Source: Candidatus Berkelbacteria bacterium
GTDB taxonomy: Bacteria > Patescibacteriota > UBA1384 > XYA2-FULL-43-10 > 1-14-0-10-43-13
Direction: 5' to 3'
Length of the DNA: 63,833 bases
Assembly: GCA_037143235.1 (NCBI GenBank)
Contig: JBAWZC010000005.1
Location: 1 to 63,833, forward strand
Part shown: in pieces, positions 1-63,833 of the stretch
Layout of the letters: the number at the start of each line of letters is the position of its first letter
How positions within the stretch are numbered: position 1 is the first letter of the stretch
The notes under the pieces: generated by a model
What the model was told of the DNA's origin: nothing
The model's database searches: none
The model's input: only the letters and a program-made list of their open reading frames with translations
Translations under genes and position numbers: made by a program

Positions 1-48
1 CTATTGAGCATTTTGCTCAAAAAAAGTTCGAGCTTGAGCGAGAACACA

Positions 49-184
49 CCACCATAATGTATTTACTTGTTCGGAAGCCGCCTCGCGCGAGCCTTTGGCT
101 CGCGCTTCGGCTGGCAAATTGTAGAGTAAATTGTATTGTTTTTCAAAATTCATTTTCAACTTTCCGTCCAGTAAAATGCGGTTC
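49..184. repeat. IR-L: left copy of a 136-bp inverted repeat (reverse complement of 1700..1835)
   Basis: Direct comparison: 49..184 matches the reverse complement of 1700..1835, apart from the 3-nt palindrome centre and one other mismatch. The mirror ORFs 57..281(+) and 1510..1827(-) give near-identical peptides (MYLLVRKPPRAS...). It contains the perfect palindrome GCGCGAGCC-TTT-GGCTCGCGC at 85..105. Confidence 0.9.
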
Positions 185-254
185 CTGTGCGAAGCACAGA
201 AAGTATGAGGAAATCATACTTCAGAGCCGATGGTTTTATCGCCCTTCGGGCGAA

Positions 255-282
255 TTGGCAAGATTTCAATTGTCGGTATAAT
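255..282 (+). promoter_or_regulatory. Sigma70-like promoter of the recombinase gene (TTGGCA-16-TATAAT)
   Basis: TTGGCA at 255..260, a 16-nt spacer, TATAAT at 277..282. SD AAAGGAGGG at 312..320 precedes the ATG at 324. Confidence 0.5.
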
Positions 283-323
283 TTCAGAAAGCATTTAATA
301 GACAAAATATAAAAGGAGGGAAA

Positions 324-1904
324 ATGCTAAAATATTTCATCTATTGTAGGAAGTCGTCAGAAGACGAGGAACGACAAATTTTGTCTATTGAGGCCCAGCT
401 CCAAGAACTTCGAGATTATGCCAAACAAAACTCTCTTTTTGTAATCAAAGAATTTTTTGAAAGTCGAACGGCAAAGGAGCCGGGCCGACCTATATTTAAT
501 CAAATGCTTTCTGAGATAGAAAAAGGCAACGCTTCGGGAATTTTAGCATGGAATCCCGATCGTTTAGCTAGAAATAGTATTGATGGTGGAAAAGTAATTT
601 ATCTTGTAGATACTCAAAAAATTACTTCGCTAAAGTTCCCGACCTTTTGGTTTGACACCACGCCTCAAGGCAAATTTATGCTAAGCGTTGCCTTTGGCCA
701 AGCCAAATATTACACCGACAATTTAAGAGAAAACATTTTGCGTGGAATTAGGCAAAAGTTAAGGCGTGGAGAATTACCGGCAAAAGCTCCTCTCGGTTAT
801 TTTAATGAACCCCGACTAAGAACTATCGAATCAAACAAAACTACTTTTAGCAAAATGAAAAAGATATTGGAGCTTTTTGCCGAGGGCAACCACACCTTAA
901 CTCAAATAAGAGACAAAATGTTTTCTCTTGGCTTGGTTGGCAAAAATGGAGAACCTTTGCATTTATCCACAATAGGCAATATTTTAACCAATCCTTTTTA
1001 CTATGGAATGTTTTTATATCGTGGCGAACTAATGCAAGGTTCTCATAAGCCAATGATTTCCAAAAAACTTTTTGACAAAATTCAAATAGCAATTCACGAC
1101 AATGGCAAGCCCCGCAAAAACATAATCAAAAGAACTCCACTTTTTTACAACTTTGCTCGTTGTGGAGATTGCGGCTATATGATGACAGCAGAGAAGAAAC
1201 GCAAACCTTCAGGAAGAGAATATATTTATTATCGTTGCACCCACAAAAGTAAAGTAAAAAAGTGCAATCAACATAAGTTTTTGCGGGAGGAAAACTTGCA
1301 TGAGCAAATAATTGAACATTGTCAAAAAGTTTCTATTCCTGACGAGTGGAAGGATAAATATCTGGCGAAAGTTGAAGAATGGGAGAATAAACAAAACGAC
1401 TCGTCAGGAATTTTCGCTCAAAATCTTAAAGACAAACTAACTAAAGTAAAAGAGAGAATCAATCGGCTTATTGATTTACATTTAGACGGAGAAATTGAAC
1501 TTGACGAATTTAAACAAAAGAAAAACATCTTAGTTGAACAAAAAGCCGATTTGGAAAGTAAATTAAATGATTTTGAGCGAAAAGGAAATCATTGGCTCGA
1601 ACTCCTAAAATCTTGGATTTTAGATGCCAACCAAGCAGGAAATCTTGCCAATACAAAAAATTTCTTCGGAATGAAGAATTTTTTGAAAACCGTCGGCTCG
1701 AACCGCATTTTACTGGACGGAAATTTGAAAATGAATTTTGAAAAACAATACAATTTACTCTACAATTTGCCAGCCGAAGCGCGAGCCTTTGGCTCGCGCG
1801 AGGCGGCTTCCGAACAAGTAAATACATTATGGTGGAGGTGGAGGGAGTTGCACCCTCGTCCGAAAGGTCAAAAACATAAAATCTACAGGTTTATTCGCAA
1901 TTGA
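324..1904 (+). CDS. Large serine recombinase (resolvase catalytic domain, recombinase domain, zinc ribbon, coiled coil)
   Basis: N-terminus YCRKSSEDEERQILSIEAQ...LAWNPDRLARN is resolvase-like. A CGDCGYMM...YYRC zinc ribbon is followed by a long coiled coil. The last ~70 codons read through IR-R and then antisense into the tmRNA 3' end (WWRWRELHPRPKG...). Confidence 0.85.
   Translation: MLKYFIYCRKSSEDEERQILSIEAQLQELRDYAKQNSLFVIKEFFESRTAKEPGRPIFNQMLSEIEKGNASGILAWNPDRLARNSIDGGKVIYLVDTQKITSLKFPTFWFDTTPQGKFMLSVAFGQAKYYTDNLRENILRGIRQKLRRGELPAKAPLGYFNEPRLRTIESNKTTFSKMKKILELFAEGNHTLTQIRDKMFSLGLVGKNGEPLHLSTIGNILTNPFYYGMFLYRGELMQGSHKPMISKKLFDKIQIAIHDNGKPRKNIIKRTPLFYNFARCGDCGYMMTAEKKRKPSGREYIYYRCTHKSKVKKCNQHKFLREENLHEQIIEHCQKVSIPDEWKDKYLAKVEEWENKQNDSSGIFAQNLKDKLTKVKERINRLIDLHLDGEIELDEFKQKKNILVEQKADLESKLNDFERKGNHWLELLKSWILDANQAGNLANTKNFFGMKNFLKTVGSNRILLDGNLKMNFEKQYNLLYNLPAEARAFGSREAASEQVNTLWWRWRELHPRPKGQKHKIYRFIRN
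1700..1835. repeat. IR-R: right copy of the 136-bp inverted repeat
   Basis: Reverse complement of 49..184. It lies inside the 3' end of the recombinase ORF and includes the last 6 nt (CCACCA) of the tmRNA. Palindrome GCGCGAGCC-TTT-GGCTCGCGC at 1779..1799. Confidence 0.9.
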
Positions 1905-2214
1905 GTTTTTTCGGGTAATAGCTTACACGCGACCAACACACTATTACCTTATCCCTGGTAATTCTTAGCCCTGTGCCCCAAGAAAGAACACAAAACGCAT
2001 CTAAGATATGACGCTCCGATCTCTTCGCTTAGATCAAAGAGGGAACGGCTGCGGGTTTAGGCGACAGCTAGCGAGAAAGTAGGGGCTGCAAAAGCAGTCT
2101 TTACCTTCTCAAAAAGTGATTTTACACTTAGGATTTTGTCAGTTTTTAAAGTGACCAACGCACTTACCTGCAATATGTTTTCAAGGTTCCTTCCGTCGAA
2201 ACTGTATCACCCCC
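1830..2214 (-). ncRNA. ssrA: tmRNA (transfer-messenger RNA)
   Basis: The reverse complement starts GGGGGTGATACAGTTTCGACGG (E. coli: GGGGCUGAUUCUGGAUUCGACGG). It ends TTTCGGACGAGGGTGCAACTCCCTCCACCTCCACCA (E. coli: UUUCGGACGCGGGUUCAACUCCCGCCAGCUCCACCA). Acceptor stem GGGGGUG/CACCUCC has a G3:U pair. The candidate tag frame ends ...GCA GCC CCT ACT TTC TCG CTA GCT GTC GCC TAA (..AAPTFSLAVA*). Confidence 0.9.
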
Positions 2215-2373
2215 AGGTCAATCGAAGATTGACAATGATCAAATATCAAATATCAAATATCAATTATCAATTAATGTTTTAATTATCAATTTAACAATTA
2301 AAACGCTTGCTGGGAAAGACAAGTTCTAAAGCTATGTGATTATACGATTTATGAGAGAAGATGTCAACGATCG

Positions 2374-2628
2374 CTATGTTTTGGCTCTCTCGAAGAGTCT
2401 TAGAACATTTTCAAAAAAGTTGCCGATAACAGTATTTTCGTTGATCTGAAGATGAGACAATGAATAAACAATGATTGTTGCTAGGATGGCCGAGCCAACG
2501 AAGAAACCAAAACCATAAAAGATACCTCGCCAAAAATGCCATGATAGGCTGAGCTGTCTCTTTTCGTTTTTGTTCAACTGGTGGATGACTGAACGAAGTT
2601 CGCGCAGTTCATCCTGCATATCAAGCAT
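2374..2628 (-). CDS. Small membrane protein (DUF5665-like), function unknown
   Basis: 84-aa ORF with an N-terminal coiled region and a hydrophobic segment (FWRGIFYGFGFFVGSAILATIIVYSL). It diverges from the next gene. Confidence 0.5.
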   Translation of the reverse strand: MLDMQDELRELRSVIHQLNKNEKRQLSLSWHFWRGIFYGFGFFVGSAILATIIVYSLSHLQINENTVIGNFFENVLRLFERAKT

Positions 2629-2683
2629 AACCCCTCCAAAATTTGATAATACAATTATATCACAGAAGTGGTATGATTTGTCT

Positions 2684-3238
2684 ATGCATTATCAGCAAAT
2701 CATCATTATCTTTATGCTTGTGGTCATCGTCGGCGTTGCTTTGTGGCAACTAATGATGATCGTGACCAGCCTTTTTGGCCTCTACTTGATGTCGACAAAT
2801 AGGGGAGCGATCAGAGCCATTTTGTCAAACATTGATATCAGAAAGGGCCAGATCTTCCTCGATCTTGGTTGCGGCAATGCCCAAAACCTGATCGTCGCCA
2901 GCAAACAATTTGGTCTGCAGGGCATCGGGATAGAAATATTTTTTGTCCAATATCTGGTTGCAAAGTTGAATGTTTGGCTCTCTGGCGAGTCAAAGAATAT
3001 CCGAATCTATCTTGGTGACTTTCGTAATTTTTCGGAGTTAATCAAAAAAGCTGATATCATCTATCTTTACCAACGGCAGGTATTGCTCGAGAAGATCGAG
3101 TCAGAATTGTTTTGTCAGGCAAAAAAAGGCAGCGAAATTGTTTGCCTCTCTTCGTATTTCGTGGACCATCGCCCCGCAAAGTCATTTCGAGTCAGAAATG
3201 TTTACACTGACGCGAGTGTGAGAGTGTATAAAGTTTAA
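2684..3238 (+). CDS. Class I SAM-dependent methyltransferase with an N-terminal TM helix
   Basis: Motif I LDLGCGNAQNL. I moved the start to the ATG at 2684 (MHYQQIIIIFMLVV...) because the longer ORF overlaps the divergent gene. Confidence 0.6.
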   Translation: MHYQQIIIIFMLVVIVGVALWQLMMIVTSLFGLYLMSTNRGAIRAILSNIDIRKGQIFLDLGCGNAQNLIVASKQFGLQGIGIEIFFVQYLVAKLNVWLSGESKNIRIYLGDFRNFSELIKKADIIYLYQRQVLLEKIESELFCQAKKGSEIVCLSSYFVDHRPAKSFRVRNVYTDASVRVYKV

Positions 3239-3276
3239 AATTATCTGATGAATAATAGCATTCGGCTCCACTGTTT

Positions 3277-3503
3277 GTCATTCCTGCGAAGGCAGGAATC
3301 TAGTAATTATTTAGCATTCGGATATGTTCTCCTTGGCGCTTACGCGCCAACAGGATTCCCGCTCATCGAGTCTGAGTCTGAGGGCTCTTCCCTCAGAGTC
3401 GAATGACCTTCGCAGGAATGACAAAAAGAAAGAGGTGAGGAACGAACGACAGAATGTTCTGTCATTGCGAGGAGTCTGCGACGCGGCAATCTATCATTTA
3501 GTC
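3277..3503. repeat. Cluster of GTCATT-type palindromic mini-elements
   Basis: GTCATTCCTGCGAAGGCAGGAATCTAG at 3277..3303. GGATTCCCGCTCATCGAGTCTGAG...CTCAGAGTCGAATGACCTTCGCAGGAATGAC at 3353..3422. GTCATTGCGAGGAGTCTGCGACGCGGCAATCTATCATTTAGTC at 3461..3503 is identical to 43671..43713. Confidence 0.9.
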
Positions 3504-3614
3504 CTGCGGGGATGGCAAAAAGAAAGAGGTCTTGATACCCCTTCGCTCTGTTCGTAAAAACGCTTGACCCCACTTCGCTTCACTTTTGTGAAGCTACGAG
3601 GGGTCTGCGAGCTC

Positions 3615-3645
3615 TTGACAAAATGTAAAGTTTACTTTACATTTT
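3615..3645 (+). promoter_or_regulatory. Promoter (TTGACA-17-TACATT) overlapped by a 26-bp palindromic operator
   Basis: TTGACA at 3615..3620. AAAATGTAAAGT-TT-ACTTTACATTTT at 3620..3645 has perfect 12-bp arms. The putative -10 TACATT is at 3638..3643, and the ATG at 3650 has no SD, so the transcript may be leaderless. Confidence 0.55.
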
Positions 3646-3649
3646 AGTT

Positions 3650-4384
3650 ATGGAAAACATTGAATCACAAATCGAGAACCACCTTCGCGAGGTTAGAAAA
3701 CATCGCAAACTTAGCCAGGAAGACTTGGCTGATGCTTTGGGCATCTCTCGTCAATCAATCATCGCTCTCGAGCAGGGTCGCTCTATGCCATCTCTGCCGT
3801 TGGCTGTTTCGATGTGTAAATATTTCAATACTGCCTTCGAAGACCTTTTCGAATTTGAGCGCGAGATCGAGGAAGAGATTGAGCGATCGTTTTCCGATAA
3901 TAATATAAAAATTATTAATGAGCCGATCACAGGCTCGGGAAAGGAGAAAGAAATGTTGACAATTGAACCGTGGCGACCAATGCGCGAAGCTACATCGCTT
4001 CGAGATGCGATGGATCGTTTGTTTGAAGATAGCGTCATCACTCCGAGTAAATCAGTGGCGATGCCGAAGATCGATATTATGGAAAAAGGCGACCAGATCG
4101 TAGTCAAGGCTGAACTTCCTGGGATGAAAGAGGAAGACATCAGTGTCGAGATCAAAGACAATATTATGACTATTTCTGGCGAGAAGAAAGACGAAGTCGA
4201 GCAAAAGGAAAAAGGCTATTTCTATCGTGAAAGCCATTCTGGTGCTTTTGCCCGAAGTTTTCACTTACCTGCCGAAGTTGTAGCCAGCAAGGCTGACGCT
4301 GAAATGAAGGCTGGTGTTCTCATCATCTCTGTGCCAAAAGTTGAGGAAAAAAAGGCTCAAAAGATCGAGATCAAGAAGAAATAA
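3650..4384 (+). CDS. XRE-family HTH domain fused to an Hsp20/alpha-crystallin small heat-shock domain
   Basis: N-terminus LSQEDLADALGISRQSIIALEQGRSMPSL is a Cro/C1-type HTH. The C-terminus PKIDIMEKGDQIVVKAELPGMKEEDISVEIKDNIMTISGEKK...GAFARSFHLP...GVLIISVPK is an ACD/Hsp20 fold. An internal SD AAGGAG plus an in-frame ATG at 3953 sits at the domain junction. Confidence 0.8.
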   Translation: MENIESQIENHLREVRKHRKLSQEDLADALGISRQSIIALEQGRSMPSLPLAVSMCKYFNTAFEDLFEFEREIEEEIERSFSDNNIKIINEPITGSGKEKEMLTIEPWRPMREATSLRDAMDRLFEDSVITPSKSVAMPKIDIMEKGDQIVVKAELPGMKEEDISVEIKDNIMTISGEKKDEVEQKEKGYFYRESHSGAFARSFHLPAEVVASKADAEMKAGVLIISVPKVEEKKAQKIEIKKK

Positions 4385-4400
4385 GTTCAGTCTCGCAATC

Positions 4401-4439
4401 AAAAAATCCCCATTGTCTCCTGATTGTGGGGATTTTTTT
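4401..4439 (+). terminator. Rho-independent terminator after the HTH-Hsp20 gene
   Basis: AAAAAATCCCCA...TGGGGATTTTTTT hairpin followed by a T-run. Confidence 0.7.
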
Positions 4440-4905
4440 GTAGTTATACGCTTATGTCATTTCCGTCATCTCAATCCCAGATAGCCCTGCACTTTTGTCG
4501 TCTCGACTCCCCGTCCTGCCCGCATTGCTACGCAAAGCGTTGCAGGCGGGAGGGGGCGGAGAGATCTTTTGTGCTAAGAGATCCTTCGATAAACTCAGGA
4601 TGACACTGCGTGTCAGATTTCTCCACGGAGCCTGCCATGAGCGAAGCCGAATGGGGTCGAAATGACAACGGATAATGCCCAATCGCAATGACAATTTGGT
4701 CTGTCGTTTCTATTTTCCCCTCTGCCATTCCCGCCTCTCCTGTCATTCCTGCGTAGGCAGGAATCTAGTGACAATATTAATTTTAAGATACGGTTTGCTA
4801 CGCGCTTACGCTGTAATGGGATTCACGCCTGCGCGGGAATGACAAAATTAGCTTACAAGTCTTTGCACTTACGGGCTTAAACACTTAAACACTTAAACAC
4901 TGTCT
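4440..4905. repeat. Non-coding repeat hotspot (several palindromic element families plus an 8-bp tandem repeat)
   Basis: A 102-bp element at 4742..4843 has GTCATTCCTGCG...CGCGGGAATGAC termini. CCCCGTCCTGCCCGC...GCAGGCGGGAGGGGG palindrome lies at about 4510..4556. CTTAAACA x3 lies at 4876..4901. The only ORFs are repeat-derived. Confidence 0.85.
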
Positions 4906-4993
4906 ATCTTGCTAGCTTTCTCAACAGTTGACCTAGCACCACGAAAGATGATATTATCACCAAGGTGCCAAAATTATTATAGGAGGTACGGAA

Positions 4994-5176
4994 TTGGGAG
5001 TAATGTTTTCCGAGGAAATGTTTCCCGGTGAAAAAGTCCGAAAAATGGACGGCAGCGCTGCTGCTGTCTACAGCTTCCCCAAAGAGAGGAAGCGACAACC
5101 CAAGAAGGTTGAATTGCTAGAGTGCAATCAACCAATCACCGCCAGCGTGGAATCAATTATTGATTCTCGCGATTAG
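4994..5176 (+). CDS. Small hypothetical protein (60 aa, TTG start)
   Basis: AGGAGG at 4981..4986 lies 7 nt upstream of the TTG at 4994. A hairpin (GATGCCCGGC...GCTGGGCATC) follows at about 5186..5212. No recognisable domain. Confidence 0.35.
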   Translation: MGVMFSEEMFPGEKVRKMDGSAAAVYSFPKERKRQPKKVELLECNQPITASVESIIDSRD

Positions 5177-5242
5177 CGAACAAAGATGCCCGGCTGTTCA
5201 AGCTGGGCATCGCACTGCAAAATTATTATCCCTATATATATC

Positions 5243-5271
5243 AAAAAACCATTCGTAAAGAATGGTTTTTT
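5243..5271. terminator. Bidirectional hairpin terminator downstream of tRNA-Val
   Basis: AAAAAACCATTC-GTAAA-GAATGGTTTTTT. Confidence 0.7.
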
Positions 5272-5273
5272 GA

Positions 5274-5350
5274 TGGTGCGCCCAAGAGGACTCGAACCTC
5301 TGACCTCTACAATGTCAATGTAACGCTCTAACCAACTGAGCTATGGGCGC
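5274..5350 (-). tRNA. tRNA-Val (anticodon GAC), CCA encoded
   Basis: The reverse complement GCGCCCATAGCTCAGTTGGTTAGAGCGTTACATTGACATTGTAGAGGTCAGAGGTTCGAGTCCTCTTGGGCGCACCA folds as a cloverleaf. The anticodon loop is TTGACAT. Confidence 0.95.
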
Positions 5351-5598
5351 ATTTCATATTACTCGCTCCGGACAACAAGAAAATACTACCAAATTATCGT
5401 GATTTTATCAATCATTGGATTTCTGAAGAAATTATTCACTGTCTTATTAGTTAATATTACTTTCTGGAAAAAGCGGGTTTGTTTATCATATTTTTTGGGT
5501 TAGAATAAGGTTAACAAAACAAAAACAAACCACAACCCGAGCGCTTACTGGCGCTTTTTTATACTCGCGGGTGCGTGGAAGCTAATTAAGGAAGAAAT

Positions 5599-6024
5599 AT
5601 GAAACTAAAAGTTAAAAAACTTCATCCAGATGCCAAGGTGCCACAGTACATGATTGGCGGCGATGCTGGGCTTGATCTGTTTTCTGTCGAAGATGTTATT
5701 ATTAAGCCAGGGCAGCGTCACGCCGTCGCAACTGGACTGGCGCTAGAGTTGGAACCGGGTTTCGTTTCGCTGATCTGGGACAAGAGCGGCATCGCACTGA
5801 AAAAGGGGATTAAAACAATGGGTGGCGTGATCGAACACACTTATCGTGGTGAGTACAAAGTTATCATGGTCAATCTATCTGATCAGGAATATATCATTGC
5901 CAAAGGTGACAAGATCGCCCAGCTACTGATCCAACCGATCGTCACGGCTGAGATAACGGAGATGGAAGAATTGAGCGATACAGCTCGAGGATCCGGTGGT
6001 TTTGGGTCAGGGGGAGTGCGCTAG
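5599..6024 (+). CDS. dut: dUTP diphosphatase
   Basis: Trimeric dUTPase motifs: GDAGLDL, a GERIAQL-like KGDKIAQLL, and a C-terminal RGSGGFGSGG. Confidence 0.9.
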   Translation: MKLKVKKLHPDAKVPQYMIGGDAGLDLFSVEDVIIKPGQRHAVATGLALELEPGFVSLIWDKSGIALKKGIKTMGGVIEHTYRGEYKVIMVNLSDQEYIIAKGDKIAQLLIQPIVTAEITEMEELSDTARGSGGFGSGGVR

Positions 6025-6121
6025 CATAAGTCAGGTTCTGGAAATGGAAATCATATTAGCATTATTAGGGAAATATAGTCATTAGCTAATTTTTTGGTCA
6101 AGGAGTGGGAGAAAGAAATCA

Positions 6122-6760
6122 ATGTTGGAAAAAGACAATCAAAATTCATCTAAGCAAGGAAGGATTTCGTGGGACGAATTTTTTATGCGTATGGCCGTTA
6201 CTGCGGCGTCAAGAACTGCTTGTTTGTTGGTTAAGGCCGGTTCTGTTTTTGTAGACGAAGATCACAGAGTTGTTTCAATTGGTTATAATGGCCCGACTGC
6301 TGGTGACTACCATTGTAACGAAGTCGGTTGTGCTAAAATACATGGCGATCCAGTTACGGGAGAGCTCCAGCGTTGTCGTGGTGCCCACGGTGAAATGAAT
6401 GCGATTGTAAACAGTGGCAATACAGAAAGACTCAAAAATTCGACTCTTTATGTAACAGCTTTTCCCTGTTGGGATTGCATGAAAGTTCTAAATAATTTGG
6501 GCGTAAGAAGAATTGTTTATTTGCAAGACTACGCTCGAACTATCGAGGGTAGCAAAGGAGAAGTCAAAGTGATTGAAGACGAGGCCAGAGAATTGGCCGG
6601 CCGTCGTGGTATTGCGATCGAAAAATTTCGCGGGAACTTGGGTGGTCTGACTATTTTTCAAGAAGACAAAGAGGTAATCAGGCAGATGTTCCAGCGACCC
6701 GGCAAGGATCACGAGGTCAAGGATGGCACAAAGAAATCAGCCAAGTTAATCAAGAAATAA
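6122..6760 (+). CDS. Deoxycytidylate (dCMP) deaminase, ComEB-like, with a C-terminal extension
   Basis: Zinc-deaminase motifs H(G)EMNAI and PCWDC. It sits between dut and thyA. Confidence 0.8.
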   Translation: MLEKDNQNSSKQGRISWDEFFMRMAVTAASRTACLLVKAGSVFVDEDHRVVSIGYNGPTAGDYHCNEVGCAKIHGDPVTGELQRCRGAHGEMNAIVNSGNTERLKNSTLYVTAFPCWDCMKVLNNLGVRRIVYLQDYARTIEGSKGEVKVIEDEARELAGRRGIAIEKFRGNLGGLTIFQEDKEVIRQMFQRPGKDHEVKDGTKKSAKLIKK

Positions 6761-6778
6761 TAATATCACAGGAGTTAT

Positions 6779-7756
6779 ATGGCAAAAGATAACAATCATC
6801 CCGAGTACCAATATTTAAATCTACTTCAGGATATATTGGACAACGGGATTAAAAATGTTGACCGAGGAACTGGGGCAGTATCATATGGAGTGTTTGGTAG
6901 ACAATCTCGCTATGATTTATCAAAAGGTTTCCCTCTTTTGACTACTAAAAAAACCTACTGGAAGGGCGTACTTCAAGAACTTTATTGGTTTTTGTCTGGC
7001 AAAACGAACATAAAATATTTGGTAGATAACGGTGTACATATCTGGGATGACTATCCATATAAGATATATAATTCAAATATGGAAAAATCTGGTGGGCCAA
7101 CTTTGTCAAAAGAAGAATTTATACAGATTTTGTCCGAAAGTGATACTTTCGCTGAAAAATATGGCAATTTGCCCAAGTGCTACGGGGAGATGTGGCGACG
7201 GTGGCCTACCAGGACCGAAGGTCGTACAATTGATCAACTGCGTTGGGTGGTGAACGAGATCAAAGATGATCCAGACGCCAGAAATCTAATAGTGAATTCC
7301 TGGAATCCAGAGTATCTCTATACTATGGCGACAAATGAAGACGCAAGCCGTTTTCCTATCTGTCACAATATGTATCAAATCAGTATCAAAGATAATAAAC
7401 TAAGCCTGCATCTTTATCAGCGTAGTTGCGATGTATTCCTTGGTGTGCCATTTAATATAGCGAGCTACGCATTATTGGCTCACATTTTGGCCAAAGCAAC
7501 CGGATACGAAGTAGGTGATTTTATCCATACTTACGGTGATGTTCATATCTATGAAAATCATCTCGAACAAGTAAAGGAGCAGTTGACCAGAAAACCCAAG
7601 AAATTGCCAACATTAAAAATATCAAGCAAGGTTAAGGACATCGATGACTTTCTTCCCGAGCACGCTGTTTTGGAAAACTACGAATCATGGCCGATACTGC
7701 GAGGTGAATTAACGGTTGCTGGTGGTCTTTACGAAAAGAAAGACAAAAATAAGTAG
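6779..7756 (+). CDS. thyA: Thymidylate synthase (ThyA, long form with a small-domain insert)
   Basis: FPLLTTKK, ICHNMYQ (catalytic Cys), YQRSCDVFLGVPFNIASYALL and GDVHIYENH align well with E. coli ThyA. Confidence 0.93.
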   Translation: MAKDNNHPEYQYLNLLQDILDNGIKNVDRGTGAVSYGVFGRQSRYDLSKGFPLLTTKKTYWKGVLQELYWFLSGKTNIKYLVDNGVHIWDDYPYKIYNSNMEKSGGPTLSKEEFIQILSESDTFAEKYGNLPKCYGEMWRRWPTRTEGRTIDQLRWVVNEIKDDPDARNLIVNSWNPEYLYTMATNEDASRFPICHNMYQISIKDNKLSLHLYQRSCDVFLGVPFNIASYALLAHILAKATGYEVGDFIHTYGDVHIYENHLEQVKEQLTRKPKKLPTLKISSKVKDIDDFLPEHAVLENYESWPILRGELTVAGGLYEKKDKNK

Positions 7757-7764
7757 GGAGAGCA

Positions 7765-8136
7765 ATGAGAATTTATGTTACGCACAAAAGAGATTCGAAT
7801 TACATTAATGAGCTCTACAGACCACTGAAAGATTCAAATATTGGCAGAGACAATCAACTGATTTTACCGCACGATGAAAGCCAAGAATCTTACAGTTCGA
7901 GAGATTTATTTCTGAATAAAAAAGTCGATTTAGTTTTGGCAGAGGTGTCAAATCCGGCTACTGGCCAGGGGATTGAATTAGGTTGGGCTGATGTTGCTGG
8001 CTTGCCAATAATTTGTTTTTCAAAAAAAGACGCTAAAATCGCCAATTCACTTAAATCAATTACAGATAAATTTATCGTGTATACTGATAGTATCGATATG
8101 ATTGAGAAACTTAATACGGAGATCCAGAAAAAATAA
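7765..8136 (+). CDS. Nucleoside 2-deoxyribosyltransferase-fold protein (Rcl/DNPH1-like)
   Basis: VDLVLAEVSNPATGQGIELGWA resembles the AEV(T)xPSxGxGxELG motif of this fold. Confidence 0.5.
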   Translation: MRIYVTHKRDSNYINELYRPLKDSNIGRDNQLILPHDESQESYSSRDLFLNKKVDLVLAEVSNPATGQGIELGWADVAGLPIICFSKKDAKIANSLKSITDKFIVYTDSIDMIEKLNTEIQKK

Positions 8137-8609
8137 TGATACGTTTCCAAGTCAGAGCAGCTGTTTATGTTTTGTTTGAAAAAAAAGGCAAAATTTTGAT
8201 GTTTCGTCGGAAAAATACTGATTGGTTTGATGGTTACTTCAATGTTCCATGCGGACATATTGATGGTGGCGAGTCGATGCCTTATGCTGCCGCAAGAGAG
8301 GCACGGGAAGAAGTCGGTGTGACAGTTTCACCCAAGGATTTAAAACTGATCCAAACAGCCCATCGTTATAATGGCAAATACGAGTATTTGGAGACATATT
8401 TTCTGGCCAAAAAATGGAAAGGTGAACCCAGGTTGAATGAGGAGGAGCTTAGTGAGGAGCTTTCCTGGTTTGAGATGGAATCTTTGCCTGAAAATACAAT
8501 TCCATATATTCGCGAAGCGATTTTATCATATTTGTCGGGACATAATTATTGTGAGTATAATTTTAAAGATGGAAAGCCAGTAGAAATTGGATATACTGCC
8601 CCAAATTAG
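8136..8609 (+). CDS. NUDIX hydrolase
   Basis: Nudix box GGHIDGGESMPYAAAREAREEVGV. Confidence 0.85.
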   Translation: MIRFQVRAAVYVLFEKKGKILMFRRKNTDWFDGYFNVPCGHIDGGESMPYAAAREAREEVGVTVSPKDLKLIQTAHRYNGKYEYLETYFLAKKWKGEPRLNEEELSEELSWFEMESLPENTIPYIREAILSYLSGHNYCEYNFKDGKPVEIGYTAPN

Positions 8610-8634
8610 ATTTGTTTGAATAAAGGACGGAGAG

Positions 8635-9135
8635 ATGAATAAGCCCACAATTAGTATTATCTGTGCGTTAGCAGAGAAAAACAGAGCGATAGGCAAAAAC
8701 AATGCCTTGCTTTGGCAACTTCCAGCCGACCTGAAGCACTTTAAGGATATAACTTCTGGCCATCCAATTGTAATGGGTCAAAAAACATACGAATCCATTG
8801 GTCGACCATTGCCGAACAGAACTAATATCGTTATCACAAATGACAAAAGCTTCAAGGCGAGCGGTGTTCGTGTGTGCTATTCAATAGCAGATGCCATAGA
8901 TTTCGCAAAAAAGATTGATGAAGAAGAGATATTTATCATAGGCGGTGGGTCGATATACACTCAGACGATAGATCTGGCCGATAGACTTTATCTGACTTTA
9001 CTGGATGGTGATTTTGAGGCTGATACCTATTTTCCTAACTACTCGTCGTTTGATCAGATTGAAAAAAGTGATAAACAAGAAGATAATGGATATAGTTTTT
9101 ATTTTACAGTATTCGAAAAAAAGGAGTTAAAGTGA
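8635..9135 (+). CDS. folA: Dihydrofolate reductase
   Basis: ISIICALAEKNRAIGKNNALLWQLPADLKHFKDIT...IVMGQKTYESIG...IIGGGSIY is typical FolA. Confidence 0.9.
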   Translation: MNKPTISIICALAEKNRAIGKNNALLWQLPADLKHFKDITSGHPIVMGQKTYESIGRPLPNRTNIVITNDKSFKASGVRVCYSIADAIDFAKKIDEEEIFIIGGGSIYTQTIDLADRLYLTLLDGDFEADTYFPNYSSFDQIEKSDKQEDNGYSFYFTVFEKKELK

Positions 9136-10457
9136 CGATAAAAGACACTGAAATATTTTCGTTAATAGAGAAAGAAAAGCTGCGACAGTCTGAAGGATTG
9201 GAATTAATTCCTTCGGAAAACTATGTCTCGGAAGCAGTACTCGAGGCTCTTGGGAGTATTTTGACAAATAAGTATTCTGAAGGCTTCCCGGGCAAGAGAT
9301 ACTATGGTGGTAATCAGTATATAGATGAAATAGAAACACTAGCTAACGAGCGGATCAAAAAGATCTTTGGTTTCGAATATGTTACTGTCCAGCCGCATTC
9401 TGGCAGTCCCGCCAATTTCGCCATATATTTAGCGATTTGTGAACCAGGCGATACCTTTATGGGATTAAATCTAACTGATGGTGGTCACTTGACTCACGGC
9501 TGGAAGATGTCGGCTACTTCAATGTTCTATAAAAGCGTGCCATATCATGTAAAAGCTGATGGCCGTATTGATATGGAAGAAGTTGAAAGACTGGCCAAAG
9601 AGTTTAAGCCGAAATTCATTTGGAGCGGTGCGACCGCTTATCCGTTTATAATTGACTTTAAGAGGTTCGGCGAAATTGCCGATGAGGTTGGTGCCTATCA
9701 TGTGGCGGATATTGCTCATATCGCTGGATTGATCGCTGCCGGCGAACATCCTAGTCCAGTAGAACATGCTCACTTGGTCACTTCCACCACGCATAAAACA
9801 TTTCGCGGTCCACGGGGTGGCTTTATAGGTATAACCAAAAAAGGACTAGAAAAAGACCCTGAATTGATTTCAAAAATTGAAAAGGCGATTATTCCTGGTT
9901 TTCAGGGTGGCCCTCACAATCATCAGACGGCAGCTATTGGCGTGGCAGCAGGAGAAGTTCTGTCTCCTGAATTTAAAGAATATGGCTCTCAGATAGTTAA
10001 AAACGCCAAAGTACTTGCCGAAACATTGCAAAAAGGCGGTATTAGGCTGATTGGTAACGGCACCGAAAACCATTTATTGCTAATTGACTTAACTCCTATC
10101 ACTGGCCCGGGAGGTGGAGTTTTCGGTTCTGAAGCACTTGAAGCTGCTGGCATGACAGCAAATAAAAATACAATTCCTAGCGAGCCTTGTTCGCCATTTT
10201 TTCCGAGTGGAATTCGTCTAGGAACACCAGCACTAACAACCAGGGGAATGAAGGAAGATGAGATGAAAAAAGTTGGTGAGTGGATTGTGCGAGCACTTTC
10301 TGAAATAAAATTATACAACTTGCCAGAGAAGAAAGAAGAGAGAAAAGAATATATTGCCAAGGCAAAGAAAGAAATTTTTGCCAATCACAAACTTATTGAA
10401 ATAAAAAAAGAGATTAAGACCTTTTGCGCGAATTATCCAGTCCCCGGTATTGATTGA
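9132..10457 (+). CDS. glyA: Serine hydroxymethyltransferase
   Basis: LELIPSENYVS, GYPGKRYYGG-like, VTSTTHKTFRGPRGG (PLP lysine). It overlaps the folA stop. Confidence 0.95.
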   Translation: MTIKDTEIFSLIEKEKLRQSEGLELIPSENYVSEAVLEALGSILTNKYSEGFPGKRYYGGNQYIDEIETLANERIKKIFGFEYVTVQPHSGSPANFAIYLAICEPGDTFMGLNLTDGGHLTHGWKMSATSMFYKSVPYHVKADGRIDMEEVERLAKEFKPKFIWSGATAYPFIIDFKRFGEIADEVGAYHVADIAHIAGLIAAGEHPSPVEHAHLVTSTTHKTFRGPRGGFIGITKKGLEKDPELISKIEKAIIPGFQGGPHNHQTAAIGVAAGEVLSPEFKEYGSQIVKNAKVLAETLQKGGIRLIGNGTENHLLLIDLTPITGPGGGVFGSEALEAAGMTANKNTIPSEPCSPFFPSGIRLGTPALTTRGMKEDEMKKVGEWIVRALSEIKLYNLPEKKEERKEYIAKAKKEIFANHKLIEIKKEIKTFCANYPVPGID

Positions 10458-10466
10458 TCATTTCTG

Positions 10467-10495
10467 TTTACAAAATATCTGTCTGATGATATTAT
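10467..10495 (+). promoter_or_regulatory. Promoter of the thrS leader (TTTACA-17-TATTAT)
   Basis: TTTACA at 10467..10472 and TATTAT at 10490..10495. Confidence 0.45.
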
Positions 10496-10501
10496 CAGTA
10501 T

Positions 10502-10627
10502 AGATTATTTGAGCCGTTGACGGGAGTACCGACCCTGAGGTTTGACGCACGCCCAAGCGAATGGGCAGATCAAGACCATATTGAGATGGAACCGCCCGTA
10601 AGGGCTCTCAAGATAGTGGTCTTTTTT
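10502..10627 (+). promoter_or_regulatory. Probable short T-box-like (tRNA-Thr sensing) leader with an intrinsic terminator
   Basis: A short hairpin presents AGUACCGA, with ACC at 10528..10530. Stem GCCCA-AGCGA-ATGGGC follows. The T-box-like ATTGAGATGGAACCGCCC at 10579..10597 matches 9 of 13 positions of GGGTGGTACCGCG. It overlaps the 5' arm of a long hairpin (AGACCA...TGGTCT) followed by TTTTTT at about 10622..10627. Confidence 0.45.
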
Positions 10628-10650
10628 GTAAAAATAAGAGGAGAAATCAT

Positions 10651-12384
10651 ATGGAAAAAGGAAATGTGTTAAGCGTAGCAACAGTTAGGCACTCGCTCAG
10701 CCATATCATGGCAGCAGCTGTTTTGGAGATGTTCCCTGACGCAAAACTAGGTATCGGGCCAGCGATTGATAACGGTTTTTATTACGATTTTGATCTCTCG
10801 CGACCGCTCGTGCCAGCGGACCTGAAATCCCTTGAGAAAAAAATGCGTGAGTTGATCAATAAAAACCTTGTATTCGAAAGTCACATTGAGTCAGTCGAAA
10901 AAGCGATTGAGATTTTGAAGAAGGCAGATCAACCGCTCAAGATCGAGCTCGTCAAAGAATTAGTTTCTTCTGAGCCAACATTTTACGAAATGAAGGATGC
11001 GGCAACGGGTGAAACCGTCTTTGCTGATCTTTGCGCTGGTCCGCATATTTCTTCGACAATAGAGATCAAGGAGATTGGCTGGAAACTTGATAAAATTGCG
11101 GGTGCTTATTGGCGTGGAGACGAAAAAAAGCCGATGTTGCAACGCATTTATGGCTTAGCTTTCTCAACAAAAGAAGAACTTGTGAAATATGAAGAGATGG
11201 TGGCAGAAGCTGCCAAGCGAGATCATAAAAAAATAGGTCGAGATCTTGATTTGTTCTCGTTTCATCCTCAGTCTCCTGGTTGCCCTTTCTGGCATGAAAA
11301 AGGCATGATATTCTGGAACGCCTTGGAGAGTTTTGGCAAAGACATTCGCAAGAAATATGGCTATATTGAGATCAAGACTCCGATCTTGGCCAAAAATACT
11401 CTCTGGATTACCTCGGGCCACTGGGATCACTACAAGGACGGTATGTTCACTTTCGAGTCGGGCAATGATGTCTACGGTCTGAAGCCAATGGACTGTCCTT
11501 TCAATATTTTGATCTACAAAACAAAGCCAAGATCATATCGTGAGCTACCAATTCGTTATACCGAGATTGGCCGAGTTCATCGCAAAGAACAGTCAGGCGA
11601 GCTCAACGGCTTGCTCCGAGTTCAGGAAATTACCCAAGATGACTCTCATCTCTTCGTACGCGAGGACCAGATTGGTGCTGAGATCAAGAGTTTGATCAAG
11701 ATGATTAAAGAGTTTTACAGTAAATTGACACTGAAGCCAGAATTTTTTCTCTCCACCCGACCTGAAGACTATATGGGTGAGATCTCGACTTGGGACAAAG
11801 CGGAGGCTGACCTGCGGAAAGTGTTAGAAGACGAGAAAATCAACTATGTTTTGAAAGAAAAAGACGGTGCCTTTTATGGTCCAAAGATCGATGTTGATAT
11901 CAAGGATGCACTTGGCCGATCATGGCAGGTCGCGACGATCCAGCTTGATTTTCAGCTGCCGGGCAGATTTGATTGCCAATATATTGCCGATACCGGTGAA
12001 CAAAAGATCCCAGTGATGATTCACGCTGCCATTTTTGGTTCGTTTGAGCGTATGATCGGTATTTTGCTAGAGCACTTTGGCGGTGTTTTGCCTGTGTGGC
12101 TCGCGCCAGTCCAGGCTAAGATTATACCGATCACCGATAAGCATGTTGATTATGCCAAAAAGATTGAGGCAGAATTGATCGATAAAAATATTCGCGTCGA
12201 ACTTGACGACCGCAATGAGTCAATCGGTAAAAAGATCCGAGAAGCCGAAACACAGAAGACTCCGTTTATGTTGATCATTGGCGACAAAGAGATCGAAGCG
12301 GGGAAGGTTGCTCTTCGCCAATACGGCGAGGGTGACAAAGGACAAGTCAATGTCGACGAGATAATCGCACAAATCCTAAAATGA
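10651..12384 (+). CDS. thrS: Threonyl-tRNA synthetase (no N-terminal TGS domain)
   Basis: The editing-domain HSLSHIM motif, class II core and anticodon-binding domain are present. At 577 aa it starts directly at the second additional domain. Confidence 0.93.
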   Translation: MEKGNVLSVATVRHSLSHIMAAAVLEMFPDAKLGIGPAIDNGFYYDFDLSRPLVPADLKSLEKKMRELINKNLVFESHIESVEKAIEILKKADQPLKIELVKELVSSEPTFYEMKDAATGETVFADLCAGPHISSTIEIKEIGWKLDKIAGAYWRGDEKKPMLQRIYGLAFSTKEELVKYEEMVAEAAKRDHKKIGRDLDLFSFHPQSPGCPFWHEKGMIFWNALESFGKDIRKKYGYIEIKTPILAKNTLWITSGHWDHYKDGMFTFESGNDVYGLKPMDCPFNILIYKTKPRSYRELPIRYTEIGRVHRKEQSGELNGLLRVQEITQDDSHLFVREDQIGAEIKSLIKMIKEFYSKLTLKPEFFLSTRPEDYMGEISTWDKAEADLRKVLEDEKINYVLKEKDGAFYGPKIDVDIKDALGRSWQVATIQLDFQLPGRFDCQYIADTGEQKIPVMIHAAIFGSFERMIGILLEHFGGVLPVWLAPVQAKIIPITDKHVDYAKKIEAELIDKNIRVELDDRNESIGKKIREAETQKTPFMLIIGDKEIEAGKVALRQYGEGDKGQVNVDEIIAQILK

Positions 12385-13082
12385 AAGCGTCGATTATAAT
12401 TCGTACAAAGAATGAGGCTAAGAGAATAGGTGAAGTCTTAGAATTATTAGTTGCTCAAACCGAGAAAGATTTTGAAGTTATTATCGTTGATTCTGGTTCA
12501 ACGGATCAGACATTAGTGATTGTGAAAAAGTATGACACTCAACTCGATCTGAAGATTTTCGAGATTGAGCCAGAGCAATTCAGCTATCCATTTGCCTGCA
12601 ATTATGGGGCAAAAAGAGCACTTGGTGATATCCTGATATATATCAGCGGCCATTCGATACCGATCGGAAAAAATTGGTTGCGCGATGGGCTTATGAATTT
12701 TGAGGACAAAAAAATTGCCGGTGTTTATGGCAGCGTTTTACCGTCGAAGGATGCGAGCGTAGTGGAATTCTTTGGCTATCTGCCGGGTTATTTTACTCAA
12801 CGGAAAAACGCCAACCATGTGAAGATGGGAATTATGGGCAACACAAATGCAGCTATCCGCAGAGAACTGTGGGAAAAGCATTCTTTCGACGAAACATATA
12901 TTGACGGTGGTGAAGACGGCGAGTGGGCGTATTATCATATTCAGAAAGGCTTCGATGTGGTGCAGGATCCGAAGTTTGCGGTGCATCACTCACATGGATT
13001 TGGACTTGTACGATATATTCAACAAAACTTGCACTGGCACAAAATTGCTGATAAGTTTTTATCGCAGTATCGCGATCAATAA
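12381..13082 (+). CDS. Family 2 glycosyltransferase
   Basis: SIIIRTKNEAKRIGEVL...IIVDSGSTDQT is a GT-A/GT2 signature. The start overlaps the thrS stop (ATGA). Confidence 0.75.
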   Translation: MKASIIIRTKNEAKRIGEVLELLVAQTEKDFEVIIVDSGSTDQTLVIVKKYDTQLDLKIFEIEPEQFSYPFACNYGAKRALGDILIYISGHSIPIGKNWLRDGLMNFEDKKIAGVYGSVLPSKDASVVEFFGYLPGYFTQRKNANHVKMGIMGNTNAAIRRELWEKHSFDETYIDGGEDGEWAYYHIQKGFDVVQDPKFAVHHSHGFGLVRYIQQNLHWHKIADKFLSQYRDQ

Positions 13083-13213
13083 ATAACCCACCTCGGACAC
13101 CGTAGCTCAAGCTTTAGCTTGTTGGCATTAATTATCAACCGAAAGATATGCTTTGCTCTGGCACGCTTAAGCGTGGTCTGCGATTAAACGCGCAAAATTA
13201 ATAAATTACTATT

Positions 13214-14377
13214 TTGCTTATGAAATTTCCAAAAGGATTTTTATTTGGTTCTGCAACATCAGGCCACCAGACCGAGGGTGGTAAAGTTTGCAGTGATTGG
13301 CGAGAATGGGAGAAATTACCCGGTCGTATTGTTGATGGCTCGACGGCGGAGGTGGCGAACGATAGTTGGAACAAATGGCGAGAAGACATCGAACTGCTGA
13401 AACAAACACATCAGAACGCTTATCGCTTTTCGATCGAGTGGGCTAGAGTAGAGCCGAGCAAGGGTCGGTTTGATCTTTCGGCGATCGAACATTATCGAGA
13501 GATTTTGGTCGAGCTTCGCAAAAACAATATCAAATCAATGGTGACCCTGTTTCATTTCGCACTACCCAAATGGGTCGGAGTGGAGGGTGGTTTTCTAAAC
13601 AACAAGACCGGAGAGCTTTTTGCTGTTTATTGTGAATATGTCGGCCAGAAACTTGGTGACTTGGTCGATCTCTGGGTGACGATCAATGAACCGCAGACCT
13701 ATGCTCTTTCTGGTTATGTGGACGGCATTCATTGTCCTGGACAGAAGAATTTCTTTACAGGCTTGAAAATTGGTCGCAATCTAAATCGGGCGCATATCTT
13801 GGCGTATAAAAAATTGCGGACAGTTGTTTCAAATCCTGTTGGTATCGTCGAAAATATCGCCATCTTCGAGCCACTCTATGATAATATTTTTGACAAAACT
13901 TTTGTTAAAATTATGAACAATCTGGCGACAATATCTTTTATCGCTCCAGTTTCAAATCATATCGATTTTTTGGGAATTAACTATTATTTCAAAGTCCATG
14001 TCAGAGCCGCCAAGCCAAGGTTTACCTTCATCGGCAAAAAGAAAAATGATATTGGTTGGGGCATAGTTCAGGCTGGTCTGTATCAGGCAATACGACAGAA
14101 CCAGATCTGGCGTAAGCCGATCTATATTACTGAAAATGGCGTTGCCGATGCGAAGGACATCCATCGCCCGAAATTTTTAAAAGATGCTCTCTTTTATCTG
14201 TCGAGGGCGATCAGAAAGGGCGCTGATGTTAGAGGATATTTTCACTGGACCCTGATGGATAATTTCGAGTGGGCGAGTGGCTACACTGCCAAATTTGGCT
14301 TATTTACTCGAGACCGCAAACCCAGAAAAAGTGCGACAGTTTATCGAGATTTGATTGATACTTCGACTAGCCGCTAG
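13214..14377 (+). CDS. GH1 family beta-glucosidase (short form)
   Basis: FLFGSATSGHQTEGG, TINEP (acid/base) and YITENG (nucleophile). Confidence 0.85.
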   Translation: MLMKFPKGFLFGSATSGHQTEGGKVCSDWREWEKLPGRIVDGSTAEVANDSWNKWREDIELLKQTHQNAYRFSIEWARVEPSKGRFDLSAIEHYREILVELRKNNIKSMVTLFHFALPKWVGVEGGFLNNKTGELFAVYCEYVGQKLGDLVDLWVTINEPQTYALSGYVDGIHCPGQKNFFTGLKIGRNLNRAHILAYKKLRTVVSNPVGIVENIAIFEPLYDNIFDKTFVKIMNNLATISFIAPVSNHIDFLGINYYFKVHVRAAKPRFTFIGKKKNDIGWGIVQAGLYQAIRQNQIWRKPIYITENGVADAKDIHRPKFLKDALFYLSRAIRKGADVRGYFHWTLMDNFEWASGYTAKFGLFTRDRKPRKSATVYRDLIDTSTSR

Positions 14378-15568
14378 TTATTTTTTAAATGAAATCTTGT
14401 CTAACATACGCCAGCGGCGTTCTTTTTCGGCCCAAGGAATTGGGTCGCCGAGAGCAAAAGCGGCAGTCCCTTCTCTTGGAGAGTACTTGTTGTTGAAAGC
14501 TTGAGCAAAATCAACTTTTTTCAGAATTGCTGCAGTTGCCCGAAAATCTTCCTCAGACTCTCCGGGGAAGCCGACAATTGTATCAGTAGTTAATATTATT
14601 TCTGGAATCGCTCTTTGTATTTTTTCAACTAAAGCAATATATTGTTCGATCGTATATGGTCGATTCATCGCCTTCAAGATTTTATTACTACCTGACTGAA
14701 AGGGCAGATGAATTTCCTTGGCAATTTTTGGTAGGCTGGCGATCGCTTCGATGATATCGTCACTCATATCCTTTGGATGGTTACTGGTGAATTTGATCAC
14801 GAAATCGCCAGATAGATCATTGAGTTTTTTAAGCAAAATTGCAAAATCATTTTTTGTTTTTTTATTTGTCATTCCGAGGTTGAGACTTCCTCCCCTGCCC
14901 GAGGGGAGGTTAGGTGGGGTGGGAGCAGGTGATCCATTAGTAGATTTGTGGATTCCCGCCTGCGCGGGAATGACAGAAGAGAAGGAGGGAATGACAGATA
15001 TTTTTGACGGGCTGTACGAATTAACATTTTGGCCCAAAAGAACAATCTCTTTTTGTCCCGAGGCGATCATTTTTTCTGCATCAGCAATAATATCGGCCAT
15101 TGGCCTCGAAACCTCTCTGCCTCGCGTGTAGGGGACCGCACAGTATGAACAGAAGTTGTTACACCCTTTCATAATTGGAATGTAGTTAGTTTTTAGTGGG
15201 TAGCTGGTAGTTTTTAGCAAAGTAGCTTTTGCACCAATAATTTTAGCTAGTTCGTCTAAGTGTTCGCCATCCCATATCTGGACGCCTTTTTTCAAGAATT
15301 TTGGTCGATCGTCTGGAAGGATACAGCCGGCCAATATAATTTTTTTGCCACTCCAGTTTTTGACCCAACTCATCGCTCTGTCAACTGCCGTTTTGCGAAC
15401 AGAACAGTTCAATAAAATGATCAGGTCGGCATCTTTTTCGCTTGATTCGATCAGTCCAAGATTCTTCAAAATGTATGCAATCCTTGCCCCATCCCATTCG
15501 TTATACTGACAACCAAGGATTTTGATAAAAAAACTTGAAGGTGATATTTTGTCGGCGTGTTCTTGCAT
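14378..15568 (-). CDS. MiaB-family radical-SAM methylthiotransferase with a repeat-derived insertion and no TRAM domain
   Basis: MTTase N-domain, CNNFCSYC radical-SAM cluster, LLGQNVNSY and FTSNHP motifs. A ~45-50 aa insert (..VIPSFSSVIPAQAGIHKSTNGSPAPTPPNLPSGRGGSLNLGMTNKK..) is encoded by GTCATT-type repeats. Confidence 0.85.
   Translation of the reverse strand: MQEHADKISPSSFFIKILGCQYNEWDGARIAYILKNLGLIESSEKDADLIILLNCSVRKTAVDRAMSWVKNWSGKKIILAGCILPDDRPKFLKKGVQIWDGEHLDELAKIIGAKATLLKTTSYPLKTNYIPIMKGCNNFCSYCAVPYTRGREVSRPMADIIADAEKMIASGQKEIVLLGQNVNSYSPSKISVIPSFSSVIPAQAGIHKSTNGSPAPTPPNLPSGRGGSLNLGMTNKKTKNDFAILLKKLNDLSGDFVIKFTSNHPKDMSDDIIEAIASLPKIAKEIHLPFQSGSNKILKAMNRPYTIEQYIALVEKIQRAIPEIILTTDTIVGFPGESEEDFRATAAILKKVDFAQAFNNKYSPREGTAAFALGDPIPWAEKERRWRMLDKISFKK
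14868..14996. repeat. GTCATT-type palindromic repeat block inside the MiaB-family CDS
   Basis: GTCATTCCGAGG...CCTCCCCTGCCCGAGGGGAGG...TGGATTCCCGCCTGCGCGGGAATGAC...GGGAATGAC. The same motifs occur at intergenic loci 38978..39048, 40946..41016 and about 4510..4556. Confidence 0.85.
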
Positions 15569-15674
15569 ATGTTTTGTGGTAGTTTATAATAAATATATTC
15601 TCACTCTACAAATTTTGTGATTGATTTGCAAATATTAAAGAGGAGAGTGAATTATTAAGTTAATGTAGCGTGTC

Positions 15675-15941
15675 ATGATTACAAACGAAGAATTAAAAAT
15701 TGAGATCGAAAACATAAAACAGCGAAATGCTCGTGTCGAGGCGGACAAGGCATGGGAAACTAGCTGGATGAGAAAAATTATCATCTTGATATTGACCTAC
15801 ATCGTGATGGTTGTGTTCTTCTCGTTTGCTCGATTGTCACAACCATTCACAAATGCGATTGTGCCAGCGATTGCCTTCGTCCTGTCTACGATGACGCTCT
15901 CTGTGTTTAAAAACTGGTGGCTTGGCAAGAACTCGAGATAA
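15675..15941 (+). CDS. Small membrane protein, unknown function
   Basis: 88-aa ORF with a coiled N-terminus and two hydrophobic helices. Confidence 0.45.
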   Translation: MITNEELKIEIENIKQRNARVEADKAWETSWMRKIIILILTYIVMVVFFSFARLSQPFTNAIVPAIAFVLSTMTLSVFKNWWLGKNSR

Positions 15942-15960
15942 TTCATAAATAATTTGTCTT

Positions 15961-16680
15961 ATGAAAAAGAATATTTTAATCACCGGGATGCCAAGAAGCG
16001 GTAAATCAACTCTGTTGAACGAAATTATCCAAAAGTACGATCGAAAAGTTGGCTTTGTAACGAATGAAATTCGAGAAAACAACGAGAGAATCGGCTTTGA
16101 GATAATTACAAACGAAGGCCGACAAGCTGTGTTATCTAGCACGACGAATGTTACGGAACATAAAGTATCAAGATATTATGTCGATATTTCTGCTTTGGAT
16201 GAAATAATTCCGAGTGTCTTATCCTTCAATTCGGATGATTTGCTATATATTGACGAAATTGGGCAAATGGAATTGTTCTCCGAGAAATTTAAGTCTTTAG
16301 TTTTGAAATATTTGGATTCTCCGAATACGAATGTCGCAACAATATCGAAAATATTTAGCGACGATTTTATCGAGATGATCAAGAATAGGGGTGATGTAGT
16401 CCTGGTGGAAATAGAGGAATCAACAAGAAGTGAGCAGTTTAAATTTGTATTATCTTTGCTCGGCAAGATAGAAAAAGCAAAAAGATATATTTCCGACCGA
16501 GGTCGCTTCTCTGTTAGAAAAGACAATGCGACTGTCACAGGGGATCATGCCATTCGAAATTTGAAATCAATCAATGGACAATGGCTTTGTGACTGTGATT
16601 ATTTCAAACAATACGCCATATGTAGCCATACGATTGCGCTAGATGAATATCTGCACATAAAAAATACTCCCGCTTTGTAG
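15961..16680 (+). CDS. THEP1-like P-loop NTPase fused to a C-terminal SWIM-type zinc finger
   Basis: Walker A GMPRSGKST and Walker B LLYIDEIG. C-terminal CDCDYFKQYAICSHTIAL has the CxCx(n)CxH SWIM pattern. Confidence 0.6.
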   Translation: MKKNILITGMPRSGKSTLLNEIIQKYDRKVGFVTNEIRENNERIGFEIITNEGRQAVLSSTTNVTEHKVSRYYVDISALDEIIPSVLSFNSDDLLYIDEIGQMELFSEKFKSLVLKYLDSPNTNVATISKIFSDDFIEMIKNRGDVVLVEIEESTRSEQFKFVLSLLGKIEKAKRYISDRGRFSVRKDNATVTGDHAIRNLKSINGQWLCDCDYFKQYAICSHTIALDEYLHIKNTPAL

Positions 16681-16695
16681 CAGGAGTATTTTTTT
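16659..16695. terminator. Bidirectional hairpin terminator
   Basis: AAAAAATACTCC...GGAGTATTTTTTT between convergent genes. Confidence 0.7.
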
Positions 16696-16710
16696 ATATC
16701 CAGAGAGCGA

Positions 16711-17379
16711 TTACTCGGTTTTTTCTTCTTTTTTATCTTCAGCGTCTGCAACAGGAGCTTCACCTTTGTTTTCAACTTCGACATTGGCGATATCTTCGAC
16801 GACTTCTTCGTCAAGGGACTCAAGTTCTTCATCGCTGCGAGGAGCTTGAACCATGACGATAACTTCTTCTGGGTCGTTGATAATTTCCATACCGGCTGGG
16901 ACTTTCAGATCAGCGATGCGGATATCTTTCTCGAAGTCATCAAGGATGGAGATGTCAACTTCGATCTCAGAGACCAAGTCAGCAGGAAGACACTCAACTT
17001 CGATAGAGTCGACAGGAGTGATGAGTGAACCATCCAAGTTGATGACAGCAGGGGAGTCGCCGATGAATTTCAGCGGGATTTCGGTCGTAATCTTTTCTTT
17101 CATATTCACTTTGAAAAAATCAATATGAACTACATCACCAGAAACTGGGTGAAGCTGAATGTCATGAACCAAAGTTTTGACATTTTTGCCCTCAATCTTG
17201 ATGTCGATCAGGTTTGAAGTGCCAGCCTCTTTGAAGATTTTAGTGAAAACCTTTTTGTCGATAGCAATATCTGCATTTGGAAAATCACTGCCATAGACAA
17301 TAGCAGGGATCGAACCATTGCGTCTGATATCAGCGGCTTTACCTTCGCGTTTTTGTGCTTCCAATTGAAATTCGGACAT
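16711..17379 (-). CDS. rplY: Ribosomal protein L25 (Ctc form) with an acidic C-terminal tail
   Basis: EAQKREGKAADIRRNGSIPAIVYG and the Ctc-type second domain. The tail is EDIANVEVENKGEAPVADAEDKKEEKTE. Confidence 0.9.
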   Translation of the reverse strand: MSEFQLEAQKREGKAADIRRNGSIPAIVYGSDFPNADIAIDKKVFTKIFKEAGTSNLIDIKIEGKNVKTLVHDIQLHPVSGDVVHIDFFKVNMKEKITTEIPLKFIGDSPAVINLDGSLITPVDSIEVECLPADLVSEIEVDISILDDFEKDIRIADLKVPAGMEIINDPEEVIVMVQAPRSDEELESLDEEVVEDIANVEVENKGEAPVADAEDKKEEKTE

Positions 17380-17436
17380 ACTTTTCCTTTGTTGTTAGCG
17401 AATATACTTGCAGATCTCAAGAAAGAGATCGTTTCG

Positions 17437-17739
17437 TTACTTTTTCTTGTTTTGGAATAGTTCTTCGAAAGAACCATTGAAATCTTTTAAAAACTTGTAA
17501 AGATCGATCACATCATCCTGATTGACGGTCTCAGAGATGATTTTTGGCTTCGACTGTTTCTGCATCGTGACAGTAGCGAGAAGTGGCATATGACTACTAC
17601 AGTGCATCTCCAGGAAAACGATTGGCTCCATCACACTCTTTATCTGAATATCTGAAAAATCGTATTGCTTGCCGCACTGCGGACAGCGAACATTTTTTTG
17701 CACAGTCGTCAGTAGTCTGTAAAGCTCTTGATGATTCAT
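17437..17739 (-). CDS. Hypothetical protein with a CxxC motif
   Basis: 100-aa ORF containing CPQCGKQY. No further recognisable domain. Confidence 0.4.
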   Translation of the reverse strand: MNHQELYRLLTTVQKNVRCPQCGKQYDFSDIQIKSVMEPIVFLEMHCSSHMPLLATVTMQKQSKPKIISETVNQDDVIDLYKFLKDFNGSFEELFQNKKK

Positions 17740-18065
17740 TACTTAGCGATTGTAGCAAAAAACTGTCGAAAGATAAAGAGCCTAGAGTTTTCTCGCAAAA
17801 CTAGTCTTGCTTGCCCCAAGGTTGTTTAAAAACAAGCTGGCAATTCAGCACTTATCCAGAGAGAAGCCGATATATGAGAGAAAAACAACGGAATAATTGA
17901 CTTATACGGTCATATATTGTATGGTTTTTCTACATTAGAAGGGATATCGTTTTCTTTCTAATAAGGCAACCATGCCTAATGACCATTTGATCAGGAAGAA
18001 AATCGCTTTCTTGTTGAGGGCAACTCTGCCCATCTGCCTACCTCATCGAGAGGAAAGGAGAGAAA

Positions 18066-18848
18066 ATGGAACCAGTCGAAATTAGATGTTTGGTATGGGG
18101 TATCTTTTCTGCTGCCAGTCTGGAAACAGACCAGGCAGAGCGGGATATCCGATGTGTCAGGGCGATCATGGATCATCCGATAGCGTCGATGATAAATGGT
18201 ACCACTGACGCTGGAATCTTGATTGAAGAATTGATCACGATTTGCTACGAGGGCAGCATCGAGAGATTGCTGTCTGCTGCCAAGAATGTCTTCCCCCAAG
18301 AAGGTCCCTATTTCCAGTATCAGAGACAAAAGCACGAGCAGTTTTACGAAGTCTCACTCAGAAGGCTGCAGAAAATCGCTTCCCCAAAGTTTGACGATCT
18401 TAAAACTGCATGCACCGTCTTCCAAAAGATTAGTGAAGATAAACGTGGAAGTGCTAGGAGCCTCGTCCGGCGGTTTACTCAAGAAATTGGCTCTTGTGGT
18501 TTGATTGATCAGTTTATGGAAAGAGATGCTACCCCCGAAACTCGGGATGTCATCGCATCTGCTCTGATCGAAGCAAGTGGCGCTTCGGAAATCTGGATGT
18601 GTGTCCGCGCGGCTTTCCGAGAGGAGGGGTACAAAGGGTTTAGCGGGTGGTGCGAGGCCGAAAGAATCAAGCCCACAATCAATACGCTGATGCTCATGCC
18701 AGACCCCACACCAGCTATTGTCTTAGAGGTCAAGCGACTTATCACCAACCTGGATTTAAACTATGTGGATCCAGATGGCGGCCGTAAATGGGTACTGCTG
18801 GACACCTATCGTGCGAAATGGTGCTTAGAACACTTAGCTACCGCATAA
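18066..18848 (+). CDS. Hypothetical protein (orphan, visibly GC-richer than its neighbours)
   Basis: 260-aa ORF. SD AAGGAGAG lies upstream of the ATG and a GCCCCCC...GGGGGGC hairpin lies downstream (about 18890..18921). No motif recognised. Confidence 0.5.
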   Translation: MEPVEIRCLVWGIFSAASLETDQAERDIRCVRAIMDHPIASMINGTTDAGILIEELITICYEGSIERLLSAAKNVFPQEGPYFQYQRQKHEQFYEVSLRRLQKIASPKFDDLKTACTVFQKISEDKRGSARSLVRRFTQEIGSCGLIDQFMERDATPETRDVIASALIEASGASEIWMCVRAAFREEGYKGFSGWCEAERIKPTINTLMLMPDPTPAIVLEVKRLITNLDLNYVDPDGGRKWVLLDTYRAKWCLEHLATA

Positions 18849-19009
18849 CAACCATGATAGCTCGTCATAGAGGCTATCCCTACTACTATCGCCCCCTGAT
18901 CGTTCATTCGGTTGGGGGGCATTTGTATTAACAAGGAATATTTTTCTTCCCGCCAATCTTCTTGGCGCATCAGTCTGGGCTAAATCGGGATTAAAAGAGG
19001 ACAAAATGC

Positions 19010-20977
19010 CTAGAACTTTCGTTCCAGTTCAAGGATTTGGTCTCGTAATTCCGCTGATCTTTCAAATTGTAACTCTGCGGCCATCTTTTCCATCTCCTCT
19101 CGCATATCAGCAATAACTTTCTTTTTTTCTTTTTTGGGTAGCTTGTGATACAGCTCGTCGATTTCCAGCATCTGGCTTTCCGCTTCTATTTCTTCAGGGT
19201 TTAGCGTCCGCACAGTCGAGGTTGGCGTGATATTATTCTCTTTATTGTAGCGGTCCTGTATCTTCCGACGGGATTCGGTTTCGTCAATTGCTGCTTTCAT
19301 CGATTTGGTGATGACATCCGCATACATAATTACTTTGCCCTCTTGGTGTCTGGCGGCTCGACCGATAGTCTGGATTAGTGAGGTTTTGCTGCGGAGAAAG
19401 CCTTCTTTGTCAGCGTCCAAGATAGCAATCAGCGAAACTTCTGGCAGATCAAGTCCTTCACGCAATAAGTTAATACCGACCAAGATGTCAAAATTGCCCA
19501 GTCGGAGTGAATGTAGGATCTTGACTCGTTCAAAGGTTTTCACATCGGAGTGGAGATACGCAACCTTAAGCCCGCGATCCTTCATAAAGTCTGTCAGCTC
19601 CTCAGCCATTTTTTTTGTCAAAGTTGTGACCAAAACTCGCTGGTTTTTGCAGATAGTTTTTTCTATCTCGGTGATCAAGTTTTCGACCTGTCCTTTGGCT
19701 GAGCGAACCTCGATCGATGGGTCGAGCAGGCCGGTTGGACGGATAAATTGGCTCACTATCTTATCTTTTGATAAATCTTTTTCGTAATCAGCCGGTGTCG
19801 CCGAGACATAGATAGTTTGATTTTGTTTCTCGACAAACTCAGCAAATTTCAATGGTCTGTTGTCATATGCGGCAGGTAATCTGAAGCCATAGTCGACTAA
19901 TTTTTGTTTTCGGGATAGGTCGCCAAAAAACATTGCTCCGATCTGAGGAATCGTCATGTGCGACTCATCGATAAACATTAGGAAATCTTTGGGAAAGTAG
20001 TCGATCAATGTCGTCGCAGGTTCGCCGGCAGATCGTCCGTCAAAATAGCGAGAGTAGTTTTCGATGCCAGCGCAGGTGCCGGTTTGTTCGATCATCTCGA
20101 TATCTTGGCTGGTTCTCTCTTTGATTCTCTCGGCTTGAAGTATTTTACCTTCGGCTTTGAATTTCGCAATAGTAATATCCAAATCTTTACGGATTTGTTC
20201 AGTCACAGCCTTGTTTTCTTCGGGATTGGTGACAAAGTGGCTAGCAGGAAAAACTTCATAAAAATCAAGATTTCGGAGGATGGTGCCAGTGATCCAGTCA
20301 ATCTCGGAGATTTTTTCGATCTGATCGCCAAAGAATGTGACTTTGATCGCGTTTTGCGAGTAGGCAGGAAAGATTTCCAGAGTTTCACCAGAAAGACGAA
20401 AAGTACCACGCTTGGCGTCATAATCATTGCGGTCATAACGCATATTTGTTAGCTTCTCCAAGATCTTATTGCGAGGGATTGATTCTCCCTTGGAGAGGAC
20501 GAGATTTTGCGCCGCATACATCGCTGGAGAACCGATGCCGTAGATGCAGGAGACAGAAGCGACGATGATCACATCTTTTCTCGTCAAAAGGGCGTAAGTG
20601 GCTGCGTGACGCAAGCGATCGATCTCATCGTTGATCGATGAATCTTTTTCGATATATGTATCAGAACTTGGAATATACGCTTCTGGCTGATAATAGTCGT
20701 AGTAGGAGACAAAATAGTGAACGGCATTTTCTGGAAAAAACTGTCGAAATTCATCGGCTAGCTGAGCGGCCAATGTTTTGTTGTGAGCAATCACCAGAGT
20801 TGGTTTTTGAGCATCGGCGATGACATTGGCCATCGTAAAGGTCTTGCCACTGCCAGTGACACCCCAGAGGGTTTGGTCCTTTGCCCCAGACTTCAGGTTC
20901 TTCGTCAAAGCTAAAATAGCTTCCGGTTGATCACCAGCAGGCTGAAAGGGGGATTGTAAAATAAATTTATTTTCCAT
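19010..20977 (-). CDS. uvrB: Excinuclease ABC subunit B
   Basis: GVTGSGKTFT Walker A, helicase motifs and a C-terminal UVR domain (AAELQFERSAELRDQI). Confidence 0.95.
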   Translation of the reverse strand: MENKFILQSPFQPAGDQPEAILALTKNLKSGAKDQTLWGVTGSGKTFTMANVIADAQKPTLVIAHNKTLAAQLADEFRQFFPENAVHYFVSYYDYYQPEAYIPSSDTYIEKDSSINDEIDRLRHAATYALLTRKDVIIVASVSCIYGIGSPAMYAAQNLVLSKGESIPRNKILEKLTNMRYDRNDYDAKRGTFRLSGETLEIFPAYSQNAIKVTFFGDQIEKISEIDWITGTILRNLDFYEVFPASHFVTNPEENKAVTEQIRKDLDITIAKFKAEGKILQAERIKERTSQDIEMIEQTGTCAGIENYSRYFDGRSAGEPATTLIDYFPKDFLMFIDESHMTIPQIGAMFFGDLSRKQKLVDYGFRLPAAYDNRPLKFAEFVEKQNQTIYVSATPADYEKDLSKDKIVSQFIRPTGLLDPSIEVRSAKGQVENLITEIEKTICKNQRVLVTTLTKKMAEELTDFMKDRGLKVAYLHSDVKTFERVKILHSLRLGNFDILVGINLLREGLDLPEVSLIAILDADKEGFLRSKTSLIQTIGRAARHQEGKVIMYADVITKSMKAAIDETESRRKIQDRYNKENNITPTSTVRTLNPEEIEAESQMLEIDELYHKLPKKEKKKVIADMREEMEKMAAELQFERSAELRDQILELERKF

Positions 20978-21140
20978 AATTATCGATTGTACCGTTTATC
21001 CACTTGTAAAGCAATGATTTTGGTGGTAAATTATCACTTTATCGCTTGGACAACACGACGCAGAAAACCTTTGCTCGAGTTGCCTAAGCGGAGAGATAAC
21101 CGTAGCGGTAGCTCAATTTATTTCGAGGAGGACACAGAAT

Positions 21141-21326
21141 ATGTGCCCAAACAAACAGCCCGCCCATGGTCGTAGCCGGGGCAAAACTACCAAGACCCCT
21201 CGGTATTGGATAGAATACGGAAACGGTACAAGTGTGAATGTCCTAACATTCAACACAAAGCGTCGTGCAAACCAGCGATTCGATGAGTTGACGCGGTGTC
21301 ACACTTCAGTAACGCTGTATCCGTAA
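21141..21326 (+). CDS. Small basic hypothetical protein (61 aa)
   Basis: A strong SD GAGGAGG lies 7 nt upstream of the ATG. It is followed by the perfect terminator at 21350..21380. Confidence 0.4.
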   Translation: MCPNKQPAHGRSRGKTTKTPRYWIEYGNGTSVNVLTFNTKRRANQRFDELTRCHTSVTLYP

Positions 21327-21349
21327 TCGCAGGAATGGTCATTATATCC

Positions 21350-21380
21350 CTCGAACCCGCAACAGAGTTGCGGGTTCGAG
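21350..21380. terminator. Perfect 14-bp-stem hairpin, bidirectional terminator (small ORF / trmD)
   Basis: CTCGAACCCGCAAC-AGA-GTTGCGGGTTCGAG. Confidence 0.75.
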
Positions 21381-21403
21381 AACTACAAAATTATTTTTCA
21401 GTC

Positions 21404-22138
21404 TTATTTTCGTCTTTCGTCTCGCCACTTGGCGATTTTTTTATGATCTCCGGAGAGCAAGATATCTGGGACAGACATTTCTTTATAAATGGCCGGCTTG
21501 GTATACTGTGGGTATTCTTTCTGGTATTGGCCATTTTCATCTTTTTTCATGAATGTTTCATCATCGGCTGAGCCTTCTGACAGAACGCCGGATACCATAC
21601 GCGAGACAGCATCAACAATCGCCATAGCTGGCAGTTCGCCGCCGGTCAAGACAAAATCTCCGATCGAGATCGACTCGTCAATCAAGTTTGTGACTCTTTC
21701 GTCAAAGCCTTCGTAGTGACCACAAAGAAGTATGACATTGTCATATTCTGAAAGTTCAATCGCTTTTTCCTGACAGAACTTATTGCCCCGTGGATCCATT
21801 AGCAGCACTCTCGTCTTGATTCCTGCTTGTTCCGCGTAATCTTGGTGAATTATAGGCTCCTGCTTGCCCCGCGTAGCTCGGAGAGCGAAGTGGGGACTTC
21901 TAGCTTCTATTAGTGCTTTATCGACAACATCAACCTTTATGACCATTCCTTTGCCGCCACCATAGGGCGTGTCATCTACCGTCTTGTGCTTGTCTTCAGC
22001 AAAGTCACGTAGATTGATCAGATTTATCTCGATCAAGTCTTTTTCTTGAGCTCGTTTCAGAATGCTCTCCGAAAAAGGCCCTGCGAACATGTCGGGGAAG
22101 AGGGTAATGATATTAAAGGTGAGTTTTTTCTTGTTCAT
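21404..22138 (-). CDS. trmD: tRNA (guanine37-N1)-methyltransferase with a repeat-derived insertion
   Basis: ITLFPDMF, DDTPYGGGKGMV, CGHYEGFDERV and GGELPAM motifs. There is an extra ~20-25 aa (RSPHFALRATRGKQEPIIHQDYAEQAGIKT) between conserved blocks. Confidence 0.9.
   Translation of the reverse strand: MNKKKLTFNIITLFPDMFAGPFSESILKRAQEKDLIEINLINLRDFAEDKHKTVDDTPYGGGKGMVIKVDVVDKALIEARSPHFALRATRGKQEPIIHQDYAEQAGIKTRVLLMDPRGNKFCQEKAIELSEYDNVILLCGHYEGFDERVTNLIDESISIGDFVLTGGELPAMAIVDAVSRMVSGVLSEGSADDETFMKKDENGQYQKEYPQYTKPAIYKEMSVPDILLSGDHKKIAKWRDERRK
21855..21910. repeat. CTCCTGCTTGCCCCGCGTAGC...GCGAAGTGGGGACT repeat inside trmD
   Basis: About 55 bp, nearly identical to the intergenic copy at 61384..61440. 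Confidence 0.85.
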
Positions 22139-22154
22139 TATTCGCTAATATATA

Positions 22155-22189
22155 AAAAGCCGCCAACAACTTTTGCTGTGGCGGCTTTT
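22155..22189 (-). terminator. Hairpin between the KH-protein gene and trmD (possible intra-operon attenuator)
   Basis: AAAAGCCGCCA...TGGCGGCTTTT. Confidence 0.55.
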
Positions 22190-22200
22190 GTTGTAATCAT

Positions 22201-22560
22201 TTAGGCTAAAACATCTTCTGGAACATCATCCAAGACATTTTTCTTTTCTTCTCTTGGAGTATAGTCGTCTGATCTGTCTTCGTCGTTGTATTCTTTTCTC
22301 TCTGGGCGCTCAGAACCTTCTGGTTCAACGATTTTGAGATTGAGTCTGGCGTCGTTCTTGGCACCAAAGACACGAAGTAGAGTTCTGATAGCTTTGGCAG
22401 TTCGGCCTTCTTTGCCGATAATTTTACCCATATCGTCAGGGGCGACAGTAAGCTCGATCAGGACGCCGCGCTCATCAATGGTTCGGGCTGTTGAAACTTT
22501 TTCTGGACTGTCAACGATTGCTTTGACAACATCCTCAATGAATTTCTGGTCTTCTTCCAT
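22201..22560 (-). CDS. KH-domain RNA-binding protein (YlqC/UPF0109-like) with an acidic tail
   Basis: GKIIGKEGRTAKAIRTLL is a GXXG KH motif. It occupies the conserved position between rpsP and trmD. Confidence 0.8.
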   Translation of the reverse strand: MEEDQKFIEDVVKAIVDSPEKVSTARTIDERGVLIELTVAPDDMGKIIGKEGRTAKAIRTLLRVFGAKNDARLNLKIVEPEGSERPERKEYNDEDRSDDYTPREEKKNVLDDVPEDVLA

Positions 22561-22593
22561 AAAGTTCCTTTCTATTTCTGACTAATAAAACTA

Positions 22594-23082
22594 TTATTCT
22601 TTGGCTTTTGCCTCTGGTTCAGCGACTACTTCTTCCACCTCAGCCTCTTTGGTCGCTTCTGGCTCAGCAGCAACTTCTTCTGCTACGGCTTCCTCAGCTA
22701 CTTCTGGCTCAGTGGCTACTTCCTCTGCAGGAGCTTCGGCAACTTCTGCTACAGCTGGTGTTTCTGTGGTCTCAGCAGTACTTGCAGCCTCTTCTTCAGG
22801 AGTTTTCTTTGGAGCTTTGGAGTATTTGATATCGATCTTATCCTTGACGATGCCGAGATTGGCCATCAGGTTGTGAACAGTTGGGGTCGCTTGAGCACCC
22901 TGACCCAACCAATAAGTCGCTCGCTCTTTGTTGATGACGAGCTCTTTGACGGCAAGAGTAGGGTTATAGTGTCCAATAATTTCAATAAATTTTCTCTTTA
23001 CAGCTCTGCGTTGGTCTGCAACAACAACTCTGTAGGCCGGGGCGTTTTTCTTACCAACCCGTGTCAGTCTTATTCTAAGCAT
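22594..23082 (-). CDS. rpsP: Ribosomal protein S16 with an ~80-aa Ala/Glu-rich C-terminal extension
   Basis: The MLRIRLTRVGKKNAPAYRVVVADQR core is followed by low-complexity AEEVA/EPE repeats. Confidence 0.9.
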   Translation of the reverse strand: MLRIRLTRVGKKNAPAYRVVVADQRRAVKRKFIEIIGHYNPTLAVKELVINKERATYWLGQGAQATPTVHNLMANLGIVKDKIDIKYSKAPKKTPEEEAASTAETTETPAVAEVAEAPAEEVATEPEVAEEAVAEEVAAEPEATKEAEVEEVVAEPEAKAKE

Positions 23083-23129
23083 TCTATCTTTTCTTTCTTT
23101 TTTCTAAATTACTATCCAAAAATAACAAA

Positions 23130-24455
23130 TTATGCACCAAATGTCAACTTTGGGTTGTGGCCACGGAGGTATTCTTCGTAGGCCATCTCTTTTTTACCCT
23201 CTCTCTGGACACGGTCGACAATCAGATTGCCTGAGGTATCTAGGTGACAGCCAGTAATTCTGATCCTGATGCCGTCTTGGAAGATAAAAACAGAGGGCCA
23301 GTGATCAAAAGCTCTGACCATCCTTTCGATCTCAATCGCGGGTGTTTCAGCAGTGATTTCCCCATCTTTTTTATCGAAAAGTCGAGAATAAGTTGCCTTG
23401 CCTTCGGACTGTCCATAAGGTGGCAGTTCTCCGGCCAAGTAGTATGGTAGGCAGGCCAGCAATAGCTCTGCGCCCATCTTGGCGAGAAAATCTTTCAGGA
23501 TAGAGGCGGTCTCAGCTCCACTTAGCTTGACTTTTGACTGTGAGATTATTGGTCCAGCATCGAGTTTCGCCACCGTCAGGATCAGAGTGACGCCAGTGAT
23601 CTTGTCGCCATCTAAAATGGTTTGAACTACAGGCGAGGGGCCGCGATGTTTTGGCAGGAGGGACGGATGAATATTGATGATGCCTTTTTCAAATAGATTT
23701 AGGACGGGAGATTTCAAAAATTGGCCAAAATCAGCCATGACGGCTAGCTTTGCTTTTGTATTTTTCAGCAATTGGACGTTCTTTTCGTCGTTAATATCTT
23801 CAGTTTCCAAGATCGGTAGCTTCAGCTCTTTGGCTAGTTTAGCGATCGGGTTGAATACTTTGTCTTTGCTTCTGCCAGTCGTGTTTAACTTGCCTGTTAC
23901 AACCTTCACAACTTTGTATTGAGGATCGCTTGCGAGATATTGTAGAGCGTATGTGCCGAGTGTACCAGAACCGATAAACACGATCTTTGTCTCTTTGATG
24001 TGGTCAATCATCAGGGTTGATTGGAGATGATCGTATTCGTGTTGAATAACTCTAGAAAAGAGATCCTTGGCCTTGATACTGATCGGGTTGCCATATCTAT
24101 CTTGCCCGACAATCTCAACTGATTTTGGTCGACGAACTAATATTTCACGACCAGGGAACGAGAGACAGCCCTCAACCATATTGATAGTTTTTTGTGACGA
24201 TTTAATGATCTTGGGGTTACATACGACAGTGAGAGGAAAACCCTTGTATTCGAGATCAGGATCTTCTTCAAATTCGCAGACAAAAATCTTTTTTGAGACA
24301 CCGACTTGGGGTGCTGCCAAACCGATGCCTTTGGCGTCGCGCATAGTCTCGATCATATTTTCGACTAGTTGCTGATGTTCAAAGCCAAAATCAACCACTA
24401 GGTCGGTGGGTTTTCTCAGGATCAGATCATTTTCTTTTTTTATTTCTATCTTCAT
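23130..24455 (-). CDS. Fused peptide deformylase / methionyl-tRNA formyltransferase
   Basis: The N-terminal 160 aa carry the Def motifs GIGLAAPQVG, EGCLSFPG and HEYDHL. The continuation KIVFIGSGTLG...INIHPSLLPKHRGPSP...DAGPII is Fmt. It is one uninterrupted ORF. Confidence 0.85.
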   Translation of the reverse strand: MKIEIKKENDLILRKPTDLVVDFGFEHQQLVENMIETMRDAKGIGLAAPQVGVSKKIFVCEFEEDPDLEYKGFPLTVVCNPKIIKSSQKTINMVEGCLSFPGREILVRRPKSVEIVGQDRYGNPISIKAKDLFSRVIQHEYDHLQSTLMIDHIKETKIVFIGSGTLGTYALQYLASDPQYKVVKVVTGKLNTTGRSKDKVFNPIAKLAKELKLPILETEDINDEKNVQLLKNTKAKLAVMADFGQFLKSPVLNLFEKGIINIHPSLLPKHRGPSPVVQTILDGDKITGVTLILTVAKLDAGPIISQSKVKLSGAETASILKDFLAKMGAELLLACLPYYLAGELPPYGQSEGKATYSRLFDKKDGEITAETPAIEIERMVRAFDHWPSVFIFQDGIRIRITGCHLDTSGNLIVDRVQREGKKEMAYEEYLRGHNPKLTFGA

Positions 24456-24471
24456 ACAGGGAAAGATAATA

Positions 24472-26439
24472 TCATAAAAGGTCGGTTGGGTCTACATCTA
24501 AGGTTGCTGTCGGAAACTCTTTGGTCAGAAAAGACCAATCTTTTCTTGAATTAATTTTATCATCTTTGATGATGATATGGTATCGATATTTTTTGTTTAT
24601 CCTGGCAAAAAAGCATTTGGCTGGACCGATGAAACCAATTTTTAATTCTCTTAGGTATACAGAAATTTTTTCAATCTCAAGATGAGCCTTTGCTTCGTTT
24701 TCAGAACTGGCAACGATCCTGATAAGTTTGCAAAAAGGCGGATAGTTGTATTTTTCGCGCTCAAGGATCTCCGCATCGTAAAAAAGTTCGTAATTATTTA
24801 GAGTTGCAGCGACGATGGCAAGGGACTCGGGCCAATATGATTGAACGATCACTTCGCCTTGGTCATTGCGACGGCCCGCTCGACCAGAGACTTGGGTGAT
24901 CAGCTGAAATGTTCTTTCGGCTGAGCGGTACTGTGGCAGATGGAGACCGGTATCGGCTGAGACAATGCCGACCAGATCAACATTGGGGATATCGAGCCCT
25001 TTGGCGATCATCTGCGTTCCGATGACGATATCAACTTCGTGTTTTTTGATTTTCTGGTAGATCTCGGCGTAATCTTTCTTTGATTTGATCGTGTCTGCCG
25101 TTACAAGTAAAGTTCTCGCTTCTGGAAACAGTAGATTGACTTCTTGTTCGATCCGATCGGCGCCGGCACCAAAATGCTTGATTCTCGGGCTGCCACACTC
25201 AGGGCAGATGGCCGGTAACGGTTTTTTAGCGTCGCAATGATGGCAACTCAAAACACCCTGTTTGTCGTAAATATGGCAAACCATCGGGATCTGGCAATTA
25301 TCACACATCACGATGTGTCCGCAATCACGGCAGGAGACAAAAGTTGATAGTCCGCGACGATTTAGAAACAAGAGAACCTGTTTTTTCTTCTCGAGCGTAG
25401 TTTTGATGTCGGCCTGAAGTCGAAGAGAAAGAGGAGAATAGTTTTTTGCTTTCATCTCCATTCGTAAATCAATAATTTTTGATTGTGGAATTTTTGCTTC
25501 TCCATGTCTCTCGGCCAGTCGGTAATAGCAAGATTTTTGGTTCACTGTCTCGTGATAGGTTTCAATTCTTGGTGTCGCAGTACCCATCACTAGATTAGCA
25601 CCAATTGTTTCGGCAATCTTTTTGGCCAGATCGACTGCGTGGTACCTGGGGGTTTGTTCCTGTTTGTACGAATCTTCCTGTTCTTCATCGATCACGATCA
25701 AACCAATATTTTCCGTTGGCACGAGCAGAGCAGAGCGTGGACCGATAATAATTGGTTTTTCGTTTTGATAGAATTGAAAAAAACTTGAGCTTTTCTCGCC
25801 CTTCGATAGTCCAGAGTGGAGGAGTAGCACCCTGTCGCCAAAATATTTGGTTAATCTCTCGACTGTTTGGGGTGCCAACATAATCTCGGGTACTAATACG
25901 ATTGCTTGTTTGCCCTGATTGATCGCTTGTTCGATCAATTTAATATATATCTCTGTTTTTCCCGAGCCAGTGACCCCATGGATCAAAACAGGCTTTGAAT
26001 TTCGCTCTTTGAAAGTTTTGCTGATTGACTGAAATATATCTTCCTGATCATCTGATAATTTAATTTCGTGTAGTTCTTTTTCCTGTGTGCTGTTTTCCGA
26101 TTTCTGTTTTCTTGTTTTAATCGTTTCTGGCGGCAAAAACATACCGATCGTATCGCCGAGTGAGCAGAGATAATAGTCCGCCACCCATCTGGCTATGTCG
26201 AGATATTTACTCGGCAAGACAAATTCTTTGTTCGCACCGAGAATACTTTTCAGTTTAAAGGTGTTTTCGCTTTCGTCTGTGACTATTTTTTCGACTATAC
26301 CCCTGATTTTTCGGTTACCAAAAGGAATGGAGACGAGTGCTCCAGACTTGATAAAAGGCTCAAATTCGGCGGGAATAAGATAATCAAAAGAATCGTTTTT
26401 GCCGACTATCTTTGTGATGGGAAATATCTTTGCGATCAT
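24472..26439 (-). CDS. priA: Primosomal protein N' (replication restart helicase)
   Basis: GVTGSGKTE Walker A, DEEQ box and a Cys-rich zinc insertion (CRDCGHIVMCDNC...CHHCD...CPECGS). Confidence 0.92.
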   Translation of the reverse strand: MIAKIFPITKIVGKNDSFDYLIPAEFEPFIKSGALVSIPFGNRKIRGIVEKIVTDESENTFKLKSILGANKEFVLPSKYLDIARWVADYYLCSLGDTIGMFLPPETIKTRKQKSENSTQEKELHEIKLSDDQEDIFQSISKTFKERNSKPVLIHGVTGSGKTEIYIKLIEQAINQGKQAIVLVPEIMLAPQTVERLTKYFGDRVLLLHSGLSKGEKSSSFFQFYQNEKPIIIGPRSALLVPTENIGLIVIDEEQEDSYKQEQTPRYHAVDLAKKIAETIGANLVMGTATPRIETYHETVNQKSCYYRLAERHGEAKIPQSKIIDLRMEMKAKNYSPLSLRLQADIKTTLEKKKQVLLFLNRRGLSTFVSCRDCGHIVMCDNCQIPMVCHIYDKQGVLSCHHCDAKKPLPAICPECGSPRIKHFGAGADRIEQEVNLLFPEARTLLVTADTIKSKKDYAEIYQKIKKHEVDIVIGTQMIAKGLDIPNVDLVGIVSADTGLHLPQYRSAERTFQLITQVSGRAGRRNDQGEVIVQSYWPESLAIVAATLNNYELFYDAEILEREKYNYPPFCKLIRIVASSENEAKAHLEIEKISVYLRELKIGFIGPAKCFFARINKKYRYHIIIKDDKINSRKDWSFLTKEFPTATLDVDPTDLL

Positions 26440-26647
26440 GATTTCATCATATCACAAGAGATCAGAAGTCGGGAGCATGGCGATTGATGCGATACTTTTG
26501 CGCTACCTCTTGGCTCAAGAATTTGAGATAAAAGGGGAGTGCCAGATTGATTTAACAATATTACATTGTATTGTCCATTTTAAACCCAACGCGCCACCCC
26601 TGGTGGGGCGGCGCTGGATAATACGACGGCATTCATGGCCGAAGTTG

Positions 26648-27559
26648 TTACTCGATGATACCGGCCTGCCGATACTCATTTTCGATGTAGCTTAGTTTCG
26701 CTGTTCGCTTCTCGTCCTCGGTGTCATCCATATGTCTGTCGATCAGGCTCATATTGATGAATAACCAGAAGTGGGAATCGCGAAGCCCGCGTTCCATATC
26801 GGAAGCCGGTTTACCGCAGACATCGTCGAGTGCTGGGGTTGGCTGCACGCTCATGTAAGCGCTGCCGCCAACCTTTTTGCCGTCCCTCTGGTACATTCCA
26901 TACAACTCCTCGACCTTGCGGTCTAAAAGCTTTTGATACTGTACTCCGAACACTTTCGTGGTGTTCTCCTTTTGTACCATGTAGGCATGTAGCTCACCAG
27001 CCACTTGGATGTCGGCGGAGGTTTCTTTGGTGGCATTTTTAGCCACCTCAGGGTGCATCGCGTCATCAAGGGCATGAACGCACTCATGGAGCGCAAACAG
27101 ACCCTTCATTTTGGCAGTGCATTTCGTAGGTCTAAATTGCATCATGCGGTCACCTGAAATATAGCGTAGACCGACACCTTTCTGCTCGATCATCTGCCTC
27201 CAGTAATCGCACAGGATTTTGTCCTCGTCCATGAGAACGACGACGCCAATGGTATCCTTCTTGGGGTCATCCACTAGCATCGCACCTCCATTGTCGACGG
27301 GGTAGGCCGGGGCTTGGTGCTCCTGCACCCAGTTGACCGCTTCTTTGGCTTCCAGCGTTGTGGCAACATCTTGTGCTGCATCGAGCCAATCCTTGGCAAT
27401 TTGCTCTCGCTCCTTCATATTGGCGGGTGGGGCGTACATCTTGGCCTTCTTGATTTCAGGCTTCAACGCTGAATTGTGGTTATTGCGTAGGCCAATGCCG
27501 CAGATCGCAGCAAGACCAACGATCACAATAACGAAGAAAATAAACATAGACTGCCGCAT
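26648..27559 (-). CDS. Hypothetical secreted or membrane-anchored protein with an HExxH motif (GC-richer orphan)
   Basis: The start is set at MRQSMFIFFVIVIVGLAAI (SD AGGAGA upstream), which gives an N-terminal TM/signal segment. It contains LHECVHALDD. Confidence 0.5.
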   Translation of the reverse strand: MRQSMFIFFVIVIVGLAAICGIGLRNNHNSALKPEIKKAKMYAPPANMKEREQIAKDWLDAAQDVATTLEAKEAVNWVQEHQAPAYPVDNGGAMLVDDPKKDTIGVVVLMDEDKILCDYWRQMIEQKGVGLRYISGDRMMQFRPTKCTAKMKGLFALHECVHALDDAMHPEVAKNATKETSADIQVAGELHAYMVQKENTTKVFGVQYQKLLDRKVEELYGMYQRDGKKVGGSAYMSVQPTPALDDVCGKPASDMERGLRDSHFWLFINMSLIDRHMDDTEDEKRTAKLSYIENEYRQAGIIE

Positions 27560-27804
27560 TGGCGTCTCCTGTATGCGCTGGGGGAATTTCTCATAGCCGT
27601 AAAACATTTGAGTCCAGCACATCAATATATTAGCATAAAATATCAAAAACGTCAAGCTCTCCGTTATGTTTCAATACCTTGGAAACACTAAGCATTTATA
27701 AATTTTTCTTTGCTGCATAATAAAAAAACCCGCGTATGGACGGGGAGACTTTTCCGTCGGCGGGGCTGAGAGACTGAGAACTTTCGATAAATTCAGATAT
27801 TATA

Positions 27805-29073
27805 TTAATCTCTTCGATTTGCGGCCGATTGTCCAGCCAGATGACCGGAAGACCAAGCCCATTGTAGGTTGAAACCGCCTGAGTCGCCATCGACATCAAG
27901 TACTTCACCAGCCAAGAAGAGCCCGGAAACTATCTTTGATTCCATAGTCTGACAATTGATTTCAGCAAGGTCGATGCCACCATGAGTGACCTGCGCCTCT
28001 CGAAAAGGCCGAACACCGGTAGTCACTATTTCAATATTTTTTAAAGTTGTGGCAATTTTTTGACGATCGAGCTTGGAGATCTCGGCTGATTTTCGCTCAG
28101 GATCAATATTAGATAATTTCAAGATAATTGGTGATAGATTTTTCGGGATTGCTCCAGCGATGACATTTTTAATCGACTTCGAGCCAGCAACAGTAATTAT
28201 TTTTGCTAACTTTGTGTCTAATTCTTTGGGTGATTCGTCATGAAAAAGATCTAGATGAACGATGACCTTGTCCTTGGGTAGATACTTGCCGATAGAGCCA
28301 GCCAGAGCCATCACAGCGGGACCAGAGAGGCCGAAATGAGTAAAGAGGACATCGCCCACTTTTTGATTGATTATCGTGCCGTTGACGGTTACCGAGGCAT
28401 TGGCGATGACTTTTAGTCCCTGTACAGCCTTGATCCACGATTCTTTGGCCTCAAGAGGGGATAGAGCGGGATAAATTTCAGTGGTTTTGTGCCCGAGTTT
28501 TCTAATCCAAGTATAGGCGTCGCCAGAGGTTCCGAGGTGAGCAGCCGCCTGTCCGCCAGCCGTGATAATGATTTTTTGGGCTAAGATAATCTCGTTTGAT
28601 TGAGATTTGATCTCAAAAATATTAAATCTTTTTTCAATCTCACTGACCGCAGCATCGAGTTTGAGGTCAATCTTCTTGCTCGTAATTTCGTGTGTCAGTG
28701 CATCGACCACGCTTGAAGCTTGGTCAGTTCGGGGGAAGATCCGGCCGAGATTTTCCTCTTTTAGGACCAATCCAAGATTTTCAAAAAAATCCATCGTCTT
28801 TCTTTGGTCAAATTGATCAATCACAGATTTAATCGACTCCGGTGATCCGCCGTGATATCGAGAGATATCGATAAATTTATTGGTAATGTTGCAGCGACCG
28901 TTGCCTGTGGCAAAAATCTTGCGAGCGAGCCCAGAATTTTTTTCAATAATGACGACCGAATTACTCGGTTTTTTGGCTTCGGTCGCTGCCATCATCCCCG
29001 CGGCACCCCCGCCAATGATCGCAATATCATAAATTTTTGATTTAGAGTAATTCACGGTTCGATTATAGCACAA
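27805..29073 (-). CDS. HI0933/BaiN-like FAD-dependent oxidoreductase
   Basis: DIAIIGGGAAGMMAA dinucleotide-binding motif. The C-terminal GEVLDVDGDSGGFNLQWAWSSG is typical of this family. Confidence 0.8.
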   Translation of the reverse strand: MCYNRTVNYSKSKIYDIAIIGGGAAGMMAATEAKKPSNSVVIIEKNSGLARKIFATGNGRCNITNKFIDISRYHGGSPESIKSVIDQFDQRKTMDFFENLGLVLKEENLGRIFPRTDQASSVVDALTHEITSKKIDLKLDAAVSEIEKRFNIFEIKSQSNEIILAQKIIITAGGQAAAHLGTSGDAYTWIRKLGHKTTEIYPALSPLEAKESWIKAVQGLKVIANASVTVNGTIINQKVGDVLFTHFGLSGPAVMALAGSIGKYLPKDKVIVHLDLFHDESPKELDTKLAKIITVAGSKSIKNVIAGAIPKNLSPIILKLSNIDPERKSAEISKLDRQKIATTLKNIEIVTTGVRPFREAQVTHGGIDLAEINCQTMESKIVSGLFLAGEVLDVDGDSGGFNLQWAWSSGHLAGQSAANRRD

Positions 29074-29138
29074 ATTATGTGTGATGTCGACTTTTGCGTG
29101 TATTGTCTTAAACCAAAAAATGTGTTATTATAAAACAT

Positions 29139-30461
29139 ATGGAAGAAAACTCAGTTAAAAATCTAGTTGCTCTGATTGGTCGACCAAATGTCGGCAAATC
29201 AACTCTTTTCAATCGTCTGGTTGGCAAGAGAATTGCAATCGAATCACCAGTCGCTGGCACTACCAGAGACAAGATTTTGGGTGAAGTTTTTTGGCATGGC
29301 AAAGTCTTTGATCTGATCGACCTTGCTGGTATCGAAAAATCGAAAAAGAATGATGCCATCTCGCAGCAGACTCAGGACTTGGTCGAAGCAGCTGCGGCAG
29401 AAGCCGAGGTATTGGTCTTCGTTGTAGACTGGAACGATGCCGATAACAATATGGACAAAATTATCGCCAGATCGCTGAAGAAATACAACAAAAAAGTCAT
29501 TGTCGCAGTGAACAAAGCTGATAACCTCGAGCGCCTAAGATCTATCGAGAAATTCAGTCGCCTTGGCAATTTCGAAATGATCCCAGTTTCTGGTATCACA
29601 GGGAAAAACAGTGGAGATTTACTCGACGCGATAGTTAAAAATTTACATCAAAAAAAGACAGTTGAAGTTGATGAAAACGAGATCAAACTTGCGATCATCG
29701 GTCGACCAAATGTCGGCAAGTCGACTTTGCTCAATCAAATCGTTGGCCAGAAAAAGGCCATCGTTTCAGATGTACCTGGCACGACCAGAGACATCGTTGA
29801 TGTCAAATTTGCCCACAAGGGCGGCATGATCCGCTTGTTCGACACGGCTGGTATTCGTCGCAAAGGCAAGATTGAAAAAGATACGATCGAGTCTTTCAGT
29901 GTTTTGCGAACATATCGCGCTCTAGAGGGTGCAGATGTTGTTGTCCTGATGATTGATGCCTCTGAGGGCTTGGTAGCGCAAGACACTCATATTCTTGGTT
30001 ATGCCAAAGAGCACGGCAAAGGTGTTGTCTTGGCCGTGAACAAGATCGATCTGGTCGAAGATATCGAAACATTTATGGACGAACAGCTGTACTATCTGCA
30101 GGATAAACTGAACTTCATCCCGTACTTGCCAGTTATCTTCATTTCAGCAGAAAATGGCGACAATGTTAAAATTCTACTAAACCAAGTGATAAAGGTTGCT
30201 GCAAATCGCAAGATGCAGATCCCACAAGAGGATTTGAATGAAATTTTGGCACTTTGTCAAAGCAAAAATGTTCAGACAACCAATATTTTTGAGATCAAAC
30301 AGGTTGATATCTGTCCGCCAACTTTTGAGTTGGTCGCCAAGAAAAAGAAACTTATTCACGAAACAGTGTTGCGTTATCTCGAAAATCGTACCAGAGATGT
30401 GCACCCGTTAGAGGGAACACCTTTGATATTCTATATAGATCGTAAAAAGCCTAATAAGTAA
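29139..30461 (+). CDS. der: Ribosome-associated GTPase Der/EngA (tandem GTPase domains plus KH-like)
   Basis: Two G1 motifs GRPNVGKST, plus DTAG and NKxD boxes. Confidence 0.93.
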   Translation: MEENSVKNLVALIGRPNVGKSTLFNRLVGKRIAIESPVAGTTRDKILGEVFWHGKVFDLIDLAGIEKSKKNDAISQQTQDLVEAAAAEAEVLVFVVDWNDADNNMDKIIARSLKKYNKKVIVAVNKADNLERLRSIEKFSRLGNFEMIPVSGITGKNSGDLLDAIVKNLHQKKTVEVDENEIKLAIIGRPNVGKSTLLNQIVGQKKAIVSDVPGTTRDIVDVKFAHKGGMIRLFDTAGIRRKGKIEKDTIESFSVLRTYRALEGADVVVLMIDASEGLVAQDTHILGYAKEHGKGVVLAVNKIDLVEDIETFMDEQLYYLQDKLNFIPYLPVIFISAENGDNVKILLNQVIKVAANRKMQIPQEDLNEILALCQSKNVQTTNIFEIKQVDICPPTFELVAKKKKLIHETVLRYLENRTRDVHPLEGTPLIFYIDRKKPNK

Positions 30462-31065
30462 AACGGCTGTGTAGTCCAAATCGGTCGAAGGGAAGAAGCG
30501 TAATCCAAGTTCGACCAACAATGTTCTCTTTTGGTAAAAGTCCCCATTCGCGAGAATCGGAGGATTTTTCTCTGTTGTCTCCAAGGACAAAAAAATGATT
30601 ATCGGTGACGGTAATTTCCTTGTCCCCAGAGTTTACTTTGGTCACAATGCCGGGCATCAGATATGGCTCCGAAAGGACTATTTTCGTGCCGTTTTTCTCG
30701 GTAATTGTAACTTTATTGTTATCTATCAGGACTTTTTCTCCCGGTAGTCCGACCACGCGCTTGATATAATTTGTCGAGGGATTCTGCGGTGGATGGAAAA
30801 CAATCACATCGCCACGATGAACATCGCCAGTTAGATAAGAGATTTTTTCAACTAACAGATACTCATTGTTAACAAAATTTTTCATCATAGATTCACCATC
30901 GACAATGTATGGTTGGATCACAAAATTACGCAAGAGCAGAGCCAAGATAATAACTACGATTCCGGTCTTGGCCAAGTCCCAAATAAATTCAAAAAATTCT
31001 CTCGCTTGATTGCGAGGGTTTTCAAATTGATTAAGTCTTTCGCTGATTGGGTTTTTTTCTTCCAC
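30451..31065 (-). CDS. lepB: Signal peptidase I
   Basis: GESMMKNF (catalytic Ser), RGDVIVF, YIKRVVGLPGE (Lys) and GDNREKSSDSR. Confidence 0.9.
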   Translation of the reverse strand: MEEKNPISERLNQFENPRNQAREFFEFIWDLAKTGIVVIILALLLRNFVIQPYIVDGESMMKNFVNNEYLLVEKISYLTGDVHRGDVIVFHPPQNPSTNYIKRVVGLPGEKVLIDNNKVTITEKNGTKIVLSEPYLMPGIVTKVNSGDKEITVTDNHFFVLGDNREKSSDSREWGLLPKENIVGRTWITLLPFDRFGLHSRFTY

Positions 31066-31172
31066 GGAAATATTCTATCAGGTCTTGACATCTTTGGTCA
31101 ATCACTATGATAATGGAAGAAGAAAGTTGCAGTGAAAAAGTTAAAGTGTTTTAAAAAAGTGGAGGCGGGGTC

Positions 31173-31901
31173 ATGTATCCAATATTATTCAAAATCGGCG
31201 GAGTGACAATCTATTCACACGGTGTGATGGCTATCATTGGTATCGTCGTCGCTCTTTTGATAATGTTCTGGCTATCAAAGCGCGCCAAACTCGATAACTC
31301 TGTTTTGATCGACAATGTTATCTTCACGGTCTTGTTTGGCATTATCGGGGCTCGGATCACATATTTTGTCCTATATCGAGATCAGTTTGCCTCGTTTCAA
31401 GAAATTTTCTATCTATGGCAGGGCGGCATGGTTTCATATGGCGGTTTCATCTTGGGTGGACTCGCTTATTGCCTGCTCTTCTATTGGCAAAAAGCTAAAG
31501 TCGTCAGATGGCTTGATATTTTAGCGATTGCCTTCCCTTTGGGGCTATTTTTCGGGCGTATCGGGAATATCTTGGCTGGAGAATATTCTGGCGTTCCGAC
31601 ATCCTCGGCAATCAATCTTGGGGGATTGGTTCCAGTGCCGGCCTACGAAGCTCTATTGCTTGTACTGATATTTTCCACTTGCTTGGTCCTTATTCGTCGC
31701 GGCGCGGCCCTCAAAAATGGGGTTTGGACATTGTTCGTTCTTGGGTCGTATAGTTTGGGTCGATTCATAATTGATTTTTGGCGAGACGAACCCAAACTTC
31801 TCTCTATTTTTTCCTTGGGGCAATTGGTCGGCTTGGTTATATTTGTTGTCTGTCTAATACTGTATATAAAAATTTCATTAACCAAGGAATCAAAAAGATG
31901 A
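31173..31901 (+). CDS. lgt: Prolipoprotein diacylglyceryl transferase
   Basis: Multi-TM protein with GARITYF, WQGGMVSYGG and GRIGN motifs. Confidence 0.88.
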   Translation: MYPILFKIGGVTIYSHGVMAIIGIVVALLIMFWLSKRAKLDNSVLIDNVIFTVLFGIIGARITYFVLYRDQFASFQEIFYLWQGGMVSYGGFILGGLAYCLLFYWQKAKVVRWLDILAIAFPLGLFFGRIGNILAGEYSGVPTSSAINLGGLVPVPAYEALLLVLIFSTCLVLIRRGAALKNGVWTLFVLGSYSLGRFIIDFWRDEPKLLSIFSLGQLVGLVIFVVCLILYIKISLTKESKR

Positions 31902-32227
31902 ATACAAATAAAGAATTTATTGAGAAGCAAAGGGCGGTTTTGCTAAAAGAAAAAGAACGACTGGCACAGGAGATAGAGTCGATCCAGCGATATCCAGACA
32001 AAAGTTCTGTTGGTGATGATGTTCTGCAAGAGATGTCTGACTTCGAACACAATATTTCTCTCGAAGATGAATTGCACGAGATGATGAAAAAGATAGACAG
32101 GGCACTTCTTTCGATCGAAAATGGAACATATGGTAGTTGTGCAATCTGCCGTCAGCAGATCGAACATGGTCGGCTCGGCATTATGCCGTCAGCCGATATC
32201 TGTGCTACTTGTGCTGGAAAGAAATAA
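31898..32227 (+). CDS. DksA/TraR-family C4 zinc-finger protein
   Basis: The start is set at MNTNKEF (ATGA overlap with the lgt stop). It has a coiled coil and CAICRQQIEHGRL...CATC. Confidence 0.75.
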   Translation: MNTNKEFIEKQRAVLLKEKERLAQEIESIQRYPDKSSVGDDVLQEMSDFEHNISLEDELHEMMKKIDRALLSIENGTYGSCAICRQQIEHGRLGIMPSADICATCAGKK

Positions 32228-32229
32228 TT

Positions 32230-32637
32230 TTGGAGATCAGAGTACTAAAAGCTACCACCCTCTTGGTCATTTTGTCGATCTTTTTATTACTCTTTGATAC
32301 ACTGGTGAATCTTTGGGGCAATACTGTTATCAATAGTGCGTTGGTCTTTGGTTACACTGGCGGCAACACTATAGCACTGGTGATCTCAGTGATTTTTCTT
32401 TTGGCCATGGGAATGCTCTGGAAGTGGCACAGCTTTGATGGACCAGGGGTGGTGATGATCATCGCTGGTGGCTTGGTAAATTCATCTGAGAGAGTCATCT
32501 ATGGCGGCGTCATCGATTATTTTCATCTTTTCGGCTTCTATTTCAATTTACCAGATGTCTTCATTTTTGTCGGCTTGACGATGCTGGTATACAATGAAAT
32601 ATCAAAATTGCTCGACAAAAAAACCGCTAATCTCTAG
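32230..32637 (+). CDS. lspA: Lipoprotein signal peptidase II-like
   Basis: INSALVFGY, AGGLVNSSERVIYGGVIDYF and FNLPDVFI align with E. coli NYGAAFSF / GGALGNLFDR...VVDMIDFY / FNLAD. The TTG start at 32230 is tentative. The DR aspartate is Glu here. Confidence 0.65.
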   Translation: MEIRVLKATTLLVILSIFLLLFDTLVNLWGNTVINSALVFGYTGGNTIALVISVIFLLAMGMLWKWHSFDGPGVVMIIAGGLVNSSERVIYGGVIDYFHLFGFYFNLPDVFIFVGLTMLVYNEISKLLDKKTANL

Positions 32638-32647
32638 CGGTTTTTTC
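32617..32647. terminator. Bidirectional terminator between lspA and rplT
   Basis: AAAAAAACCGCTA-ATCTC-TAGCGGTTTTTTT. Confidence 0.8.
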
Positions 32648-32656
32648 TTTTAGAAC

Positions 32657-32998
32657 TTATTTGATCTTTGCAACAATTTCTTTGAAAGTCTCAGGGTTTT
32701 TCATCGCGATGTCGGAAAGGACTTTGCGGTTGACTGTGATATCGCTTTTGCTAAGTTTGTTGATGAAAACTGAGTAGCTCATACCCATAGCTCGGACAGC
32801 TGCATTGAGACGAATGATCCAAAGTGCACGCATGGTGCGCTTTTTCTTTTTTCTATCCATGTATGCATGAACGCCGGCTTTTTGAACGCCTTCTTTGGCT
32901 AAAGTATAAACTGAATTTCTGCGACCAATAAAACCCTTGGCTCTTTTTAGAACCTTGTGATGTTTTGCTCGTCTGGCTGTGCCTCTTTTGACTCTCAT
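32657..32998 (-). CDS. rplT: Ribosomal protein L20
   Basis: MRVKRGTARRAKHHKVLKRAKGF... is a typical L20. Confidence 0.95.
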   Translation of the reverse strand: MRVKRGTARRAKHHKVLKRAKGFIGRRNSVYTLAKEGVQKAGVHAYMDRKKKKRTMRALWIIRLNAAVRAMGMSYSVFINKLSKSDITVNRKVLSDIAMKNPETFKEIVAKIK

Positions 32999-33013
32999 CT
33001 GTTCTCCGTGTGA

Positions 33014-33196
33014 CTAACCGTTAGGTATCAGTTTTTTGATTCTTCTGATATCGGATTTATTAATTTCTAATTTGGTTTTGGTTGGGTTTGCTTTGTTCGA
33101 CAAAAGATGGCTCTTGCCAGCTTGAACATGAAGGTACTTGCCGCTCATTGTCAGTTTGACTCTCTTGGCTGTTGCTTTGTGTGTTTTTAATTTCAT
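33014..33196 (-). CDS. rpmI: Ribosomal protein L35
   Basis: MKLKTHKATAKRVKLT... lies between infC and rplT. Confidence 0.9.
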   Translation of the reverse strand: MKLKTHKATAKRVKLTMSGKYLHVQAGKSHLLSNKANPTKTKLEINKSDIRRIKKLIPNG

Positions 33197-33738
33197 TTTG
33201 ACGCTTCCTTTTCTTCTGAATCTTGTTTTTTTACAATTGTGAGATTGGCGTTGATAGTGTTGCCAAGTTTTTGTGGTGTTTTTTCGTAATCAAGGCCGGC
33301 AACATCAGCAAATTTTTTGAAAACTTCGATCGCTTGTGGGACGAAAGCATTTTCCCGTCCGCGCAATCTCATCGAAACCTTTACTTGGTTACCGCTATCA
33401 AAAAACTCTCTGGCTTGCTTCGCTTTGTAGCTGATATCGTGGTCGCTGATTTTGAAGGTCAGACGAAGCTCTTTCAGCTCATGGTTTTTCTGTTTTGAGC
33501 GGTTGTCTTTTTCTTTTTTGGCCAAATCGTACTTAAATTTGCCATGATCCATGATCTTGCAAATCGGTGGGCGATTGGTCGGATTGATCTCTACAAGATC
33601 CAAATCCTTGCTTTTGGCAAGCATCAAAGCCTGATCTCTCGACATCTGTCCAAGGTTTGTACCTTCTTCGTCGATCACTACCAAAGGAGAGAATGTGATT
33701 CTCTCGTTCGATCTTGTAAATGACCTATTCTTGCTTAT
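33193..33738 (-). CDS. infC: Translation initiation factor IF-3, probably with an ATA start
   Basis: The IF3 N and C domains are present. The in-frame upstream codons ISKNRSFTRSNERITFSPLVVIDEEG match the conserved IF3 N-terminus (..RINGEIRAQEVRL..). ATA at 33736..33738 is preceded by GGAG with a 5-nt spacer. Confidence 0.8.
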   Translation of the reverse strand: MSKNRSFTRSNERITFSPLVVIDEEGTNLGQMSRDQALMLAKSKDLDLVEINPTNRPPICKIMDHGKFKYDLAKKEKDNRSKQKNHELKELRLTFKISDHDISYKAKQAREFFDSGNQVKVSMRLRGRENAFVPQAIEVFKKFADVAGLDYEKTPQKLGNTINANLTIVKKQDSEEKEASK

Positions 33739-33793
33739 CTTTGCTCCAAAATAATTTAACTCACAAAGAGAATATCATTTTTGGAGGCAAAGG

Positions 33794-34561
33794 TCAAGTG
33801 TCGACAGTATCATTTGTTGAGCCTTTGGCGGTGATAATGCGAACTTTTTCGTCAGTTGATTCGATCAGCTGCGGCGTTTTGGCTACGATGTAATTGCCGA
33901 GAATAAAAGGTATCTGATATTTGGTGAAAACACGCAAGCTGCGAACATGGAAACTAGAGTGCCCAATCTTTTTGCTAGGGTTCATAAATAATTTTTTGAA
34001 AAAACCACCTGTGGCTTCTTCGACGCTGTGTATCTCGATGTCGAGAGAGTCAGTCGAGTGTTTTTCGATATGACTTGAATAATTTGAAACCAAAAATGAC
34101 TTGGCTTTGGTTTGCAGGACGAAATCGCGAAATTCCAAAGTTAAATCAATGGGGGCTGTCAGGTCAAGGGAGATGTTTGTCAAAAAACCAGTGTTGACTG
34201 CCGTTCGCCCCATATGCATCTCGGTTATTTTTCTGTAGCGCAAGCTATCACAGCCGTCTTTCCAGTTTCTCGATCCAATTAAAGCCAGCAGATCTTCAGT
34301 CGCTTCTATAGGGACAAACCCCATGACTTCCTGTCTGCCACAAAGCCTGTTGGCAATGCGATTGGCAATTTCATCGTCCCCAATCCCGACGATCGTGTTG
34401 TATTTTTTGGCAATACCAGCATCAACCAACTCTTCGACAGTCTGAGCTGCGGTTGGGTAAACATATTCACCGGAGATTCCGAGCACGGATAGATGGTTTT
34501 TGATCTCCTCAACTTGAGTGCGTTTTTTGCACTTTTTGACATCAAAGATATAGTAGTACAT
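33794..34561 (-). CDS. Diacylglycerol/lipid kinase catalytic-domain-like protein (degenerate GGDGT motif)
   Basis: Only TIVGIGDDEIANRIANRL and the overall length/layout resemble DAGK_cat/YegS-like proteins. The call is weak. Confidence 0.35.
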   Translation of the reverse strand: MYYYIFDVKKCKKRTQVEEIKNHLSVLGISGEYVYPTAAQTVEELVDAGIAKKYNTIVGIGDDEIANRIANRLCGRQEVMGFVPIEATEDLLALIGSRNWKDGCDSLRYRKITEMHMGRTAVNTGFLTNISLDLTAPIDLTLEFRDFVLQTKAKSFLVSNYSSHIEKHSTDSLDIEIHSVEEATGGFFKKLFMNPSKKIGHSSFHVRSLRVFTKYQIPFILGNYIVAKTPQLIESTDEKVRIITAKGSTNDTVDT

Positions 34562-34618
34562 GGAAAATTTCTAATTTCAAAACTCTTTTTAATCCCAGAA
34601 AATCAATATTGTAAAATA

Positions 34619-35053
34619 CTATTTCTTGGAGAAAAATCCGAGCTTGTCATCCTCTTTGACCTGTTCTTCGATGATAATTTCTTGTGGTTTTTCGGTTTTG
34701 ATCTCGTTGTCTTTGGCTTTCATCGGTTGGTCGGTCGGCATCGAGCAATTGCCAACAAAAACGGCGCCTTCTTTTATGACCAAAACTTTGGCGTCGATGT
34801 CGCCAAAAAGTTTACCAGTACTGCTGATGTCGAGTTTGTCTTTGGCTGTAATTTGCCCTTTGACCTCGCCAGAAACTTCAATAATAGTTGCTGTGACTGG
34901 ACCTGTGATTTTGGCTGTTTCGCCGATGTAAACATTCTCATCGCTCTTGACTTCGCCCTCGACGGAACCGTTAATTTGGATCGAACCCTTGTTGTGGATG
35001 TTTCCTTTGACATTCACATTTAGGCCGATGACTGTGTCGACATTGTTTTCCAT
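34619..35053 (-). CDS. Bactofilin (polymer-forming cytoskeletal protein)
   Basis: Beta-helical repeats: ..GNIHNKGSIQINGSVEGEVKSDENVYIGETAKITGPV..GEVKGQITAKDKLDISSTGKLFGDI.. Confidence 0.8.
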   Translation of the reverse strand: MENNVDTVIGLNVNVKGNIHNKGSIQINGSVEGEVKSDENVYIGETAKITGPVTATIIEVSGEVKGQITAKDKLDISSTGKLFGDIDAKVLVIKEGAVFVGNCSMPTDQPMKAKDNEIKTEKPQEIIIEEQVKEDDKLGFFSKK

Positions 35054-35194
35054 AGAACTCCATCTACTTAATTGTATTTATAATGCAATATTAGCACATC
35101 AAAGTTAGATGTAAAGATGGCTAGGGCAAATTAGCGATCAGTAATGTTTTTCTGATCAAAAATACAGATTCCGGGGCGATTCGCAATTCTATAA

Positions 35195-35335
35195 GTCGAT
35201 TGCCCTCTCTCCTGTCATTCCCGCCTCTCCTTCTGTCATTCCAGCGAAGGCTGGAATCCAGTCAAGATAAACTCCAGTAGGAATCTACAAACAGATTTTT
35301 CTTCTGGATTCCTGCTTTCGCAGGAATGACAAAGA
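35195..35335. repeat. GTCATT-type palindromic element cluster upstream of uvrA
   Basis: GTCATTCCCGCC..., GTCATTCCAGCGAAGGCTGGAATCCAG...GGAATCTACAAACAG...TGGATTCCTGCTTTCGCAGGAATGAC. Confidence 0.85.
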
Positions 35336-35395
35336 CTTACATTGCCACAATTGACAGGAAATGATATAATCCACTAGATTATTTACAGGAAAAAT

Positions 35396-38221
35396 ATGAA
35401 TAAAATATCGATTGTTGGAGCAAGAGAACATAATCTGAAAAATGTCTCTCTGGAAATACCGCGAGATAAATTGGTTGTTTTCACTGGTTTGTCAGGTTCT
35501 GGCAAGTCATCACTAGCCTTCGACACGATCTACGCCGAGGGACAGCGTCGTTATGTTGAGTCACTCTCTTCTTACGCCAGACAGTTTTTGGGCATGATGG
35601 AAAAGCCAGATGTCGATAGCATCGAAGGTTTATCTCCGGCTATCTCGATTGATCAGAAATCAGCAACGCGCAATCCTCGGTCCACTGTTGGTACGATCAC
35701 GGAAATTTACGACTATATGCGTTTGCTTTTTGCTCGCATCGGTACACCGCACTGCCCAAATTGCGGCAAACCTGTTGATCGTCAAACAGTGGCTCAAATC
35801 ACCGAATCGATTGTGCTTGGGGGTGACAAGACACGACGACTGGCGATATTGGCGCCTTATGTGATGGATCGCAAAGGTGAGCACAAAGATGTGCTTCAAA
35901 ATATTAAAAAGGCTGGATTTCCGCGAGTCCGGATCGATGGCGTGATTATGGAGTTGGAAGAAGCTAACGACAAGACTCTCGACAAAAACAATAAACACAA
36001 TATTGAGGCCGTGATCGATCGTGTGATTATCGAAAATGGGACTGCTGACGAGTCCAATCGTTCGAGAATATACGACTCGGTTGAAAAAGGCTTGCACGCT
36101 GGAAATGGGCGGCTGCTAGTTCATGATTTCGACACCGGAGAAGATAAATTTTACTCAGAGCTTTCGGCTTGTGCTGATTGCGGTATTTCTATACCAGAAA
36201 TCGAACCTCGCTCGTTTTCATTTAATTCGCCTCATGGTGCCTGCCAGAACTGTCAGGGTCTTGGCGTCAAACAAGAAATTGATCCGAAAAGAGTTTTGCC
36301 AAATCCCAAATTGAGCGTCTATGAGGGTGGCGTGCGACCATGGGTGAGAAATGCCTCACAAAACACTTGGCATCTTCGCATCATCGAAGCGATGGCAGAT
36401 AAATACAATATTGATCTCGTTCAACCTATTTCCAAGATGACCAAAGAAGAGCTCAGGTTGATTCTGTGGGGTACGGGTGATCAGATTTATAAGATCGGTG
36501 GCTACGAAACAAAGTATGAAGGTGTCATACCAAATATGGAACGCCGCTACAAAGAAACAGATTCCGACTATATCCGTCATGAAATTGAAAAATATATGGT
36601 GGTCAAGACTTGCCCTGTTTGTGAAGGCAAGAAACTTAAAAAGGAAATTTTGGGAGTGAAAATCGACGGAAAAAATATCTCCGATGTCGCTACTATGGAT
36701 ATTGCAGCGGCTAAAAAGTTTTTTAGCGCTTTGCCGGAGAAGCTGTCGGCCGAAAAAAATCAGATTGGCAACATGGTTTTCAAAGAAATTTGCGAGAGAT
36801 TACAATTCTTGCTCGATGTTGGTTTGTCTTATCTGACAATCGATCGAAACGCAACAACATTGTCTGGCGGGGAAGCACAGAGAATCAGGCTTGCAACACA
36901 AATTGGGTCAGGCTTGATGGGCGTCTTGTATATTCTAGATGAGCCGTCTATTGGCTTGCATCAGAAAGATAACGGCAAACTGCTAAAAACATTAGTGAGA
37001 CTTCGAGATCTGGGTAACACAGTCATCGTGGTAGAACATGACGAAGAAACGATTCGTGAAGCTGATTTTATTGTTGATATTGGACCTGGAGCAGGGGAGC
37101 ATGGTGGAGAAATCGTTGCTATTGGTTCGTATGACGACATCATAAACTCACCGGCCTCGATTACTGGCCAATACTTATCAGGAAAAAAGAAAGTAAAAGT
37201 ACCAAAGGTTAGAAGGCCGAACAACGGTAAAGTTCTGAGAGTTGTGAATGCCTCAGAGAACAATCTTAAAAATATCGATGTTACGATTCCTCTAAATTCG
37301 TTAGTCTGTGTTACAGGTGTTTCTGGCTCTGGTAAGTCAACTTTAGTTAATGATATTTTGGCCAAACATCTATCAAAAGTTTTCCATCGCGCCAAAGCTG
37401 ACGCCGGCGAGTTTGAAAAAATGGAGGGCTTGGAGCATCTCGACAAGGTTATCGATATAGATCAATCGCCGATCGGCAAGTCTCCACGATCAAATACTGC
37501 TACCTATACAGGTATCTTCACCCAGATTCGTGATCTCTTTGCCCTGACCTCTGATGCCAAAAAGAAGGGCTACAAAACTGGCAGATTCTCCTTCAATGTT
37601 AAGGGCGGTCGTTGTGAGAAGTGTCGCGGCGAGGGTGTTCTTAAGATCGAGATGCACTTCCTTCCGGATGTCTATATTACCTGCGAAGACTGTAAGGGTA
37701 AGCGCTACAACGCCGAAGCTTTGGAGATCCAGTACAAAGGAAAAAATATTTCTGATGTTTTGAACCTTACTGTCGAGGAAGCACTGAATTTTTTCGACAA
37801 TATTACAGCCATCAGATCGAAACTTCAGGTCTTGGTTGATGTTGGACTTGGCTATATCAAGCTTGGGCAACCAGCGACGACACTTTCCGGTGGAGAAGCC
37901 CAGAGAATAAAGTTGGCGACGGAGCTCGCCCACAGAGGGACCGGCAAAACGATGTATATTTTGGATGAGCCAACAACTGGTTTGCATTTCGATGATGTCA
38001 ATCGCCTAATCGGCGTTCTGACTGCATTGGTAGAAAAAGGGAACACCGTTTTGGTGATTGAGCACAATCTGGATGTGATTAAGTCAGCTGACCATATCAT
38101 CGATCTTGGCCCAGAAGGTGGTCATAAAGGTGGCCAGATCGTTGCAACGGGCACACCAGAAGAAGTCGCGAAAAAACCGAAATCTTTTACTGGGTTTTAT
38201 CTCAAAGAAGTTTTGAAGTAA
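35396..38221 (+). CDS. uvrA: Excinuclease ABC subunit A
   Basis: Two ABC modules ([18 protein letters not shown]), LSGGE signatures and zinc fingers. Confidence 0.96.
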
Positions 38222-38249
38222 TAAATAAAATATTTAAATAAGGAGAGAA

Positions 38250-38342
38250 ATGTCAAAAGATAAGGGTGCAAAAAAAGAAGTCAAAAAGCCAAAGCAAAAC
38301 AAGAAACAAAAAGGCCTAGGTCCACGTACTGGCTCGAACTAA
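38250..38342 (+). CDS. Unannotated 30-aa lysine-rich ORF (MSKDKGAKKEVKKPKQNKKQKGLGPRTGSN)
   Basis: SD AAGGAGAG at 38240..38247, ATG at 38250, TAA at 38340..38342. It is below the 60-aa cutoff of the ORF track. Confidence 0.35.
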   Translation: MSKDKGAKKEVKKPKQNKKQKGLGPRTGSN

Positions 38343-38344
38343 AG

Positions 38345-38420
38345 ACTGTCATTCCCGCGCAGGTCATTCGACTCTGAGGGATGAGATCTTGAGCTCAGAC
38401 TCGATGAGCGAGAATCCACA
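38345..38420. repeat. GTCATT-type repeat (GTCATTCGACTCTGAGGG...CTCAGACTCGATGAGCGAGAATC family)
   Basis: Inverted relative of the element at 3353..3422. Confidence 0.8.
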
Positions 38421-38489
38421 AATAGAATCCTTTTGGCCTATAAAATGAAATGAGCGGCCCGGCGAATTAACGCGGGGCCGCTCAACGGT

Positions 38490-38831
38490 CTATTCGACGT
38501 TGAAATGACCAGGTGCCGTGATCATAACGACAATTTTTTCGGGTGCATCCTCTCGCACAAAGAGATCGCAACCTTCGTACTGGCCTTCGGTGATGAGAAA
38601 GTTGAGCTCCGTTGGTATTGATGAAATGAATACCAACGGAGGTTTTTCTTCTGTGGGTAGAGCGTTCTTGATTGCCATCTCAATAACATTGAGAGGCATG
38701 GCTCCATCGTTTAAAAAGTATGCACAATCAACGATGGTTATACCAGGTTCGGGTGCCGGAAGGGCTCCAGTAGTAGAGAGCAATCCCGTCGCTTCTGTAA
38801 AAAATTTACAGAAACCTCCAAAAACAAACAT
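38490..38831 (-). CDS. Hypothetical protein (GC-richer orphan)
   Basis: 113-aa ORF. A GAGCGGCCC...GGGCCGCTC hairpin lies just downstream (38455..38486). No motif recognised. Confidence 0.4.
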   Translation of the reverse strand: MFVFGGFCKFFTEATGLLSTTGALPAPEPGITIVDCAYFLNDGAMPLNVIEMAIKNALPTEEKPPLVFISSIPTELNFLITEGQYEGCDLFVREDAPEKIVVMITAPGHFNVE

Positions 38832-38977
38832 TTCTTTGCCTCCTTCTCGTAACTCTTTCCGAGCTACACCAGCATTTAATCATTTTTTGGCTAGTTTGTA
38901 AATATGCGCTTGGGCAAATGAGTAATTCTCATCTCGTGTCATTCTTGCCGACTAAATTGCCACGCCTTTCTTCAATT

Positions 38978-39048
38978 GTCATTCCCGCGCAGGCGGGAAT
39001 CTACAAATAGTGAATCTTTTGGTGGATTCCCGCCTGCGCGGGAATGAC
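38978..39048. repeat. 71-bp composite palindromic element, orientation A
   Basis: GTCATTCCCGCGCAGGCGGGAATCTA-CAAATAGTGAATCTTTTGG-TGGATTCCCGCCTGCGCGGGAATGAC. Confidence 0.95.
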
Positions 39049-39202
39049 AAAAAATTTGGTTATTCTTCGAGCGAGCTGCGAGTCGAGAAGTGTTTGCTTG
39101 ATAATTTATAGCTTAAACACTTATCAGCTTGCTGACTTTTTGCTGACTGTAGATTGATAAAAATGAGCTTTTCGGCTATGATTGATTTGTTGTTGCCGAT
39201 CA

Positions 39203-39276
39203 TCCGAGGTCGTCTAATGGCAGGACAGCGGCCTTTGAAGCCGTGAATCATGGTTCGAATCCATGCCCCGGAACCA
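39203..39276 (+). tRNA. tRNA-Gln (anticodon UUG), CCA encoded
   Basis: TCCGAGGTCGTCTAATGGCAGGACAGCGGCCTTTGAAGCCGTGAATCATGGTTCGAATCCATGCCCCGGAACCA. The anticodon loop is CTTTGAA and there is a U1:A72 pair typical of tRNA-Gln. There is one A5:C68 mismatch. Confidence 0.85.
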
Positions 39277-39328
39277 TTCGACTCGCTTTGTTCGTTCATG
39301 GCTTCCAGCCGAACGAATAGAGTCGAAT
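39276..39328. repeat. Hairpin element ATTCGACTC...GAGTCGAAT abutting the tRNA-Gln 3' end
   Basis: It shares the ATTCGACTC/GAGTCGAAT arms with the elements at 3353..3422 and 38345..38420. It may also act as the tRNA terminator. Confidence 0.6.
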
Positions 39329-39389
39329 GTCTTGAGCGAGAAGACTTTCCACGACGAGTCGAAGGGTTAAATATCAACTACGATCAATT

Positions 39390-40301
39390 ATGGAGAAGCA
39401 CACAAACCATTCCCGATTTGAACGATTTCTGATCTGGTTTTCTCCGGTCTTGACCATTTTGCTTTTACTTTCACCTTTTGCATATTATAAATACAATCTT
39501 GATCTACCGATAAAATACTGTATCGGATCAGTCGATCCGCGCTTTAATATTTCTAATGTTGACCTCAGAGATGAGATATCGGACTCAGAAAATCGATGGG
39601 AAAAATATCTGGGCAAAGATATCTTCAAGTACGATGAAAACGCAAAGCTGAAGATAGATCTTGTCTATGATGATAGACAGGCACATATCGATGAGCTGAA
39701 GGCCGCTAACAGCACTTTGACAGGTTCGAACAATGTAATTTTTAAGTCCAAGAGCCAGCTTGAGGCCGATGTTACACAGTATCAGACGGACTTGACGAAA
39801 TACAACGACACAGTGACTTACTGGAACAATCATGGTGGGGCTCCAGTCGACACCTATACTTCTTTGCAAAAACAGAAAAATGCATTGGAAGTGCGCCGAT
39901 CGAACATTGATAATCTCGCCTCAAGACTAAATATCCAAATATCAGGCTACAATCAGAACTTGACCGACTTAAACAAGAAGCTTGAGGCAGACAAGGGCCA
40001 GCTCATCATCGAAGGTATTTACTCACCGAGCGAGCCAAAGATAGAGATCTACGCCTTCGCCGACCAAGATCAACTCAGGTTGACTTTGATGCATGAGCTC
40101 GGTCACGCCGTGGGCCTTGAGCATACTGACGACAGTAAATCAATTATGTATCCAGTGCTGCAAGATCAAAATTTTTCTGATCCTGTACCGGACGCTGCCG
40201 ACAAAAGTGACTTTGACAAACGATATATTAGCAAGGTTGGCCAACTCTTGCAGTACTGGAAGTACAAGATAATACAAAAAATTCAGCCAACAAGTAACTG
40301 A
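39390..40301 (+). CDS. Membrane-anchored matrixin-like (M10) zinc metalloprotease
   Basis: HELGHAVGLEH followed by the Met-turn SIMYP. It has an N-terminal TM helix and a coiled-coil-rich middle region. Confidence 0.75.
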   Translation: MEKHTNHSRFERFLIWFSPVLTILLLLSPFAYYKYNLDLPIKYCIGSVDPRFNISNVDLRDEISDSENRWEKYLGKDIFKYDENAKLKIDLVYDDRQAHIDELKAANSTLTGSNNVIFKSKSQLEADVTQYQTDLTKYNDTVTYWNNHGGAPVDTYTSLQKQKNALEVRRSNIDNLASRLNIQISGYNQNLTDLNKKLEADKGQLIIEGIYSPSEPKIEIYAFADQDQLRLTLMHELGHAVGLEHTDDSKSIMYPVLQDQNFSDPVPDAADKSDFDKRYISKVGQLLQYWKYKIIQKIQPTSN

Positions 40302-40329
40302 ATTTATGATCTAAGCGGTTTTTATAAAT

Positions 40330-40813
40330 GTTTCGAAGTTGCCAATAAGCCAGGTTCTGTTCCTCGTGTTTTACGACGAGCCGATAGCTATCTATCTACG
40401 CGTGGAGACCAGACGGTGCCCTCTCGAGTAGAGAGTTGGCATAGTTGGTCCACTCCACTTGCACCAAGCGAGGCTTGCCACAGATGTATGTCGCCATACA
40501 AACGCGTGAGCTCTTACCTCACGATTTCAACCTTACCTGCGCGGAGCGCAGAAGCACCAAATTCCAAGATACAAATCCCAGGAAATACTCAAATTACAAT
40601 TTTCAAATATTCAATTATTTGAATTTTGGTGATTGGAATTTAACTGGTTATTGTCACTTGGTTATTGGTTATTCCGTGCTCCGCACATCGGCGGTATATT
40701 TTCTGTTGCGCTATTCTTGAATCTCGCAACCCACTCATTTCCACGAGCGCTTCACTCTACGGTGCCTGGACTTTCCTCTCCCGAAGGAGCAGCTATCTAG
40801 ACAACTTCGAAAC
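40330..40813 (-). ncRNA. rnpB: RNase P RNA, bacterial type A, with a greatly expanded P12
   Basis: The reverse complement has GAGGAAAGTCCAGGCACC, ACAGAAAATATACCGCC, GGTAAGGTTGAAA, AGAGCTCACGCG and ACAGAACCTGGCTTAT in canonical order. P1 is GTTTCGAAGTTG / CAACTTCGAAAC. An AT-rich helix of about 158 nt (40539..40696) sits where E. coli P12 has about 20 nt. Confidence 0.9.
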
Positions 40814-40945
40814 GATATTAGCATAACAACATCTGGTCATATCGTCAAGGGCAAAAGCAAATAAGCTGGACAGCTGGTAAGTGTTTAAGCTGGGTAATTT
40901 TTCTTTTGTCATTGACGAATTTTGTCATTTCTGCGCCTCACTCCT

Positions 40946-41016
40946 GTCATTCCCGCGCAGGCGGGAATCTACCAAAAGATTCATTATTTGTGGATTCCCG
41001 CCTGCGCGGGAATGAC
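40946..41016. repeat. 71-bp composite palindromic element, orientation B (inverted relative to 38978..39048)
   Basis: The arms are the same. The spacer CCAAAAGATTCATTATTTG is the reverse complement, with 1 mismatch, of the spacer at 39004..39022. Confidence 0.95.
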
Positions 41017-41145
41017 AAAGTGAAAACAAAAATAATTGTGATGTTGTAACAAAACAAAAAAATTCAAATTATCATTTTTTTCGCATTTTTGTCGTAAATA
41101 GAATAAAATAAAGAAGTAGGGCAAACCAATAAAGAAATGAGGTAA

Positions 41146-41919
41146 ATGGGATTTAATTTCTTCTTGAAAAGGAAAAACGACGATAAAAAAGTAGTAACTC
41201 CGCCGCAAATCGTGACGCCAAATCCGTCGCATCAGGCAGCACCAATCATTCAGCCAGTGCCAGCTTCGAAGCCAGTGGACAAAAATGAGGGCAAGAAGCC
41301 CGTATATTGCTTTATCGACTCCTCGAATATGTTTTGGGGTGGCCGAGAAAGTCTTGGTTTTAAGATAAATTATCAGAAATTGCGTCAATATCTCGAACAA
41401 AAACATGGTGTTACAAAAATATACTATTACGGTGGTCTCAGAATATTCGATTATGAATATTCTATACTGCAAAAGGAAAGGATCGATCTACGTGCTTTGT
41501 ACGCTCATTTAAAAGAACTCCAGACTAAGTCTGAACCCAAAGAATCATTGATGATTCAAAAGTCACTAGATAAGGTGAATTTTTATCAAAAACTTGAAGA
41601 ATTTGGTTACGATATGGAGATCAAGCCAGCCAAGGTTTTTTATGAGGAAGACGACGAAAACCAAGAAAAGCCGGTCTTGAAGGCGAACTGTGATGTCGAT
41701 ATGACTTTCGATATGATGCGCTTGATGGAACAATACTCAGGAGTCTTGGCTATGACCGGCGATGGCGACTTTACTGCAGTTCTAAATTATCTGAAAAATC
41801 ATGGTCGCAGCCTCTATGTCATCGGTAGACAACAACGATCAGCAAAAGAGATCAGAGAGGTTGCAGGGGACAATTTCTGCGACTTCGAGACCCTAAAGCC
41901 GATCATTGAGTTAAGATAG
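41146..41919 (+). CDS. NYN/LabA-like domain protein with a Pro-rich N-terminus
   Basis: CFIDSSNMFWGG, CDVDMTFDMM and TGDGDF are motifs of the NYN (PIN-like) fold. Confidence 0.65.
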   Translation: MGFNFFLKRKNDDKKVVTPPQIVTPNPSHQAAPIIQPVPASKPVDKNEGKKPVYCFIDSSNMFWGGRESLGFKINYQKLRQYLEQKHGVTKIYYYGGLRIFDYEYSILQKERIDLRALYAHLKELQTKSEPKESLMIQKSLDKVNFYQKLEEFGYDMEIKPAKVFYEEDDENQEKPVLKANCDVDMTFDMMRLMEQYSGVLAMTGDGDFTAVLNYLKNHGRSLYVIGRQQRSAKEIREVAGDNFCDFETLKPIIELR

Positions 41920-41925
41920 TATCAG

Positions 41926-42064
41926 CCAGCACAGATTACAGATCGACACGGATTGATAACACAGATAAATCCAGCACAGATTACAGATTGACACTGATTG
42001 ATAGCCCAAAATATGTACTATTAATCTGTAGTAATCTGTATAAATCTGTAATCTGTGTTGCTGC
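41926..42064. repeat. Cargo-less inverted array of CACAGATTACAGAT motifs
   Basis: The left half has CAGCACAGATTACAGAT x2 plus variants. The right half has ATCTGTAGTAATCTGTATAAATCTGTAATCTGTG. The same motif flanks the GxxExxY gene. Confidence 0.85.
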
Positions 42065-42624
42065 TAGTAGTTCTCGCAGAGTACTTCGTAAAAAGCTTGT
42101 ACATGATCGCAAGCAGGGCATTTGTCGGGTGCTTCAAGTCCCTTGTGAATGTAGCCGCAGTTGCGACATTTCCAAGCGGTTTCCTCGGCTTTTTTAAAAA
42201 CGGTGCCGTTTTTTACATTCTCGGCTAGCTTCAAATATCTTTTCTCGTGAGCTTCTTCGACTTCGCCAATCTCTTTGAAGACTGTTGCAGCTTCAGTCAT
42301 ACCTTCTTCTGTGGCCGTTTTGGCAAAACCTGGATACATTATCTCGTTTTCCCATTTTTCACCAGCCGCTGCTACTAACAGATTTTCCTCAGTTGAGCCA
42401 ACGATCGGGAAATCATATGTTTCGAGTGATGAAGTAGTCGTTTCGGTCAATAGTTTCATCAATCTTTTGGCGTGTTCCATCTCGTTGTTGGCGGTTTCCT
42501 CAAAAATCGCAGCGATCTGCTCAAAGCCTTCTTTTCTTGCTTTGGAAGCAAAGAAAGTATACTTATTTCTCGCCATACTTTCTCCAGCGATAGCTCGGAC
42601 AATGTTCTTTGGTGTTTCACTCAT
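42064..42624 (-). CDS. Rubrerythrin
   Basis: Ferritin-like EXXH pairs (EMEHAKR, EEAHEKR) plus a C-terminal rubredoxin-like CRNCG...CPAC. The start is set at MSETPK (SD AAGGAG). Confidence 0.88.
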   Translation of the reverse strand: MSETPKNIVRAIAGESMARNKYTFFASKARKEGFEQIAAIFEETANNEMEHAKRLMKLLTETTTSSLETYDFPIVGSTEENLLVAAAGEKWENEIMYPGFAKTATEEGMTEAATVFKEIGEVEEAHEKRYLKLAENVKNGTVFKKAEETAWKCRNCGYIHKGLEAPDKCPACDHVQAFYEVLCENY

Positions 42625-42688
42625 AATTTCTCCTTGTTTAGTTTCTTGTATTATACCACTTTCTTGCAAGTATTTTATATTTTGTCGT

Positions 42689-43558
42689 CTATAGTTTCAC
42701 ACTGAAATCAATATCGGTGACTATCTCTGGCTTGTTTTCTTCTGAATTGGCCGCCTTGCTGTTCATCTTTTGCTGGTAATCCTTGATCAGCTTAATCTTT
42801 TCATCGATCGGCAGCGAAGTGTTGGAGAGTCCCGGCCCACCGATGCAACCACCACCACAGTTCAAGATATCAAAAAAACGATATTGGCTTGTGCCTGCTC
42901 TGATCTCGTCGAAAGCTTTTGAAATATTTGGTGGGCCGTCACCGATCCAAACTTGTTCGGTAGGTATTAGATCGTGAACCATTGCAGTTTTGGCTAGTCC
43001 ACCGGAGATAGGATAGACCTTGGTATTTTCAGCAGAGAGAGAATCAAATTCGAAATCTTGTCCATAAAATTGATTTTCTTCGATGCCTTTCAGAGAAAAT
43101 ATTTCACCTAATTCCTTGAATGTTAACACCAGATCGAGAACGTCTTTGTGTGCCGGCCACTCGAGCAATTGTTTGGCTTGGCAGGGCGCAAAAAAGACAA
43201 TTTTGTAGTCAGGAAAGTCTTTGCGAATGATCTTGGCTTGAGAAATAACAGGTGAGGCAAAGGGGATGACATATTGCAACAACTCAGGATATCGCGCTTT
43301 GATCAATGCTAGACAATTGGGGCATGGCCCAGTAATGAAATACTTTTGATCAGGATGAGTCTTGATATACTCGACATGCCAATAATTCGTCATTCGTGCC
43401 CCAAATGTAATTTCGGAAACCTTGTCGAAGCCAAGCTTTTTTAACATGCCGATGATTTGCGGATGGGCAAAATCTATCGGAAAACTAGGTGCAATTAGCG
43501 CAATAGTCTTCTCTTTGCTTTCTAATAATTTCTCCAATGATTCTTGGTAAGTAGTCAT
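42689..43558 (-). CDS. [FeFe]-hydrogenase catalytic-domain-like protein (minimal form, no N-terminal ferredoxin domains)
   Basis: Motif matches to the H-cluster signatures: TGPCP (vs TSCCP), FAPCQAKQLLE (vs MPCxxKxxE) and NCGGGCIGGPG (vs CxxGCxxGxG). Confidence 0.55.
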   Translation of the reverse strand: MTTYQESLEKLLESKEKTIALIAPSFPIDFAHPQIIGMLKKLGFDKVSEITFGARMTNYWHVEYIKTHPDQKYFITGPCPNCLALIKARYPELLQYVIPFASPVISQAKIIRKDFPDYKIVFFAPCQAKQLLEWPAHKDVLDLVLTFKELGEIFSLKGIEENQFYGQDFEFDSLSAENTKVYPISGGLAKTAMVHDLIPTEQVWIGDGPPNISKAFDEIRAGTSQYRFFDILNCGGGCIGGPGLSNTSLPIDEKIKLIKDYQQKMNSKAANSEENKPEIVTDIDFSVKL

Positions 43559-43670
43559 AAATGCCCATTTAATATTATTATGTGATTATTATATCGAAAC
43601 CTGCATCTAAACAAAAGGTGATGGATGATTTTTCTTGATTTTTCATTTGCCGATTACTCTTTACTTGTTT

Positions 43671-43868
43671 GTCATTGCGAGGAGTCTGCGACGCGGCAAT
43701 CTATCATTTAGTCATTGGCCGTTCTCGGCAAGCTCGAACCATAATTTTCAGAGTATCTCTTCTATTTTATTCTTCGAGACCTGAAATGTCCCCTTTGGGG
43801 TGGGTCTGCGAGTCAAGAAGTAATGATGGATTGCCACGCTTTGGAAAACCCAATAGCTCGCAATGACA
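43671..43868. repeat. GTCATTGCGAG-type palindromic elements
   Basis: 43671..43713 is identical to 3461..3503. 43832..43868 is the inverted partner of 61190..61238 (GTCATTGCGAGCTATTGGGTTTTCCAAAGCGTGGCAATCCATCATT). Confidence 0.9.
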
Positions 43869-43965
43869 TACAAGAGGGGCTGGCAATAAATATTCATTGC
43901 CAGCGGTTGCTTGTGAATGATTACAATTTTGTGATACGATCGTAGGGTAAAAAAAGGAGAAAACT

Positions 43966-44583
43966 ATGAAATTATTTTTGGACATTGAAACATTGCCGGC
44001 ACCAGGCGAGAAGATGGATATCATTAAATCACTTTGGGAAATGGCACGGAAGAAAAACAAATCACCGCTTAAAAAAGGCGACAACGACTTTGAAACCTTT
44101 TACCGTAACACCTCGTTTCAGGGTGAATTTGGTCGCATCCTTTGTATCGCTTATGCGAAGGATGATAAGCCGACGGAAGTCTTGTTTGGTGACGAAAAAG
44201 AGATGCTGCAAAAATTCTGGGAGATAGCAAAAGACGCCACTCGGTTTATCGGTCACAATGTAATGGAGTTCGATTTGCGATTTATTTACAAACGCTCAAT
44301 CATCCATGGCGTCAAGCCAAGTCGTGATTTGTCCTTTGCCCGCTATCGTTCGGACCCGATCTATGACACGATGAAGGAATGGGAGAAGTGGGGCGCTCAG
44401 GGTGCTAGCTTACACAAACTATCTATCGCTCTCGGCGTAACTTCGCCAAAAGAAGAGGGCATTGACGGCTCAAAGGTCTATGATTATTTCCTCGCAGGCA
44501 AATCAGAAGATATCTACAAGTATTGCAAGCGCGATGTCGAAGCAACTAGAAACGTGTATAACAAAATGAACTTCTTGGGATGA
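43966..44583 (+). CDS. DnaQ-like 3'-5' exonuclease (PolB-exonuclease-like, DEDDy)
   Basis: LDIET (ExoI), GHNVMEFDLRF (ExoII) and YCKRDVEAT (ExoIII). Confidence 0.7.
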   Translation: MKLFLDIETLPAPGEKMDIIKSLWEMARKKNKSPLKKGDNDFETFYRNTSFQGEFGRILCIAYAKDDKPTEVLFGDEKEMLQKFWEIAKDATRFIGHNVMEFDLRFIYKRSIIHGVKPSRDLSFARYRSDPIYDTMKEWEKWGAQGASLHKLSIALGVTSPKEEGIDGSKVYDYFLAGKSEDIYKYCKRDVEATRNVYNKMNFLG

Positions 44584-44596
44584 CGGGGCAGAAGTC

Positions 44597-44760
44597 ATGG
44601 TCATCCCACAGCACAGATTACAGATCTACACAGAATTACAGATACAAGCAGGGCCAGCACAGATTACGGATTATACGCCAACACAGATTACAGATTTCAC
44701 AGAATTACAGAAGATAAAAATCAGACCAATGCAGATCGGACAGATTGATAGAGATCAATG
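44597..44760. repeat. Array of CACAGATTACAGAT-type motifs (left flank of the GxxExxY cassette)
   Basis: At least 6 copies or variants (CACAGATTACAGAT, CACAGAATTACAGA, CACAGATTACGGAT) with irregular spacing. Confidence 0.85.
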
Positions 44761-45156
44761 CAAGTTTGCGATTCTTTTGATTTTCACTCCGTCTGGGGAA
44801 AATCGTACGATTAATCCCAACTTTAACTTGCTGTATTTTAGATATCCAAGTAGCTGGGTGTAGGCAGTTTTGTAATTGCGAAACCCAGTCTTGAGCTCAA
44901 TAACAACTTTATCGTCAACAAGAAAATCAAAATATCTTTTGGCAATTAACTTGTCGTTGATTTTGATAGGGAAATATAGTTCTCTTGAAAATTTGATATT
45001 GTTCGCAGTGAGCAGCTCGGCAAGAGCCTTCGAATATACTTTTTCGGTTTGCCCTTGGCCGATCTGGTTAAATATCTCATAGCAAAATCCATTGATTTTG
45101 TATGTTAAATCAGTGTAAACAAAGTTATTTTCATTTTTGTCTATATTCTCAGGCAT
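44755..45156 (-). CDS. GxxExxY family protein (PD-(D/E)XK nuclease-like)
   Basis: GQGQTEKVYSKAL (GxxExxY), DFLVDDKVVIELK (D..ExK) and QLLGYLK are typical of this family. Confidence 0.8.
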   Translation of the reverse strand: MPENIDKNENNFVYTDLTYKINGFCYEIFNQIGQGQTEKVYSKALAELLTANNIKFSRELYFPIKINDKLIAKRYFDFLVDDKVVIELKTGFRNYKTAYTQLLGYLKYSKLKLGLIVRFSPDGVKIKRIANLH

Positions 45157-45164
45157 CTGTTCTA

Positions 45165-45320
45165 TGCTTCAAAAATGTTTTCAATCAGTAAATCAGTACG
45201 ATCTGTAATCTGTGCTGGCCTAATTTTTATTTTCTGTAATTCTGTATGATCTGTAATCTGTGTTGTTGGTGTTGTTATGTTCTGTAAATCAGTAAGATCT
45301 GTAATCTGTGTTGACTACGA
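45165..45320. repeat. Inverted array of the same motif (ATCTGTAATCTGTG), right flank of the cassette
   Basis: At least 5 copies or variants in the orientation opposite to 44597..44760. Confidence 0.85.
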
Positions 45321-46190
45321 CTAGTCTTTGGCGTGTATTTTATTCGGTAAACCCTTCTCCGGCAGATTAGCCAAATCGGTCGTAGTGCTATCGAGTTTGT
45401 CCATCGGTAGATCGTCCGTTTTCTTGCGAGAAATGAGACCGGATACCAGGAAGATTACGAACAAAACCAAGAGAGCGACTATCTCCAAGTAATAAAATTG
45501 TTGTTGATATTGCCAGGCACTGTCTGATAACTTAGCGACGGCAGTGATGATCTGTGGGTCGCCGAGGTATTGGCGTCCCTGTAGGAACATATTTGGTGCG
45601 AGTTTGGCAAAGATGCTGGCACCGGCATACACAATAGCTATGATCGTGGCGGTTGAAATGGCCACAGATGAAACCCATATCAGTCTGGCTGACCAGTTTG
45701 GCGACAAAAGCATGATGAAAAGTATCAGTAATGTGCAGACGATACCAAGCGTAAGAATAATTATATTCAGATTTGCCCAGAGCATCAGGCCGATATTGCC
45801 GCTTAGATCTTTTTCGAGTGGATCAAGATTGAGTATTGTTCCACCGACAGAGATGGTTGGTAGTTGGTACTTAAGAGTAAAATTTCGCGCATCAAAAGCG
45901 CTGCCAAAAAATTGATCAATCGTCGTTTCGGTGGCAAACTTGATGGTATCGGGATTGACTGATTTGTTGATCTGGTTCAGTAGTGTCTTGTTACTTCGGT
46001 CGACTCGATCGTCATGGCTGACCATCTCCTGAAAATAGCCGGTCGTGCTCTCGTAAAAACCTGATTGATCAAAAACATCCTTGAGCGTGCTCGAGTTCTT
46101 CAACACTTTTCCTGCATCGTAGGTTACGAAAAAAATAGGGAGGACGATGATCAAAATCAGAAAGAAAATATAGGCAAAAAACTTTTTCAT
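45321..46190 (-). CDS. Integral membrane protein, unknown function
   Basis: 289-aa ORF with an N-terminal TM helix, an extracytoplasmic domain and 4 C-terminal TM helices. Confidence 0.55.
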   Translation of the reverse strand: MKKFFAYIFFLILIIVLPIFFVTYDAGKVLKNSSTLKDVFDQSGFYESTTGYFQEMVSHDDRVDRSNKTLLNQINKSVNPDTIKFATETTIDQFFGSAFDARNFTLKYQLPTISVGGTILNLDPLEKDLSGNIGLMLWANLNIIILTLGIVCTLLILFIMLLSPNWSARLIWVSSVAISTATIIAIVYAGASIFAKLAPNMFLQGRQYLGDPQIITAVAKLSDSAWQYQQQFYYLEIVALLVLFVIFLVSGLISRKKTDDLPMDKLDSTTTDLANLPEKGLPNKIHAKD

Positions 46191-46423
46191 ACTATCATTG
46201 TATCACGCTATGAGCGCGATAAAAAGTTGATAAATGCGAGATGTTTTTTGTAGTGGGAGAAGTAACATGGTCATAGAAAAATTAAAACCAAATTTGTGTT
46301 GACAAATTATTGAGATTAATCTATTGTTGGATTAACAAGATGCTTGGGACAAATCCCAGTGGGAAAGTTTCGACCGTTCGGGTCAGGCTACCGAGCAATC
46401 TGACCTCGAGAAATCGGGGTTTT

Positions 46424-46972
46424 TTATTTTCCGATTATTACAATGATTTTTTTCTGAAGTTTTTTGTAAAATTTTGTAAATCGTACTTCGGGCTTTTTCT
46501 TATCAAAATACGATCTTGATAGTCCGGCCACCATATCCGCGATCCTTATTCCAGCAGATTGACTATCTTTGACTGTTTTAAGTTTTTTGACTGATATGCT
46601 CTTGCCGCGCAAGATATTCTTAATTTTATTTTCGTACCATTTGGGTTTCTTGCCGTCGATGTAAATATTTCTTATATTTCTTTCGACAATAGTGTGTAAT
46701 AAGATTTTTTCCAGCTCAGCTGCAGGATCAACAGGATTTTTAACTACTGCAATTTTGACCTTAAAGTCGAGTTTCAGTGTTTCATTCATAAATTTTTCTT
46801 TGACACTCCAAACCGTCTCTGCCCAGTGAAAAGAGTCAATTTCTAAATCTTTTTCTATTTCAATAATTTTCTTTTCTATCTCTGGATAATCGTCGAACTC
46901 TACATAAGCCAAAGCAAAGGTTGAGTGATCAACCCTTTTGTGAATCCCAGATTCGTCAATAAAAATCATCAT
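46424..46972 (-). CDS. DUF3800-like protein
   Basis: The N-terminal MMIFIDESGIHK plus FHWAE resemble the DUF3800 signature. Confidence 0.5.
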   Translation of the reverse strand: MMIFIDESGIHKRVDHSTFALAYVEFDDYPEIEKKIIEIEKDLEIDSFHWAETVWSVKEKFMNETLKLDFKVKIAVVKNPVDPAAELEKILLHTIVERNIRNIYIDGKKPKWYENKIKNILRGKSISVKKLKTVKDSQSAGIRIADMVAGLSRSYFDKKKPEVRFTKFYKKLQKKIIVIIGK

Positions 46973-47041
46973 ATACGGAGCTCTCTGTGGCCTTTTGAGC
47001 TAATAGAATTTTTTACTAAGTGGCTAGTTGGATATAAATCG

Positions 47042-47773
47042 TTAAGCAAATAAGTCGTCCAGCTCTTTTCTAAATTCGCACTCGTTTTTATTGATTGCTT
47101 TCAAAAAAGTCATTTTTGCCTTATCTCGGTCGGAATCTAGTAATAAAAATAATTTTTCCTTTCCGTAATGCTCGATCAGATATTTTGTAATTGTGTACCC
47201 AATCCTATAGCCCTCATATTGGATAAATTCTGAATAATTTATGTTAGAAAAAAGATGATTAGCAAAAAAGTGATCGAGATTGCTGGTACTGACATGGTTG
47301 TTGTATCGAATATCCGCAATATAATCGGCGATTCCTTCGTTCAACCAAAACAGCGGGCATTGCGTGATTTTCAAGGTGAATATATGGCAGATCTCGTGTG
47401 TTAATGTTTTTACGTATTGGCCGACGGGATGACTGGTCTCACAAATATATGCCTCGGGGCTAAAAATAATTACCTCTCCCGGCTTTACCCATCCACACTC
47501 CCAGCTCTCAGTTGGTCGGCCGAGAAATTTGTCGTATTCTGATCGAGACGAAACCATGGTCACTGTAAAATCAATTTTATTGTCGGAACTAGTACTAAAA
47601 AAAATCTCGACATTTTTAGTCGCAAATTTTAGTTCGTTCACCACGCTGTTAATTTCAGAGTCGTTGAGATCGTGCGATAGGGTAATATCGGATTTACTGG
47701 CGGTGATTTTGTTTATTTTCATATATGTCTGACTACAAAAAACTTGATAATCCAACCTATCAATTTGATCCAT
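47042..47773 (-). CDS. Peptidase-MA-like (HExxH ... EG) protein
   Basis: THEICHIFT followed by PLFWLNEGIADY. The start is uncertain: the ATG at 47773 overlaps the upstream gene by 14 nt, and an alternative ATG lies at 47722. Confidence 0.5.
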   Translation of the reverse strand: MDQIDRLDYQVFCSQTYMKINKITASKSDITLSHDLNDSEINSVVNELKFATKNVEIFFSTSSDNKIDFTVTMVSSRSEYDKFLGRPTESWECGWVKPGEVIIFSPEAYICETSHPVGQYVKTLTHEICHIFTLKITQCPLFWLNEGIADYIADIRYNNHVSTSNLDHFFANHLFSNINYSEFIQYEGYRIGYTITKYLIEHYGKEKLFLLLDSDRDKAKMTFLKAINKNECEFRKELDDLFA

Positions 47774-48242
47774 CTAAATATTTTTCATATATATTCTTCG
47801 AGCGTATTAATTCTTCCTTATTAAAGGCAATGGTCCGAAGAGCGTCTGAATATCTGAGCCACAAAATCTCCGTAACTTCGATATCTTCTGGTCTTGGTGT
47901 AAGATCATTTTTTTCCATCGCTTCGAAAACATTTATATAAACCTGTTTGTTATTTTCGCTACCGTCTTTTGTAAACGAATATCTGATCAAACTACAAAAA
48001 CCAACATGTTTCACTGAACATTTTTTTAGAGTGGTTTCTTCCTCAATTTCTCTAAAGGCTGTCTGAAGTTGATCTTCGCCTTCCTCGAGATGCCCTTTCG
48101 AGATCCAAATTTCACCTTTTTTGTTTTTAATCAGTAGAGTATAAATTTCGCCCGTCTCTTTGTCTTTGTAAAAAATAAAGCCGCCAGAGCAAATATGGTG
48201 AATAGTATTATCGTTTTCCAAACTCTTCTTTTGTGTACTCAT
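47760..48242 (-). CDS. NUDIX hydrolase
   Basis: Nudix box KGHLEEGEDQLQTAFREIEEET. Confidence 0.8.
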   Translation of the reverse strand: MSTQKKSLENDNTIHHICSGGFIFYKDKETGEIYTLLIKNKKGEIWISKGHLEEGEDQLQTAFREIEEETTLKKCSVKHVGFCSLIRYSFTKDGSENNKQVYINVFEAMEKNDLTPRPEDIEVTEILWLRYSDALRTIAFNKEELIRSKNIYEKYLDGSN

Positions 48243-48319
48243 TGTAGATATTTTAATTTTGCAAATTAGCAGTGTCCGCTTTGCACAATAAGTTATTTTA
48301 GCCTTAGGGTAGAAATAGG

Positions 48320-49312
48320 CTATCTCTTGCGAGCCATAGAGACCAGTTTGTCTAAGTCCAGAGTTAGACCGTTTGATCCAACCAAAACAATCTTTTTGTC
48401 AGTTTGCTGCTCTATGAAATGAATTATTTTTGCAGATAAATTTTTGCTAATTGCACCACCGGGGCTCAAGTGGTCGCAAACACATAACTTGACTTTTGAG
48501 TCTTTTAAAATTTCAATCAAGTCAAATGCAACTGAGTGGAAAAGAGAATGCTTGTTATAAGCGAAGCCGTGTAGATTGAATATAAGTACATCGACATTGG
48601 AAAATATATCTTTTAGCTTGTCATCAAATTTCGTTGGCCCGACGAGCGTTCCTTGGTAGTCTGTTTCGCCAATTTCGTATTCGCCGATAGAAGTTTTAAA
48701 CTTTTTTGTAAATCCAGTGTCCGAGGTATAGCCAACTCTCAATCCGTCTATGTCCATGACGAAGCCGTAAGTGCCATCAATCGAATGGAATACTTTGATC
48801 GGTTTCAAGGAAACCTTCTCAGATAATTTAATTTCTTGGTCAGAAAGTGTTTCGACTTTGAGAACTAGCTTTGGATTTTCTGAAATATGATATGGTTTTA
48901 CGGAGCCATTTGCCAGTGTTTGCTCTGATGCAAGTAGCTTTACATTTTGGTGGCTACAAGATGCTAGCTCCATTGCAACATTTGCATCGTTGTCGTGGTC
49001 AATATGTGAGTGCGAAATGAAAACAGAATTCAGTCGATAGAGATTGACTCCAGATGCTTGGGATCTGTCTAAAATGTTTGCTCCTGGGTCAACCAGCAAT
49101 TCGGTCCCGTCAAACTTGATATAAAAGCCACAGAATAATGGCCTGAAACCTTGATCGTTTCTGAAAAATGGTTTATATTGTCTGCCAAAAAAAGAAATAA
49201 AATTACCTTTAATTTTGTGGGGATTATTGCATGCAGTTGCGCGATTCTGAGTGTAAGATTCATGCTCTCTGGACTCAATTTTTTGTAAATCTTCTATTGA
49301 TATTTTTGTCAT
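48320..49312 (-). CDS. Metallo-beta-lactamase-fold hydrolase
   Basis: ISHSHIDHDND (HxHxDH) and downstream His/Asp ligand positions. Confidence 0.7.
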   Translation of the reverse strand: MTKISIEDLQKIESREHESYTQNRATACNNPHKIKGNFISFFGRQYKPFFRNDQGFRPLFCGFYIKFDGTELLVDPGANILDRSQASGVNLYRLNSVFISHSHIDHDNDANVAMELASCSHQNVKLLASEQTLANGSVKPYHISENPKLVLKVETLSDQEIKLSEKVSLKPIKVFHSIDGTYGFVMDIDGLRVGYTSDTGFTKKFKTSIGEYEIGETDYQGTLVGPTKFDDKLKDIFSNVDVLIFNLHGFAYNKHSLFHSVAFDLIEILKDSKVKLCVCDHLSPGGAISKNLSAKIIHFIEQQTDKKIVLVGSNGLTLDLDKLVSMARKR

Positions 49313-49326
49313 TACAACTTATAAAT

Positions 49327-51012
49327 TTAGTGCAGTACCGGCCCTTCGCCCTCATGGGCGTCAGTAGGCTTTGATTTCAAGATTGGTAGACTGAAAAAGA
49401 ACGAAGTTCCCTTGCCTGTGCCCTCGGACTCAAACCAGATCTTGCCCTTGTGAAGATCAATCAGTTTCTTGGCGATGTACATGCCGAGACCAGTGCCCTT
49501 GACCTCATCCTTCAAAACATCAACCTGAGTGAATTTCTCGAAAACCTTGTCCTTTGACTCCTTTGGTATGCCCTTGCCGTTGTCAGAAACCTCGGTAATA
49601 ATTTTCTGATCATCGGTCCATACCTTGATATCGATCTTGCCACCAGCTGGAGTGTATTTAACGGAGTTGCCGAGCATATTGATCAAAATCTCAGTAATGC
49701 GAGTAGCGTCAAACCAAGTTTTCGGTACAGCGTGAGTAGGTTTGTGGAAGGTCAGTGTGTGTTTCATCTCCTTGACCTTTGGCGCGATCTCCATGACCGC
49801 TTGATCGATAATATCGACGATTTGCACCTCGGAGTAGATCAGGTGAATACGGCCAGACTCAATTCTCGAGACATTTAGCAGATCTTTAACCATATTTGCC
49901 AATCGCCTTGAAGACTTGTAGACGGATTCGAGATAAGTTCGCGCCTTGGGCGGGATCACCCCACCGAGACCTTCGTCCAAGATCATCGATAGATAACCCT
50001 CGATAGCTGAGATTGGGGTATTGAGTTCATGGCTGGCCATGGAAAGGAAGTCGTCTTTGATTTGGTCAAGCTCCTTGAGTTTTACATTGGCCAATGTAAG
50101 CTGGTCAGATAACTTCTGAAGTTCTTCTTTTTGGGCAATTTCAGACTTAACAGATCTCACTAGTAAATAACTGCCACCAAAGATAATTCCTAAAAACATT
50201 AATCTGAGTAGTGCTTCTGCCCATGATTTTGAAGAAAAAACTTGTACTGCCGAAACGATGTTAATCAATACTACAGCTAACTGGGTGGCGATTACTCTGA
50301 CATTGAACAAGTGATGCTTAATGATCGCATACGAGGTCATGCCAATAAGAAAAATTGCGGAATAATTACCATATCTATAGAAGCGTTGGTCGCCCACGAG
50401 ATAGTTAACTGGCAGATATACAATTAAGATCAGTACAAGAAAGATTGCTACTCCTAACAAGAAATATTTTAATTGTCTTCTTTCTTCTCCTTCGGTCCGC
50501 TTGAATATCCAGAAATATCTTAGTGCTGGAATCATCGCAATCGACATGTATATATTAAAGAAAATCCCCCAAGCACCGAGCTCGTTGTTAGTCCCCCACA
50601 AGTACAAGCTAACACTGCTAATAAACTTGTCGGTAAAAATTGAGATAGAAGCAAGCGCCAAGGTGAGTGCCAATAAGGCCAGTCGAAGTGGTTTTTTTAT
50701 TTTATTTTCGTCTTTCGGAAAAACGAATGGAAGCAGGATCAGACAATACGCCCAAAAATATAAACAAGCATAAACTATTCGGTTTGAAAGAAGAGAATAT
50801 CGAGCAAGAGACACGGAATCGCCCAAATGAGCAAAAAGTATCCAAAATGTAATCGAAACAAAGAATACAGCAAGAGTTTGGTTGGTAACTGATTTTCTGT
50901 TTTGCTGGTAAACTAGATATGCCAGAATAAGCCCAGCGAGAGTTATAAAGCCGACTATTACAGAATTCACCCAATAGTCGGCTAGGAAATTTTCTATAGT
51001 AATAATTAACAC
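49327..51012 (-). CDS. Sensor histidine kinase with a polytopic N-terminal membrane domain; no response regulator in the window
   Basis: About 7 TM helices, a coiled coil, H-box SMASHELNTPI and N/G boxes (NSVKYTP, DNGKGIP, GTGLGM). Confidence 0.85.
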   Translation of the reverse strand: MLIITIENFLADYWVNSVIVGFITLAGLILAYLVYQQNRKSVTNQTLAVFFVSITFWILFAHLGDSVSLARYSLLSNRIVYACLYFWAYCLILLPFVFPKDENKIKKPLRLALLALTLALASISIFTDKFISSVSLYLWGTNNELGAWGIFFNIYMSIAMIPALRYFWIFKRTEGEERRQLKYFLLGVAIFLVLILIVYLPVNYLVGDQRFYRYGNYSAIFLIGMTSYAIIKHHLFNVRVIATQLAVVLINIVSAVQVFSSKSWAEALLRLMFLGIIFGGSYLLVRSVKSEIAQKEELQKLSDQLTLANVKLKELDQIKDDFLSMASHELNTPISAIEGYLSMILDEGLGGVIPPKARTYLESVYKSSRRLANMVKDLLNVSRIESGRIHLIYSEVQIVDIIDQAVMEIAPKVKEMKHTLTFHKPTHAVPKTWFDATRITEILINMLGNSVKYTPAGGKIDIKVWTDDQKIITEVSDNGKGIPKESKDKVFEKFTQVDVLKDEVKGTGLGMYIAKKLIDLHKGKIWFESEGTGKGTSFFFSLPILKSKPTDAHEGEGPVLH

Positions 51013-51030
51013 GACCCTCCAGATGGTATA

Positions 51031-52572
51031 TTATTTGAGAAACAACTTCGGTTTTGTTCTGCCAGAGTCTTCAGAGAATGGGCCAGAGCCAAATTCGAAT
51101 ATTTTAATTATGGGGTCGCAATATTTCGGGTCTGATCGATAAGAAACAGCATAATCAGAATTTGTTGACAGAAGGTGATTCAGGATTATTTCATGATATG
51201 TTTTCTCCATCTCAATTTTTTTGTTTTCCGCAAGCTCCATCCCAATTTTTAGTTCTAGCAATATCTGAACCATCTGATGTTGGTTCTCGTCCGTTAACAT
51301 GCCAAGCTTAAAGCTATGGATGTCGTTAGATTTATCGTTAAATAAAACCGGATCTATCTGCTCGGGAAAAATATTGCCACCTCCGACCATAACTGTGTCG
51401 TCTCTGCGTCCAAAGCAATACACGAAAGGTTGCTGGAATATGACATTGCTCGGTATATCTTTGTCGGATAGCATTTTTTTATAATCATACCCATATTTGG
51501 CTAATGCTCTCTCCATGTCACGGAATTTAATGACTCCGCCCCTGTCGTGAATGTTGTACCTGACGAGTGGTGTGGCGCTGCTGCTTGTAAAGCAGGTTTC
51601 CCCTCCTAGTGTTTCAATGAAATAGTTTTGTGTAACATACTGGAACAGCGTAGGAATAACTTCCGTGTTCCCAAAAAGCTCTTTTCTTAAATGCTCGTCT
51701 TGGAGAGACAAATCGCGTATTAAATTTGTGAGAGCTGATCCTACTCCCAATAACCCAAGATCGGTTGTGCCATATCCATCAATTATATCCGTAACGTTCG
51801 AAGCGTCTCCGGAAATTAAAGTGTTGATATATTGTCTCCATTCAACACCATGGCCTTCACCGGCGATAAACAATTTAAGGTTGAGTGCCTTTAGGTCAAT
51901 TTTTTCATCTTGCAGTTTGTCCAAAATAGTTCTTACAAAAGTAGGGTAGGAAAAAATAATTGTTTGATCGTAGTGCCCAGACAATTGTTTAATGGTTGCA
52001 ATAATATTTTCAATTTCTGATCCTGTGGTTGCTAATGTCATGCTGTACTTTTGGGTTAGCGGACGAAGTGCAACATTGACAGCTATTCCGGATGCGTAAA
52101 CACCCAGATTAAAAGCGTTGATTGCAAGAGTTTTTTTTGTGTCAACCTTCCAATATAGGTTCATGAACATATCGAAAATACCAATATATCCTTCTTCTTG
52201 GGCATAATATCTTGGCCATACAGTGGGTTTATCGGTTGTCCCAGAACTCAGTGAGAATGAATAAAGATTCTTGCCTGCCTTTGCAGAATTAATTTTGTCA
52301 AAACCGTATTTTTTGACATAATTATCTTTATCCATAATAGGTAACTTTAAAAAGTCCTCCATGCTATCAATTTTTTCTGATTTTATATCCATGGAATTGA
52401 GAAAGTCGCGATATGCTTCAGTCTCCAATAGTGCCTTCTCGAAAACGTTTATGGCAGTTTTGTTCTGAATTTGTTCCCACGCTTCCGCTGGAATGCTCGA
52501 AAAAAATGCAATTGCTTTCTTCGGGTCGGCCATTATTTCTCGCATATCGGGTGCTTTTTGTTCTTCTGCCAT
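51031..52572 (-). CDS. Adenylate-forming enzyme, PaaK/F390-synthetase-like
   Basis: SLSSGTTDKPT matches the (S/T)SGTTGxP AMP-binding P-loop. The size and layout fit the PaaK/CapK family. Confidence 0.65.
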   Translation of the reverse strand: MAEEQKAPDMREIMADPKKAIAFFSSIPAEAWEQIQNKTAINVFEKALLETEAYRDFLNSMDIKSEKIDSMEDFLKLPIMDKDNYVKKYGFDKINSAKAGKNLYSFSLSSGTTDKPTVWPRYYAQEEGYIGIFDMFMNLYWKVDTKKTLAINAFNLGVYASGIAVNVALRPLTQKYSMTLATTGSEIENIIATIKQLSGHYDQTIIFSYPTFVRTILDKLQDEKIDLKALNLKLFIAGEGHGVEWRQYINTLISGDASNVTDIIDGYGTTDLGLLGVGSALTNLIRDLSLQDEHLRKELFGNTEVIPTLFQYVTQNYFIETLGGETCFTSSSATPLVRYNIHDRGGVIKFRDMERALAKYGYDYKKMLSDKDIPSNVIFQQPFVYCFGRRDDTVMVGGGNIFPEQIDPVLFNDKSNDIHSFKLGMLTDENQHQMVQILLELKIGMELAENKKIEMEKTYHEIILNHLLSTNSDYAVSYRSDPKYCDPIIKIFEFGSGPFSEDSGRTKPKLFLK

Positions 52573-52696
52573 TTTAAACTCCTATAATAATATTAATCTG
52601 TACTCTTATGTTACATTATTTGAAGAAATAATACATCTTTTTGGGTATTCTGTAAATATCTAAATATATCGGCGCATTTCGGACTGTAGGAAAATC

Positions 52697-54010
52697 TTAC
52701 ATGTCGGCATTGCTGGCCTTTTTTTGCATGAAAAAGGCTGCGACTACACCAAATATGGTAAAGATTGCAAGAATCGAAAATGACAATCTATACTGTACTA
52801 CGAGCCCGGCAATCAACGCAATACCGATCAGGCTGCCGAGTTGCTGCAATGTGTTCAGAAAACCTGACGCTGTACCTGATTTGTCAGTTGGCGCAGATCC
52901 AAGAATGGCGGCAAATAGTGTTGACATCAATATTCCACTGCCAGCGGATATCAAAATCATAGCAGGAAGTATGATTTGATAGTACGGTCGTGAAGGTGAC
53001 AATTGGGTTAAAGCCAGCATGCCCACAAGCAGTAAAACACTCGTTAGAAAACCACCGAGTCGCCAATCTTTTATTTGACCACCAATGCCCGCAAAGATGC
53101 CTGTGAAAATCGGAACAGGTAAAAAGGCAAGACCGGCCATAGTGGAGCTCCAGCCCAGAGTATCTTGAAGATAAAAAGTCAGGATGAAGCTCATGCCGAT
53201 CACAGCAACCATCGTGCAGAAACTGATTATGTTTGCGGCCAAAAAAGTGCGATTTTTGAATAGTTGAAAATCAAGAAGTGGTTGCTTTTGATTTTTCTCA
53301 TAAAAATACAGCAGTATGATTAGTAATAGTCCAATCGGCAAAAACCAAGTGCTGATCAGTGTGAGAGAGAGCACGATCATAGACAATCCACTCAAAAACA
53401 ATACTATGCTCAGGAAATCATATTTTTCGGCTGGCTTTTGCGGTAGCACTGGAATAAATTTCTGAGCAACTATGAGGCCAAAAATAACAAAAGGGATATT
53501 TAACAAAAACAACAAATGCCAGCCGTGCAAGCCATAAACTTCTAGACCTGTCAGCACACCGCCGATGAGTGGACCTACCAACATCCCACCGGCAAAAAAC
53601 GATGCGGTAACTGCGAAGGCTTTTTCTCGATCTTTCCATAGATGTGCGATGATCGCCATAGGCATTGTGTAGAGAATGGCAGTGCTAAGTCCCTGAATTG
53701 CTCGTAATATGATAATCACTACAGCATTATTGGAAAGCCCAAGGGCAAGAGAGGTGATGCCAAAAATAGACAAACCAATGATGTATAGTTTTTTTGGTCC
53801 AATCTGGTCTCCAACTTTACCCCAAAATATCAAAGTTGATACCAATATCAGGGTATAAATATTTGGGATCCACTGTGAAACACTGATCGGAATCGATAAA
53901 TCGCGGGTGATGGTCGGAAGGGCAACATTGATACCTGTAGAATCGATTGCGCCCAAAAAATCGGCGATAGCCAAACCAAGGAGTATCCAAAATAATTTAT
54001 TTTTGTTCAT
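52697..54010 (-). CDS. MFS transporter (drug:H+ antiporter-like)
   Basis: 12+ TM helices and a motif-A-like GKVGDQIGPKK. The start overlaps the ThiF-like stop by 4 nt. Confidence 0.85.
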   Translation of the reverse strand: MNKNKLFWILLGLAIADFLGAIDSTGINVALPTITRDLSIPISVSQWIPNIYTLILVSTLIFWGKVGDQIGPKKLYIIGLSIFGITSLALGLSNNAVVIIILRAIQGLSTAILYTMPMAIIAHLWKDREKAFAVTASFFAGGMLVGPLIGGVLTGLEVYGLHGWHLLFLLNIPFVIFGLIVAQKFIPVLPQKPAEKYDFLSIVLFLSGLSMIVLSLTLISTWFLPIGLLLIILLYFYEKNQKQPLLDFQLFKNRTFLAANIISFCTMVAVIGMSFILTFYLQDTLGWSSTMAGLAFLPVPIFTGIFAGIGGQIKDWRLGGFLTSVLLLVGMLALTQLSPSRPYYQIILPAMILISAGSGILMSTLFAAILGSAPTDKSGTASGFLNTLQQLGSLIGIALIAGLVVQYRLSFSILAIFTIFGVVAAFFMQKKASNADM

Positions 54011-54813
54011 TTTGTTGGGTCTAAAATTGCATCAGGATCAAATTCTATGTAATCAGGAGCTACTTTTACGGGCTCTCCGCAAGCTATTCTTTTGGCAGCC
54101 ATCACAGTCATAACTGCCAGAGTATAGCTAGCCGAAGCAGGTTGTGGGTAATGAAGGAGTTTGCCTTCGGCCATCTGCATAATTATTTTCTGGACATAAG
54201 GTGGCATAATTTTTGTAAAAAATTCAATAAATTTACCAAATGCTTCGTCATTGTTGATCTCGGCAACTGGGGTTTTCGGATCTAGACCGATCATCTTTTC
54301 GTAGCTGATTGAGTCCGGAGTAAATATTTGTAGCATTGCACCCCAGCCGACATCAGTGGGCTGAATAATAGATTTGTGTTCCTTCTGAGCTTCTCTATGC
54401 ATGGCAATTACGGCTTGGGCGGCGTCAGGGTCGATACTATCGATAATAATATCGGCTTTATGGACAAGTTTTTTCGCATTATGGATATCAACAAAAATCG
54501 GGTATTTTTTTATCTCGGCATGCGGATTGATTTTCTTGATGAGAGAAGCAAGAGCATTGACTTTAAATCGTCCAACATCATTTGCAAGATATGCTTGGCG
54601 GTTAATGTTCGATAATTCAACTACATCGCCATCAACTAATACGAATTTCTCAAATCCTAGTCGTGCGGCATTTAAAGCAATCATTGAGCCGACGCCACAT
54701 CCAGCAATCAAAAGTGATTTACTATCAATCTTTTGTTGTTCTTCTTCGGTTAATAGTCCCATGTTTCTAGAATGATGTTCGGTGTGGAAAGATAATTTGT
54801 CTAATTTGTTCAT
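54007..54813 (-). CDS. ThiF/MoeB/TcdA-family E1-like adenylyltransferase or dehydratase
   Basis: IAGCGVGSMIALNAARLGF...LVDGDVVELSNINRQ is a Rossmann/E1 signature. The 268-aa length and layout resemble TcdA. There is no C-terminal CxxC. Confidence 0.75.
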   Translation of the reverse strand: MNKLDKLSFHTEHHSRNMGLLTEEEQQKIDSKSLLIAGCGVGSMIALNAARLGFEKFVLVDGDVVELSNINRQAYLANDVGRFKVNALASLIKKINPHAEIKKYPIFVDIHNAKKLVHKADIIIDSIDPDAAQAVIAMHREAQKEHKSIIQPTDVGWGAMLQIFTPDSISYEKMIGLDPKTPVAEINNDEAFGKFIEFFTKIMPPYVQKIIMQMAEGKLLHYPQPASASYTLAVMTVMAAKRIACGEPVKVAPDYIEFDPDAILDPTK

Positions 54814-54856
54814 AGTAGAGCTCCGTCTTATTATTTTCTAGTTTTATGTTAACACC

Positions 54857-54884
54857 ATTATACATACATTCACAAAATATTTAA
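54857..54884 (-). promoter_or_regulatory. Candidate promoter for the ThiF-MFS operon (TTAAAT-16-TATAAT on the minus strand)
   Basis: The reverse complement reads TTAAATATTTTGTGAATGTATGTATAATGG. Confidence 0.3.
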
Positions 54885-54993
54885 CCATATATCTCATAAT
54901 ATCATCAAAAAGCCAAGAAAAGGGGTGGCAATTCATGATGTCTTGGTAATTTTTTAATGGCAACTTTCGAATTTGAAGTCTCTGAATTTGGTC

Positions 54994-55022
54994 TTGACGG
55001 CTTGTACGATTGGCTGTATAAC
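54994..55022 (+). promoter_or_regulatory. Candidate promoter for the ThyA-like operon (TTGACG-17-TATAAC)
   Basis: TTGACG at 54994..54999 and TATAAC at 55017..55022. SD AGGAG at 55064..55068. Confidence 0.4.
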
Positions 55023-55074
55023 TAAATTGTTTTATTGATGAATTTTTGCGTTTTTCCAATTACAGGAGTTGGAA

Positions 55075-55839
55075 ATGTATAAAATCATTGAACCGTTTGG
55101 CATCCATGTTTATGGAGAGTCAATTGGTGAAGCATGGCTCAGTTTGGTTCAAGCCGTTCTTGATAAAGGTGAAATTTGTTCCGATGAAGGAAGACTGAGA
55201 GCGGCGATTAGAAATGTTAGGATCCGAGCAGATAGTCAAAAACTTCCAGATAATCTTATTGAGAAATTTGGCAACCAAGAAAACCTCAAAAATATTTTAG
55301 AGCTTACTTTCAATAATGAGGATATGTTTGATATTGATATAATTCCAAGTTTTACGCCAAGAGAGAAAAAAAGCTACTATTACAGAATCAAAGAAGGCAG
55401 AATGGTTGATTTCGTTGTAGCAAGACTGAGTGAGATTCCAGAGAGCAAAAAGGCGGTAATTGTTTTTCCAACATGGGATGACTACAAAGCGGTTCTTAAG
55501 TCGCCGCAGGACGACTATCTACCATGTTTGGTCTCAGTGCAATTCAGAATGCAGCCTATGAAAGACAGTTGGGTTTTAGATACCGTTTTCAACGCTCGTT
55601 CAATCGACGCTTTTCAAAAATCTTATGCAAACTTATGGGCTATTGCAAAACTCTCGGAAATTGTTGCAGCAAAGATCGCTGAAAATAGAAAAGAAGAAAT
55701 CATAGTCGGCTCCTTGGATGGAGTAATAACTGACGCTCATATTTATAAAGAGACTTTTGGTTCAGCCCGTAAGACTGTTGATGATTGGTATAAGTTTGAA
55801 ACAGAACAATTAAGAGGGAAAGAAGTGAAAAATGTTTAA
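55075..55839 (+). CDS. Divergent thymidylate-synthase-fold protein (second ThyA-like paralog; nucleotide C5-modifying enzyme?)
   Basis: LPCLVSVQF aligns with E. coli APCHAFFQF (catalytic Cys). NARSIDAFQKSYANLWAIAKL aligns with [20 protein letters not shown], and DAHIYKE with DTHLYSN. The ATG at 55075 is preferred over the TTG at 55069. Confidence 0.6.
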   Translation: MYKIIEPFGIHVYGESIGEAWLSLVQAVLDKGEICSDEGRLRAAIRNVRIRADSQKLPDNLIEKFGNQENLKNILELTFNNEDMFDIDIIPSFTPREKKSYYYRIKEGRMVDFVVARLSEIPESKKAVIVFPTWDDYKAVLKSPQDDYLPCLVSVQFRMQPMKDSWVLDTVFNARSIDAFQKSYANLWAIAKLSEIVAAKIAENRKEEIIVGSLDGVITDAHIYKETFGSARKTVDDWYKFETEQLRGKEVKNV

Positions 55840-56605
55840 TTTAATGCACAATCAATCTGGTCGTTTCAAGATCACAGACAAGGACAATGAGGATGTTGAT
55901 CTGCTTCGACAATTAGATGAAATTTTTATAAGCAAAAAAGGATATGTAGTCAAAATGCCTGATAAAGGCTCAGTCGTCGCTGCCTGTATGTCAGGAGGAT
56001 TAGACTCGACAGCAAATCTGGCGATTTTGATGGAAGAATATGGCTATGAGGTATTCCCGTTTTTTATCAATCGAGGACAATCAGCATACAAGGAAGAGCG
56101 TGCAGCGGTTGACTGGTATGATAGATTTTTCAAAGAGCGATACCCTAAACTTTACCACACAGTAACTGAAATAAGCGTGGCCACTCCTGCAGCCGAATAC
56201 AAAGATATGCTGAGAGATACGAAAAATGCGATGACTGATGATGAGCAATGTAAAAATATCTCGTATCCAGCCAGGAATCCGATAATTTTTCTCTCGGGTA
56301 TGGAATTTGCGTACTCTTTAAAATCAAAGGGGAAAGAAATAAAAACGGTTTTCGCTTCTCATGTTTCGTCCGATGGCTCTTACCATTGTTCACAGACATG
56401 GACAAGAGGGCTCAATCTTCAAATGTGTCAAATAATGAATGACTGGGACTGGCAATTTATCTCTATTCCAATTGAGACAGCTTTCGGTAATTATTTTGAT
56501 AAAGATGTATATATTAGATTCTGTCACGAACATGGCATTCCTTTGAAATATACTCGAACTTGCGTAAAAACAGGAGTTCCGTGCGGATCTTGTCCTCCCT
56601 GTTAG
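55832..56605 (+). CDS. QueC-like PP-loop ATPase (7-cyano-7-deazaguanine synthase family), ended by an in-frame TAG
   Basis: SGGLDST PP-loop, FINRGQSA (vs FNYGQRH), ARNPIIFLS (vs GRNLLFLS) and the C-terminal zinc cluster TCVKTGVPCGSCPPC. The start overlaps the ThyA-like gene by 8 nt. Confidence 0.7.
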   Translation: MFNLMHNQSGRFKITDKDNEDVDLLRQLDEIFISKKGYVVKMPDKGSVVAACMSGGLDSTANLAILMEEYGYEVFPFFINRGQSAYKEERAAVDWYDRFFKERYPKLYHTVTEISVATPAAEYKDMLRDTKNAMTDDEQCKNISYPARNPIIFLSGMEFAYSLKSKGKEIKTVFASHVSSDGSYHCSQTWTRGLNLQMCQIMNDWDWQFISIPIETAFGNYFDKDVYIRFCHEHGIPLKYTRTCVKTGVPCGSCPPC

Positions 56606-56712
56606 GAGCGCAGGAGGGCTTTTAAAGAATTGAAATTAGAGGACATTGACAATTATTTAAATGCGATGCCAAAAGAATTGCCTCATAGCTATAACTAGAA
56701 GAAAGGAAACCA

Positions 56713-57288
56713 ATGGATAAAACCATCAATCTAATGACTGGAAATCAGAGAAAAGTGGAAAGCTTGCAAAAAGCTGTAGCTCCTTACGGATATAATGTGG
56801 AAATTACCAAAGTAGAATTTCCTGAGATCCAATCAAATACTACTGCCGAAGTCGCTGCATTTGCTGCAAAATGGGTAGCAGATAGAATCAAGAAGTCATG
56901 CGTCAAAATGGATTCTGGTTTTTTTGTTAAAGAATTTGGAAGTTTCCCTGGGGTATATGTTCGATGGGTTGATGAGGGTTTGGGAGTTGAAAGATTTTTT
57001 AATATTCTCAAGAATACTGAAAATAAAAAGGCTATGATCACCTGCTCTGTCGCGTATTGTGAGCCAGGAGGTGAGCCAGTCACATTTTTTGGCAGTGCTC
57101 TTGGTAGTGTCCCTAAAAAATTAGGGGAGAAAGGTAGTTTTATCGATCGTCTTTTTGTTCCAGACGATCATAATCCTAGGGGGCTTACTATGGGAGAGCT
57201 GAGAGAATTAGACTCTGACGCAGTGACGGAGATATGGGGTCGTGCCGAAAAAGAGTTTATAAAATGGCTCTCGAAACGCGAAAGTTAA
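56713..57288 (+). CDS. Ham1/ITPase-family non-canonical NTP pyrophosphatase
   Basis: TGNQRKVES (TGNxxK), EIQS and MDSGFFV...FPGVY motifs. Confidence 0.7.
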   Translation: MDKTINLMTGNQRKVESLQKAVAPYGYNVEITKVEFPEIQSNTTAEVAAFAAKWVADRIKKSCVKMDSGFFVKEFGSFPGVYVRWVDEGLGVERFFNILKNTENKKAMITCSVAYCEPGGEPVTFFGSALGSVPKKLGEKGSFIDRLFVPDDHNPRGLTMGELRELDSDAVTEIWGRAEKEFIKWLSKRES

Positions 57289-57303
57289 ATATTAAACAAG
57301 GGG

Positions 57304-57912
57304 GTGAAAAAATTGTTTGTGTACATCGGCGGTGTCCCTGCAGTGGGGAAGACATCGATAATTCGAGAAGTTGAGAAGCTGGCACACGATCAGGGGATAC
57401 GGCTCGAGCGAATTATTGGGACTGGAATTATGTGTGAGTTGGCAGGCGTCTCAACAGTTGAGGAATTGAGACAGCTATCGGAAGAGGTGAGGAGAGCGCT
57501 TCGCCCGGAAATGAACAGGCGGATATACGAACAAGACCGTCAAGACCCGGCAACAATCAGAGTGTGCGATGGGCATTTCTGTTTCTTCGACTTAAGAGGC
57601 GAAGAATATGGTAAGCGCCAAATTCAGCCCTGGGACAAAGAACAGTTGAAGGCTATTGTTGTTGTACTGGCAAGCCCTCAAACCGTTTTACATCGTAGGA
57701 TGCGGGACGGTATCGGAAGGCCAGACAGGCAATTAAACCTTGAGTTCATCAAAAAAGAACAACAACTCGAGGTGCATATTGCGACAGTTCAAGCTCAAGT
57801 GCTAGGTATACCGATTGGCTTTCTGGCCAATGGTAGCAGCAAAAGAGTTGCCGAAGAAGCGGAGTTGCTATTGTCTCTGATCGAACAATGGATAGGATTA
57901 CCGAGGAGGTGA
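57304..57912 (+). CDS. P-loop (nucleotide/nucleoside) kinase-like protein
   Basis: Walker A GGVPAVGKTS and adenylate-kinase-like size. The start is ambiguous (GTG 57304, TTG 57313). Confidence 0.55.
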   Translation: MKKLFVYIGGVPAVGKTSIIREVEKLAHDQGIRLERIIGTGIMCELAGVSTVEELRQLSEEVRRALRPEMNRRIYEQDRQDPATIRVCDGHFCFFDLRGEEYGKRQIQPWDKEQLKAIVVVLASPQTVLHRRMRDGIGRPDRQLNLEFIKKEQQLEVHIATVQAQVLGIPIGFLANGSSKRVAEEAELLLSLIEQWIGLPRR

Positions 57913-57974
57913 CAAAGACCGACATCAACAAAAAATTCCATTCCGAAAATTAAATTGGATGGGATTAATAACAC

Positions 57975-58001
57975 AGGAGGTCAGCAGTTCGCTGACCTCC
58001 T
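57975..58001. terminator. Bidirectional hairpin terminator
   Basis: AGGAGGTCAGC-AGTTC-GCTGACCTCCT followed by TCTT. Confidence 0.65.
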
Positions 58002-58079
58002 TCTTGTTGATCAAAATAGGGAGCACCCTAAATGCAAATCGAAGAGAATTTTACAAAGCTATAAATTAGTTGGAAATGC

Positions 58080-58538
58080 TTATTGCGTGTCACTGGCACC
58101 AAGTGACATATTTACACTACCAGCGATCGGCCTAAAGCCATGTTTTTCATAAAAAACCACCAGCCAAGGGGCATCTGGCTCTGTGGTTAAGGAAACAATT
58201 GGAATCTTTAGCGCAGTTAGTTCCAGAGCAATATTTTTCAACAAATTTGATCCTATCTTTTGGCGTCGAAAATTTTCATCGACCATCAAATCCACGATGA
58301 TACCGTGCCTAGAGAAATCTGTTAGCGCTCTAACCGCACCAACGATTTCGTCACCAGCAATAGCTAGACAAATGATACTGGAGTTTAGAACAGTATTTCT
58401 GTTAAAGGGCTTTTGGTATTTAGGTTCGTAGAAATTAACTAGCTCGTCGAGATGTTCAGAGTAGTTATGTTTGAGTGTGGTGTATTTAATTTCTGTCATG
58501 TGGTTCCGTGATAGATTATTAATTTGTCGCTGACCCAA
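58080..58538 (-). CDS. GNAT-family N-acetyltransferase
   Basis: VGAVRALTD...IVDLMVDENFRRQKIGSNLL is acetyl-CoA motif A (R/Q-x-x-G-x-G/A-like). The start may be the ATG at 58499 (MTEIKY). Confidence 0.7.
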   Translation of the reverse strand: MGQRQINNLSRNHMTEIKYTTLKHNYSEHLDELVNFYEPKYQKPFNRNTVLNSSIICLAIAGDEIVGAVRALTDFSRHGIIVDLMVDENFRRQKIGSNLLKNIALELTALKIPIVSLTTEPDAPWLVVFYEKHGFRPIAGSVNMSLGASDTQ

Positions 58539-58695
58539 TTATATCAAAAATATTCAAAAAATATAATCGAAAAAAGCGTCGAGGTGAAACGGCGAGACTG
58601 TGAATATATTTTATAACAGAGCATATCAAAATATAAGAAAATTTAGCTGGTGATTGTTGCTGTATTTATCACCAAGAATCATATACAATACCAAC

Positions 58696-59721
58696 ATGAA
58701 ACTTAGCTTTAATATTTCAAAAAAGTATAACCACTTTTTCTTTGTTCAGACTCTCGCTGATTGGCATTTTTCCTGTCGCCAAGAGTACATTGATGATTGG
58801 CTCGCGAAGACTGGGCCACTGACTGGTAACGAAAAAAACTCGCTGGATGCATTTAGGGTAATGCTGCAAAAACATGGTTTTGGTGAGCTAAAAAACAGTC
58901 AAGCGGCAAATGTCTTTGATTTTTTCATGAGATTTGATGAATTTACGGACAAAAGTGTCTTTTCTGCTGATGAGATCAATATCTATTTAGCCGCTATGGA
59001 CGCTCTGGAGACACGATTTGAGAAGATCTGGGCTATGGGGCAGAATGGCTTAGTCCAAGCAAAAAAGCTTTTAGAGAATGTATTCGACCGAGATAAAGAT
59101 ATGATCTCTGGCGACCTCAAGAAATTATTTGCCAATCATATCGATCTGGATCGTTCGCTTGAGGTCATACTATTGTTGTCAACTGAGGACAGTGGCGCTG
59201 GTGCTGGTGGTGCAAACAATGGCCCCAATATTATTACTTTGGAGTGTAGTGGAACGCACGCAGCTGATTTGGGTTATCTGTTGTCGACCTTGTGGCACGA
59301 AATGATTCATTTAATCATGGCTGACTATATCTCTGAGGCAGCAACCCAAATGGAAATTAATGAGACTGCCATAGTGGCCTCAATTCAAGTAGAAAAGGCT
59401 GATTTTAAATACTTTGAGGAATTGGTCGCATTTTCACTCTTTTCTCCCATGAGCTTTCTGACAAGAAAATATTTTCACACCGATTTGTCGGGAAAGCTTC
59501 AGAGTGCTGTCTCGAAAAATGACATCCAGTGGTTGCTGCATGCGAAGTATGTTTTTGTGATGTATCTGATATATCTGAACGGACAATATCTTGAAGAATC
59601 TCTGAAAGGTGATCGATCGATACCGCCAGAAGAAATGGCGAAAGCATTTATCGAGAATCATCAAGTTGTTGACGATTATTTCCGCGATAATGGTGCTCGT
59701 CCCGAGTGGCTTAGTTATTAG
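58696..59721 (+). CDS. Hypothetical protein with an HExxH motif (WHEMIHL)
   Basis: Long ORF with the start set at MKLSFNISKK. No other motif recognised. Confidence 0.45.
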   Translation: MKLSFNISKKYNHFFFVQTLADWHFSCRQEYIDDWLAKTGPLTGNEKNSLDAFRVMLQKHGFGELKNSQAANVFDFFMRFDEFTDKSVFSADEINIYLAAMDALETRFEKIWAMGQNGLVQAKKLLENVFDRDKDMISGDLKKLFANHIDLDRSLEVILLLSTEDSGAGAGGANNGPNIITLECSGTHAADLGYLLSTLWHEMIHLIMADYISEAATQMEINETAIVASIQVEKADFKYFEELVAFSLFSPMSFLTRKYFHTDLSGKLQSAVSKNDIQWLLHAKYVFVMYLIYLNGQYLEESLKGDRSIPPEEMAKAFIENHQVVDDYFRDNGARPEWLSY

Positions 59722-59797
59722 CAAATCTTTTTTTGTCGTATAAATTAAAACCGGTCAGCGTCAATGCTGGCCGGTAGTAGAATGATATTTGGACTTC

Positions 59798-60256
59798 CTA
59801 TCCAAATTGGATCTCTTCTGTGCTTTTACCATGGTACCGTTCGTAGCAGCCACCACAGGCGTGGAAGCGGTAAACGGTCCCGTAAAAGTTGGTGTACGCC
59901 AGCAAAGTGCTGTGGTTGTTGCAACCATTAATCATACAGATGGGCTCGTCATCTGCGTATCGATCCCAGTCGAATACTTGATGACACATTCGTCCGAACA
60001 TTCGTTTCGCGATGACTTTTGTGCTGATAATCTCAATCGTTTCCAGCTGTTCATCTCGAAAGGTGTCGATGTATTCCAACTTTTTCCCGTTCTGGCCATG
60101 TGCGATCGGGTCGAAAAAGTGACTGGAAAGTTCGCAGCCAAATTCCACGCTGTAACGCGGCCCAAAGTCATCTTTGTCAATACTGATGACTGTTCCTTCC
60201 CCCATGAACAGATCGGAACTTTTGTCGACGACCTTGACTTTGTTCCCAATTTCCAT
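59798..60256 (-). CDS. Hypothetical Cys-rich protein (GC-richer orphan)
   Basis: SD GGGGGAGG lies upstream of MEIGNKVKVV. C-terminal MINGCNNH...HACGGCYERYH. Confidence 0.4.
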   Translation of the reverse strand: MEIGNKVKVVDKSSDLFMGEGTVISIDKDDFGPRYSVEFGCELSSHFFDPIAHGQNGKKLEYIDTFRDEQLETIEIISTKVIAKRMFGRMCHQVFDWDRYADDEPICMINGCNNHSTLLAYTNFYGTVYRFHACGGCYERYHGKSTEEIQFG

Positions 60257-60454
60257 ATTACCTCCCCCCTGAAGCATCCTAACAAACTCAGTCGTAAAAA
60301 CGCTGGGCTGTTGGCCATCTATTTATAGTACAAAGGGGATTGTATGGCAAGTATTTTGTAATTGTATCGTTTGGTTAACATCCCTCAAGATTTTTGGTAT
60401 CTTGTAGATAAGCGGAAGTATAAAAAACGCAATGAATCATTAATATCATTATAT

Positions 60455-61033
60455 ATGAGCAAAATTTTTATCCTGTCAGGCCATTCTGGTGTTGGCAAAA
60501 ACACGATTTTTCGGTTATTGGAGCGAGACCTGAGCGATTTTTTTCGGGTCGTCACTTGCACCACCAGAAAACCACGACCAGGTGAGGTCGACGGGAAGGA
60601 CTATTTTTTTCTGACTGACCAAGAGTTCAAAGATCGTATCGCCGAGAATCGATTTCTGGAATACGCTCATGTTCATGACTGGTTCTATGGTACTCCGCTT
60701 GATGAGATCGAAAAAGCCGAAAAACTAGGCAAAAACATATTATTAACGATCGATGTTCAGGGCGCAACGAAGATAAAGAGGGAAAGGCCCGAGACTATCA
60801 TTATCTTTCTTAAATATGCTGGTGACAATCTCGAACAATTGATTCGTGATCGAATCGGTCGTGAATCAGCTCGTGATTTATCTGAGGATGAGGTCAAACG
60901 CAGGATCGTTTCGGCCAAGAAAGAAGCCGAGTATGTCAAATATTATGATTTTGTTGTCGAGAATCCCGAAGGCCACCCAGAAGCTGCTGTAGAGGAGATA
61001 GAAGGAATAATTGAGAGTAAGCTAGTAAGCTAG
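60455..61033 (+). CDS. gmk: Guanylate kinase
   Basis: SGHSGVGKNT P-loop, TTRKPRPGEVDGKDYFF and EYAHVHDWFYGT. Confidence 0.9.
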   Translation: MSKIFILSGHSGVGKNTIFRLLERDLSDFFRVVTCTTRKPRPGEVDGKDYFFLTDQEFKDRIAENRFLEYAHVHDWFYGTPLDEIEKAEKLGKNILLTIDVQGATKIKRERPETIIIFLKYAGDNLEQLIRDRIGRESARDLSEDEVKRRIVSAKKEAEYVKYYDFVVENPEGHPEAAVEEIEGIIESKLVS

Positions 61034-61047
61034 TAAGCTAGTAAGCT
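61016..61047. repeat. 8-bp tandem repeat (AGCTAGTA x ~3.5) spanning the gmk stop codon
   Basis: GTAAGCTAGTAAGCTAGTAAGCTAGTAAGC. Confidence 0.85.
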
Positions 61048-61059
61048 AGTAAGCATAGA

Positions 61060-61303
61060 GAATTACAAGTTGCCGTTTGTCATTCCGGACTCGATCCGGA
61101 ATCCCGTCACAGCGTAAGCGTGTAGCAGAACGCATCTTAACGCTAATAATATTACTAGATTCCTGCCTGCGCAGGAATGACAAAACAATTCGTCGTTGCG
61201 AGCTATTGGGTTTTCCAAAGCGTGGCAATCCATCATGTATTGTAAATGATAGATTGCCGCGCCTGCCTGCCGGTAGGTAGGTCGCCGACTCCTCGCAATG
61301 ATA
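61060..61303. repeat. Cluster of GTCATT-type elements
   Basis: GTCATTCCGGACTCGATCCGGAATCCCGTCAC, GATTCCTGCCTGCGCAGGAATGAC, 61190..61238 and 61244..61303 (inverted copies of the 43.7-43.9 kb elements). Confidence 0.9.
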
Positions 61304-61383
61304 GGCAGTTTGAGAATATCAAAAAGAAAATAATAAATTTATCAGCTTAAACACTGACTAGCTTAAACACTTACCAGCTGTTT

Positions 61384-61440
61384 GGCTAGCTCCTGCTTGC
61401 CCCGCGTAGCGTCAGCGAAGTGGGGACTCCTTGCTTTCTA
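61384..61440. repeat. Intergenic copy of the trmD-internal repeat
   Basis: GCTAGCTCCTGCTTGCCCCGCGTAGCGTCAGCGAAGTGGGGACTCCTTGCTTTCTA. It abuts the Nudix stop codon. Confidence 0.85.
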
Positions 61441-61848
61441 TAGTACTACTTGTTGGAAATCAATCGTTTTGAGTTTGTCGAAGGGTCTAATATTTTTTGG
61501 CAAGCAAATGATTTCATTAAACTTGGTTTCGTCGACAAAACAATATGGCAGTTCGTGTTTTGGAGATAAAGGGATTGTTTCGTCGATCTTACCTACAAAA
61601 AAGAGCTCGATCTGTCGGACGCCGTCAGTAAAAGTGAGATCTTGTACAAAGGCAATTTCTCCGACAGTGGCTGTATATCCGGTTTCTTCAAAAATTTCCC
61701 GTTTGACGGCATCAATAGTTCGTTCGCCCTCCTCGATTCCGCCGCCGGGATATGACCAGTGATCAGCTCTCTCCTGAACCAAAAGAAGCTTATTTTTGTC
61801 GTTCTTGATAATGCCTTTGACTGATATTCGCAATTTATATTTACTCAT
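61438..61848 (-). CDS. NUDIX hydrolase
   Basis: Nudix box PGGGIEEGERTIDAVKREIFEETGY. Confidence 0.85.
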   Translation of the reverse strand: MSKYKLRISVKGIIKNDKNKLLLVQERADHWSYPGGGIEEGERTIDAVKREIFEETGYTATVGEIAFVQDLTFTDGVRQIELFFVGKIDETIPLSPKHELPYCFVDETKFNEIICLPKNIRPFDKLKTIDFQQVVL

Positions 61849-61936
61849 CGTGACTTTTTAATGGTTTGTCTCTGGTAATCATAGCGTAATATTGATTTTT
61901 TGACTACTGCAGGTAGGATGAGAAGAGCAATTTGAA

Positions 61937-62488
61937 ATGGGCGGGTTTAGATACATGACAAGGCAGACAATCAACAAAATTCAAATCACTCTATCAATCA
62001 TTATATTTCTATATATTGCTCTTTTTGCGATTAATAAGATCTTTGCCGATGACATTTATCAGATCGGCCGTGATCCATACAAGATCGTGCAAAGGATCGA
62101 TGATCGTTACCTTCTGGTTGTGACGGCAGAAAATAAGTATTTTTTGCTGGATCCAAGTTTGTGGGCGCGTAAGACATATGCATTGAGTGATTTTCAGGAC
62201 GAAGTTGCGACTTGTGATTTTGATAGTCGATATATTTGCTTGACAGGAGTCACTGCTGTCCACGCCAAGGAGCTGGTCGTGATCGAAAAAAGAAATTTCA
62301 AACCAGTGGTGATCGGCGATGACATTATCTTGATCTCTGATGTGCCGAAGTTTGATTTATACAATTGCGACAAAATATCTGAGTGCAAAATTGCCAATTA
62401 TTACCGCAATTATGACCAAGACCCTTTGCAAGATATGATCTCGGAGGTGTATTTTTACGACAAAGGAAAATTTATTGTGACAAAATAG
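61937..62488 (+). CDS. Hypothetical membrane-anchored protein
   Basis: 183-aa ORF with one N-terminal TM helix. Confidence 0.4.
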   Translation: MGGFRYMTRQTINKIQITLSIIIFLYIALFAINKIFADDIYQIGRDPYKIVQRIDDRYLLVVTAENKYFLLDPSLWARKTYALSDFQDEVATCDFDSRYICLTGVTAVHAKELVVIEKRNFKPVVIGDDIILISDVPKFDLYNCDKISECKIANYYRNYDQDPLQDMISEVYFYDKGKFIVTK

Positions 62489-62538
62489 ACTGCCTTCGCT
62501 GTCATTCCAGTTGCCCTTATAATTCCGAACCCATGCGT

Positions 62539-62662
62539 GTCATTCCTGCGGAGGCAGGAATCTAGAAACGGTATTAGCCTTAAGATGTGTTTTCCTTGGC
62601 GCTTACGACCCAAAGGGTCCCCTTCGGGGCTGTGACAGGATTCCTGCCTGCGCCGGAATGAC
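62539..62662. repeat. 124-bp MITE-like element with GTCATTCCTGCG...CGCCGGAATGAC termini
   Basis: Its internal segment TTAGCCTTAAGATGTGTTTTCCTTGGCGCTTACG is shared with 3311..3345 and 4783..4811. Confidence 0.9.
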
Positions 62663-62704
62663 AAATTACGATAATCAAATAATTAATATTATTTAAAGAC
62701 AAAC

Positions 62705-63223
62705 ATGAACGACAATTTAAAAAAATTTATCCTGATAGTCTTGGTCGTCGGCTTGGCCGCAGCTGCTCTAATTTTTTGGGCGGGCAGAACCAAGGCACCG
62801 ACGACCGAAAACAAATCACAGAATGCTGAAACAAATAGTTCGCAGTCGAGTGTCAGCGCGCAGAGTGTTAGCGTCAGCCAATCGAGTTTATCATCACAAA
62901 GTGAAAGTGTGGGTTCGACTTCATCAGCTGCTGGTATCGATCCAGTTGCACTCGCTAAATATATGACAGCACAAGGTATGACTCTTTATGGTGCGTATTG
63001 GTGCCCGCACTGCAAAGATCAAAAGGCGCTTTTTGGGGATGCACTTCAGTATGTAAAATATGTTGAATGCGACGATGCTGGACCAAGCGCACAACCAGGT
63101 ATATGCGCCGCTGAAGGGATTACTGGTTATCCAACATGGAGATTTCAAGGTAAATCGTATCCCGGATCAAAAACATTCTCGGAGCTCGCAACGATCGTCG
63201 GCTATACTCAGTTAGGCAACTAA
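62705..63223 (+). CDS. Membrane-anchored thioredoxin-fold protein (the type normally fused to VKOR)
   Basis: N-terminal TM helix, Ser-rich linker, then LYGAYWCPHCKDQKALFG...YVECD...GITGYPTW. Confidence 0.7.
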   Translation: MNDNLKKFILIVLVVGLAAAALIFWAGRTKAPTTENKSQNAETNSSQSSVSAQSVSVSQSSLSSQSESVGSTSSAAGIDPVALAKYMTAQGMTLYGAYWCPHCKDQKALFGDALQYVKYVECDDAGPSAQPGICAAEGITGYPTWRFQGKSYPGSKTFSELATIVGYTQLGN

Positions 63224-63512
63224 CCTGAGCTTCTGTCTATCGTGGCTGGGGAAAACTCATGATGACTTACACGAATTGCATTCGGATAGGCGATGATCAT
63301 ATAGTGATAATACTAGCTCTGGTAAAAGATAATGAGATTTGTAGATCTCGAAATATATTTTTCAGATAGATCAGAAAAATTGATTGTGCTTGACAAGAGG
63401 GCTTTAGCCTCAATACAATAGATAGTGTTGTACTTGTTAAGGCTGATTATTCTTAATTCAAGAGGTTTTGAGAGTAACAGCGACAAAATACTCACGAAGG
63501 GAGGTGATTGAA

Positions 63513-63662
63513 ATGGCAGTAGAAGGATACTGTGTTAAATGCCGAGCCAAGAAAGAAATGCAGGGCGCAGAGCAAATAACCATGAAAAATGGCAAACCAG
63601 CTGTAAAAGGCACTTGCCCTGATTGTGGCACTAAAATGTTCAAAATTGGCAAGGCTGCTTAG
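63513..63662 (+). CDS. DUF5679-like small zinc-ribbon protein
   Basis: SD GGGAGGTG lies upstream. MAVEGYCVKCRAKKEM...GTCPDCGTKMFKIGKA. Confidence 0.65.
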   Translation: MAVEGYCVKCRAKKEMQGAEQITMKNGKPAVKGTCPDCGTKMFKIGKAA

Positions 63663-63697
63663 TTCTTGTTAGTAAGTTTTTTTGTTTTTGATGCAGG

Positions 63698-63724
63698 GCG
63701 TCTCGAATTTCGAGGCGCTTTTGC
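63698..63724 (+). terminator. Rho-independent terminator
   Basis: GCGTCTCGAA-TTT-CGAGGCGC followed by TTTT. Confidence 0.6.
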
Positions 63725-63833
63725 ATTTTGTACCCGTCATTCCTGCGAAGGCAGTTCTCCATAAAGTCGAACCATAACATTAATAACTTCACGTAATTCG
63801 TCCGGACTCTGTCCGGCGATGGATAGGGTATCC

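What the first reader, a model, noticed from the sequence alone, without database searches (positions are those of the whole stretch)
1..2232. Large serine recombinase gene running into the tmRNA 3' end and bracketed by 136-bp inverted repeats with a palindromic core
The recombinase ORF (324..1904) overlaps the 3' end of ssrA (1830..2214, minus strand) antisense by 75 nt. tmRNA 3' ends are classic integration sites for genomic islands.

Unusually, the repeat here is inverted rather than direct. The last 6 nt of tmRNA plus 130 nt downstream (1700..1835) recur inverted at 49..184, upstream of the recombinase promoter. The 1.8-kb recombinase unit is therefore flanked by inverted repeats, and inversion between them would regenerate an intact tmRNA 3' end.

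Each repeat holds a perfect 9-3-9 palindrome, GCGCGAGCC-TTT-GGCTCGCGC, at 85..105 and 1779..1799. The central TTT reads the same on the plus strand in both copies although the flanks are inverted. The asymmetric centre is thus in direct orientation, as expected if the palindrome is the crossover core, or if an exchange already happened there.

This could be a self-inverting or self-excising minimal element, the edge of an island extending left of the window, or a fold-back assembly artefact at a contig end.
Basis: partly seen in the sequence, partly recalled or inferred. Interest (0 to 1): 0.72.

Follow-up and report, generated by a model that had tools for sequence, protein, structure and literature searches.

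The report
Serine-integrase island junction at tmRNA
The left end of this window is the integrase end of a small mobile island inserted at the tip of the tmRNA gene of a candidate-phyla-radiation bacterium. The odd inverted repeat around its integrase gene is real and conserved in about 130 related elements, and I found no published description of it.

Summary
The 136-nt inverted repeat (IR) is not an assembly artefact: 127 of 156 related loci carry one, as do 77 of 83 loci with enough flank. All are candidate-phyla-radiation (CPR) assemblies, including one complete genome. In 110 of 124 testable loci the large serine recombinase (LSR) gene runs into the 3' end of a convergent tRNA or tmRNA.

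Both arms end in the last 6 nt of the target RNA gene (CCACCA here), and that hexamer marks the recombination joint. The right arm plus tmRNA is an attL-type junction. The left arm plus its conserved outer flank ("F") is an intact attP-type site, inverted, inside the island. In relatives, F recurs inverted beyond 1–6.5 kb of cargo, where it joins host DNA as an attR-type junction.

The window therefore shows only the integrase end of an island that continues left of the contig. The attP core lies inside the LSR reading frame, so integration replaces a conserved 15–20-residue tail.

The 9-3-9 palindrome is not the crossover core. It is not conserved, and its same-strand loop is a hairpin-loop flip found within one locus only here.

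Verdict: a new variant of serine-integrase islands. Whether the cassette inverts is untested.

The parts
1..48 (+). Inner 48 nt of the 'F' arm, the conserved outer flank of the left site. It continues at least 86 nt beyond the window to the contig end. It contains GTTCGAGC at 27-34. Read on the minus strand in frame with the left arm, it encodes CVLAQARTFFEQNAQ*, the native C-terminal tail of the recombinase.
   Evidence: The flank is conserved between loci with different target tRNAs. The tail peptide is conserved in 88 of 106 distinct loci, with synonymous Arg and Thr codon changes. The F-encoded tail ends real recombinase genes in 21 of 120 homologue clusters.
49..54 (+). CCACCA hexamer of the left site. 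It is identical to tmRNA nt 71-76 and is the inferred core that holds the crossover dinucleotide.
   Evidence: The hexamer co-varies with the target: CCACCA for Ala/Val/Ile/tmRNA, CAGCCA for Gln, GCTCCA for Gly, CCGCCA for Ser, GGAGCCA for Asn. Arm identity starts here, and F-repeat identity ends here.
55..184 (+). Left 'H' arm. It is an inverted copy of the last 130 nt of the conserved recombinase coding sequence. With F and the hexamer it forms an attP-type site, F-o-H.
   Evidence: Within-locus arm identity averages 98.6%, against 64.4% between loci of the same target group.
85..105 (+). 9-3-9 palindrome in the left arm, with its loop flipped relative to the right arm.
   Evidence: This is the only hairpin-loop flip between the two arms of one locus among 108 arm pairs. 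The loop orientation (Phe versus Lys codon) is polymorphic among relatives at least 92% identical.
185..323 (+). Recombinase upstream region. It holds three small hairpins, a promoter-like TTGGCA-16-TATAAT at 255-282, and a GGAGG ribosome-binding site just before the ATG.
   Evidence: fold z = -3.7.
324..1904 (+). Large serine recombinase gene. The conserved part ends at 1835 with Trp-Trp (TGGTGG). Codons 1836-1904 are antisense tmRNA and replace the native tail.
   Evidence: Pfam domains. Nearest solved homologue is the A118/LI integrase C-terminal domain, 4kis. Homologues align only to about residue 504. Relatives 92-94% identical carry tmRNA-, tRNA-Ala- or F-derived tails after WW.
1695..1703 (+). 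GGCTCGAAC (Gly-Ser-Asn) at the inner boundary of the right arm. Its reverse complement is GTTCGAGCC. The motif is constrained at the DNA level.
   Evidence: Identical codons in 94 of 98 loci, against about 3% expected from codon usage.
1700..1835 (+). Right arm: H2 plus the hexamer at 1830-1835. With the tmRNA it forms the attL-type junction, tmRNA-o-H.
1779..1799 (+). 9-3-9 palindrome in the right arm. It codes for AEARAFGSRE.
1830..2214 (-). Intact tmRNA gene. Its last 6 nt are supplied by or shared with the element. The T-arm and acceptor strand form the inferred attB-type half-site.

Best explanation
Window 1-2214 is the integrase end of a small integrative island inserted at the 3' end of the tmRNA gene of a CPR (Berkelbacteria-like) bacterium by a large serine recombinase (LSR).

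**Sites.** Three kinds of site share one core 'o', the last 6 nt of the target RNA gene (CCACCA here).
- The tmRNA T-arm/acceptor joined to element arm H (right arm, 1700-1835) is the attL-type junction.
- F-o-H (window 1-184) is a complete attP-type site kept inside the island, in inverted orientation, upstream of the LSR promoter.
- In relatives, a second inverted F arm lies beyond 1-6.5 kb or more of cargo and joins host DNA (F-o-X'), the attR-type junction.

**What is shown.**
- The architecture is family-wide.
- Sequence identity between partners breaks at the hexamer.
- F belongs to the element.
- Near-identical LSRs are joined, immediately after Trp-Trp (TGGTGG), to different tRNAs, to tmRNA, or to F.
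- The attP core lies inside the LSR reading frame, so integration replaces a conserved 15-20-residue tail with antisense-tRNA sequence.

**What is inferred.**
- The LSR zinc-ribbon domain reads the T-loop-like GTTCGA motif. This motif sits 5 bp further from the core in F than in tRNAs, the attP/attB geometry of A118/LI integrase.
- Strand exchange occurs at tRNA nt 71-72.
- The element supplies nt 73-76, so the tmRNA stays intact.
- The excised form is a circle with two inverted attP copies.
- The long, near-identical arms allow the LSR cassette to invert, either LSR-catalysed at 'o' or by homologous recombination. Inversion would re-attach the native tail.
For: **Family-wide architecture**
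- Across 156 distinct related loci, 110 of 124 testable have a convergent tRNA or tmRNA at the LSR 3' end. 127 have the IR, including 77 of 83 with enough flank.
- The arms end 6 nt into the tRNA in 67 of 91 loci where this could be measured, and the hexamer co-varies with the target.

**F arm and site geometry**
- The F flank is conserved across different targets. Its GTTCGR motif ends 23 nt from the tRNA-end equivalent in 57 of 72 loci, against 18 nt for the T-loop.
- This 5-bp shift matches the one described for LI integrase attP versus attB (PMC3783163). A118/LI integrase is the nearest solved homologue.

**Island and cargo**
- An inverted F-plus-hexamer copy, 150-210 nt at 98-100% identity, lies 1.2-6.5 kb away in 19 of 64 loci with at least 2.5 kb of left flank. 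It is followed by unique DNA, including native tRNA terminators in L027 and L076.
- Cargo includes restriction-modification genes, a toxin-antitoxin antitoxin, a reverse transcriptase and transporters.
- The close tmRNA-linked relative L084 (87.7% nt identity) has an F arm reaching at least 250 nt from the hexamer, with an inverted copy of its distal part at the contig start and about 2 kb of cargo between.
- Five k141 contigs end 134-135 nt left of the hexamer. That is where the 141-mer falls wholly inside F plus hexamer, as expected if that stretch is repeated in each genome.

**Tail swap**
- The tail C-[VL]-L-x-x-[AIV]-R-T-F-F-[EQ]-x-N is encoded by the reverse complement of F in 88 of 106 loci, with synonymous codon variation.
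- The tail terminates real LSR genes in 21 of 120 clusters and in L168, L169 and L170.
- LSRs 92-94% identical carry tmRNA, tRNA-Ala or F tails.

**Other orientations**
- The opposite orientation, with the tRNA next to the promoter-side arm, occurs in L013 and in L063/L145, two retrievals of one contig.
Against: - No site in this window's own genome other than those shown could be read. The attR-type junction is inferred from relatives and from the contig-end position.
- No empty attB, excised circle or pair of orientations at one locus was recovered.
- About 40 of 64 loci with long left flanks show no second F copy within 3-10 kb. Those islands may simply be larger, but that is assumed.
- The F motif is also protein-coding, so its 5-bp offset could be partly coincidental.
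- The window's own tmRNA T-loop is GTGCAA, not GTTCGA.
- The H and X' half-sites show no convincing mirror of the F or T motif.
- Orientation is strongly biased: only 2 distinct reversed loci out of more than 100. This argues against free flipping.
- LSRs are not known to recombine attP with attL-type sites without extra factors.
Confidence: 0.7

Rival explanations
1. Fold-back or chimeric assembly artefact at a contig end. The left arm would be a spurious inverted copy of the recombinase 3' end.
For: The left arm lies 135-270 nt from the end of a MEGAHIT contig. Inverted repeats do confuse assemblers, and L104 looks like such a fold-back through the F repeat.
Against: The same IR, with the same inner and outer boundaries, is present in 127 loci from many projects and assemblers. 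These include mid-contig positions in 100-800 kb contigs and a complete genome, L017. The window's arms differ at 4 positions. The flank outside the left arm is conserved and coding.
Confidence: 0.02
2. A self-contained 1.8-kb insertion sequence (49-1835) with 136-bp terminal inverted repeats and an LSR transposase. It would insert by itself next to tRNA ends, and the repeats would be its ends.
For: Many homologues sit on 1.6-2.2 kb contigs of about the unit's size. The IR brackets exactly one gene with its promoter. LSR transposases are known, such as TnpX, whose N-terminal domain is a weak PDB hit.
Against: There is no target-site duplication. The sequence outside the left arm (F, at least 45-250 nt) is conserved with the element, not the host, and encodes the LSR tail. 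Cargo bounded by a second F copy follows in relatives. The short contigs are explained by assembly breaks at the repeats.
Confidence: 0.08
3. The 21-bp palindrome is the recombinase's crossover core, and recombination between the two same-strand copies excises or has rearranged the unit.
For: The two 21-mers are identical direct repeats with an asymmetric centre. Serine-recombinase sites are dyad-symmetric.
Against: The palindrome is missing or different in most relatives, for example L009, L011 and L014-L016. In relatives with the same palindrome the loop is properly inverted between arms (L004, L005, L170). A loop flip between the arms of one locus is seen only here among 108 arm pairs. Junctions between different partners map to the hexamer about 45 nt away. 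A hairpin-loop flip by intrastrand template switching explains the observation.
Confidence: 0.03
4. The left arm plus F is a functionless relic. It would be the 3' end of an ancestral inverted duplicate of the recombinase gene, kept similar to the live copy only by gene conversion.
For: The left arm is exactly a copy of the gene's last 45 codons plus tail. The inner boundary is identical family-wide, as expected from a single ancestral event. Near-identity of the arms requires gene conversion in any case.
Against: The structure is retained in 93% of loci across LSR subfamilies only 45% identical, and across at least five target specificities. The tail frame is open and conserved in 88 of 106 loci. 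F is also reused at the far island junction. A neutral relic would be expected to be deleted often in genomes this small.
Confidence: 0.15

Closest known systems
Phage-type large serine integrases (A118/LI, phiC31, Bxb1) with attP x attB -> attL + attR
   Same: Same domain set: Resolvase, Recombinase and zinc ribbon, with homology to the A118/LI C-terminal domain over residues 177-438. Short identity between partners. The same motif placed 5 bp further out in the element-side half-site than in the host-side one, as in PMC3783163.
   Different: The target is the 3' end of tRNA or tmRNA genes. The attP core lies inside the integrase reading frame. An intact attP-type copy is retained, inverted, within the integrated element, with 90-190-nt near-identical arms. 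No recombination directionality factor gene is evident in the 1.8-kb cassette.
Dehalococcoides ssrA-specific genomic islands with the serine recombinase DsiB (PMC3146451)
   Same: A roughly 540-aa serine recombinase gene sits next to the tmRNA gene at the island edge. The islands are mobilizable and cargo-carrying, and they accrete in tandem.
   Different: The Dehalococcoides islands have 20-bp direct repeats of the ssrA 3' end, with insertion in the T-loop. They carry a six-gene integration module with a second small recombinase, DsiA. No inverted repeats are reported. Here there is a 6-nt overlap at the acceptor end, a single LSR, and the inverted double-site layout.
Tyrosine-integrase islands in tRNA/tmRNA genes (Islander-type)
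   Same: The island lies at the 3' end of an intact tRNA or tmRNA gene. The element restores the gene's end. Integrase subfamilies track target identity.
   Different: The enzyme family is different. The Islander paper states that serine integrases were not known to target tRNA genes (PMC4383910). The displaced fragment is only 6 nt, so Islander-type searches would miss these elements.
Invertible-segment systems (Hin/Gin/Pin) and the yeast 2-micron circle (FLP with inverted FRT repeats)
   Same: The recombinase gene lies inside or next to a segment bracketed by inverted copies of its own site. The inferred two-attP circle has the 2-micron geometry. This comparison rests on my own knowledge.
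   Different: The invertases are small serine recombinases with roughly 26-bp sites and an enhancer, and FLP is a tyrosine recombinase. Inversion is not demonstrated here, and orientation is strongly biased.
Integration-dependent immunity of mycobacteriophages such as BPs (Broussard et al. 2013; cited from my own knowledge, not read here)
   Same: attP lies inside a gene, so integration changes that protein's C-terminus.
   Different: In BPs the affected gene is the repressor and the integrase is a tyrosine recombinase. Here the integrase's own tail is swapped.

Membership tests
Large serine recombinase (serine integrase) family | N-terminal resolvase catalytic domain with the active-site serine | tested here: met
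   PF00239 E = 3.6e-20 over residues 5-150, with the YCRKSS motif at residues 7-12.
Large serine recombinase (serine integrase) family | C-terminal recombinase domain plus zinc-ribbon domain with an embedded coiled coil | tested here: met
   PF07508 and PF13408 both hit. Residues 177-438 align to the A118/LI integrase C-terminal domain, 4kis/6dnw. The coiled coil is inferred from that alignment only.
Large serine recombinase (serine integrase) family | Short att sites with a 2-bp crossover and attP/attB half-sites differing by a 5-bp shift of the zinc-ribbon motif | tested here: inconclusive
   A 5-nt offset of GTTCGR between F and the T-loop holds in most loci and fits PMC3783163. However, the motif is also coding, the other half-sites show no mirror motif, and no biochemistry is available.
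Integrative genomic island at a tRNA/tmRNA gene | Intact target gene at one end, and a repeat of its 3' end at the far end with cargo between | tested here: inconclusive
   The tmRNA is intact. The far junction F-CCACCA-host is seen in 19 relatives. In this genome it is implied only by the contig end position, because the contig stops before it.
Integrative genomic island at a tRNA/tmRNA gene | Tyrosine-family integrase (Islander definition) | tested here: not met
   The only recombinase present is of the serine family.
Insertion sequence / transposon with terminal inverted repeats | The inverted repeats are the element's ends, flanked by host DNA and usually by a target-site duplication | tested here: not met
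   The flank outside the left arm is element sequence. No duplication is present.
Hin/Gin-type DNA invertase switch | Small serine recombinase (about 190 aa), short inverted crossover sites of about 26 bp, both orientations present | tested here: not met
   The protein is a 526-aa LSR and the arms are 136 nt. Both orientations at a single locus were not found.
Dehalococcoides ssrA-GI (DsiB) islands | [quoted passage not shown] | tested here: not met
   Only 6 nt are shared, at the acceptor end. There is a single recombinase gene with no conserved module. Features of that family are taken from PMC3146451. Sequence similarity to DsiB was not tested.

The most novel reading that the evidence does not exclude
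The inverted repeat is a built-in directionality switch that needs no excisionase. Because attP lies inside the integrase gene, integration at the tmRNA or tRNA replaces the enzyme's conserved C-terminal tail and locks the island in place. The long, near-identical arms then allow occasional inversion of the cassette, by homologous recombination or by the enzyme itself acting on the internal attP. Inversion re-joins the gene to the spare F-encoded tail and re-arms the integrase for excision or for a further attP x tRNA reaction.
Probability: 0.22. Interest if true: 0.82.

Novelty: new variant of a known kind. Interest (0 to 1): 0.64.

Why it matters
**For serine-integrase biology.** Serine integrases were long thought not to use tRNA genes. 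One Islander paper says so explicitly, and the Dehalococcoides ssrA islands are the exception I could find. This window belongs to a large family, with hundreds of close homologues and 156 loci examined, that targets the last nucleotides of tRNA and tmRNA genes across the candidate phyla radiation. The elements carry restriction-modification, toxin-antitoxin, reverse-transcriptase and transporter cargo. They may therefore be a common route of gene flux and defence-island formation in these tiny genomes. Tools that look for long direct tRNA repeats or tyrosine integrases would miss them.

**For mechanism.** The conserved layout offers a testable idea for how a serine integrase might control direction without an accessory factor. 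The layout combines an attP core inside the integrase reading frame with a spare inverted attP and long homogenised arms.

**For applications.** Integrases whose host-side site is a near-universal tRNA T-arm plus a 6-nt acceptor end could be useful landing-pad enzymes.

**For assembly.** These repeats systematically break CPR assemblies.

Tried and rejected
- **Fold-back artefact.** Rejected after finding the IR in 127 independent loci.
- **Palindrome as crossover core.** Rejected by arm alignments and the loop-flip census.
- **Both orientations, or empty and occupied sites, at one host locus.** I ran an all-against-all BLAST of host flanks. Only duplicate retrievals and one 90%-identical pair with the same orientation turned up, so this was uninformative.
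- **The second contig, and a JGI copy, that encode exactly this recombinase.** The look-up tool hides the second place as redundant.
- **Mirror-image GTTCGA motifs in the H and X' half-sites.** None was convincing.
- **The left flank as a tRNA-like gene.** ARAGORN and Rfam find nothing there. It is better explained as the coding tail plus a binding motif.
- **Outward promoters inside the arms.** Matches exist at 1725-1766 (+) and 159-118 (-), but not above shuffle expectation.
- **L104, with two identical head-to-head recombinase copies.** Set aside as a probable mis-assembly through the F repeat.
- **Literature.** Seven completed full-text searches found no description of serine recombinases at tRNA or tmRNA genes in CPR/Patescibacteria.
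Full report
**1.

- The window carries a 136-nt inverted repeat (IR), 49-184 against 1700-1835, with 132 of 136 positions complementary (BLAST E = 4e-64).
- A perfect 9-3-9 palindrome sits at 85-105 and 1779-1799 and reads the same on the + strand in both copies.
- A full-length tmRNA gene lies on the minus strand at 1830-2214. ARAGORN finds it, and Rfam scores it at 117 bits over model positions 1-374.
- A 526-codon ORF at 324-1904 has Resolvase, Recombinase and Zn_ribbon_recom domains. It is a large serine recombinase (LSR) that overlaps the tmRNA 3' end by 75 nt.
- A near-consensus promoter (TTGGCA-16-TATAAT, 255-282) lies between the left arm and the ORF.
- The window begins 86 nt inside a 64,005-nt MEGAHIT contig, so the left arm is 135-270 nt from a contig end.

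**2. It is not an artefact; it is a family trait**

- The LSR has thousands of database relatives. The best 120 are 65-100% identical, and where named they come from Berkelbacteria, Parcubacteria, Moranbacteria, Shapirobacteria and similar groups. Many sit on 1.6-2.2 kb contigs.
- I fetched 80 loci from species-representative genomes and 80 from JGI metagenomes. That gave 156 distinct loci.
- In 110 of 124 loci with enough downstream sequence, the LSR 3' end abuts or overlaps the 3' end of a convergent tRNA or tmRNA. The counts are Gln 46, Ala 21, Gly 18, Ser 11, tmRNA 4, Glu 3, Asn 3, Val 2, Ile 1 and Asp 1.
- An IR bracketing the LSR gene is present in 127 loci, and in 77 of 83 with enough flank on both sides.
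- These include positions deep inside 100-800 kb contigs and a complete Woesebacteria genome (L017).
- Arms within a locus average 98.6% identity, and 48 of 108 pairs are perfect. Right arms of different loci in the same target group average 64%. The arms therefore evolve in concert.

**3. Anatomy of the sites**

- The outer end of both arms coincides with the last nucleotides of the target gene. The overlap is 6 nt in 67 of 91 loci where it could be measured.
- This hexamer co-varies with the target: CCACCA for tRNA-Ala, Val, Ile and tmRNA; CAGCCA for Gln; GCTCCA for Gly; CCGCCA for Ser; GGAGCCA for Asn.
- This explains why close relatives of this LSR use tRNA-Ala, tRNA-Val, tRNA-Glu (L086, whose gene also ends CCACCA) and tmRNA interchangeably.
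- Outside the left arm the sequence is not host DNA. A flank I call F is conserved between loci that have different targets on the other side. In the window, F ends …AAAAAGTTCGAGCTTGAGCGAGAACACA|CCACCA.
- F carries a GTTCGR motif ending 23 nt from the position equivalent to the tRNA 3' end in 57 of 72 distinct loci. The tRNA T-loop GTTCRA ends 18 nt away.
- A 5-bp outward shift of the zinc-ribbon-domain motif is what distinguishes attP from attB half-sites of LI/A118 integrase (PMC3783163). That integrase is the closest solved homologue of this protein (4kis, residues 177-438).
- Laying that geometry on these sites puts the crossover dinucleotide at the first two bases of the hexamer, tRNA positions 71-72. 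This is inference, with two caveats. The F motif is also coding (section 5). The window's tmRNA T-loop reads GTGCAA.

**4. The island continues to the left**

- In 19 of 64 loci with at least 2.5 kb of left flank, F plus the hexamer (150-210 nt, mostly 98-100% identical) recurs inverted 1.2-6.5 kb further left.
- Identity stops at the hexamer. What follows is unique DNA, and in L027 and L076 it is a hairpin plus T-run in the tRNA-sense direction, a former tRNA terminator.
- Each such island therefore has three sites sharing one core 'o':
  - tRNA-o-H, attL-type, next to the LSR 3' end.
  - F-o-X', attR-type, at the far end.
  - F-o-H, an intact attP-type site between cargo and LSR promoter, inverted relative to both.
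- Cargo is variable and accessory:
  - LysE-type and ABC transporters.
  - Restriction-modification genes.
  - A nucleotidyltransferase.
  - PLD nucleases.
  - A SocA/Panacea antitoxin.
  - A reverse transcriptase.
- L084, a tmRNA-linked relative 87.7% identical in DNA to the window's element, has an F arm reaching at least 250 nt from the hexamer. An inverted copy of its distal 74 nt sits at the contig start, with about 2 kb of cargo between.
- For the window itself the far junction is off the contig, but the contig end is informative. The window's contig and four other k=141 MEGAHIT contigs from sister assemblies all begin 134-135 nt left of the hexamer.
- That is where a 141-mer falls wholly, or in this contig all but one base, inside F plus hexamer. 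A de Bruijn unitig must stop there if that stretch occurs twice with different continuations.
- The F arms of these contigs differ from one another, so the second copy must belong to the same element.

**5. attP lies inside the integrase gene**

- The conserved part of the protein ends in Trp-Trp, encoded by TGGTGG, the reverse complement of the hexamer.
- After it the tails differ. Some are antisense tRNA or tmRNA (here RWRELHPRPKGQKHKIYRFIRN). Others are a conserved peptide, C-[VL]-L-x-x-[AIV]-R-T-[FY]-[FY]-[EQK]-x-N…, encoded by the reverse complement of F.
- That reading frame, running from the left arm through the hexamer into F, is open and conserved in 88 of 106 distinct loci. Codon variation is synonymous: Arg CGA 68, AGA 12, CGG 6; Thr ACT 73, ACC 10, ACG 3, ACA 2. 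In the window it is the minus-strand ORF 1-159, ending …NTLWWCVLAQARTFFEQNAQ*.
- The F-encoded tail terminates real LSR genes in 21 of the 120 closest clusters. It also does so in L168, L169 and L170, where the cassette has F on both sides.
- Within the window's own 90% cluster, proteins 92-94% identical to it carry tmRNA-, tRNA-Ala- or F-derived tails. This shows recent exchange of partners exactly at TGGTGG.
- Integration therefore replaces the last 15-20 residues of the enzyme.
- A further DNA-level constraint sits at the inner arm boundary. Gly-Ser-Asn is encoded GGCTCGAAC (reverse complement GTTCGAGCC) in 94 of 98 loci, against about 3% expected from codon usage. Its role is unknown.

**6. 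The palindrome**

- GC-rich hairpins occur in many H arms but differ in sequence and position, and several relatives have none there.
- Where the very same palindrome exists (L004, L005, L170), its loop is inverted between arms, as the flanks are.
- A loop that differs between the two arms of one locus is seen only in the window among 108 arm pairs.
- Among close relatives both loop orientations occur in the live gene, giving Phe or Lys at that codon.
- This is the signature of hairpin-loop flipping by intrastrand template switching, not of a crossover site.

**7. How it most likely works**

*Shown*
- The element family is mobile among tRNA and tmRNA 3' ends.
- Junctions fall at the hexamer.
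- The tmRNA stays intact because the element carries the same 6 nt.
- The integrase tail is swapped on integration.
- An inverted attP-type copy is conserved.

*Inferred*
- The LSR recognises the T-arm as an attB-type half-site and F as an attP-type half-site, with strand exchange at nt 71-72.
- The downstream host half-site is essentially unconstrained. This would also allow new elements to integrate at an occupied tRNA and give tandem arrays. Such arrays would explain cassettes whose 3' end meets another F (L111, L142, L168, L169).
- Topologically the integrated structure equals insertion of a circle with two inverted attP copies.
- The rare opposite orientation (L013, and L063/L145 which are one contig) and the loci with tRNA copies on both sides (L115, L121) fit use of either copy, or recombination of the internal attP with a tRNA.

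*Unsettled*
- Why the second copy is kept is open.
- The hypothesis I favour, at roughly one chance in four, runs as follows. The tail swap locks the integrated state. Inversion of the cassette, through the long near-identical arms or at the core, then restores the native gene.
- This would explain the arm length and homogenisation, the conserved but usually unattached tail, and the strong bias towards the orientation seen in the window.

**8. Comparison with known systems**

- The enzyme meets the defining domain features of the large serine recombinase family.
- It is not an Islander-type island, which requires a tyrosine integrase and a long direct repeat.
- It is not a Hin-type switch, and not an insertion sequence bounded by terminal inverted repeats.
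- The nearest published case is the Dehalococcoides ssrA islands with DsiB (PMC3146451). Those differ in their 20-bp direct repeats, T-loop insertion point, multi-gene integration module and lack of inverted repeats.
- The Islander paper states that serine integrases were not known to target tRNA genes (PMC4383910).
- Seven completed full-text searches found nothing on such elements in the candidate phyla radiation. That library omits most subscription-journal papers.

**9. Limits**

- Everything about mechanism is comparative inference from assemblies. No reads, no closed genome for this organism and no biochemistry were available.
- About 40 of 64 long-flank loci show no far junction within reach.
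- Six relatives at tRNA-Glu, Asp, Gln or Ala lack the IR altogether. The architecture is therefore a feature of a large clade, not of every tRNA-linked LSR.

Noticed in passing
L084:2060-2105; also L004, L033, L065, L072 (C-rich loop) and L027, L035, L169, L170 (G-rich loop), 100-220 nt from the hexamer inside F arms: A GC-stem hairpin with a roughly 20-nt C-rich loop (…TTCCTCCCCAAACCCCTCC…) recurs in the F arms of many islands. It appears with the loop in either orientation in different loci. Function unknown; it could be a terminator, a protein-binding site or a transfer-related site.
   Followed up: no
window 1695-1703: Gly-Ser-Asn at the inner boundary of the right arm is encoded by GGCTCGAAC in 94 of 98 loci, against about 3% expected from codon usage. 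Its reverse complement, GTTCGAGCC, resembles the F and T-loop motif. This points to a DNA-level function inside the coding sequence.
   Followed up: partly
window 1725-1766 (+) and 159-118 (-): Each arm contains outward-facing promoter-like hexamers (TTGAAA-17/18-TACAAT), though not above shuffle expectation. In 9 of 11 relatives examined the cargo genes are transcribed away from the recombinase cassette, the direction such a promoter would serve.
   Followed up: partly
L104:125-8486: This contig has two identical recombinase copies head-to-head around about 4.5 kb of cargo. It is most likely a fold-back mis-assembly through the 200-nt F repeat. It warns that these repeats can create palindromic chimeras in short-read assemblies.
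   Followed up: partly
L024, L050, L096, L100, L102, L106: These are related recombinases (50-64% identity) next to tRNA-Glu, Asp, Gln or Ala that lack the inverted repeat. Most stop about 50-160 nt before the tRNA. L096 shows a displaced tRNA-Ala 3' fragment as a direct repeat. They may be simpler or ancestral layouts.
   Followed up: partly
L115:9712-11537 and L121:7773-9772: The recombinase cassette is flanked by inverted tRNA-Gln or tRNA-Gly genes on both sides. This is as expected if the internal attP-type site recombined with a second tRNA gene, producing a chromosomal inversion.
   Followed up: no
window 5274-5350 (-) and 39203-39276 (+): tRNA-Val(GAC) ends GCACCA and is followed directly by a strong terminator hairpin. 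tRNA-Gln(TTG) ends GAACCA. Neither matches the hexamers used by the Ala-type or Gln-type elements, and both are unoccupied.
   Followed up: yes
window 2233-2300 and 2339-2367: An A+T-rich run of ATCAAATATCAA-like repeats lies just upstream of the tmRNA 5' end. A perfect consensus promoter (TTGACA-17-TATAAT, minus strand) sits about 125 nt upstream.
   Followed up: no
window 3650-4384 (+): A 244-aa protein fuses an N-terminal HTH_3-type DNA-binding domain to a C-terminal HSP20 (alpha-crystallin) domain, according to the precomputed Pfam hits for the contig.
   Followed up: no

What the first reader, a model, noticed from the sequence alone, without database searches (positions are those of the whole stretch)
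3277..4905. Very dense superfamily of GTCATT...AATGAC palindromic mini-elements, concentrated in hotspots next to RNA genes and operon boundaries
By eye, more than 30 GTCATT/AATGAC termini occur in the window. They fall into several sub-families:
- GTCATTCC(C/T)GCG-N-CGC(G/A)GGAATGAC, with an ATTCCC-N8-GGGAAT core reminiscent of Neisseria dRS3-type repeats.
- GTCATTGCGAGGAGTCTGCGACGCGGCAATC.
- GTCATTGCGAGCTATTGGG...GGCAATCC.
- GTCATTCGACTCTGAGGG...

They combine into 71-, 102- and 124-bp MITE-like composites at 38978..39048, 40946..41016, 4742..4843 and 62539..62662.

The hotspots are 3.27-3.62, 4.44-4.90, 35.2-35.3, 38.3-39.1, 40.9-41.0, 43.6-43.9, 61.06-61.44 and 62.5-62.7 kb, with a partial copy at 63.73 kb. 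Exact 43-bp copies (3461..3503 = 43671..43713) imply recent spread. No transposase for them is visible in the window.
Basis: seen in the sequence. Interest (0 to 1): 0.65.

Follow-up and report, generated by a model that had tools for sequence, protein, structure and literature searches.

The report
Ssn-type hairpin repeats in Patescibacteria
The window is full of a known kind of short DNA hairpin repeat (the CGTC-tagged, dRS3/NTS type that small Ssn nucleases recognise), here in an ultra-small Patescibacteria genome, where one copy sits in frame inside a gene.

Summary
The bare hexamer GTCATT is not enriched (54 found, 44 expected). The full units are: ATTCCY-N8-RGGAAT occurs 10 times against 0.04 expected, and TGTCATTSCNNNG 18 times against 0.32. 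Of the 54 hexamers, 34 lie in the 14% of the window that is intergenic.

The basic unit is asymmetric: a (T/C)GTC tag, an 8-bp stem starting with AT, a 4-nt loop, then C. It mostly occurs as inverted dimers with the tags facing outward and conserved spacers.

This is the CGTC-tagged REP superfamily (Di Nocera 2013; CGTC-1 = Neisseria dRS3 = Rickettsia RPE-6). It is also the NTS/SRM motif that Chenal et al. (2025) showed to be the ssDNA site of the 94-aa GIY-YIG nuclease SsnA.

The window has no ssn gene. Identical hairpins bracket ssn genes in metagenome contigs and in a Patescibacteria MAG.

Two dimer families occur at unrelated loci in both orientations, with no target-site duplication. One dimer lies in frame in a MiaB-like gene, in a loop that also carries such inserts in many other Patescibacteria.

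Verdict: a new member of a known kind. RAYT is the wrong enzyme to look for. Mobilisation by Ssn is inferred, not shown.

The parts
3276..3423 (.). Family-II inverted dimer d1. Left unit A is at 3276-3303 (+): TGTCATTCCTGCGAAGGCAGGAATCTAG. The spacer holds a GGCGCTTACGCGCC mini-hairpin. Right unit A is at 3354-3423 (-) and carries a 45-nt D unit (3364-3408) nested between its loop and its 3' arm.
   Evidence: alignment A3; folds as one long DNA hairpin, z = -8.0
3460..3503 (+). Unit B (TGTCATTGCGAGGAGTCTGCGACGCGGCAATC) plus tail. It is an exact 44-nt copy of 43670-43713.
   Evidence: family D16; only a 5-bp basal stem and no better than shuffles (z = 0.74)
4455..4693 (-). Cluster of degenerate tagged units: E at 4580-4605 (-), GTCATCCTGAG..AGGATC; F at 4616-4667 (-), GTCATTTCGACC..GAGAAATC; partial tags at 4455 (+) and 4687-4693 (-).
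   Evidence: weak folds; ORFs here have no Pfam family
4725..4844 (.). Half-unit 'stutter' at 4725-4740, followed by family-II dimer d2 at 4741-4844.
   Evidence: families D1, D2, D9, D10; alignment A3; fold z = -5.0
14867..14997 (-). Intragenic dimer inside the MiaB/RimO-like ORF 14378-15568 (-), read in frame. It comprises a degenerate unit at 14867 (+), an inner CCTCCCC..GGGGAGG palindrome, unit A at 14948-14975 (-) encoding VIPAQAGIH, and a stutter at 14976-14997.
   Evidence: alignment A1; residues 190-236 modelled as a disordered loop
35199..35331 (.). Two half-unit stutters (35199-35233) followed by dimer d4 at 35234-35331. It lies between the bactofilin and uvrA genes.
38347..38417 (+). 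Singleton compound unit: an A hairpin with a D unit (38363-38407) nested at the same loop position as in d1.
   Evidence: a related compound unit is in metagenome locus L131 (91% over 67 nt to the d1 copy)
38937..39049 (.). Partial tag at 38937-38962, then family-I dimer d5 at 38977-39049 (71-bp core, both arms exact dRS3 ATTCCC-N8-GGGAAT). It lies 155 nt upstream of tRNA-Gln.
   Evidence: fold -37.2 kcal/mol, z = -12.8
40907..41017 (.). Partial tags at 40907 and 40923, then family-I dimer d6 at 40945-41017. It is the same element as d5 in the opposite orientation (3 mismatches by my count, about 96%). It lies about 135 nt from RNase P RNA.
   Evidence: alignment A4
43670..43868 (.). Heterodimer of unit B (+) at 43670-43701 and unit C (-) at 43830-43868, with a spacer of about 130 bp.
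61078..61182 (.). Family-II dimer d7 in reverse orientation. One arm has an 8-bp stem and a 5-nt loop (GTCATTCCGGACTCGATCCGGAATC).
   Evidence: alignment A3
61194..61303 (.). Heterodimer of unit C (+, tag CGTC, GTT instead of ATT) and unit B (-), which carries a 20-nt internal insertion.
62500..62663 (.). Partial tag at 62500-62520, then family-II dimer d8 at 62538-62663.
   Evidence: alignment A3; fold z = -5.8
63735..63760 (+). Degenerate single unit A (CGTCATTCCTGCGAAGGCAGTTCTCC) with a broken 3' arm.
   Evidence: family D1

Best explanation
**What they are.** The repeats are CGTC-tagged REP hairpins of the dRS3/NTS/SRM class, sitting in a Patescibacteria (CPR) genome from a lake-water metagenome.

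**Anatomy.** Each core unit (A) has an unpaired (T/C)GTC tag, an 8-bp stem that starts with AT, a 4-nt loop, and a C directly after the palindrome. Units mostly sit as inverted dimers with the tags facing outward. The dimers have conserved spacers and can fold as one long hairpin in single-stranded DNA.

**Shown here:**
- The sequence and structure match the published family definitions.
- Hairpins identical to unit A bracket roughly 94-119-aa GIY-YIG genes in other contigs. These genes share their length and three invariant residues (one position off the mutated active-site residues) with SsnA.
- A Patescibacteria MAG has an ssn-like gene flanked by a close variant of unit A.
- The dimers, spacers included, recur at unrelated loci in both orientations, with sharp ends and no target-site duplication.
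- One dimer is carried in frame inside a gene.

**Inferred:**
- An Ssn-type nuclease encoded elsewhere in this genome, or formerly present, binds these hairpins when the DNA is single-stranded and nicks just upstream of the tag.
- The dimers are non-autonomous derivatives of hairpin-ssn-hairpin units. They multiply through a single-strand process that depends on Ssn, analogous to REPINs with RAYT or to IS200/IS605.
- As in Neisseria, the sites may also let Ssn cut incoming single-stranded DNA. This could matter because cultivated Saccharibacteria are naturally competent.
For: **Match to the family definition**
- 9 units fit the NTS consensus with up to 3 mismatches (0 expected). 6 fit the strict SRM pattern (0.16 expected).
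- There are 10 ATTCCY-N8-RGGAAT cores (0.04 expected), 5 of them exact dRS3.
- The 8-bp stem and 4-nt loop are confirmed by DNA folding, z = -4.6 to -5.2.
- The definitions come from PMC3733652 and PMC11893778.

**Structure is under selection**
- I took all GTCAT-N16-ATC frames in the metagenome loci, leaving out the seeds that fetched them. 84 of 147 have perfectly complementary arms (0.04 expected), in 13 stem variants.

**Link to the enzyme**
- 5 of 120 metagenome contigs fetched with the unit-A pattern encode a small GIY-YIG protein.
- In L153, L176 and L138 the gene is bracketed by inverted GTCATTCCTGCG-N-AGGCAGGAATC units matching window unit A. In L178 the brackets are stem variants (ATTCCCGC and ATCCCCGC).
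- The L153 protein is 94 aa. Y7, Y18 and E65 are invariant across the five proteins. SsnA is 94 aa, with Y6, Y17 and E64 as the mutated residues.
- A Patescibacteria MAG (GCA_023379465.1) has an ssn-like gene flanked by the same kind of hairpins.

**Behaviour as units**
- Family II has 4 copies, one reversed. Family I has 2 copies in opposite orientation, differing at 3 positions by my count.
- Homology stops at TGTCATT and AATGACA, and there is no duplication of flanking sequence.
- A 45-nt D unit is nested in one hairpin loop of d1 and is absent from d2, d7 and d8.

**Spread beyond the window**
- In the source run, depth is 52-140x in repeat bins against about 13x elsewhere. 94 of 234 contigs lie only partly on the window.
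- That run holds many dimers with other spacers.
- A family-II dimer and a compound unit occur in locus L131.

**Gain or loss**
- MiaB-like orthologues P0009 and P0020 are about 93% identical outside a 56-aa insert. One has it and one lacks it.
Against: - The window has no ssn gene or remnant. The rest of the genome could not be searched.
- Fragments resembling ssn exist in the source run, but at depths of 2-26x. They cannot be assigned to this 13x genome.
- No transposition activity has been shown for any Ssn protein. Chenal et al. showed only ssDNA binding, cutting and an effect on transformation.
- No filled or empty site was seen for any window element itself.
- None of 80 uvrA loci from other genomes, several Saccharibacteria among them, carries such hairpins. 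No orthologous comparison of the intergenic hotspots was therefore possible.
- Units B, E and F do not fold better than shuffles and fail the SRM pattern. Unit C folds only moderately (z = -2.3).
- The 21-nt half-unit stutter is not explained by this model.
Confidence: 0.75

Rival explanations
1. They are domesticated host sites rather than mobile DNA. Arrays of Ssn sites would modulate recombination with incoming single-stranded DNA, as NTS/SsnA does in Neisseria. Copy number would grow by recombination, not transposition. This overlaps with the best explanation on what binds the sites and differs on how the copies arise.
For: - Chenal et al. showed that NTS plus SsnA lowers transformation about 5-fold.
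- Saccharibacteria are naturally competent (abstracts of PMC10187176 and PMC10633639).
- The hotspots are mosaic arrays like NIMEs.
Against: - Dimers with conserved spacers sit at unrelated loci in both orientations, with sharp ends.
- There is a nested insertion in a hairpin loop.
- In-frame copies lie inside genes.
- These features are easier to explain by insertion than by recombination between arrays.
Confidence: 0.3
2. They act as RNA-level or transcription elements selected for host function: terminators, mRNA stabilisers, or donors of a -35-like ATGACA hexamer.
For: - The elements lie in intergenic DNA next to promoters and RNA genes.
- The element ends read ATGACA, and some score as -35-like hexamers.
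- Di Nocera et al. argue that many REPs are transcribed.
Against: - None of the hairpins is followed by a T run. None appears among the terminator-like sites, whereas the hsp20 terminator at 4415-4433 does.
- The elements occur between divergent, convergent and tandem genes alike, and inside a coding region.
- SsnA does not act on RNA.
- No RNA data exist for this organism.
Confidence: 0.1
3. They are GTAG-type REPs or REPINs mobilised by a RAYT (a Y1 HUH transposase).
For: They share the overall architecture of REPINs: inverted dimers with a spacer that fold into a long hairpin.
Against: - The tag is GTC, not GTAG, in every unit.
- Di Nocera et al. found no RAYT flanked by CGTC repeats.
- No HUH or Y1 gene is in the window.
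- The genes bracketed by these hairpins elsewhere are GIY-YIG.
Confidence: 0.04
4. They are classical MITEs derived from a DDE-transposase insertion sequence whose terminal inverted repeats end in TGTCATT.
For: They have inverted ends, small size (71-146 bp), multiple copies, and no coding capacity.
Against: - There is no target-site duplication at any of the six aligned dimers.
- Each 'terminal repeat' is itself a self-complementary hairpin that also occurs alone.
- No insertion sequence with such ends is in the window or in the 120 metagenome loci.
Confidence: 0.04
5. They are an assembly artefact from collapsed or chimeric repeats.
For: The independent Logan contigs of the source run break at the repeats. 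The exact order inside 3414-3474 and 4544-4877 therefore rests on the k141 assembly alone.
Against: - The Logan contigs carry the same units and reach into them from both sides.
- The MiaB-like ORF is continuous across its element, and both halves belong to one protein.
- The same units occur in hundreds of unrelated public contigs.
Confidence: 0.02

Closest known systems
Neisseria NTS / dRS3 repeats and the SsnA nuclease (Chenal et al. 2025, PMC11893778; NIME arrays, Bentley et al. 2007, PMC1797815)
   Same: - Almost the same sequence: NTS is CGTCATTCCCGCGMAVGCGGGAATCYRG, and window units read TGTCATTCCYGCGNAGGCRGGAATCYAS.
- Five units hold the exact dRS3 core.
- The hairpin geometry is the same.
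- Units are clustered into mosaic arrays with spacer modules.
- The hairpin-ssn-hairpin architecture is seen in contigs that carry the same hairpin.
   Different: - The host is a Patescibacteria, not a proteobacterium.
- The first base is T rather than C.
- The window has no ssn gene.
- Arrays are short (1-4 units).
- One dimer lies in frame inside a gene.
- Binding and cutting are untested here.
CGTC-tagged REP superfamily, family CGTC-1 (Di Nocera et al. 2013, PMC3733652)
   Same: The tag is CGTC or TGTC. The stem is 8 bp and starts with A then T. The loop is 4 nt. There is a C(C/T)A-like tail. Units mostly form inverted dimers with 20-100-bp spacers that are often conserved. Intragenic copies occur.
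   Different: [quoted passage not shown] It found no dedicated enzyme. Units B and C have only 5-bp basal stems with long, irregular loops, so they fit none of the four families well.
Rickettsia palindromic elements (RPE-6 = CGTC-1, RPE-4 = CGTC-4, per PMC3733652)
   Same: Palindromic repeats are carried in frame inside genes that probably still work. The inserts encode tens of residues in surface loops.
   Different: The host differs. Here the same loop of a MiaB-like enzyme carries different inserts in many lineages.
REPINs with RAYT (GTAG-tagged REPs)
   Same: They work alike in outline: a tagged hairpin, an inverted dimer as the copied unit, and a single-copy gene bracketed by the same hairpins as the presumed mobiliser.
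   Different: The tag is GTAG there and GTC here. The enzyme is a HUH/Y1 transposase there and a GIY-YIG nuclease here. RAYT-family transposition chemistry is established, whereas none is known for Ssn.
[quoted passage not shown]
   Same: The ends are recognised as single-stranded hairpins. Cleavage occurs a few nucleotides outside the hairpin. There is no target-site duplication.
   Different: The ends here are inverted copies of one hairpin rather than distinct left and right ends. There is no TnpA or TnpB gene, and no defined target tetranucleotide was seen.

Membership tests
CGTC-1 REP / NTS / SRM | Unpaired 5' tag CGTC (TGTC allowed) | tested here: met
   18 copies of TGTCATTSCNNNG against 0.32 expected. 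Units at 61194 and 63735 start with CGTC.
CGTC-1 REP / NTS / SRM | 8-bp stem beginning with A then T, and a 4-nt loop | tested here: met
   Hairpin scan. DNA folds give z = -5.15 and -4.59. One unit has a 5-nt loop (61079-61103).
CGTC-1 REP / NTS / SRM | A C directly after the palindrome, then a short tail (CCA / CYRG) | tested here: met
   All A units end in GGAATC followed by TAG, TAC, CAG or CAC.
CGTC-1 REP / NTS / SRM | Fits the published NTS consensus or the SRM search pattern | tested here: met
   9 hits to NTS with up to 3 mismatches (0 in shuffles). 6 hits to the strict SRM pattern (0.16 +/- 0.44). Units B, C, E and F do not fit.
CGTC-1 REP / NTS / SRM | Organised as inverted dimers or clusters | tested here: met
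   Eight A-type dimers and two B/C heterodimers.
CGTC-1 REP / NTS / SRM | A cd10448-type GIY-YIG (ssn) gene in the same genome, typically flanked by the motif | not testable with these tools
   None in the window, and the rest of the genome is not held. Indirect evidence: identical hairpins bracket ssn-like genes in L153, L176 and L138, with stem variants in L178, and in the Patescibacteria MAG locus L205. The CDD family itself could not be scored. The precomputed Pfam hit for P0354 is PF01541 GIY-YIG.
CGTC-1 REP / NTS / SRM | Bound and cut as single-stranded DNA by the cognate Ssn | not testable with these tools
   A biochemical property, shown only for Neisseria and Wolbachia proteins.
Rickettsia-type protein-coding palindromes (RPE) | The repeat is inserted in frame in an otherwise intact gene and is absent from orthologues | tested here: met
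   The MiaB-like ORF stays open through 14867-14997. Short orthologues lack the segment. The model shows a disordered loop at residues 190-236 within a confident fold.
RAYT-associated REP / REPIN | GTAG tag and a RAYT gene flanked by the repeats | tested here: not met
   The tag is GTC. No Y1/HUH gene is among the called genes.
Classical MITE | Target-site duplication and a parent insertion sequence with matching terminal repeats | tested here: not met
   The flanks of six aligned dimers share no direct repeat. No insertion sequence is in the window.
Intrinsic terminator | G+C-rich hairpin followed by a T run | tested here: not met
   No unit is among the terminator-like sites in 3000-5400. 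Tails read CTAG or CCAC.

The most novel reading that the evidence does not exclude
The hairpin-ssn-hairpin units and their gene-less dimers are a true single-strand DNA transposon system driven by a GIY-YIG nuclease, a chemistry not yet shown for any prokaryotic transposon. The system would be active across Patescibacteria and would move between phyla, partly on phages. It would add new peptide loops to essential enzymes through in-frame insertions. The 21-nt half-unit stutter would be its insertion footprint.
Probability: 0.3. Interest if true: 0.65.

Novelty: new member of a known kind. Interest (0 to 1): 0.35.

Why it matters
Patescibacteria have very small genomes with little spare DNA. 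Even so, the repeats here add up to about 17% of the intergenic length, and one sits inside an enzyme gene. That is a notable load of selfish or regulatory DNA for such a genome.

Neither Di Nocera et al. (2013), in its list of phyla, nor the main text of Chenal et al. (2025) mentions Patescibacteria or CPR.

The data give a compact natural test case for the open question left by the Ssn paper: is Ssn only a nuclease that trims incoming DNA, or does it also copy these hairpins? The test case has autonomous-looking units of 360-377 bp, short gene-less dimers with the same ends, a nested insertion, and filled and empty alleles of a MiaB-like gene.

Because cultivated Saccharibacteria are naturally transformable, an effect on DNA uptake could be tested directly.

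Tried and rejected
1. **Orthologous comparison around uvrA.** The genome-contig scan returned 80 loci. The closest relative is only 68% identical in UvrA, and none of the loci holds a tagged hairpin.
2. **Generic GIY-YIG consensus as a protein query**. It returned small GIY-YIG proteins with no useful taxon names. It served only to build an HMM.
3. **Search for ssn in the window.** I used a GIY..YIG motif pattern, Pfam on 10 ORFs near hotspots, and tblastn plus hmmsearch --max with 126 Ssn-like proteins. Only hairpin-encoded peptides matched.
4. **The 113-aa ORF at 38490-38831 (-)**, which sits between hairpins like an ssn gene. It has no Pfam family and no GIY-YIG motif. I did not pursue it.
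5. **Laying the source run on ssn loci**. Only short conserved pieces matched, at mixed depths.
6. **BLAST of all window dimers against the 120 metagenome loci**. Only L131 shares more than the bare hairpin, so close relatives were not sampled.
7. **Supplementary tables of Chenal et al.** They are not held.
8. **NCBIfam and PDB searches of the Ssn-like proteins**. They gave only weak hits (group I intron endonuclease, UPF0213). The cd10448 assignment rests on length, motif positions and context.
9. **Nucleotide alignment of the filled and empty miaB-like alleles**. The insert is a mosaic of several palindromes, and the junction has diverged. No clean insertion point or duplication could be read.
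Full report

Yes. The sequence at 3277-4905 and at the other named hotspots holds the motifs described.

The bare hexamer GTCATT/AATGAC is not enriched over the whole window. There are 54 matches against 44.4 +/- 7.8 in dinucleotide shuffles. However, 34 of the 54 fall in the 14% of the window that is intergenic (p = 4e-16).

Every longer form of the motif is far above chance:
- ATTCCY-N8-RGGAAT: 10 found, 0.04 expected.
- TGTCATTSCNNNG: 18 found, 0.32 expected.

The exact copy is 44 nt, not 43 (3460-3503 = 43670-43713).

Together the elements cover about 1.6 kb, equal to about 17% of the intergenic length.

**2. Anatomy**

The basic unit is not a GTCATT...AATGAC palindrome. It is an asymmetric tagged hairpin: T/C-GTC, then ATTCCYGC, a 4-nt loop, GCRGGAAT, then C and a short tail (CTAG, CTAC, CCAG or CCAC). 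As single-stranded DNA it folds into an 8-bp stem with a 4-nt loop. No shuffle out of 200 folds as well. AATGAC is simply the tag of a second unit on the other strand.

Most units form inverted dimers with the tags facing outward. The dimers fold into one long hairpin, for example -37.2 kcal/mol and z = -12.8 for 38977-39049.

The dimers fall into families defined by their spacers:
- **Family II** has four copies: 3276-3423, 4741-4844, 62538-62663, and 61078-61182 in reverse orientation (alignment A3).
- **Family I** has two copies, 38977-39049 and 40945-41017, in opposite orientations. By my count they differ at 3 positions (alignment A4).

Similarity stops at TGTCATT on one side and AATGACA(AA) on the other. 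The flanks share no direct repeat, so there is no target-site duplication.

In copy d1 a 45-nt hairpin of another type (D) sits between the loop and the 3' arm of the right-hand unit. It is absent from the other three family-II copies. The same compound unit stands alone at 38347-38417. A related copy is in an unrelated metagenome contig, L131, which also holds a family-II dimer.

Units B, C, E and F share the GTCAT...ATC frame but have only a 5-bp basal stem. B, E and F fold no better than shuffles, and C folds moderately (z = -2.3).

**3. What it is**

A full-text search for the sequence itself led to Chenal et al. 2025 (PMC11893778). They define the 28-nt Neisseria Transformation Sequence as CGTCATTCCCGCGMAVGCGGGAATCYRG. 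It contains the older dRS3 repeat ATTCCC-N8-GGGAAT. They also define a looser 'Ssn-related motif' (SRM). The window holds 9 matches to the NTS with up to 3 mismatches (none in 100 shuffles) and 6 matches to the strict SRM pattern (0.16 expected).

Di Nocera et al. 2013 (PMC3733652) had already placed such repeats in a 'CGTC-tagged REP' superfamily. Family CGTC-1 has the tag CGTC or TGTC, an 8-bp stem beginning with A then T, a 4-nt loop and a CCA-like tail. Its units mostly form inverted dimers with 20-100-bp spacers. They equate it with Neisseria dRS3 and with Rickettsia RPE-6. Unit A meets each of these features.

The clustered, mosaic layout of the hotspots also matches the description of Neisseria intergenic mosaic elements (PMC1797815).

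The host here is a Patescibacteria:
- UvrA is closest to Candidatus Saccharibacteria (68%) and 'Patescibacteria group' MAGs.
- The MiaB-like protein is closest to Berkelbacteria and Patescibacteria MAGs.
- The DNA comes from a lake-water metagenome.

Di Nocera et al. listed five phyla for CGTC repeats. The main text of Chenal et al. never mentions Patescibacteria, Saccharibacteria or 'candidate phyla'. A literature search found nothing on such repeats in CPR.

**4. The partner enzyme**

Chenal et al. showed that the 94-aa GIY-YIG protein SsnA binds the NTS only as single-stranded DNA and cuts a few nucleotides upstream of the tag. The tag bases matter for cutting, and the C after the palindrome matters for binding. 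The ssn genes are often bracketed by the motif.

The window has no such gene. This was tested by a motif scan, by Pfam on ORFs next to the hotspots, by the precomputed Pfam hits of the called genes, and by tblastn plus an unfiltered HMM search with 126 Ssn-like proteins.

I then scanned JGI metagenomes for TGTCATTCCTGCGNAGGCAGGAATCTAG. Five of these encode a small GIY-YIG protein.
- In L153, L176 and L138 the gene is bracketed by inverted, tag-outward hairpins matching window unit A (GTCATTCCTGCG-N-AGGCAGGAATC).
- In L178 the brackets are stem variants.
- The bracketed units in L153, L176 and L178 span 360-377 bp.

The L153 protein is 94 aa. Y7, Y18 and E65 are invariant in the five-protein alignment, one position off the Y6, Y17 and E64 mutated in SsnA.

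A profile of these proteins finds more than 8000 relatives. One is annotated by NCBI as from a 'Patescibacteria group bacterium'. It lies on a contig with ribosomal protein genes and is flanked by three hairpins:
- GTCATTCCCGCGAAAGCGGGAATC
- GTCATTCCCATGAAAATGGGAATC
- GTCATGCCCGACCCGATCGGGCATC

So Patescibacteria do carry ssn with this hairpin class. The window's dimers have the same ends as gene-carrying units.

A more distant GIY-YIG gene in L157 is flanked by CGTCTTTGCGAG...GTGGCAATC units that resemble window units B and C. This is a single example and only a lead.

**5. Evidence on spread and turnover**

- **Source run.** The repeat bins reach 52-140x against about 13x for the rest. 94 of 234 contigs match the window only in part. 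Joints link window hairpins to unknown sequence or to other spacers. Many further dimers with 14-39-nt spacers appear when ssn loci are used as bait.
- **Stem variation.** I took every GTCAT-N16-ATC frame in the 120 metagenome loci, excluding the seeds. 84 of 147 have perfectly complementary arms (0.04 expected), spread over 13 stem variants. The stem is thus kept through changes on both sides while GTC, AT and the final C stay fixed. This is what recognition of a hairpin by a protein predicts.
- **Range of hosts.** The same 24-mer occurs in contigs from 30% to 58% G+C. It also occurs in at least 118 IMG/VR viral contigs. Four of these have ssn beside it, at 64-68% G+C. This suggests horizontal movement.

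**6. The copy inside a gene**

The ORF at 14378-15568 (-) is a MiaB/RimO-type radical SAM methylthiotransferase. The dimer at 14867-14997 lies inside it and the frame stays open. It encodes ...SVIPSFSSVIPAQAGIHKSTNGSPAPTPPNLPSGRGGSLNLGMTNKK....

Short orthologues (334-345 aa) run QNVNSYE-FGFADLL without this segment. Seventeen other aligned Patescibacteria orthologues carry segments of variable length in exactly this loop. Many carry peptides typical of the tagged hairpins, such as VIPAKAGIQ, DSRLHGNDK and DSRVRGND. There is a second hot spot about 80 residues upstream.

DNA from two of these orthologues shows the hairpins themselves, in frame. P0009 and P0020 are about 93% identical outside a 56-aa insert that only P0009 has. 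Gain or loss is therefore recent at that scale.

An AlphaFold model of the window protein is confident overall (mean pLDDT 77.5). Residues 190-236 are unstructured, with pLDDT below 50. This fits a tolerated surface loop. It is the behaviour known from Rickettsia palindromic elements.

**7. How it most likely works**

Shown:
- The class of the repeats.
- Their hairpin form.
- Their dimer families and sharp ends.
- The bracketing of ssn genes by identical hairpins elsewhere, including a close variant in a Patescibacteria.

Inferred:
- An Ssn nuclease encoded elsewhere in this genome recognises unit A when the DNA is single-stranded, during replication, repair or DNA uptake.
- It nicks upstream of the tag.
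- The dimers are gene-less derivatives of hairpin-ssn-hairpin units, copied by a process that depends on that nick. This would parallel REPINs with RAYT, or IS200/IS605. Chenal et al. raise the possibility but did not test it.

A host-level role in trimming incoming DNA, as in Neisseria, is compatible with this. It is plausible because Saccharibacteria are naturally competent.

Rivals:
- The hairpins are not intrinsic terminators. They have no T run, and none is called in 3000-5400.
- They are not RAYT-type REPs, because the tag is wrong.
- They are not classical MITEs, because there is no duplication and no parent insertion sequence.
- They are not an assembly artefact, because independent contigs carry them.

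**8. What remains unexplained**

Many full units are preceded, about 21 nt upstream, by a truncated copy of the tag plus the 5' arm and about 9 pyrimidine-rich bases.
- In the window this occurs at 4725, 14976-14997, 35213 and 40923.
- In other Patescibacteria it occurs in L205, L208 and L209.

No matching 3' half follows the dimer, so it is not a simple nested insertion. It may be a footprint of the copying mechanism.

Whether this genome has ssn could not be tested. Pieces resembling ssn exist in the source run, but at depths of 2-26x.

**9. Verdict**

The finding is real and well described, but the kind is known. It is the CGTC-tagged REP / dRS3 / NTS / SRM class, whose partner protein was identified in 2025.

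What is new is the host group, the clear families of gene-less dimers sharing ends with ssn-carrying units, and the recurrent in-frame insertions in one enzyme loop across Patescibacteria. I rate it a new member of a known kind, with moderate interest.

Noticed in passing
window 49-184 and 1700-1835: A 136-nt inverted repeat (97% complementary) brackets a 526-aa ORF that looks like a large serine recombinase (324-1904 +; family not checked with a profile search). The right arm covers the ORF's 3' end and abuts the 3' end of the tmRNA gene (1830-2214 -). The left arm encodes the same C-terminal peptide on the other strand. This could be an invertible segment, or an integrated element at the tmRNA gene cut by the contig end.
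   Followed up: partly
window 41930-42057, 44612-44695, 45201-45310: A second, unrelated repeat family, CACAGATTACAGAT, occurs 9 times against 0.5 expected. It forms short arrays of 45-48-nt period, in opposite orientations around genes that include a PDDEXK_3 nuclease-like gene (44755-45156 -).
   Followed up: partly
window 4876-4903, 39112-39123, 40878-40889 (-), 61346-61373: The motif (AG)CTTAAACACTTA(YCAGCT) occurs 7 times. Each copy lies about 30-70 nt outside the end of a hairpin dimer. Copies lie upstream of tRNA-Gln and of RNase P RNA. It could be a promoter or regulator site, or another module of the mosaic arrays. The count is only borderline against shuffles: 1 of 100 shuffles reaches 7.
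   Followed up: partly
window 4725-4740, 14976-14997, 35199-35233, 40923-40944; L205 9973-9992; L208 10631-10672 and 20796-20816; L209 about 2240: Half-unit 'stutter': a truncated tag plus 5' arm and about 9 pyrimidine-rich bases lie roughly 21 nt upstream of a full hairpin. It recurs in several Patescibacteria, including inside coding sequence, where it gives a 7-residue repeat (IPAYSSVIPAYSSVIPAKAGIQ). It remains unexplained.
   Followed up: partly
window 14889-14925; L211 3300-3440: A different palindrome type, CCTCCCC-N-GGGGAGG, encodes peptides such as PSGRGG or PLNLGGG. It sits inside the MiaB-like inserts next to the tagged hairpins, in the window and in P0009. It is probably a separate repeat family.
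   Followed up: no
window 3650-4384 (+): A single open reading frame joins an XRE-type HTH domain (residues 12-66) to an Hsp20 domain (142-241) with no stop between them. It is either an unusual fusion or two genes in the same frame, the second starting at the internal Met in the sequence EMLTIEPW.
   Followed up: no
window 46332-46405 (+) and 46424-46972 (-): A DUF3800-II RNA (Rfam RF02961, 61 bits) lies next to a DUF3800 protein gene, as the family name predicts.
   Followed up: no
window 38490-38831 (-): A 113-aa ORF with no Pfam family sits between tagged hairpins (38347-38417 and 38937-39049), in the position an ssn gene would hold. It has no GIY-YIG motif.
   Followed up: partly
L157 56-97, 494-535, 686-745: A divergent small GIY-YIG gene is flanked by CGTCTTTGCGAG...GTGGCAATC units in direct orientation. 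These resemble window units B and C and hint at a second nuclease-hairpin pair.
   Followed up: partly
L214-L331 (IMG/VR): The exact unit-A pattern occurs in at least 118 viral contigs. Four have an ssn gene next to it, all at 64-68% G+C. This is a possible route for spread between lineages. Some may be prophage regions of NTS-rich hosts.
   Followed up: partly

What the first reader, a model, noticed from the sequence alone, without database searches (positions are those of the whole stretch)
3615..4384. XRE-HTH fused to Hsp20, with a promoter-overlapping perfect palindrome, a likely leaderless start and an internal SD+ATG
One ORF joins a Cro/C1-type HTH (residues about 15-70) to a complete alpha-crystallin domain.

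Its promoter (TTGACA-17-TACATT) is overlapped by a 26-bp palindrome with perfect 12-bp arms (3620..3645), an obvious operator for the HTH. The predicted transcription start coincides with the ATG at 3650, and there is no SD, so the mRNA may be leaderless.

Exactly at the domain junction, a strong SD (AAGGAG) lies 7 nt upstream of the in-frame ATG at 3953. That could yield a free Hsp20 (143 aa) alongside the fusion.

This suggests a self-contained heat or proteotoxic-stress switch. Client binding by the sHSP domain, or mixed oligomers with the free sHSP, could titrate the repressor off its own operator.
Basis: partly seen in the sequence, partly recalled or inferred. Interest (0 to 1): 0.62.

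Follow-up and report, generated by a model that had tools for sequence, protein, structure and literature searches.

The report
Chaperone-fused heat-shock repressor in Berkelbacteria
A DNA-binding repressor domain is fused to a small heat-shock chaperone, and its binding site lies in the promoters of its own gene, dnaK and groES-groEL, so in this class of ultra-small bacteria, which lacks the usual regulator HrcA, it probably both senses protein damage and switches on the heat-shock genes.

Summary
ORF 3650-4384 (244 aa) carries a complete XRE-type HTH and a complete Hsp20 domain. TTGACA-17-TACATT overlaps a perfect 12-2-12 palindrome, the ATG lies 6 nt after the -10, and AAGGAG precedes in-frame ATG 3953.

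The fusion is not a sequencing artefact. More than 120 homologues and about 50 genomic loci (31-78% identity) keep one frame.

The 843-kb genome holds exactly three operator copies, over the promoters of this gene, groES-groEL and dnaK-dnaJ. In relatives it also precedes clpB, clpP and grpE.

Fusion and motif are confined to one class (Berkelbacteria-type by record titles). The motif is in 100 of 121 genomes there and 6 of 284 elsewhere in the phylum. HrcA shows the reverse: 0 of 121 against 252 of 284.

The internal Met has an SD-like motif in 47 of 47 orthologues (background 15%), although the encoded residues differ. The -10-to-ATG distance is exactly 6 nt in 18 of 46.

Best reading: a leaderless, low-yield repressor isoform and an SD-driven free sHSP come from one mRNA, and client binding titrates the repressor off DNA. 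DNA binding, sensing and both isoforms are inferred. I found no published description.

The parts
3566..3605 (+). GC-rich imperfect hairpin just upstream of the promoter. It may be an insulator or terminator for upstream transcription, or one of the local mini-elements.
   Evidence: I1: 18-nt arms, 83% complementary
3615..3620 (+). -35 hexamer TTGACA
   Evidence: The same hexamer sits 3 nt before TGTAAAG at nearly all operator sites in relatives.
3620..3645 (+). Operator: perfect 12-2-12 palindrome AAAATGTAAAGT-tt-ACTTTACATTTT. The conserved core TGTAAAG-N4-CTTTACA is at 3624-3641.
3638..3643 (+). -10 hexamer TACATT, lying inside the right operator arm
3650..4384 (+). Full-length HTH-sHSP gene (244 aa plus stop). 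The ATG lies 6 nt after the -10 with no SD, so the long isoform is probably translated from a leaderless mRNA.
3683..3847 (+). XRE/Cro-C1-type HTH domain (residues 12-66). The recognition-helix residues S33-R34-Q35-S36 are invariant.
   Evidence: HTH_3, E 6.8e-15; CylR2, PbsX-family, DdrOC; pLDDT about 90
3857..3952 (+). Post-HTH helix (residues 70-82, FEFEREIEEEIERSF), then a linker that is variable in length and predicted to be disordered. The linker contains IKIIN at residues 90-94.
3941..3946 (+). Internal Shine-Dalgarno AAGGAG, 6 nt before ATG 3953
   Evidence: SD-like in 47 of 47 orthologues against a 14.6% background. GGAG is kept although the encoded residues differ.
3953..4384 (+). 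Predicted free small heat-shock protein isoform (143 aa) starting at invariant Met102
   Evidence: M102 invariant; stand-alone Chloroflexota sHSPs start at the homologous position with a GGAGG SD
4073..4372 (+). Alpha-crystallin domain (residues 142-241), ending in the C-terminal I-x-I anchoring motif I239-E240-I241
   Evidence: HSP20, E 6.8e-21; Hsp21, Hsp16.9, Hsp16.5
4401..4440 (+). Intrinsic terminator-like hairpin (AAAAAATCCCCA ... TGGGGATTTTTT) with a T-run
   Evidence: I7

Best explanation
The gene encodes the heat-shock repressor of this HrcA-less class of Patescibacteria. The class is Berkelbacteria-type, judging by the record titles of the orthologous loci. The protein is a one-component regulator whose sensor module is a small heat-shock protein.

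Shown here:
- The XRE-HTH and the complete sHSP (N-terminal region, alpha-crystallin domain, C-terminal IxI motif) form one conserved polypeptide.
- A 7-4-7 palindrome, TGTAAAG-N4-CTTTACA, lies in fixed register with a sigma-70-type promoter as TTGACA-aaa-TGTAAAG-N4-CTT-TACAWT. It covers the spacer and the -10.
- This composite promoter occurs exactly three times in the genome: before this gene, before groES-groEL and before dnaK-orf214-dnaJ.
- In relatives it also precedes clpB, clpP and grpE-dnaK.

Inferred:
1. A dimer held together by the alpha-crystallin domains places two HTH domains on the half-sites, whose centres are 11 bp apart. This excludes RNA polymerase.
2. On heat or proteotoxic stress the sHSP part binds unfolding clients, or its oligomer equilibrium shifts. 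The repressor is drawn off the DNA and the regulon is derepressed.
3. The single mRNA gives two products. One is a poorly translated, leaderless full-length repressor. The other is a well translated free 143-aa sHSP from the internal SD-ATG.
4. Free sHSP together with DnaK, GroEL and ClpB clears the clients and returns the repressor to the DNA. That closes a negative feedback loop.
For: Fusion is real
- The 120 best hits all carry HTH_3 plus HSP20.
- About 50 loci hold a single open frame.
- The HTH residues S33, R34, Q35 and S36 and many alpha-crystallin residues are invariant.

Operator and regulon
- The own genome has 3 exact sites and none with 1-2 mismatches.
- The downstream genes are GroES/GroEL and DnaK/DnaJ by Pfam.
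- All 31 relatives have 1-4 sites. The reversed control pattern gives 0.
- In 11 relatives the sites precede the fusion gene, dnaK, groESL, clpB-like, clpP and grpE.

Phyletic pattern
- Motif: 100 of 121 genomes in the class (control 1 of 121), against 6 of 284 outside it.
- Full-length fusion: found only inside the class.
- Family f9 (10 genomes) has no motif and no strong profile match. Its one member examined, G224, has only a stand-alone-length sHSP frame.
- Genomes with the fusion but no exact motif carry 1-3-mismatch operators.
- HrcA: 0 of 121 in the class, against 252 of 284 outside it.
- The own genome has no CIRCE, HAIR or CtsR box.

Two isoforms
- Met102 is invariant within a variable linker.
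- An SD-like motif precedes it in 47 of 47 orthologues (45 strong). Background is 14.6%, and 9.4% at other internal Met codons.
- GGAG is retained while the residues change among KE, GG, RE and TE.
- Stand-alone sHSPs start at the same position.
- The annotated start has an SD in only 9 of 47. The -10-to-ATG distance is exactly 6 nt in 18 of 46.

Structure and precedent
- The AF2 model shows two independently folded domains joined by a disordered linker.
- E. coli IbpA is an sHSP that acts as an aggregate-titrated regulator (bioRxiv 10.1101/2020.04.20.050740; PMC10410725).
Against: - There is no experimental or transcript evidence. Only DNA runs from lake-water metagenomes hold the sequence.
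- That the HTH binds this palindrome rests on co-occurrence, autoregulatory position and palindrome geometry, not on a binding assay.
- The sensing step (client titration versus intrinsic thermosensing versus hetero-oligomer control) is not resolved by any result here.
- About 21 of 46 orthologues have a 14-85-nt leader, often without an SD. Leaderless expression is therefore common but not universal.
- In this genome clpB, clpP and grpE lack the operator, so the regulon is small.
- Family f9 and a few other families in the class have neither HrcA nor the motif. These families therefore appear to use some other control.
Confidence: 0.68

Rival explanations
1. Local autoregulator only. The HTH-sHSP controls just its own gene, and a different, unidentified factor binds the identical sites at dnaK and groESL.
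For: Autoregulation is the commonest role of small XRE repressors. No binding data exist. Every genome encodes other XRE proteins that could in principle recognise the motif.
Against: - The sites at the three promoters are identical in the 14 specified core bases, in register with TTGACA, and in flanks.
- The motif and the fusion appear and disappear together across the phylum.
- The recognition helix and the core half-site are both invariant.
- A second factor with the same specificity and the same phyletic pattern is not parsimonious.
Confidence: 0.08
2. Direct thermosensor. The protein represses the same regulon, but temperature itself releases it from DNA, independently of client proteins. 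The release would come from a heat-driven change in sHSP oligomer or dimer state, or from HTH unfolding, as in RheA of Streptomyces albus. Under this reading the free sHSP isoform is simply the chaperone output.
For: - sHSP oligomers are known to rearrange with temperature (established knowledge; review PMC8155344, listed).
- All oligomerisation elements are intact here: the N-terminal region, the alpha-crystallin domain and the IxI motif.
- The regulon evidence is the same as for the best explanation.
Against: Nothing here separates it from client titration, and the two may act together. An aggregate-titration precedent exists for an sHSP (IbpA). Client binding would also respond to non-thermal proteotoxic stress, which suits a general chaperone regulon.
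Confidence: 0.2
3. The internal SD+ATG is a non-functional relic of the gene fusion. Only the full-length protein is made, and it acts as both repressor and chaperone.
For: The internal start coincides with the ancestral start of stand-alone sHSP genes, so it could be inherited. No protein-level data exist.
Against: A relic should decay in a linker whose length and residues vary freely. Instead Met102 is invariant. A GGAG-type motif is kept in 47 of 47 orthologues down to 31% identity, across changes of the encoded residues. Other internal Met codons show 9%. The true start usually lacks an SD, which fits a deliberately skewed isoform ratio.
Confidence: 0.1
4. Assembly or sequencing artefact. 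Two adjacent genes, an XRE regulator and hsp20, were joined by a lost stop codon or a frameshift.
For: The junction carries a complete SD+ATG, as expected between two genes.
Against: More than 120 independent database proteins and about 50 genomic loci, from many studies and assemblers, have the same single frame with no stop.
Confidence: 0.01

Closest known systems
HrcA / CIRCE with GroEL feedback (class I heat-shock control in Bacillus and many other bacteria)
   Same: A repressor binds an inverted repeat overlapping the sigma-70-type promoters of dnaK and groESL. Its activity is coupled to chaperone availability. In other Patescibacteria hrcA even lies just upstream of hsp20, the position the HTH occupies here.
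   Different: There is no HrcA domain (0 of 121 class genomes) and no CIRCE element. The DNA-binding domain is XRE-type. The chaperone is covalently fused rather than acting in trans. The chaperone is an ATP-independent sHSP, not GroEL.
HspR / HAIR with DnaK as co-repressor (Actinobacteria, Helicobacter, Deinococcus)
   Same: An autoregulated repressor of dnaK, clpB and groESL operons whose DNA binding depends on a chaperone that is titrated by misfolded proteins.
   Different: HspR is MerR-type and recognises HAIR (CTTGAGT-N7-ACTCAAG). No convincing HAIR is found here. The chaperone partner is separate, not fused.
E. coli IbpA as aggregation sensor (bioRxiv 10.1101/2020.04.20.050740; PMC10410725; PMC10474464)
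   Same: An sHSP is itself the regulatory sensor. Free sHSP represses heat-shock gene expression, and sequestration into aggregates relieves the repression.
   Different: IbpA acts post-transcriptionally, by binding the ibpA and rpoH mRNAs, and has no DNA-binding domain. Here an HTH is fused and the control is predicted to be transcriptional, at operators.
RheA repressor of hsp18 in Streptomyces albus (from my own knowledge, not checked here)
   Same: A dedicated, autoregulated repressor of a small heat-shock protein gene that senses temperature directly.
   Different: RheA is a separate protein encoded divergently from hsp18. It controls only hsp18 and itself. It is not an sHSP fusion and does not control dnaK or groESL.
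ClgR, an XRE-family regulator of clp, lon and chaperone genes in Actinobacteria (from my own knowledge, not checked here)
   Same: An XRE-type HTH protein governing protein-quality-control genes through a palindromic site.
   Different: ClgR is an activator, has no chaperone domain, and is itself controlled by proteolysis.
ClpB long and short isoforms from an internal start in E. coli (from my own knowledge, not checked here)
   Same: One chaperone mRNA yields two isoforms through an internal in-frame initiation site. The short form lacks the N-terminal domain and co-assembles with the long form.
   Different: A different protein family. Neither ClpB isoform binds DNA.

Membership tests
Small heat-shock proteins (Hsp20 / alpha-crystallin, PF00011) | Alpha-crystallin domain (beta-sandwich of about 90-100 residues) | tested here: met
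   Pfam HSP20 over residues 142-241, covering profile positions 1-101 of 102, E 6.8e-21. PDB sequence hits to Hsp21, Hsp16.9 and Hsp16.5. The AF2 model shows 7 strands over residues 140-230.
Small heat-shock proteins (Hsp20 / alpha-crystallin, PF00011) | Flanking N-terminal region and C-terminal I/V-x-I/V anchoring motif used for oligomer assembly | tested here: met
   The N-terminal region M102...EPWRPMREATSLRDAMDRLFED aligns with the N-termini of stand-alone sHSPs. I239-E240-I241 is conserved as [IV]-x-[IV] across homologues.
Small heat-shock proteins (Hsp20 / alpha-crystallin, PF00011) | ATP-independent holdase activity and large dynamic oligomers | not testable with these tools
   Needs purified protein: an aggregation-suppression assay plus SEC-MALS or native MS.
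XRE / Cro-C1 HTH regulators (PF01381) | HTH_3 domain of about 55 residues with five helices | tested here: met
   HTH_3 over residues 12-66, covering profile positions 1-55 of 55, E 6.8e-15. Aligns to the whole of CylR2. Five helices in the AF2 model at pLDDT about 90.
XRE / Cro-C1 HTH regulators (PF01381) | Dimeric binding to a palindromic operator, usually overlapping the regulator's own promoter | tested here: inconclusive
   A perfect palindrome with half-site centres 11 bp apart covers the -10 and spacer of the gene's own promoter. It is conserved in 46 of 52 orthologues. Binding itself was not tested.
HrcA/CIRCE system | HrcA protein domain (PF01628) | tested here: not met
   0 of 31 relatives and 0 of 121 class genomes. 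The search is valid: it found HrcA in 7 of 14 control genomes and in 252 of 284 genomes outside the class.
HrcA/CIRCE system | CIRCE element TTAGCACTC-N9-GAGTGCTAA before dnaK and groE | tested here: not met
   Only two 4-mismatch chance matches in the genome, neither at a chaperone gene.
HspR/HAIR system | MerR-type HTH and the HAIR inverted repeat | tested here: not met
   The HTH is XRE-type. Only three 2-mismatch HAIR-like strings were found. None of the three lies at the groES, dnaK or own-gene promoter sites.
HTH-sHSP heat-shock repressor family of Berkelbacteria-type Patescibacteria (unpublished; seen earlier in this scan) | Single ORF with an N-terminal XRE HTH, a variable linker and a full sHSP | tested here: met
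HTH-sHSP heat-shock repressor family of Berkelbacteria-type Patescibacteria (unpublished; seen earlier in this scan) | TTGACA-N3-TGTAAAG-N4-CTTTACA composite promoter-operator before its own gene and before dnaK and groESL | tested here: met
   Three exact sites in the own genome, at exactly these three transcription units.
HTH-sHSP heat-shock repressor family of Berkelbacteria-type Patescibacteria (unpublished; seen earlier in this scan) | Conserved internal SD plus Met at the sHSP N-terminus | tested here: met
   AAGGAG 3941-3946 and ATG 3953. Found in 47 of 47 orthologues.

The most novel reading that the evidence does not exclude
The HTH-sHSP fusion is a previously undescribed class of bacterial master heat-shock transcription factor. 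It displaced HrcA in situ in one class of Patescibacteria, taking the ancestral regulator slot upstream of hsp20. The proteotoxic-stress sensor is the chaperone itself, covalently joined to the DNA-binding domain. Its set-point is fixed by a programmed isoform ratio from one mRNA: a leaderless, scarce repressor and an SD-driven, abundant free sHSP that co-assembles with it or competes with it for clients.
Probability: 0.55. Interest if true: 0.88.

Novelty: new variant of a known kind. Interest (0 to 1): 0.8.

Why it matters
**A possible new heat-shock regulator.** Bacterial heat-shock control is explained by a handful of regulators: sigma-32, HrcA, HspR, CtsR and RheA. This would add one, with a new architecture in which the chaperone-titration feedback is hard-wired by fusing the chaperone to the repressor.

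**It fills a gap.** It would explain how an entire HrcA-less class of ultra-small, uncultivated bacteria regulates dnaK and groESL.

**It is easy to test.** The system has about 250 aa and an 18-bp operator. It can be used to ask whether an sHSP can transduce misfolded-protein load directly into transcription.

**It offers a clean evolutionary and translational example.** It shows non-orthologous regulator displacement. It is also a conserved natural case of two isoforms, set by leaderless versus SD-led initiation on one mRNA.

**It could be used as a tool.** The module might serve as a compact proteotoxic-stress biosensor.

Tried and rejected
**Sequencing or assembly artefact.** Rejected: all homologues are single-frame fusions.

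**Known heat-shock regulators in this genome.** HrcA is absent. No CIRCE, HAIR or CtsR box was found. I did not search for RpoH, CtsR or HspR proteins.

**Weaker operator copies in the own genome.** There are none with 1-2 mismatches. The single 3-mismatch hit (C3:71896) is a different palindrome. The own-genome clpB-like, clpP and grpE genes have no site.

**Transcript evidence.** Only two lake-water DNA runs hold the sequence, and no RNA run could be listed. The transcription start and the isoforms therefore remain unmapped.

**Profile threshold.** E <= 1e-38 for the class survey was too strict: it found 53 of 121 genomes. Genomes scored negative (G418, G365, G405) do carry 201-212-aa fusions behind the motif. 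That count is a lower bound.

**Motif hits outside the class.** There are 6 among 284 genomes. I inspected only G322, where the two sites are not next to chaperone genes and lack the TTGACA register. I treat all six as chance or unrelated.

**Linker motif.** The I-x-I-I-N motif was examined as a possible second groove-binding motif. It is present in close relatives only, so I do not build on it.

**Structure.** The AF2 monomer gives domain boundaries only (pTM 0.33). No multimer or DNA-complex prediction was available. I did not run a fold search because sequence hits already identify both domains.

**Literature.** Five searches for the fusion or a Patescibacteria heat-shock regulator found no description of an HTH-Hsp20 regulator.
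Full report
**1. Observation**

- The ORF at 3650..4384 (+) encodes 244 aa.
- Pfam finds HTH_3 over residues 12-66 (E 6.8e-15, full profile). It finds HSP20 over residues 142-241 (E 6.8e-21, profile positions 1-101 of 102).
- NCBIfam's Hsp18 model aligns from residue 113.
- The promoter scan gives TTGACA (3615-3620), a 17-nt spacer and TACATT (3638-3643).
- The palindrome AAAATGTAAAGT-tt-ACTTTACATTTT (3620-3645) has perfect 12-nt arms. It is unique in the window, against 0 matches in 100 shuffles.
- The ATG at 3650 lies 6 nt after the -10 and has no SD.
- AAGGAG (3941-3946) lies 6 nt before the in-frame ATG 3953, which is Met102.
- A terminator-like hairpin follows at 4401-4438.

**2. The fusion is real and forms a family**

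- The 120 best hits in the 5.8-billion-protein collection are 235-305 aa and 52-77% identical. All carry both HTH_3 and HSP20. Where named, they are called "Hsp20 family protein" of Berkelbacteria or Patescibacteria.
- A scan of species-representative genomes returned about 50 full-length loci down to 31% identity. Each has one open frame.
- In an alignment of 28 homologues the HTH (including S33-R34-Q35-S36 in the recognition helix) and the alpha-crystallin domain are highly conserved. The linker between them varies freely in length and sequence.
- AF2 models two independently folded domains: the HTH at pLDDT about 90 and the alpha-crystallin domain at about 73. They are joined by a helix (residues 70-82) and a disordered stretch (86-115). 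The pTM is 0.33.
- PDB sequence hits are plant, archaeal and bacterial sHSPs for residues 105-240. For residues 8-71 they are CylR2, a PbsX-family regulator and DdrOC.

**3. The palindrome marks a regulon, not just this gene**

- The window's genome is 843 kb in 21 contigs and 96% complete. The core TGTAAAGTnnACTTTACA occurs exactly three times. There are no copies with 1-2 mismatches.
- The other two copies are TTGACAAAATGTAAAGTAGACTTTACAAT and TTGACAAAATGTAAAGTATACTTTACATT.
- The first lies upstream of groES (92 aa, Cpn10) and groEL (542 aa, Cpn60). The second lies upstream of dnaK (631 aa, HSP70), a 214-aa ORF and dnaJ.
- In all three the -35 TTGACA sits 3 nt before the left arm, and the right arm contains the -10 (TACAWT). 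A protein bound there would exclude RNA polymerase.
- In this genome clpB-like, clpP and grpE lack the site.

**4. Comparative support**

- The pattern TGTAAAG-N4-CTTTACA is present 1-4 times in all 31 nearest genomes. The reversed control pattern gives 0.
- I fetched 40 sites from 11 genomes. Nearly all those with a TTGAC -35 in register lie before the fusion gene, dnaK(-dnaJ), groES-groEL, a ClpB-like AAA+ protein, ClpP or grpE-dnaK.
- Upstream of the fusion gene itself the operator is found in 46 of 52 orthologues, counting the window. Near-matches occur in several others.

**5. Phyletic pattern**

| Feature | Inside the window's class | Elsewhere in the phylum |
|---|---|---|
| Operator motif | 100 of 121 (control 1 of 121); 14 of 17 in the phylum sample | 6 of 284 |
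| Full-length fusion | at least 53 of 121 at E <= 1e-38 | none; only the sHSP part matches |
| HrcA (PF01628) | 0 of 121 | 252 of 284 |

- The count of 53 is a lower bound, because three genomes scored negative do have the fusion behind the motif.
- Genomes with the fusion but no exact motif carry 1-3-mismatch operators in the same register.
- Family f9 (10 genomes) has no motif and no strong profile match. Its one member examined, G224, has only a stand-alone-length sHSP frame.
- The own genome has no CIRCE, HAIR or CtsR box.
- In at least ten other Patescibacteria the HrcA hit lies 0.6-1.4 kb upstream of the sHSP hit on the same strand. Examples are G036, G038, G096, G107, G114, G198, G279, G293, G321 and G324.
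- That adjacency suggests an ancestral regulator-hsp20 operon in which an XRE gene replaced hrcA and then fused to hsp20. This is inference.

**6. Two isoforms**

- Met102 is invariant even though the linker around it is not.
- At the DNA level an SD-like motif lies 5-17 nt upstream of this Met in 47 of 47 orthologues, and it is strong in 45. The figure is 14.6% (4.7% strong) at all other codon positions of the same genes, and 9.4% at other internal Met codons.
- GGAG is retained although the residues it encodes change among K-E, G-G, R-E, T-E and N-G-G. That indicates selection on the nucleotides, not on the protein.
- The closest stand-alone sHSPs (Chloroflexota) start M-x(3-5)-RWEPF...SLRDAMDRLFE behind a GGAGG SD. 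That is exactly the homologous position.
- By contrast, the annotated start has an SD-like motif in only 9 of 47 orthologues.
- The distance from the -10 to the ATG is exactly 6 nt in 18 of 46 orthologues and at most 10 nt in 25. This is the geometry of a leaderless mRNA.
- The remaining orthologues have 14-85-nt leaders, mostly without an SD.
- The consistent reading is weak initiation for the long repressor isoform and strong initiation for the free sHSP.
- No RNA or protein data exist for this organism.

**7. Mechanism (inferred)**

1. A dimer formed through the alpha-crystallin domains places two HTH domains on half-sites whose centres are 11 bp apart. It represses the three promoters.
2. 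Stress loads the sHSP moiety with unfolding clients, or shifts its oligomer state, and the repressor leaves the DNA.
3. The derepressed mRNA mainly yields free sHSP. Together with DnaK and GroEL this clears the clients and lets the repressor rebind.

- The nearest experimental precedent for an sHSP as the titrated sensor is E. coli IbpA, which represses translation of the ibpA and rpoH mRNAs (10.1101/2020.04.20.050740; PMC10410725).
- The regulatory logic is that of HrcA-GroEL and HspR-DnaK. Here the chaperone is fused, and neither family's defining features are present.
- A direct-thermosensor variant cannot be excluded.

**8. Novelty**

- Five full-text searches for the fusion or for a Patescibacteria heat-shock regulator found no description of an HTH-Hsp20 regulator. 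A sixth search retrieved the IbpA work.
- Earlier agents of this scan reached the same idea on other genomes. I re-derived the regulon independently for this genome.
- New here: the HrcA complementarity across the phylum, the statistics for the SD and the leaderless spacing, the stand-alone start comparison, and the hrcA-hsp20 adjacency.
- I class it as a new variant of a known kind: a chaperone-feedback heat-shock repressor, or equally a one-component regulator with an unprecedented sensor module.

Noticed in passing
window 49-184 and 1700-1835; 324-1904; 1830-2214: A 136-nt inverted repeat (97% complementary) flanks a 526-aa serine-recombinase-like ORF (324-1904, +; named from its sequence, no domain search run). 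The right arm abuts or overlaps a tmRNA gene (1830-2214, -). This could be an integrated or invertible element at the tmRNA locus.
   Followed up: partly
window 3277-4905 (e.g. 3412-3436 / 3506-3530; 3460-3470 vs 4657-4667 and 4683-4693): Short repeated GTCATT...AATGAC-type mini-elements and a 25-nt direct repeat (GCRGGRATGRCAAAAAGAAAGAGGT) flank the HTH-sHSP gene on both sides. Another first-stage note (e1-4861662) describes them as a genome-wide family.
   Followed up: no
other Patescibacteria genomes, e.g. G036:C2:52866-54309, G293:C1:60299-61754, G321:C1:72633-74093: In at least ten genomes outside the class, hrcA lies 0.6-1.4 kb upstream of an hsp20 gene on the same strand. A regulator-hsp20 operon may therefore be ancestral in the phylum, with the XRE-HTH taking the hrcA position before fusing.
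   Followed up: partly
window 3917-3931 (residues 90-94, IKIIN): The otherwise variable linker of close relatives keeps an I-x-I-I-N motif resembling the sHSP C-terminal IxI groove-binding motif. It exists only in the long isoform and is absent from distant family members.
   Followed up: partly
own genome G000:C3:71890-71920: A different perfect palindrome, GACATTGCAAA-N6-TTTGCAATGTC, was the only 3-mismatch hit to the operator pattern. It may be the site of another regulator.
   Followed up: no
L119 and L122 (G006:C1:2628 and G006:C6:56390): One relative carries two paralogous HTH-sHSP genes, each behind its own operator-promoter.
   Followed up: no
L005 801-1442 (-) = G000:C4: A 214-aa ORF with an N-terminal hydrophobic stretch that looks like a transmembrane helix, and no Pfam match, sits between dnaK and dnaJ inside the regulated operon. 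The position is conserved in several relatives (G001, G008, G010, G013).
   Followed up: partly
L038, L135 (G018:C1:730300-732500), L039, L054: Some family members are shorter (196-222 aa) and have lost part of the linker and N-terminal region, including the internal Met. They would make only the long isoform.
   Followed up: no
class family f9 (G224, G239, G355, G367, G376, G385, G391, G396, G401, G406) and f132, f144: These families of the same class show no HrcA, no operator motif and no strong profile match. Only one member (G224) was looked at more closely, and it has a stand-alone-length sHSP frame. How they control dnaK and groESL is open.
   Followed up: no
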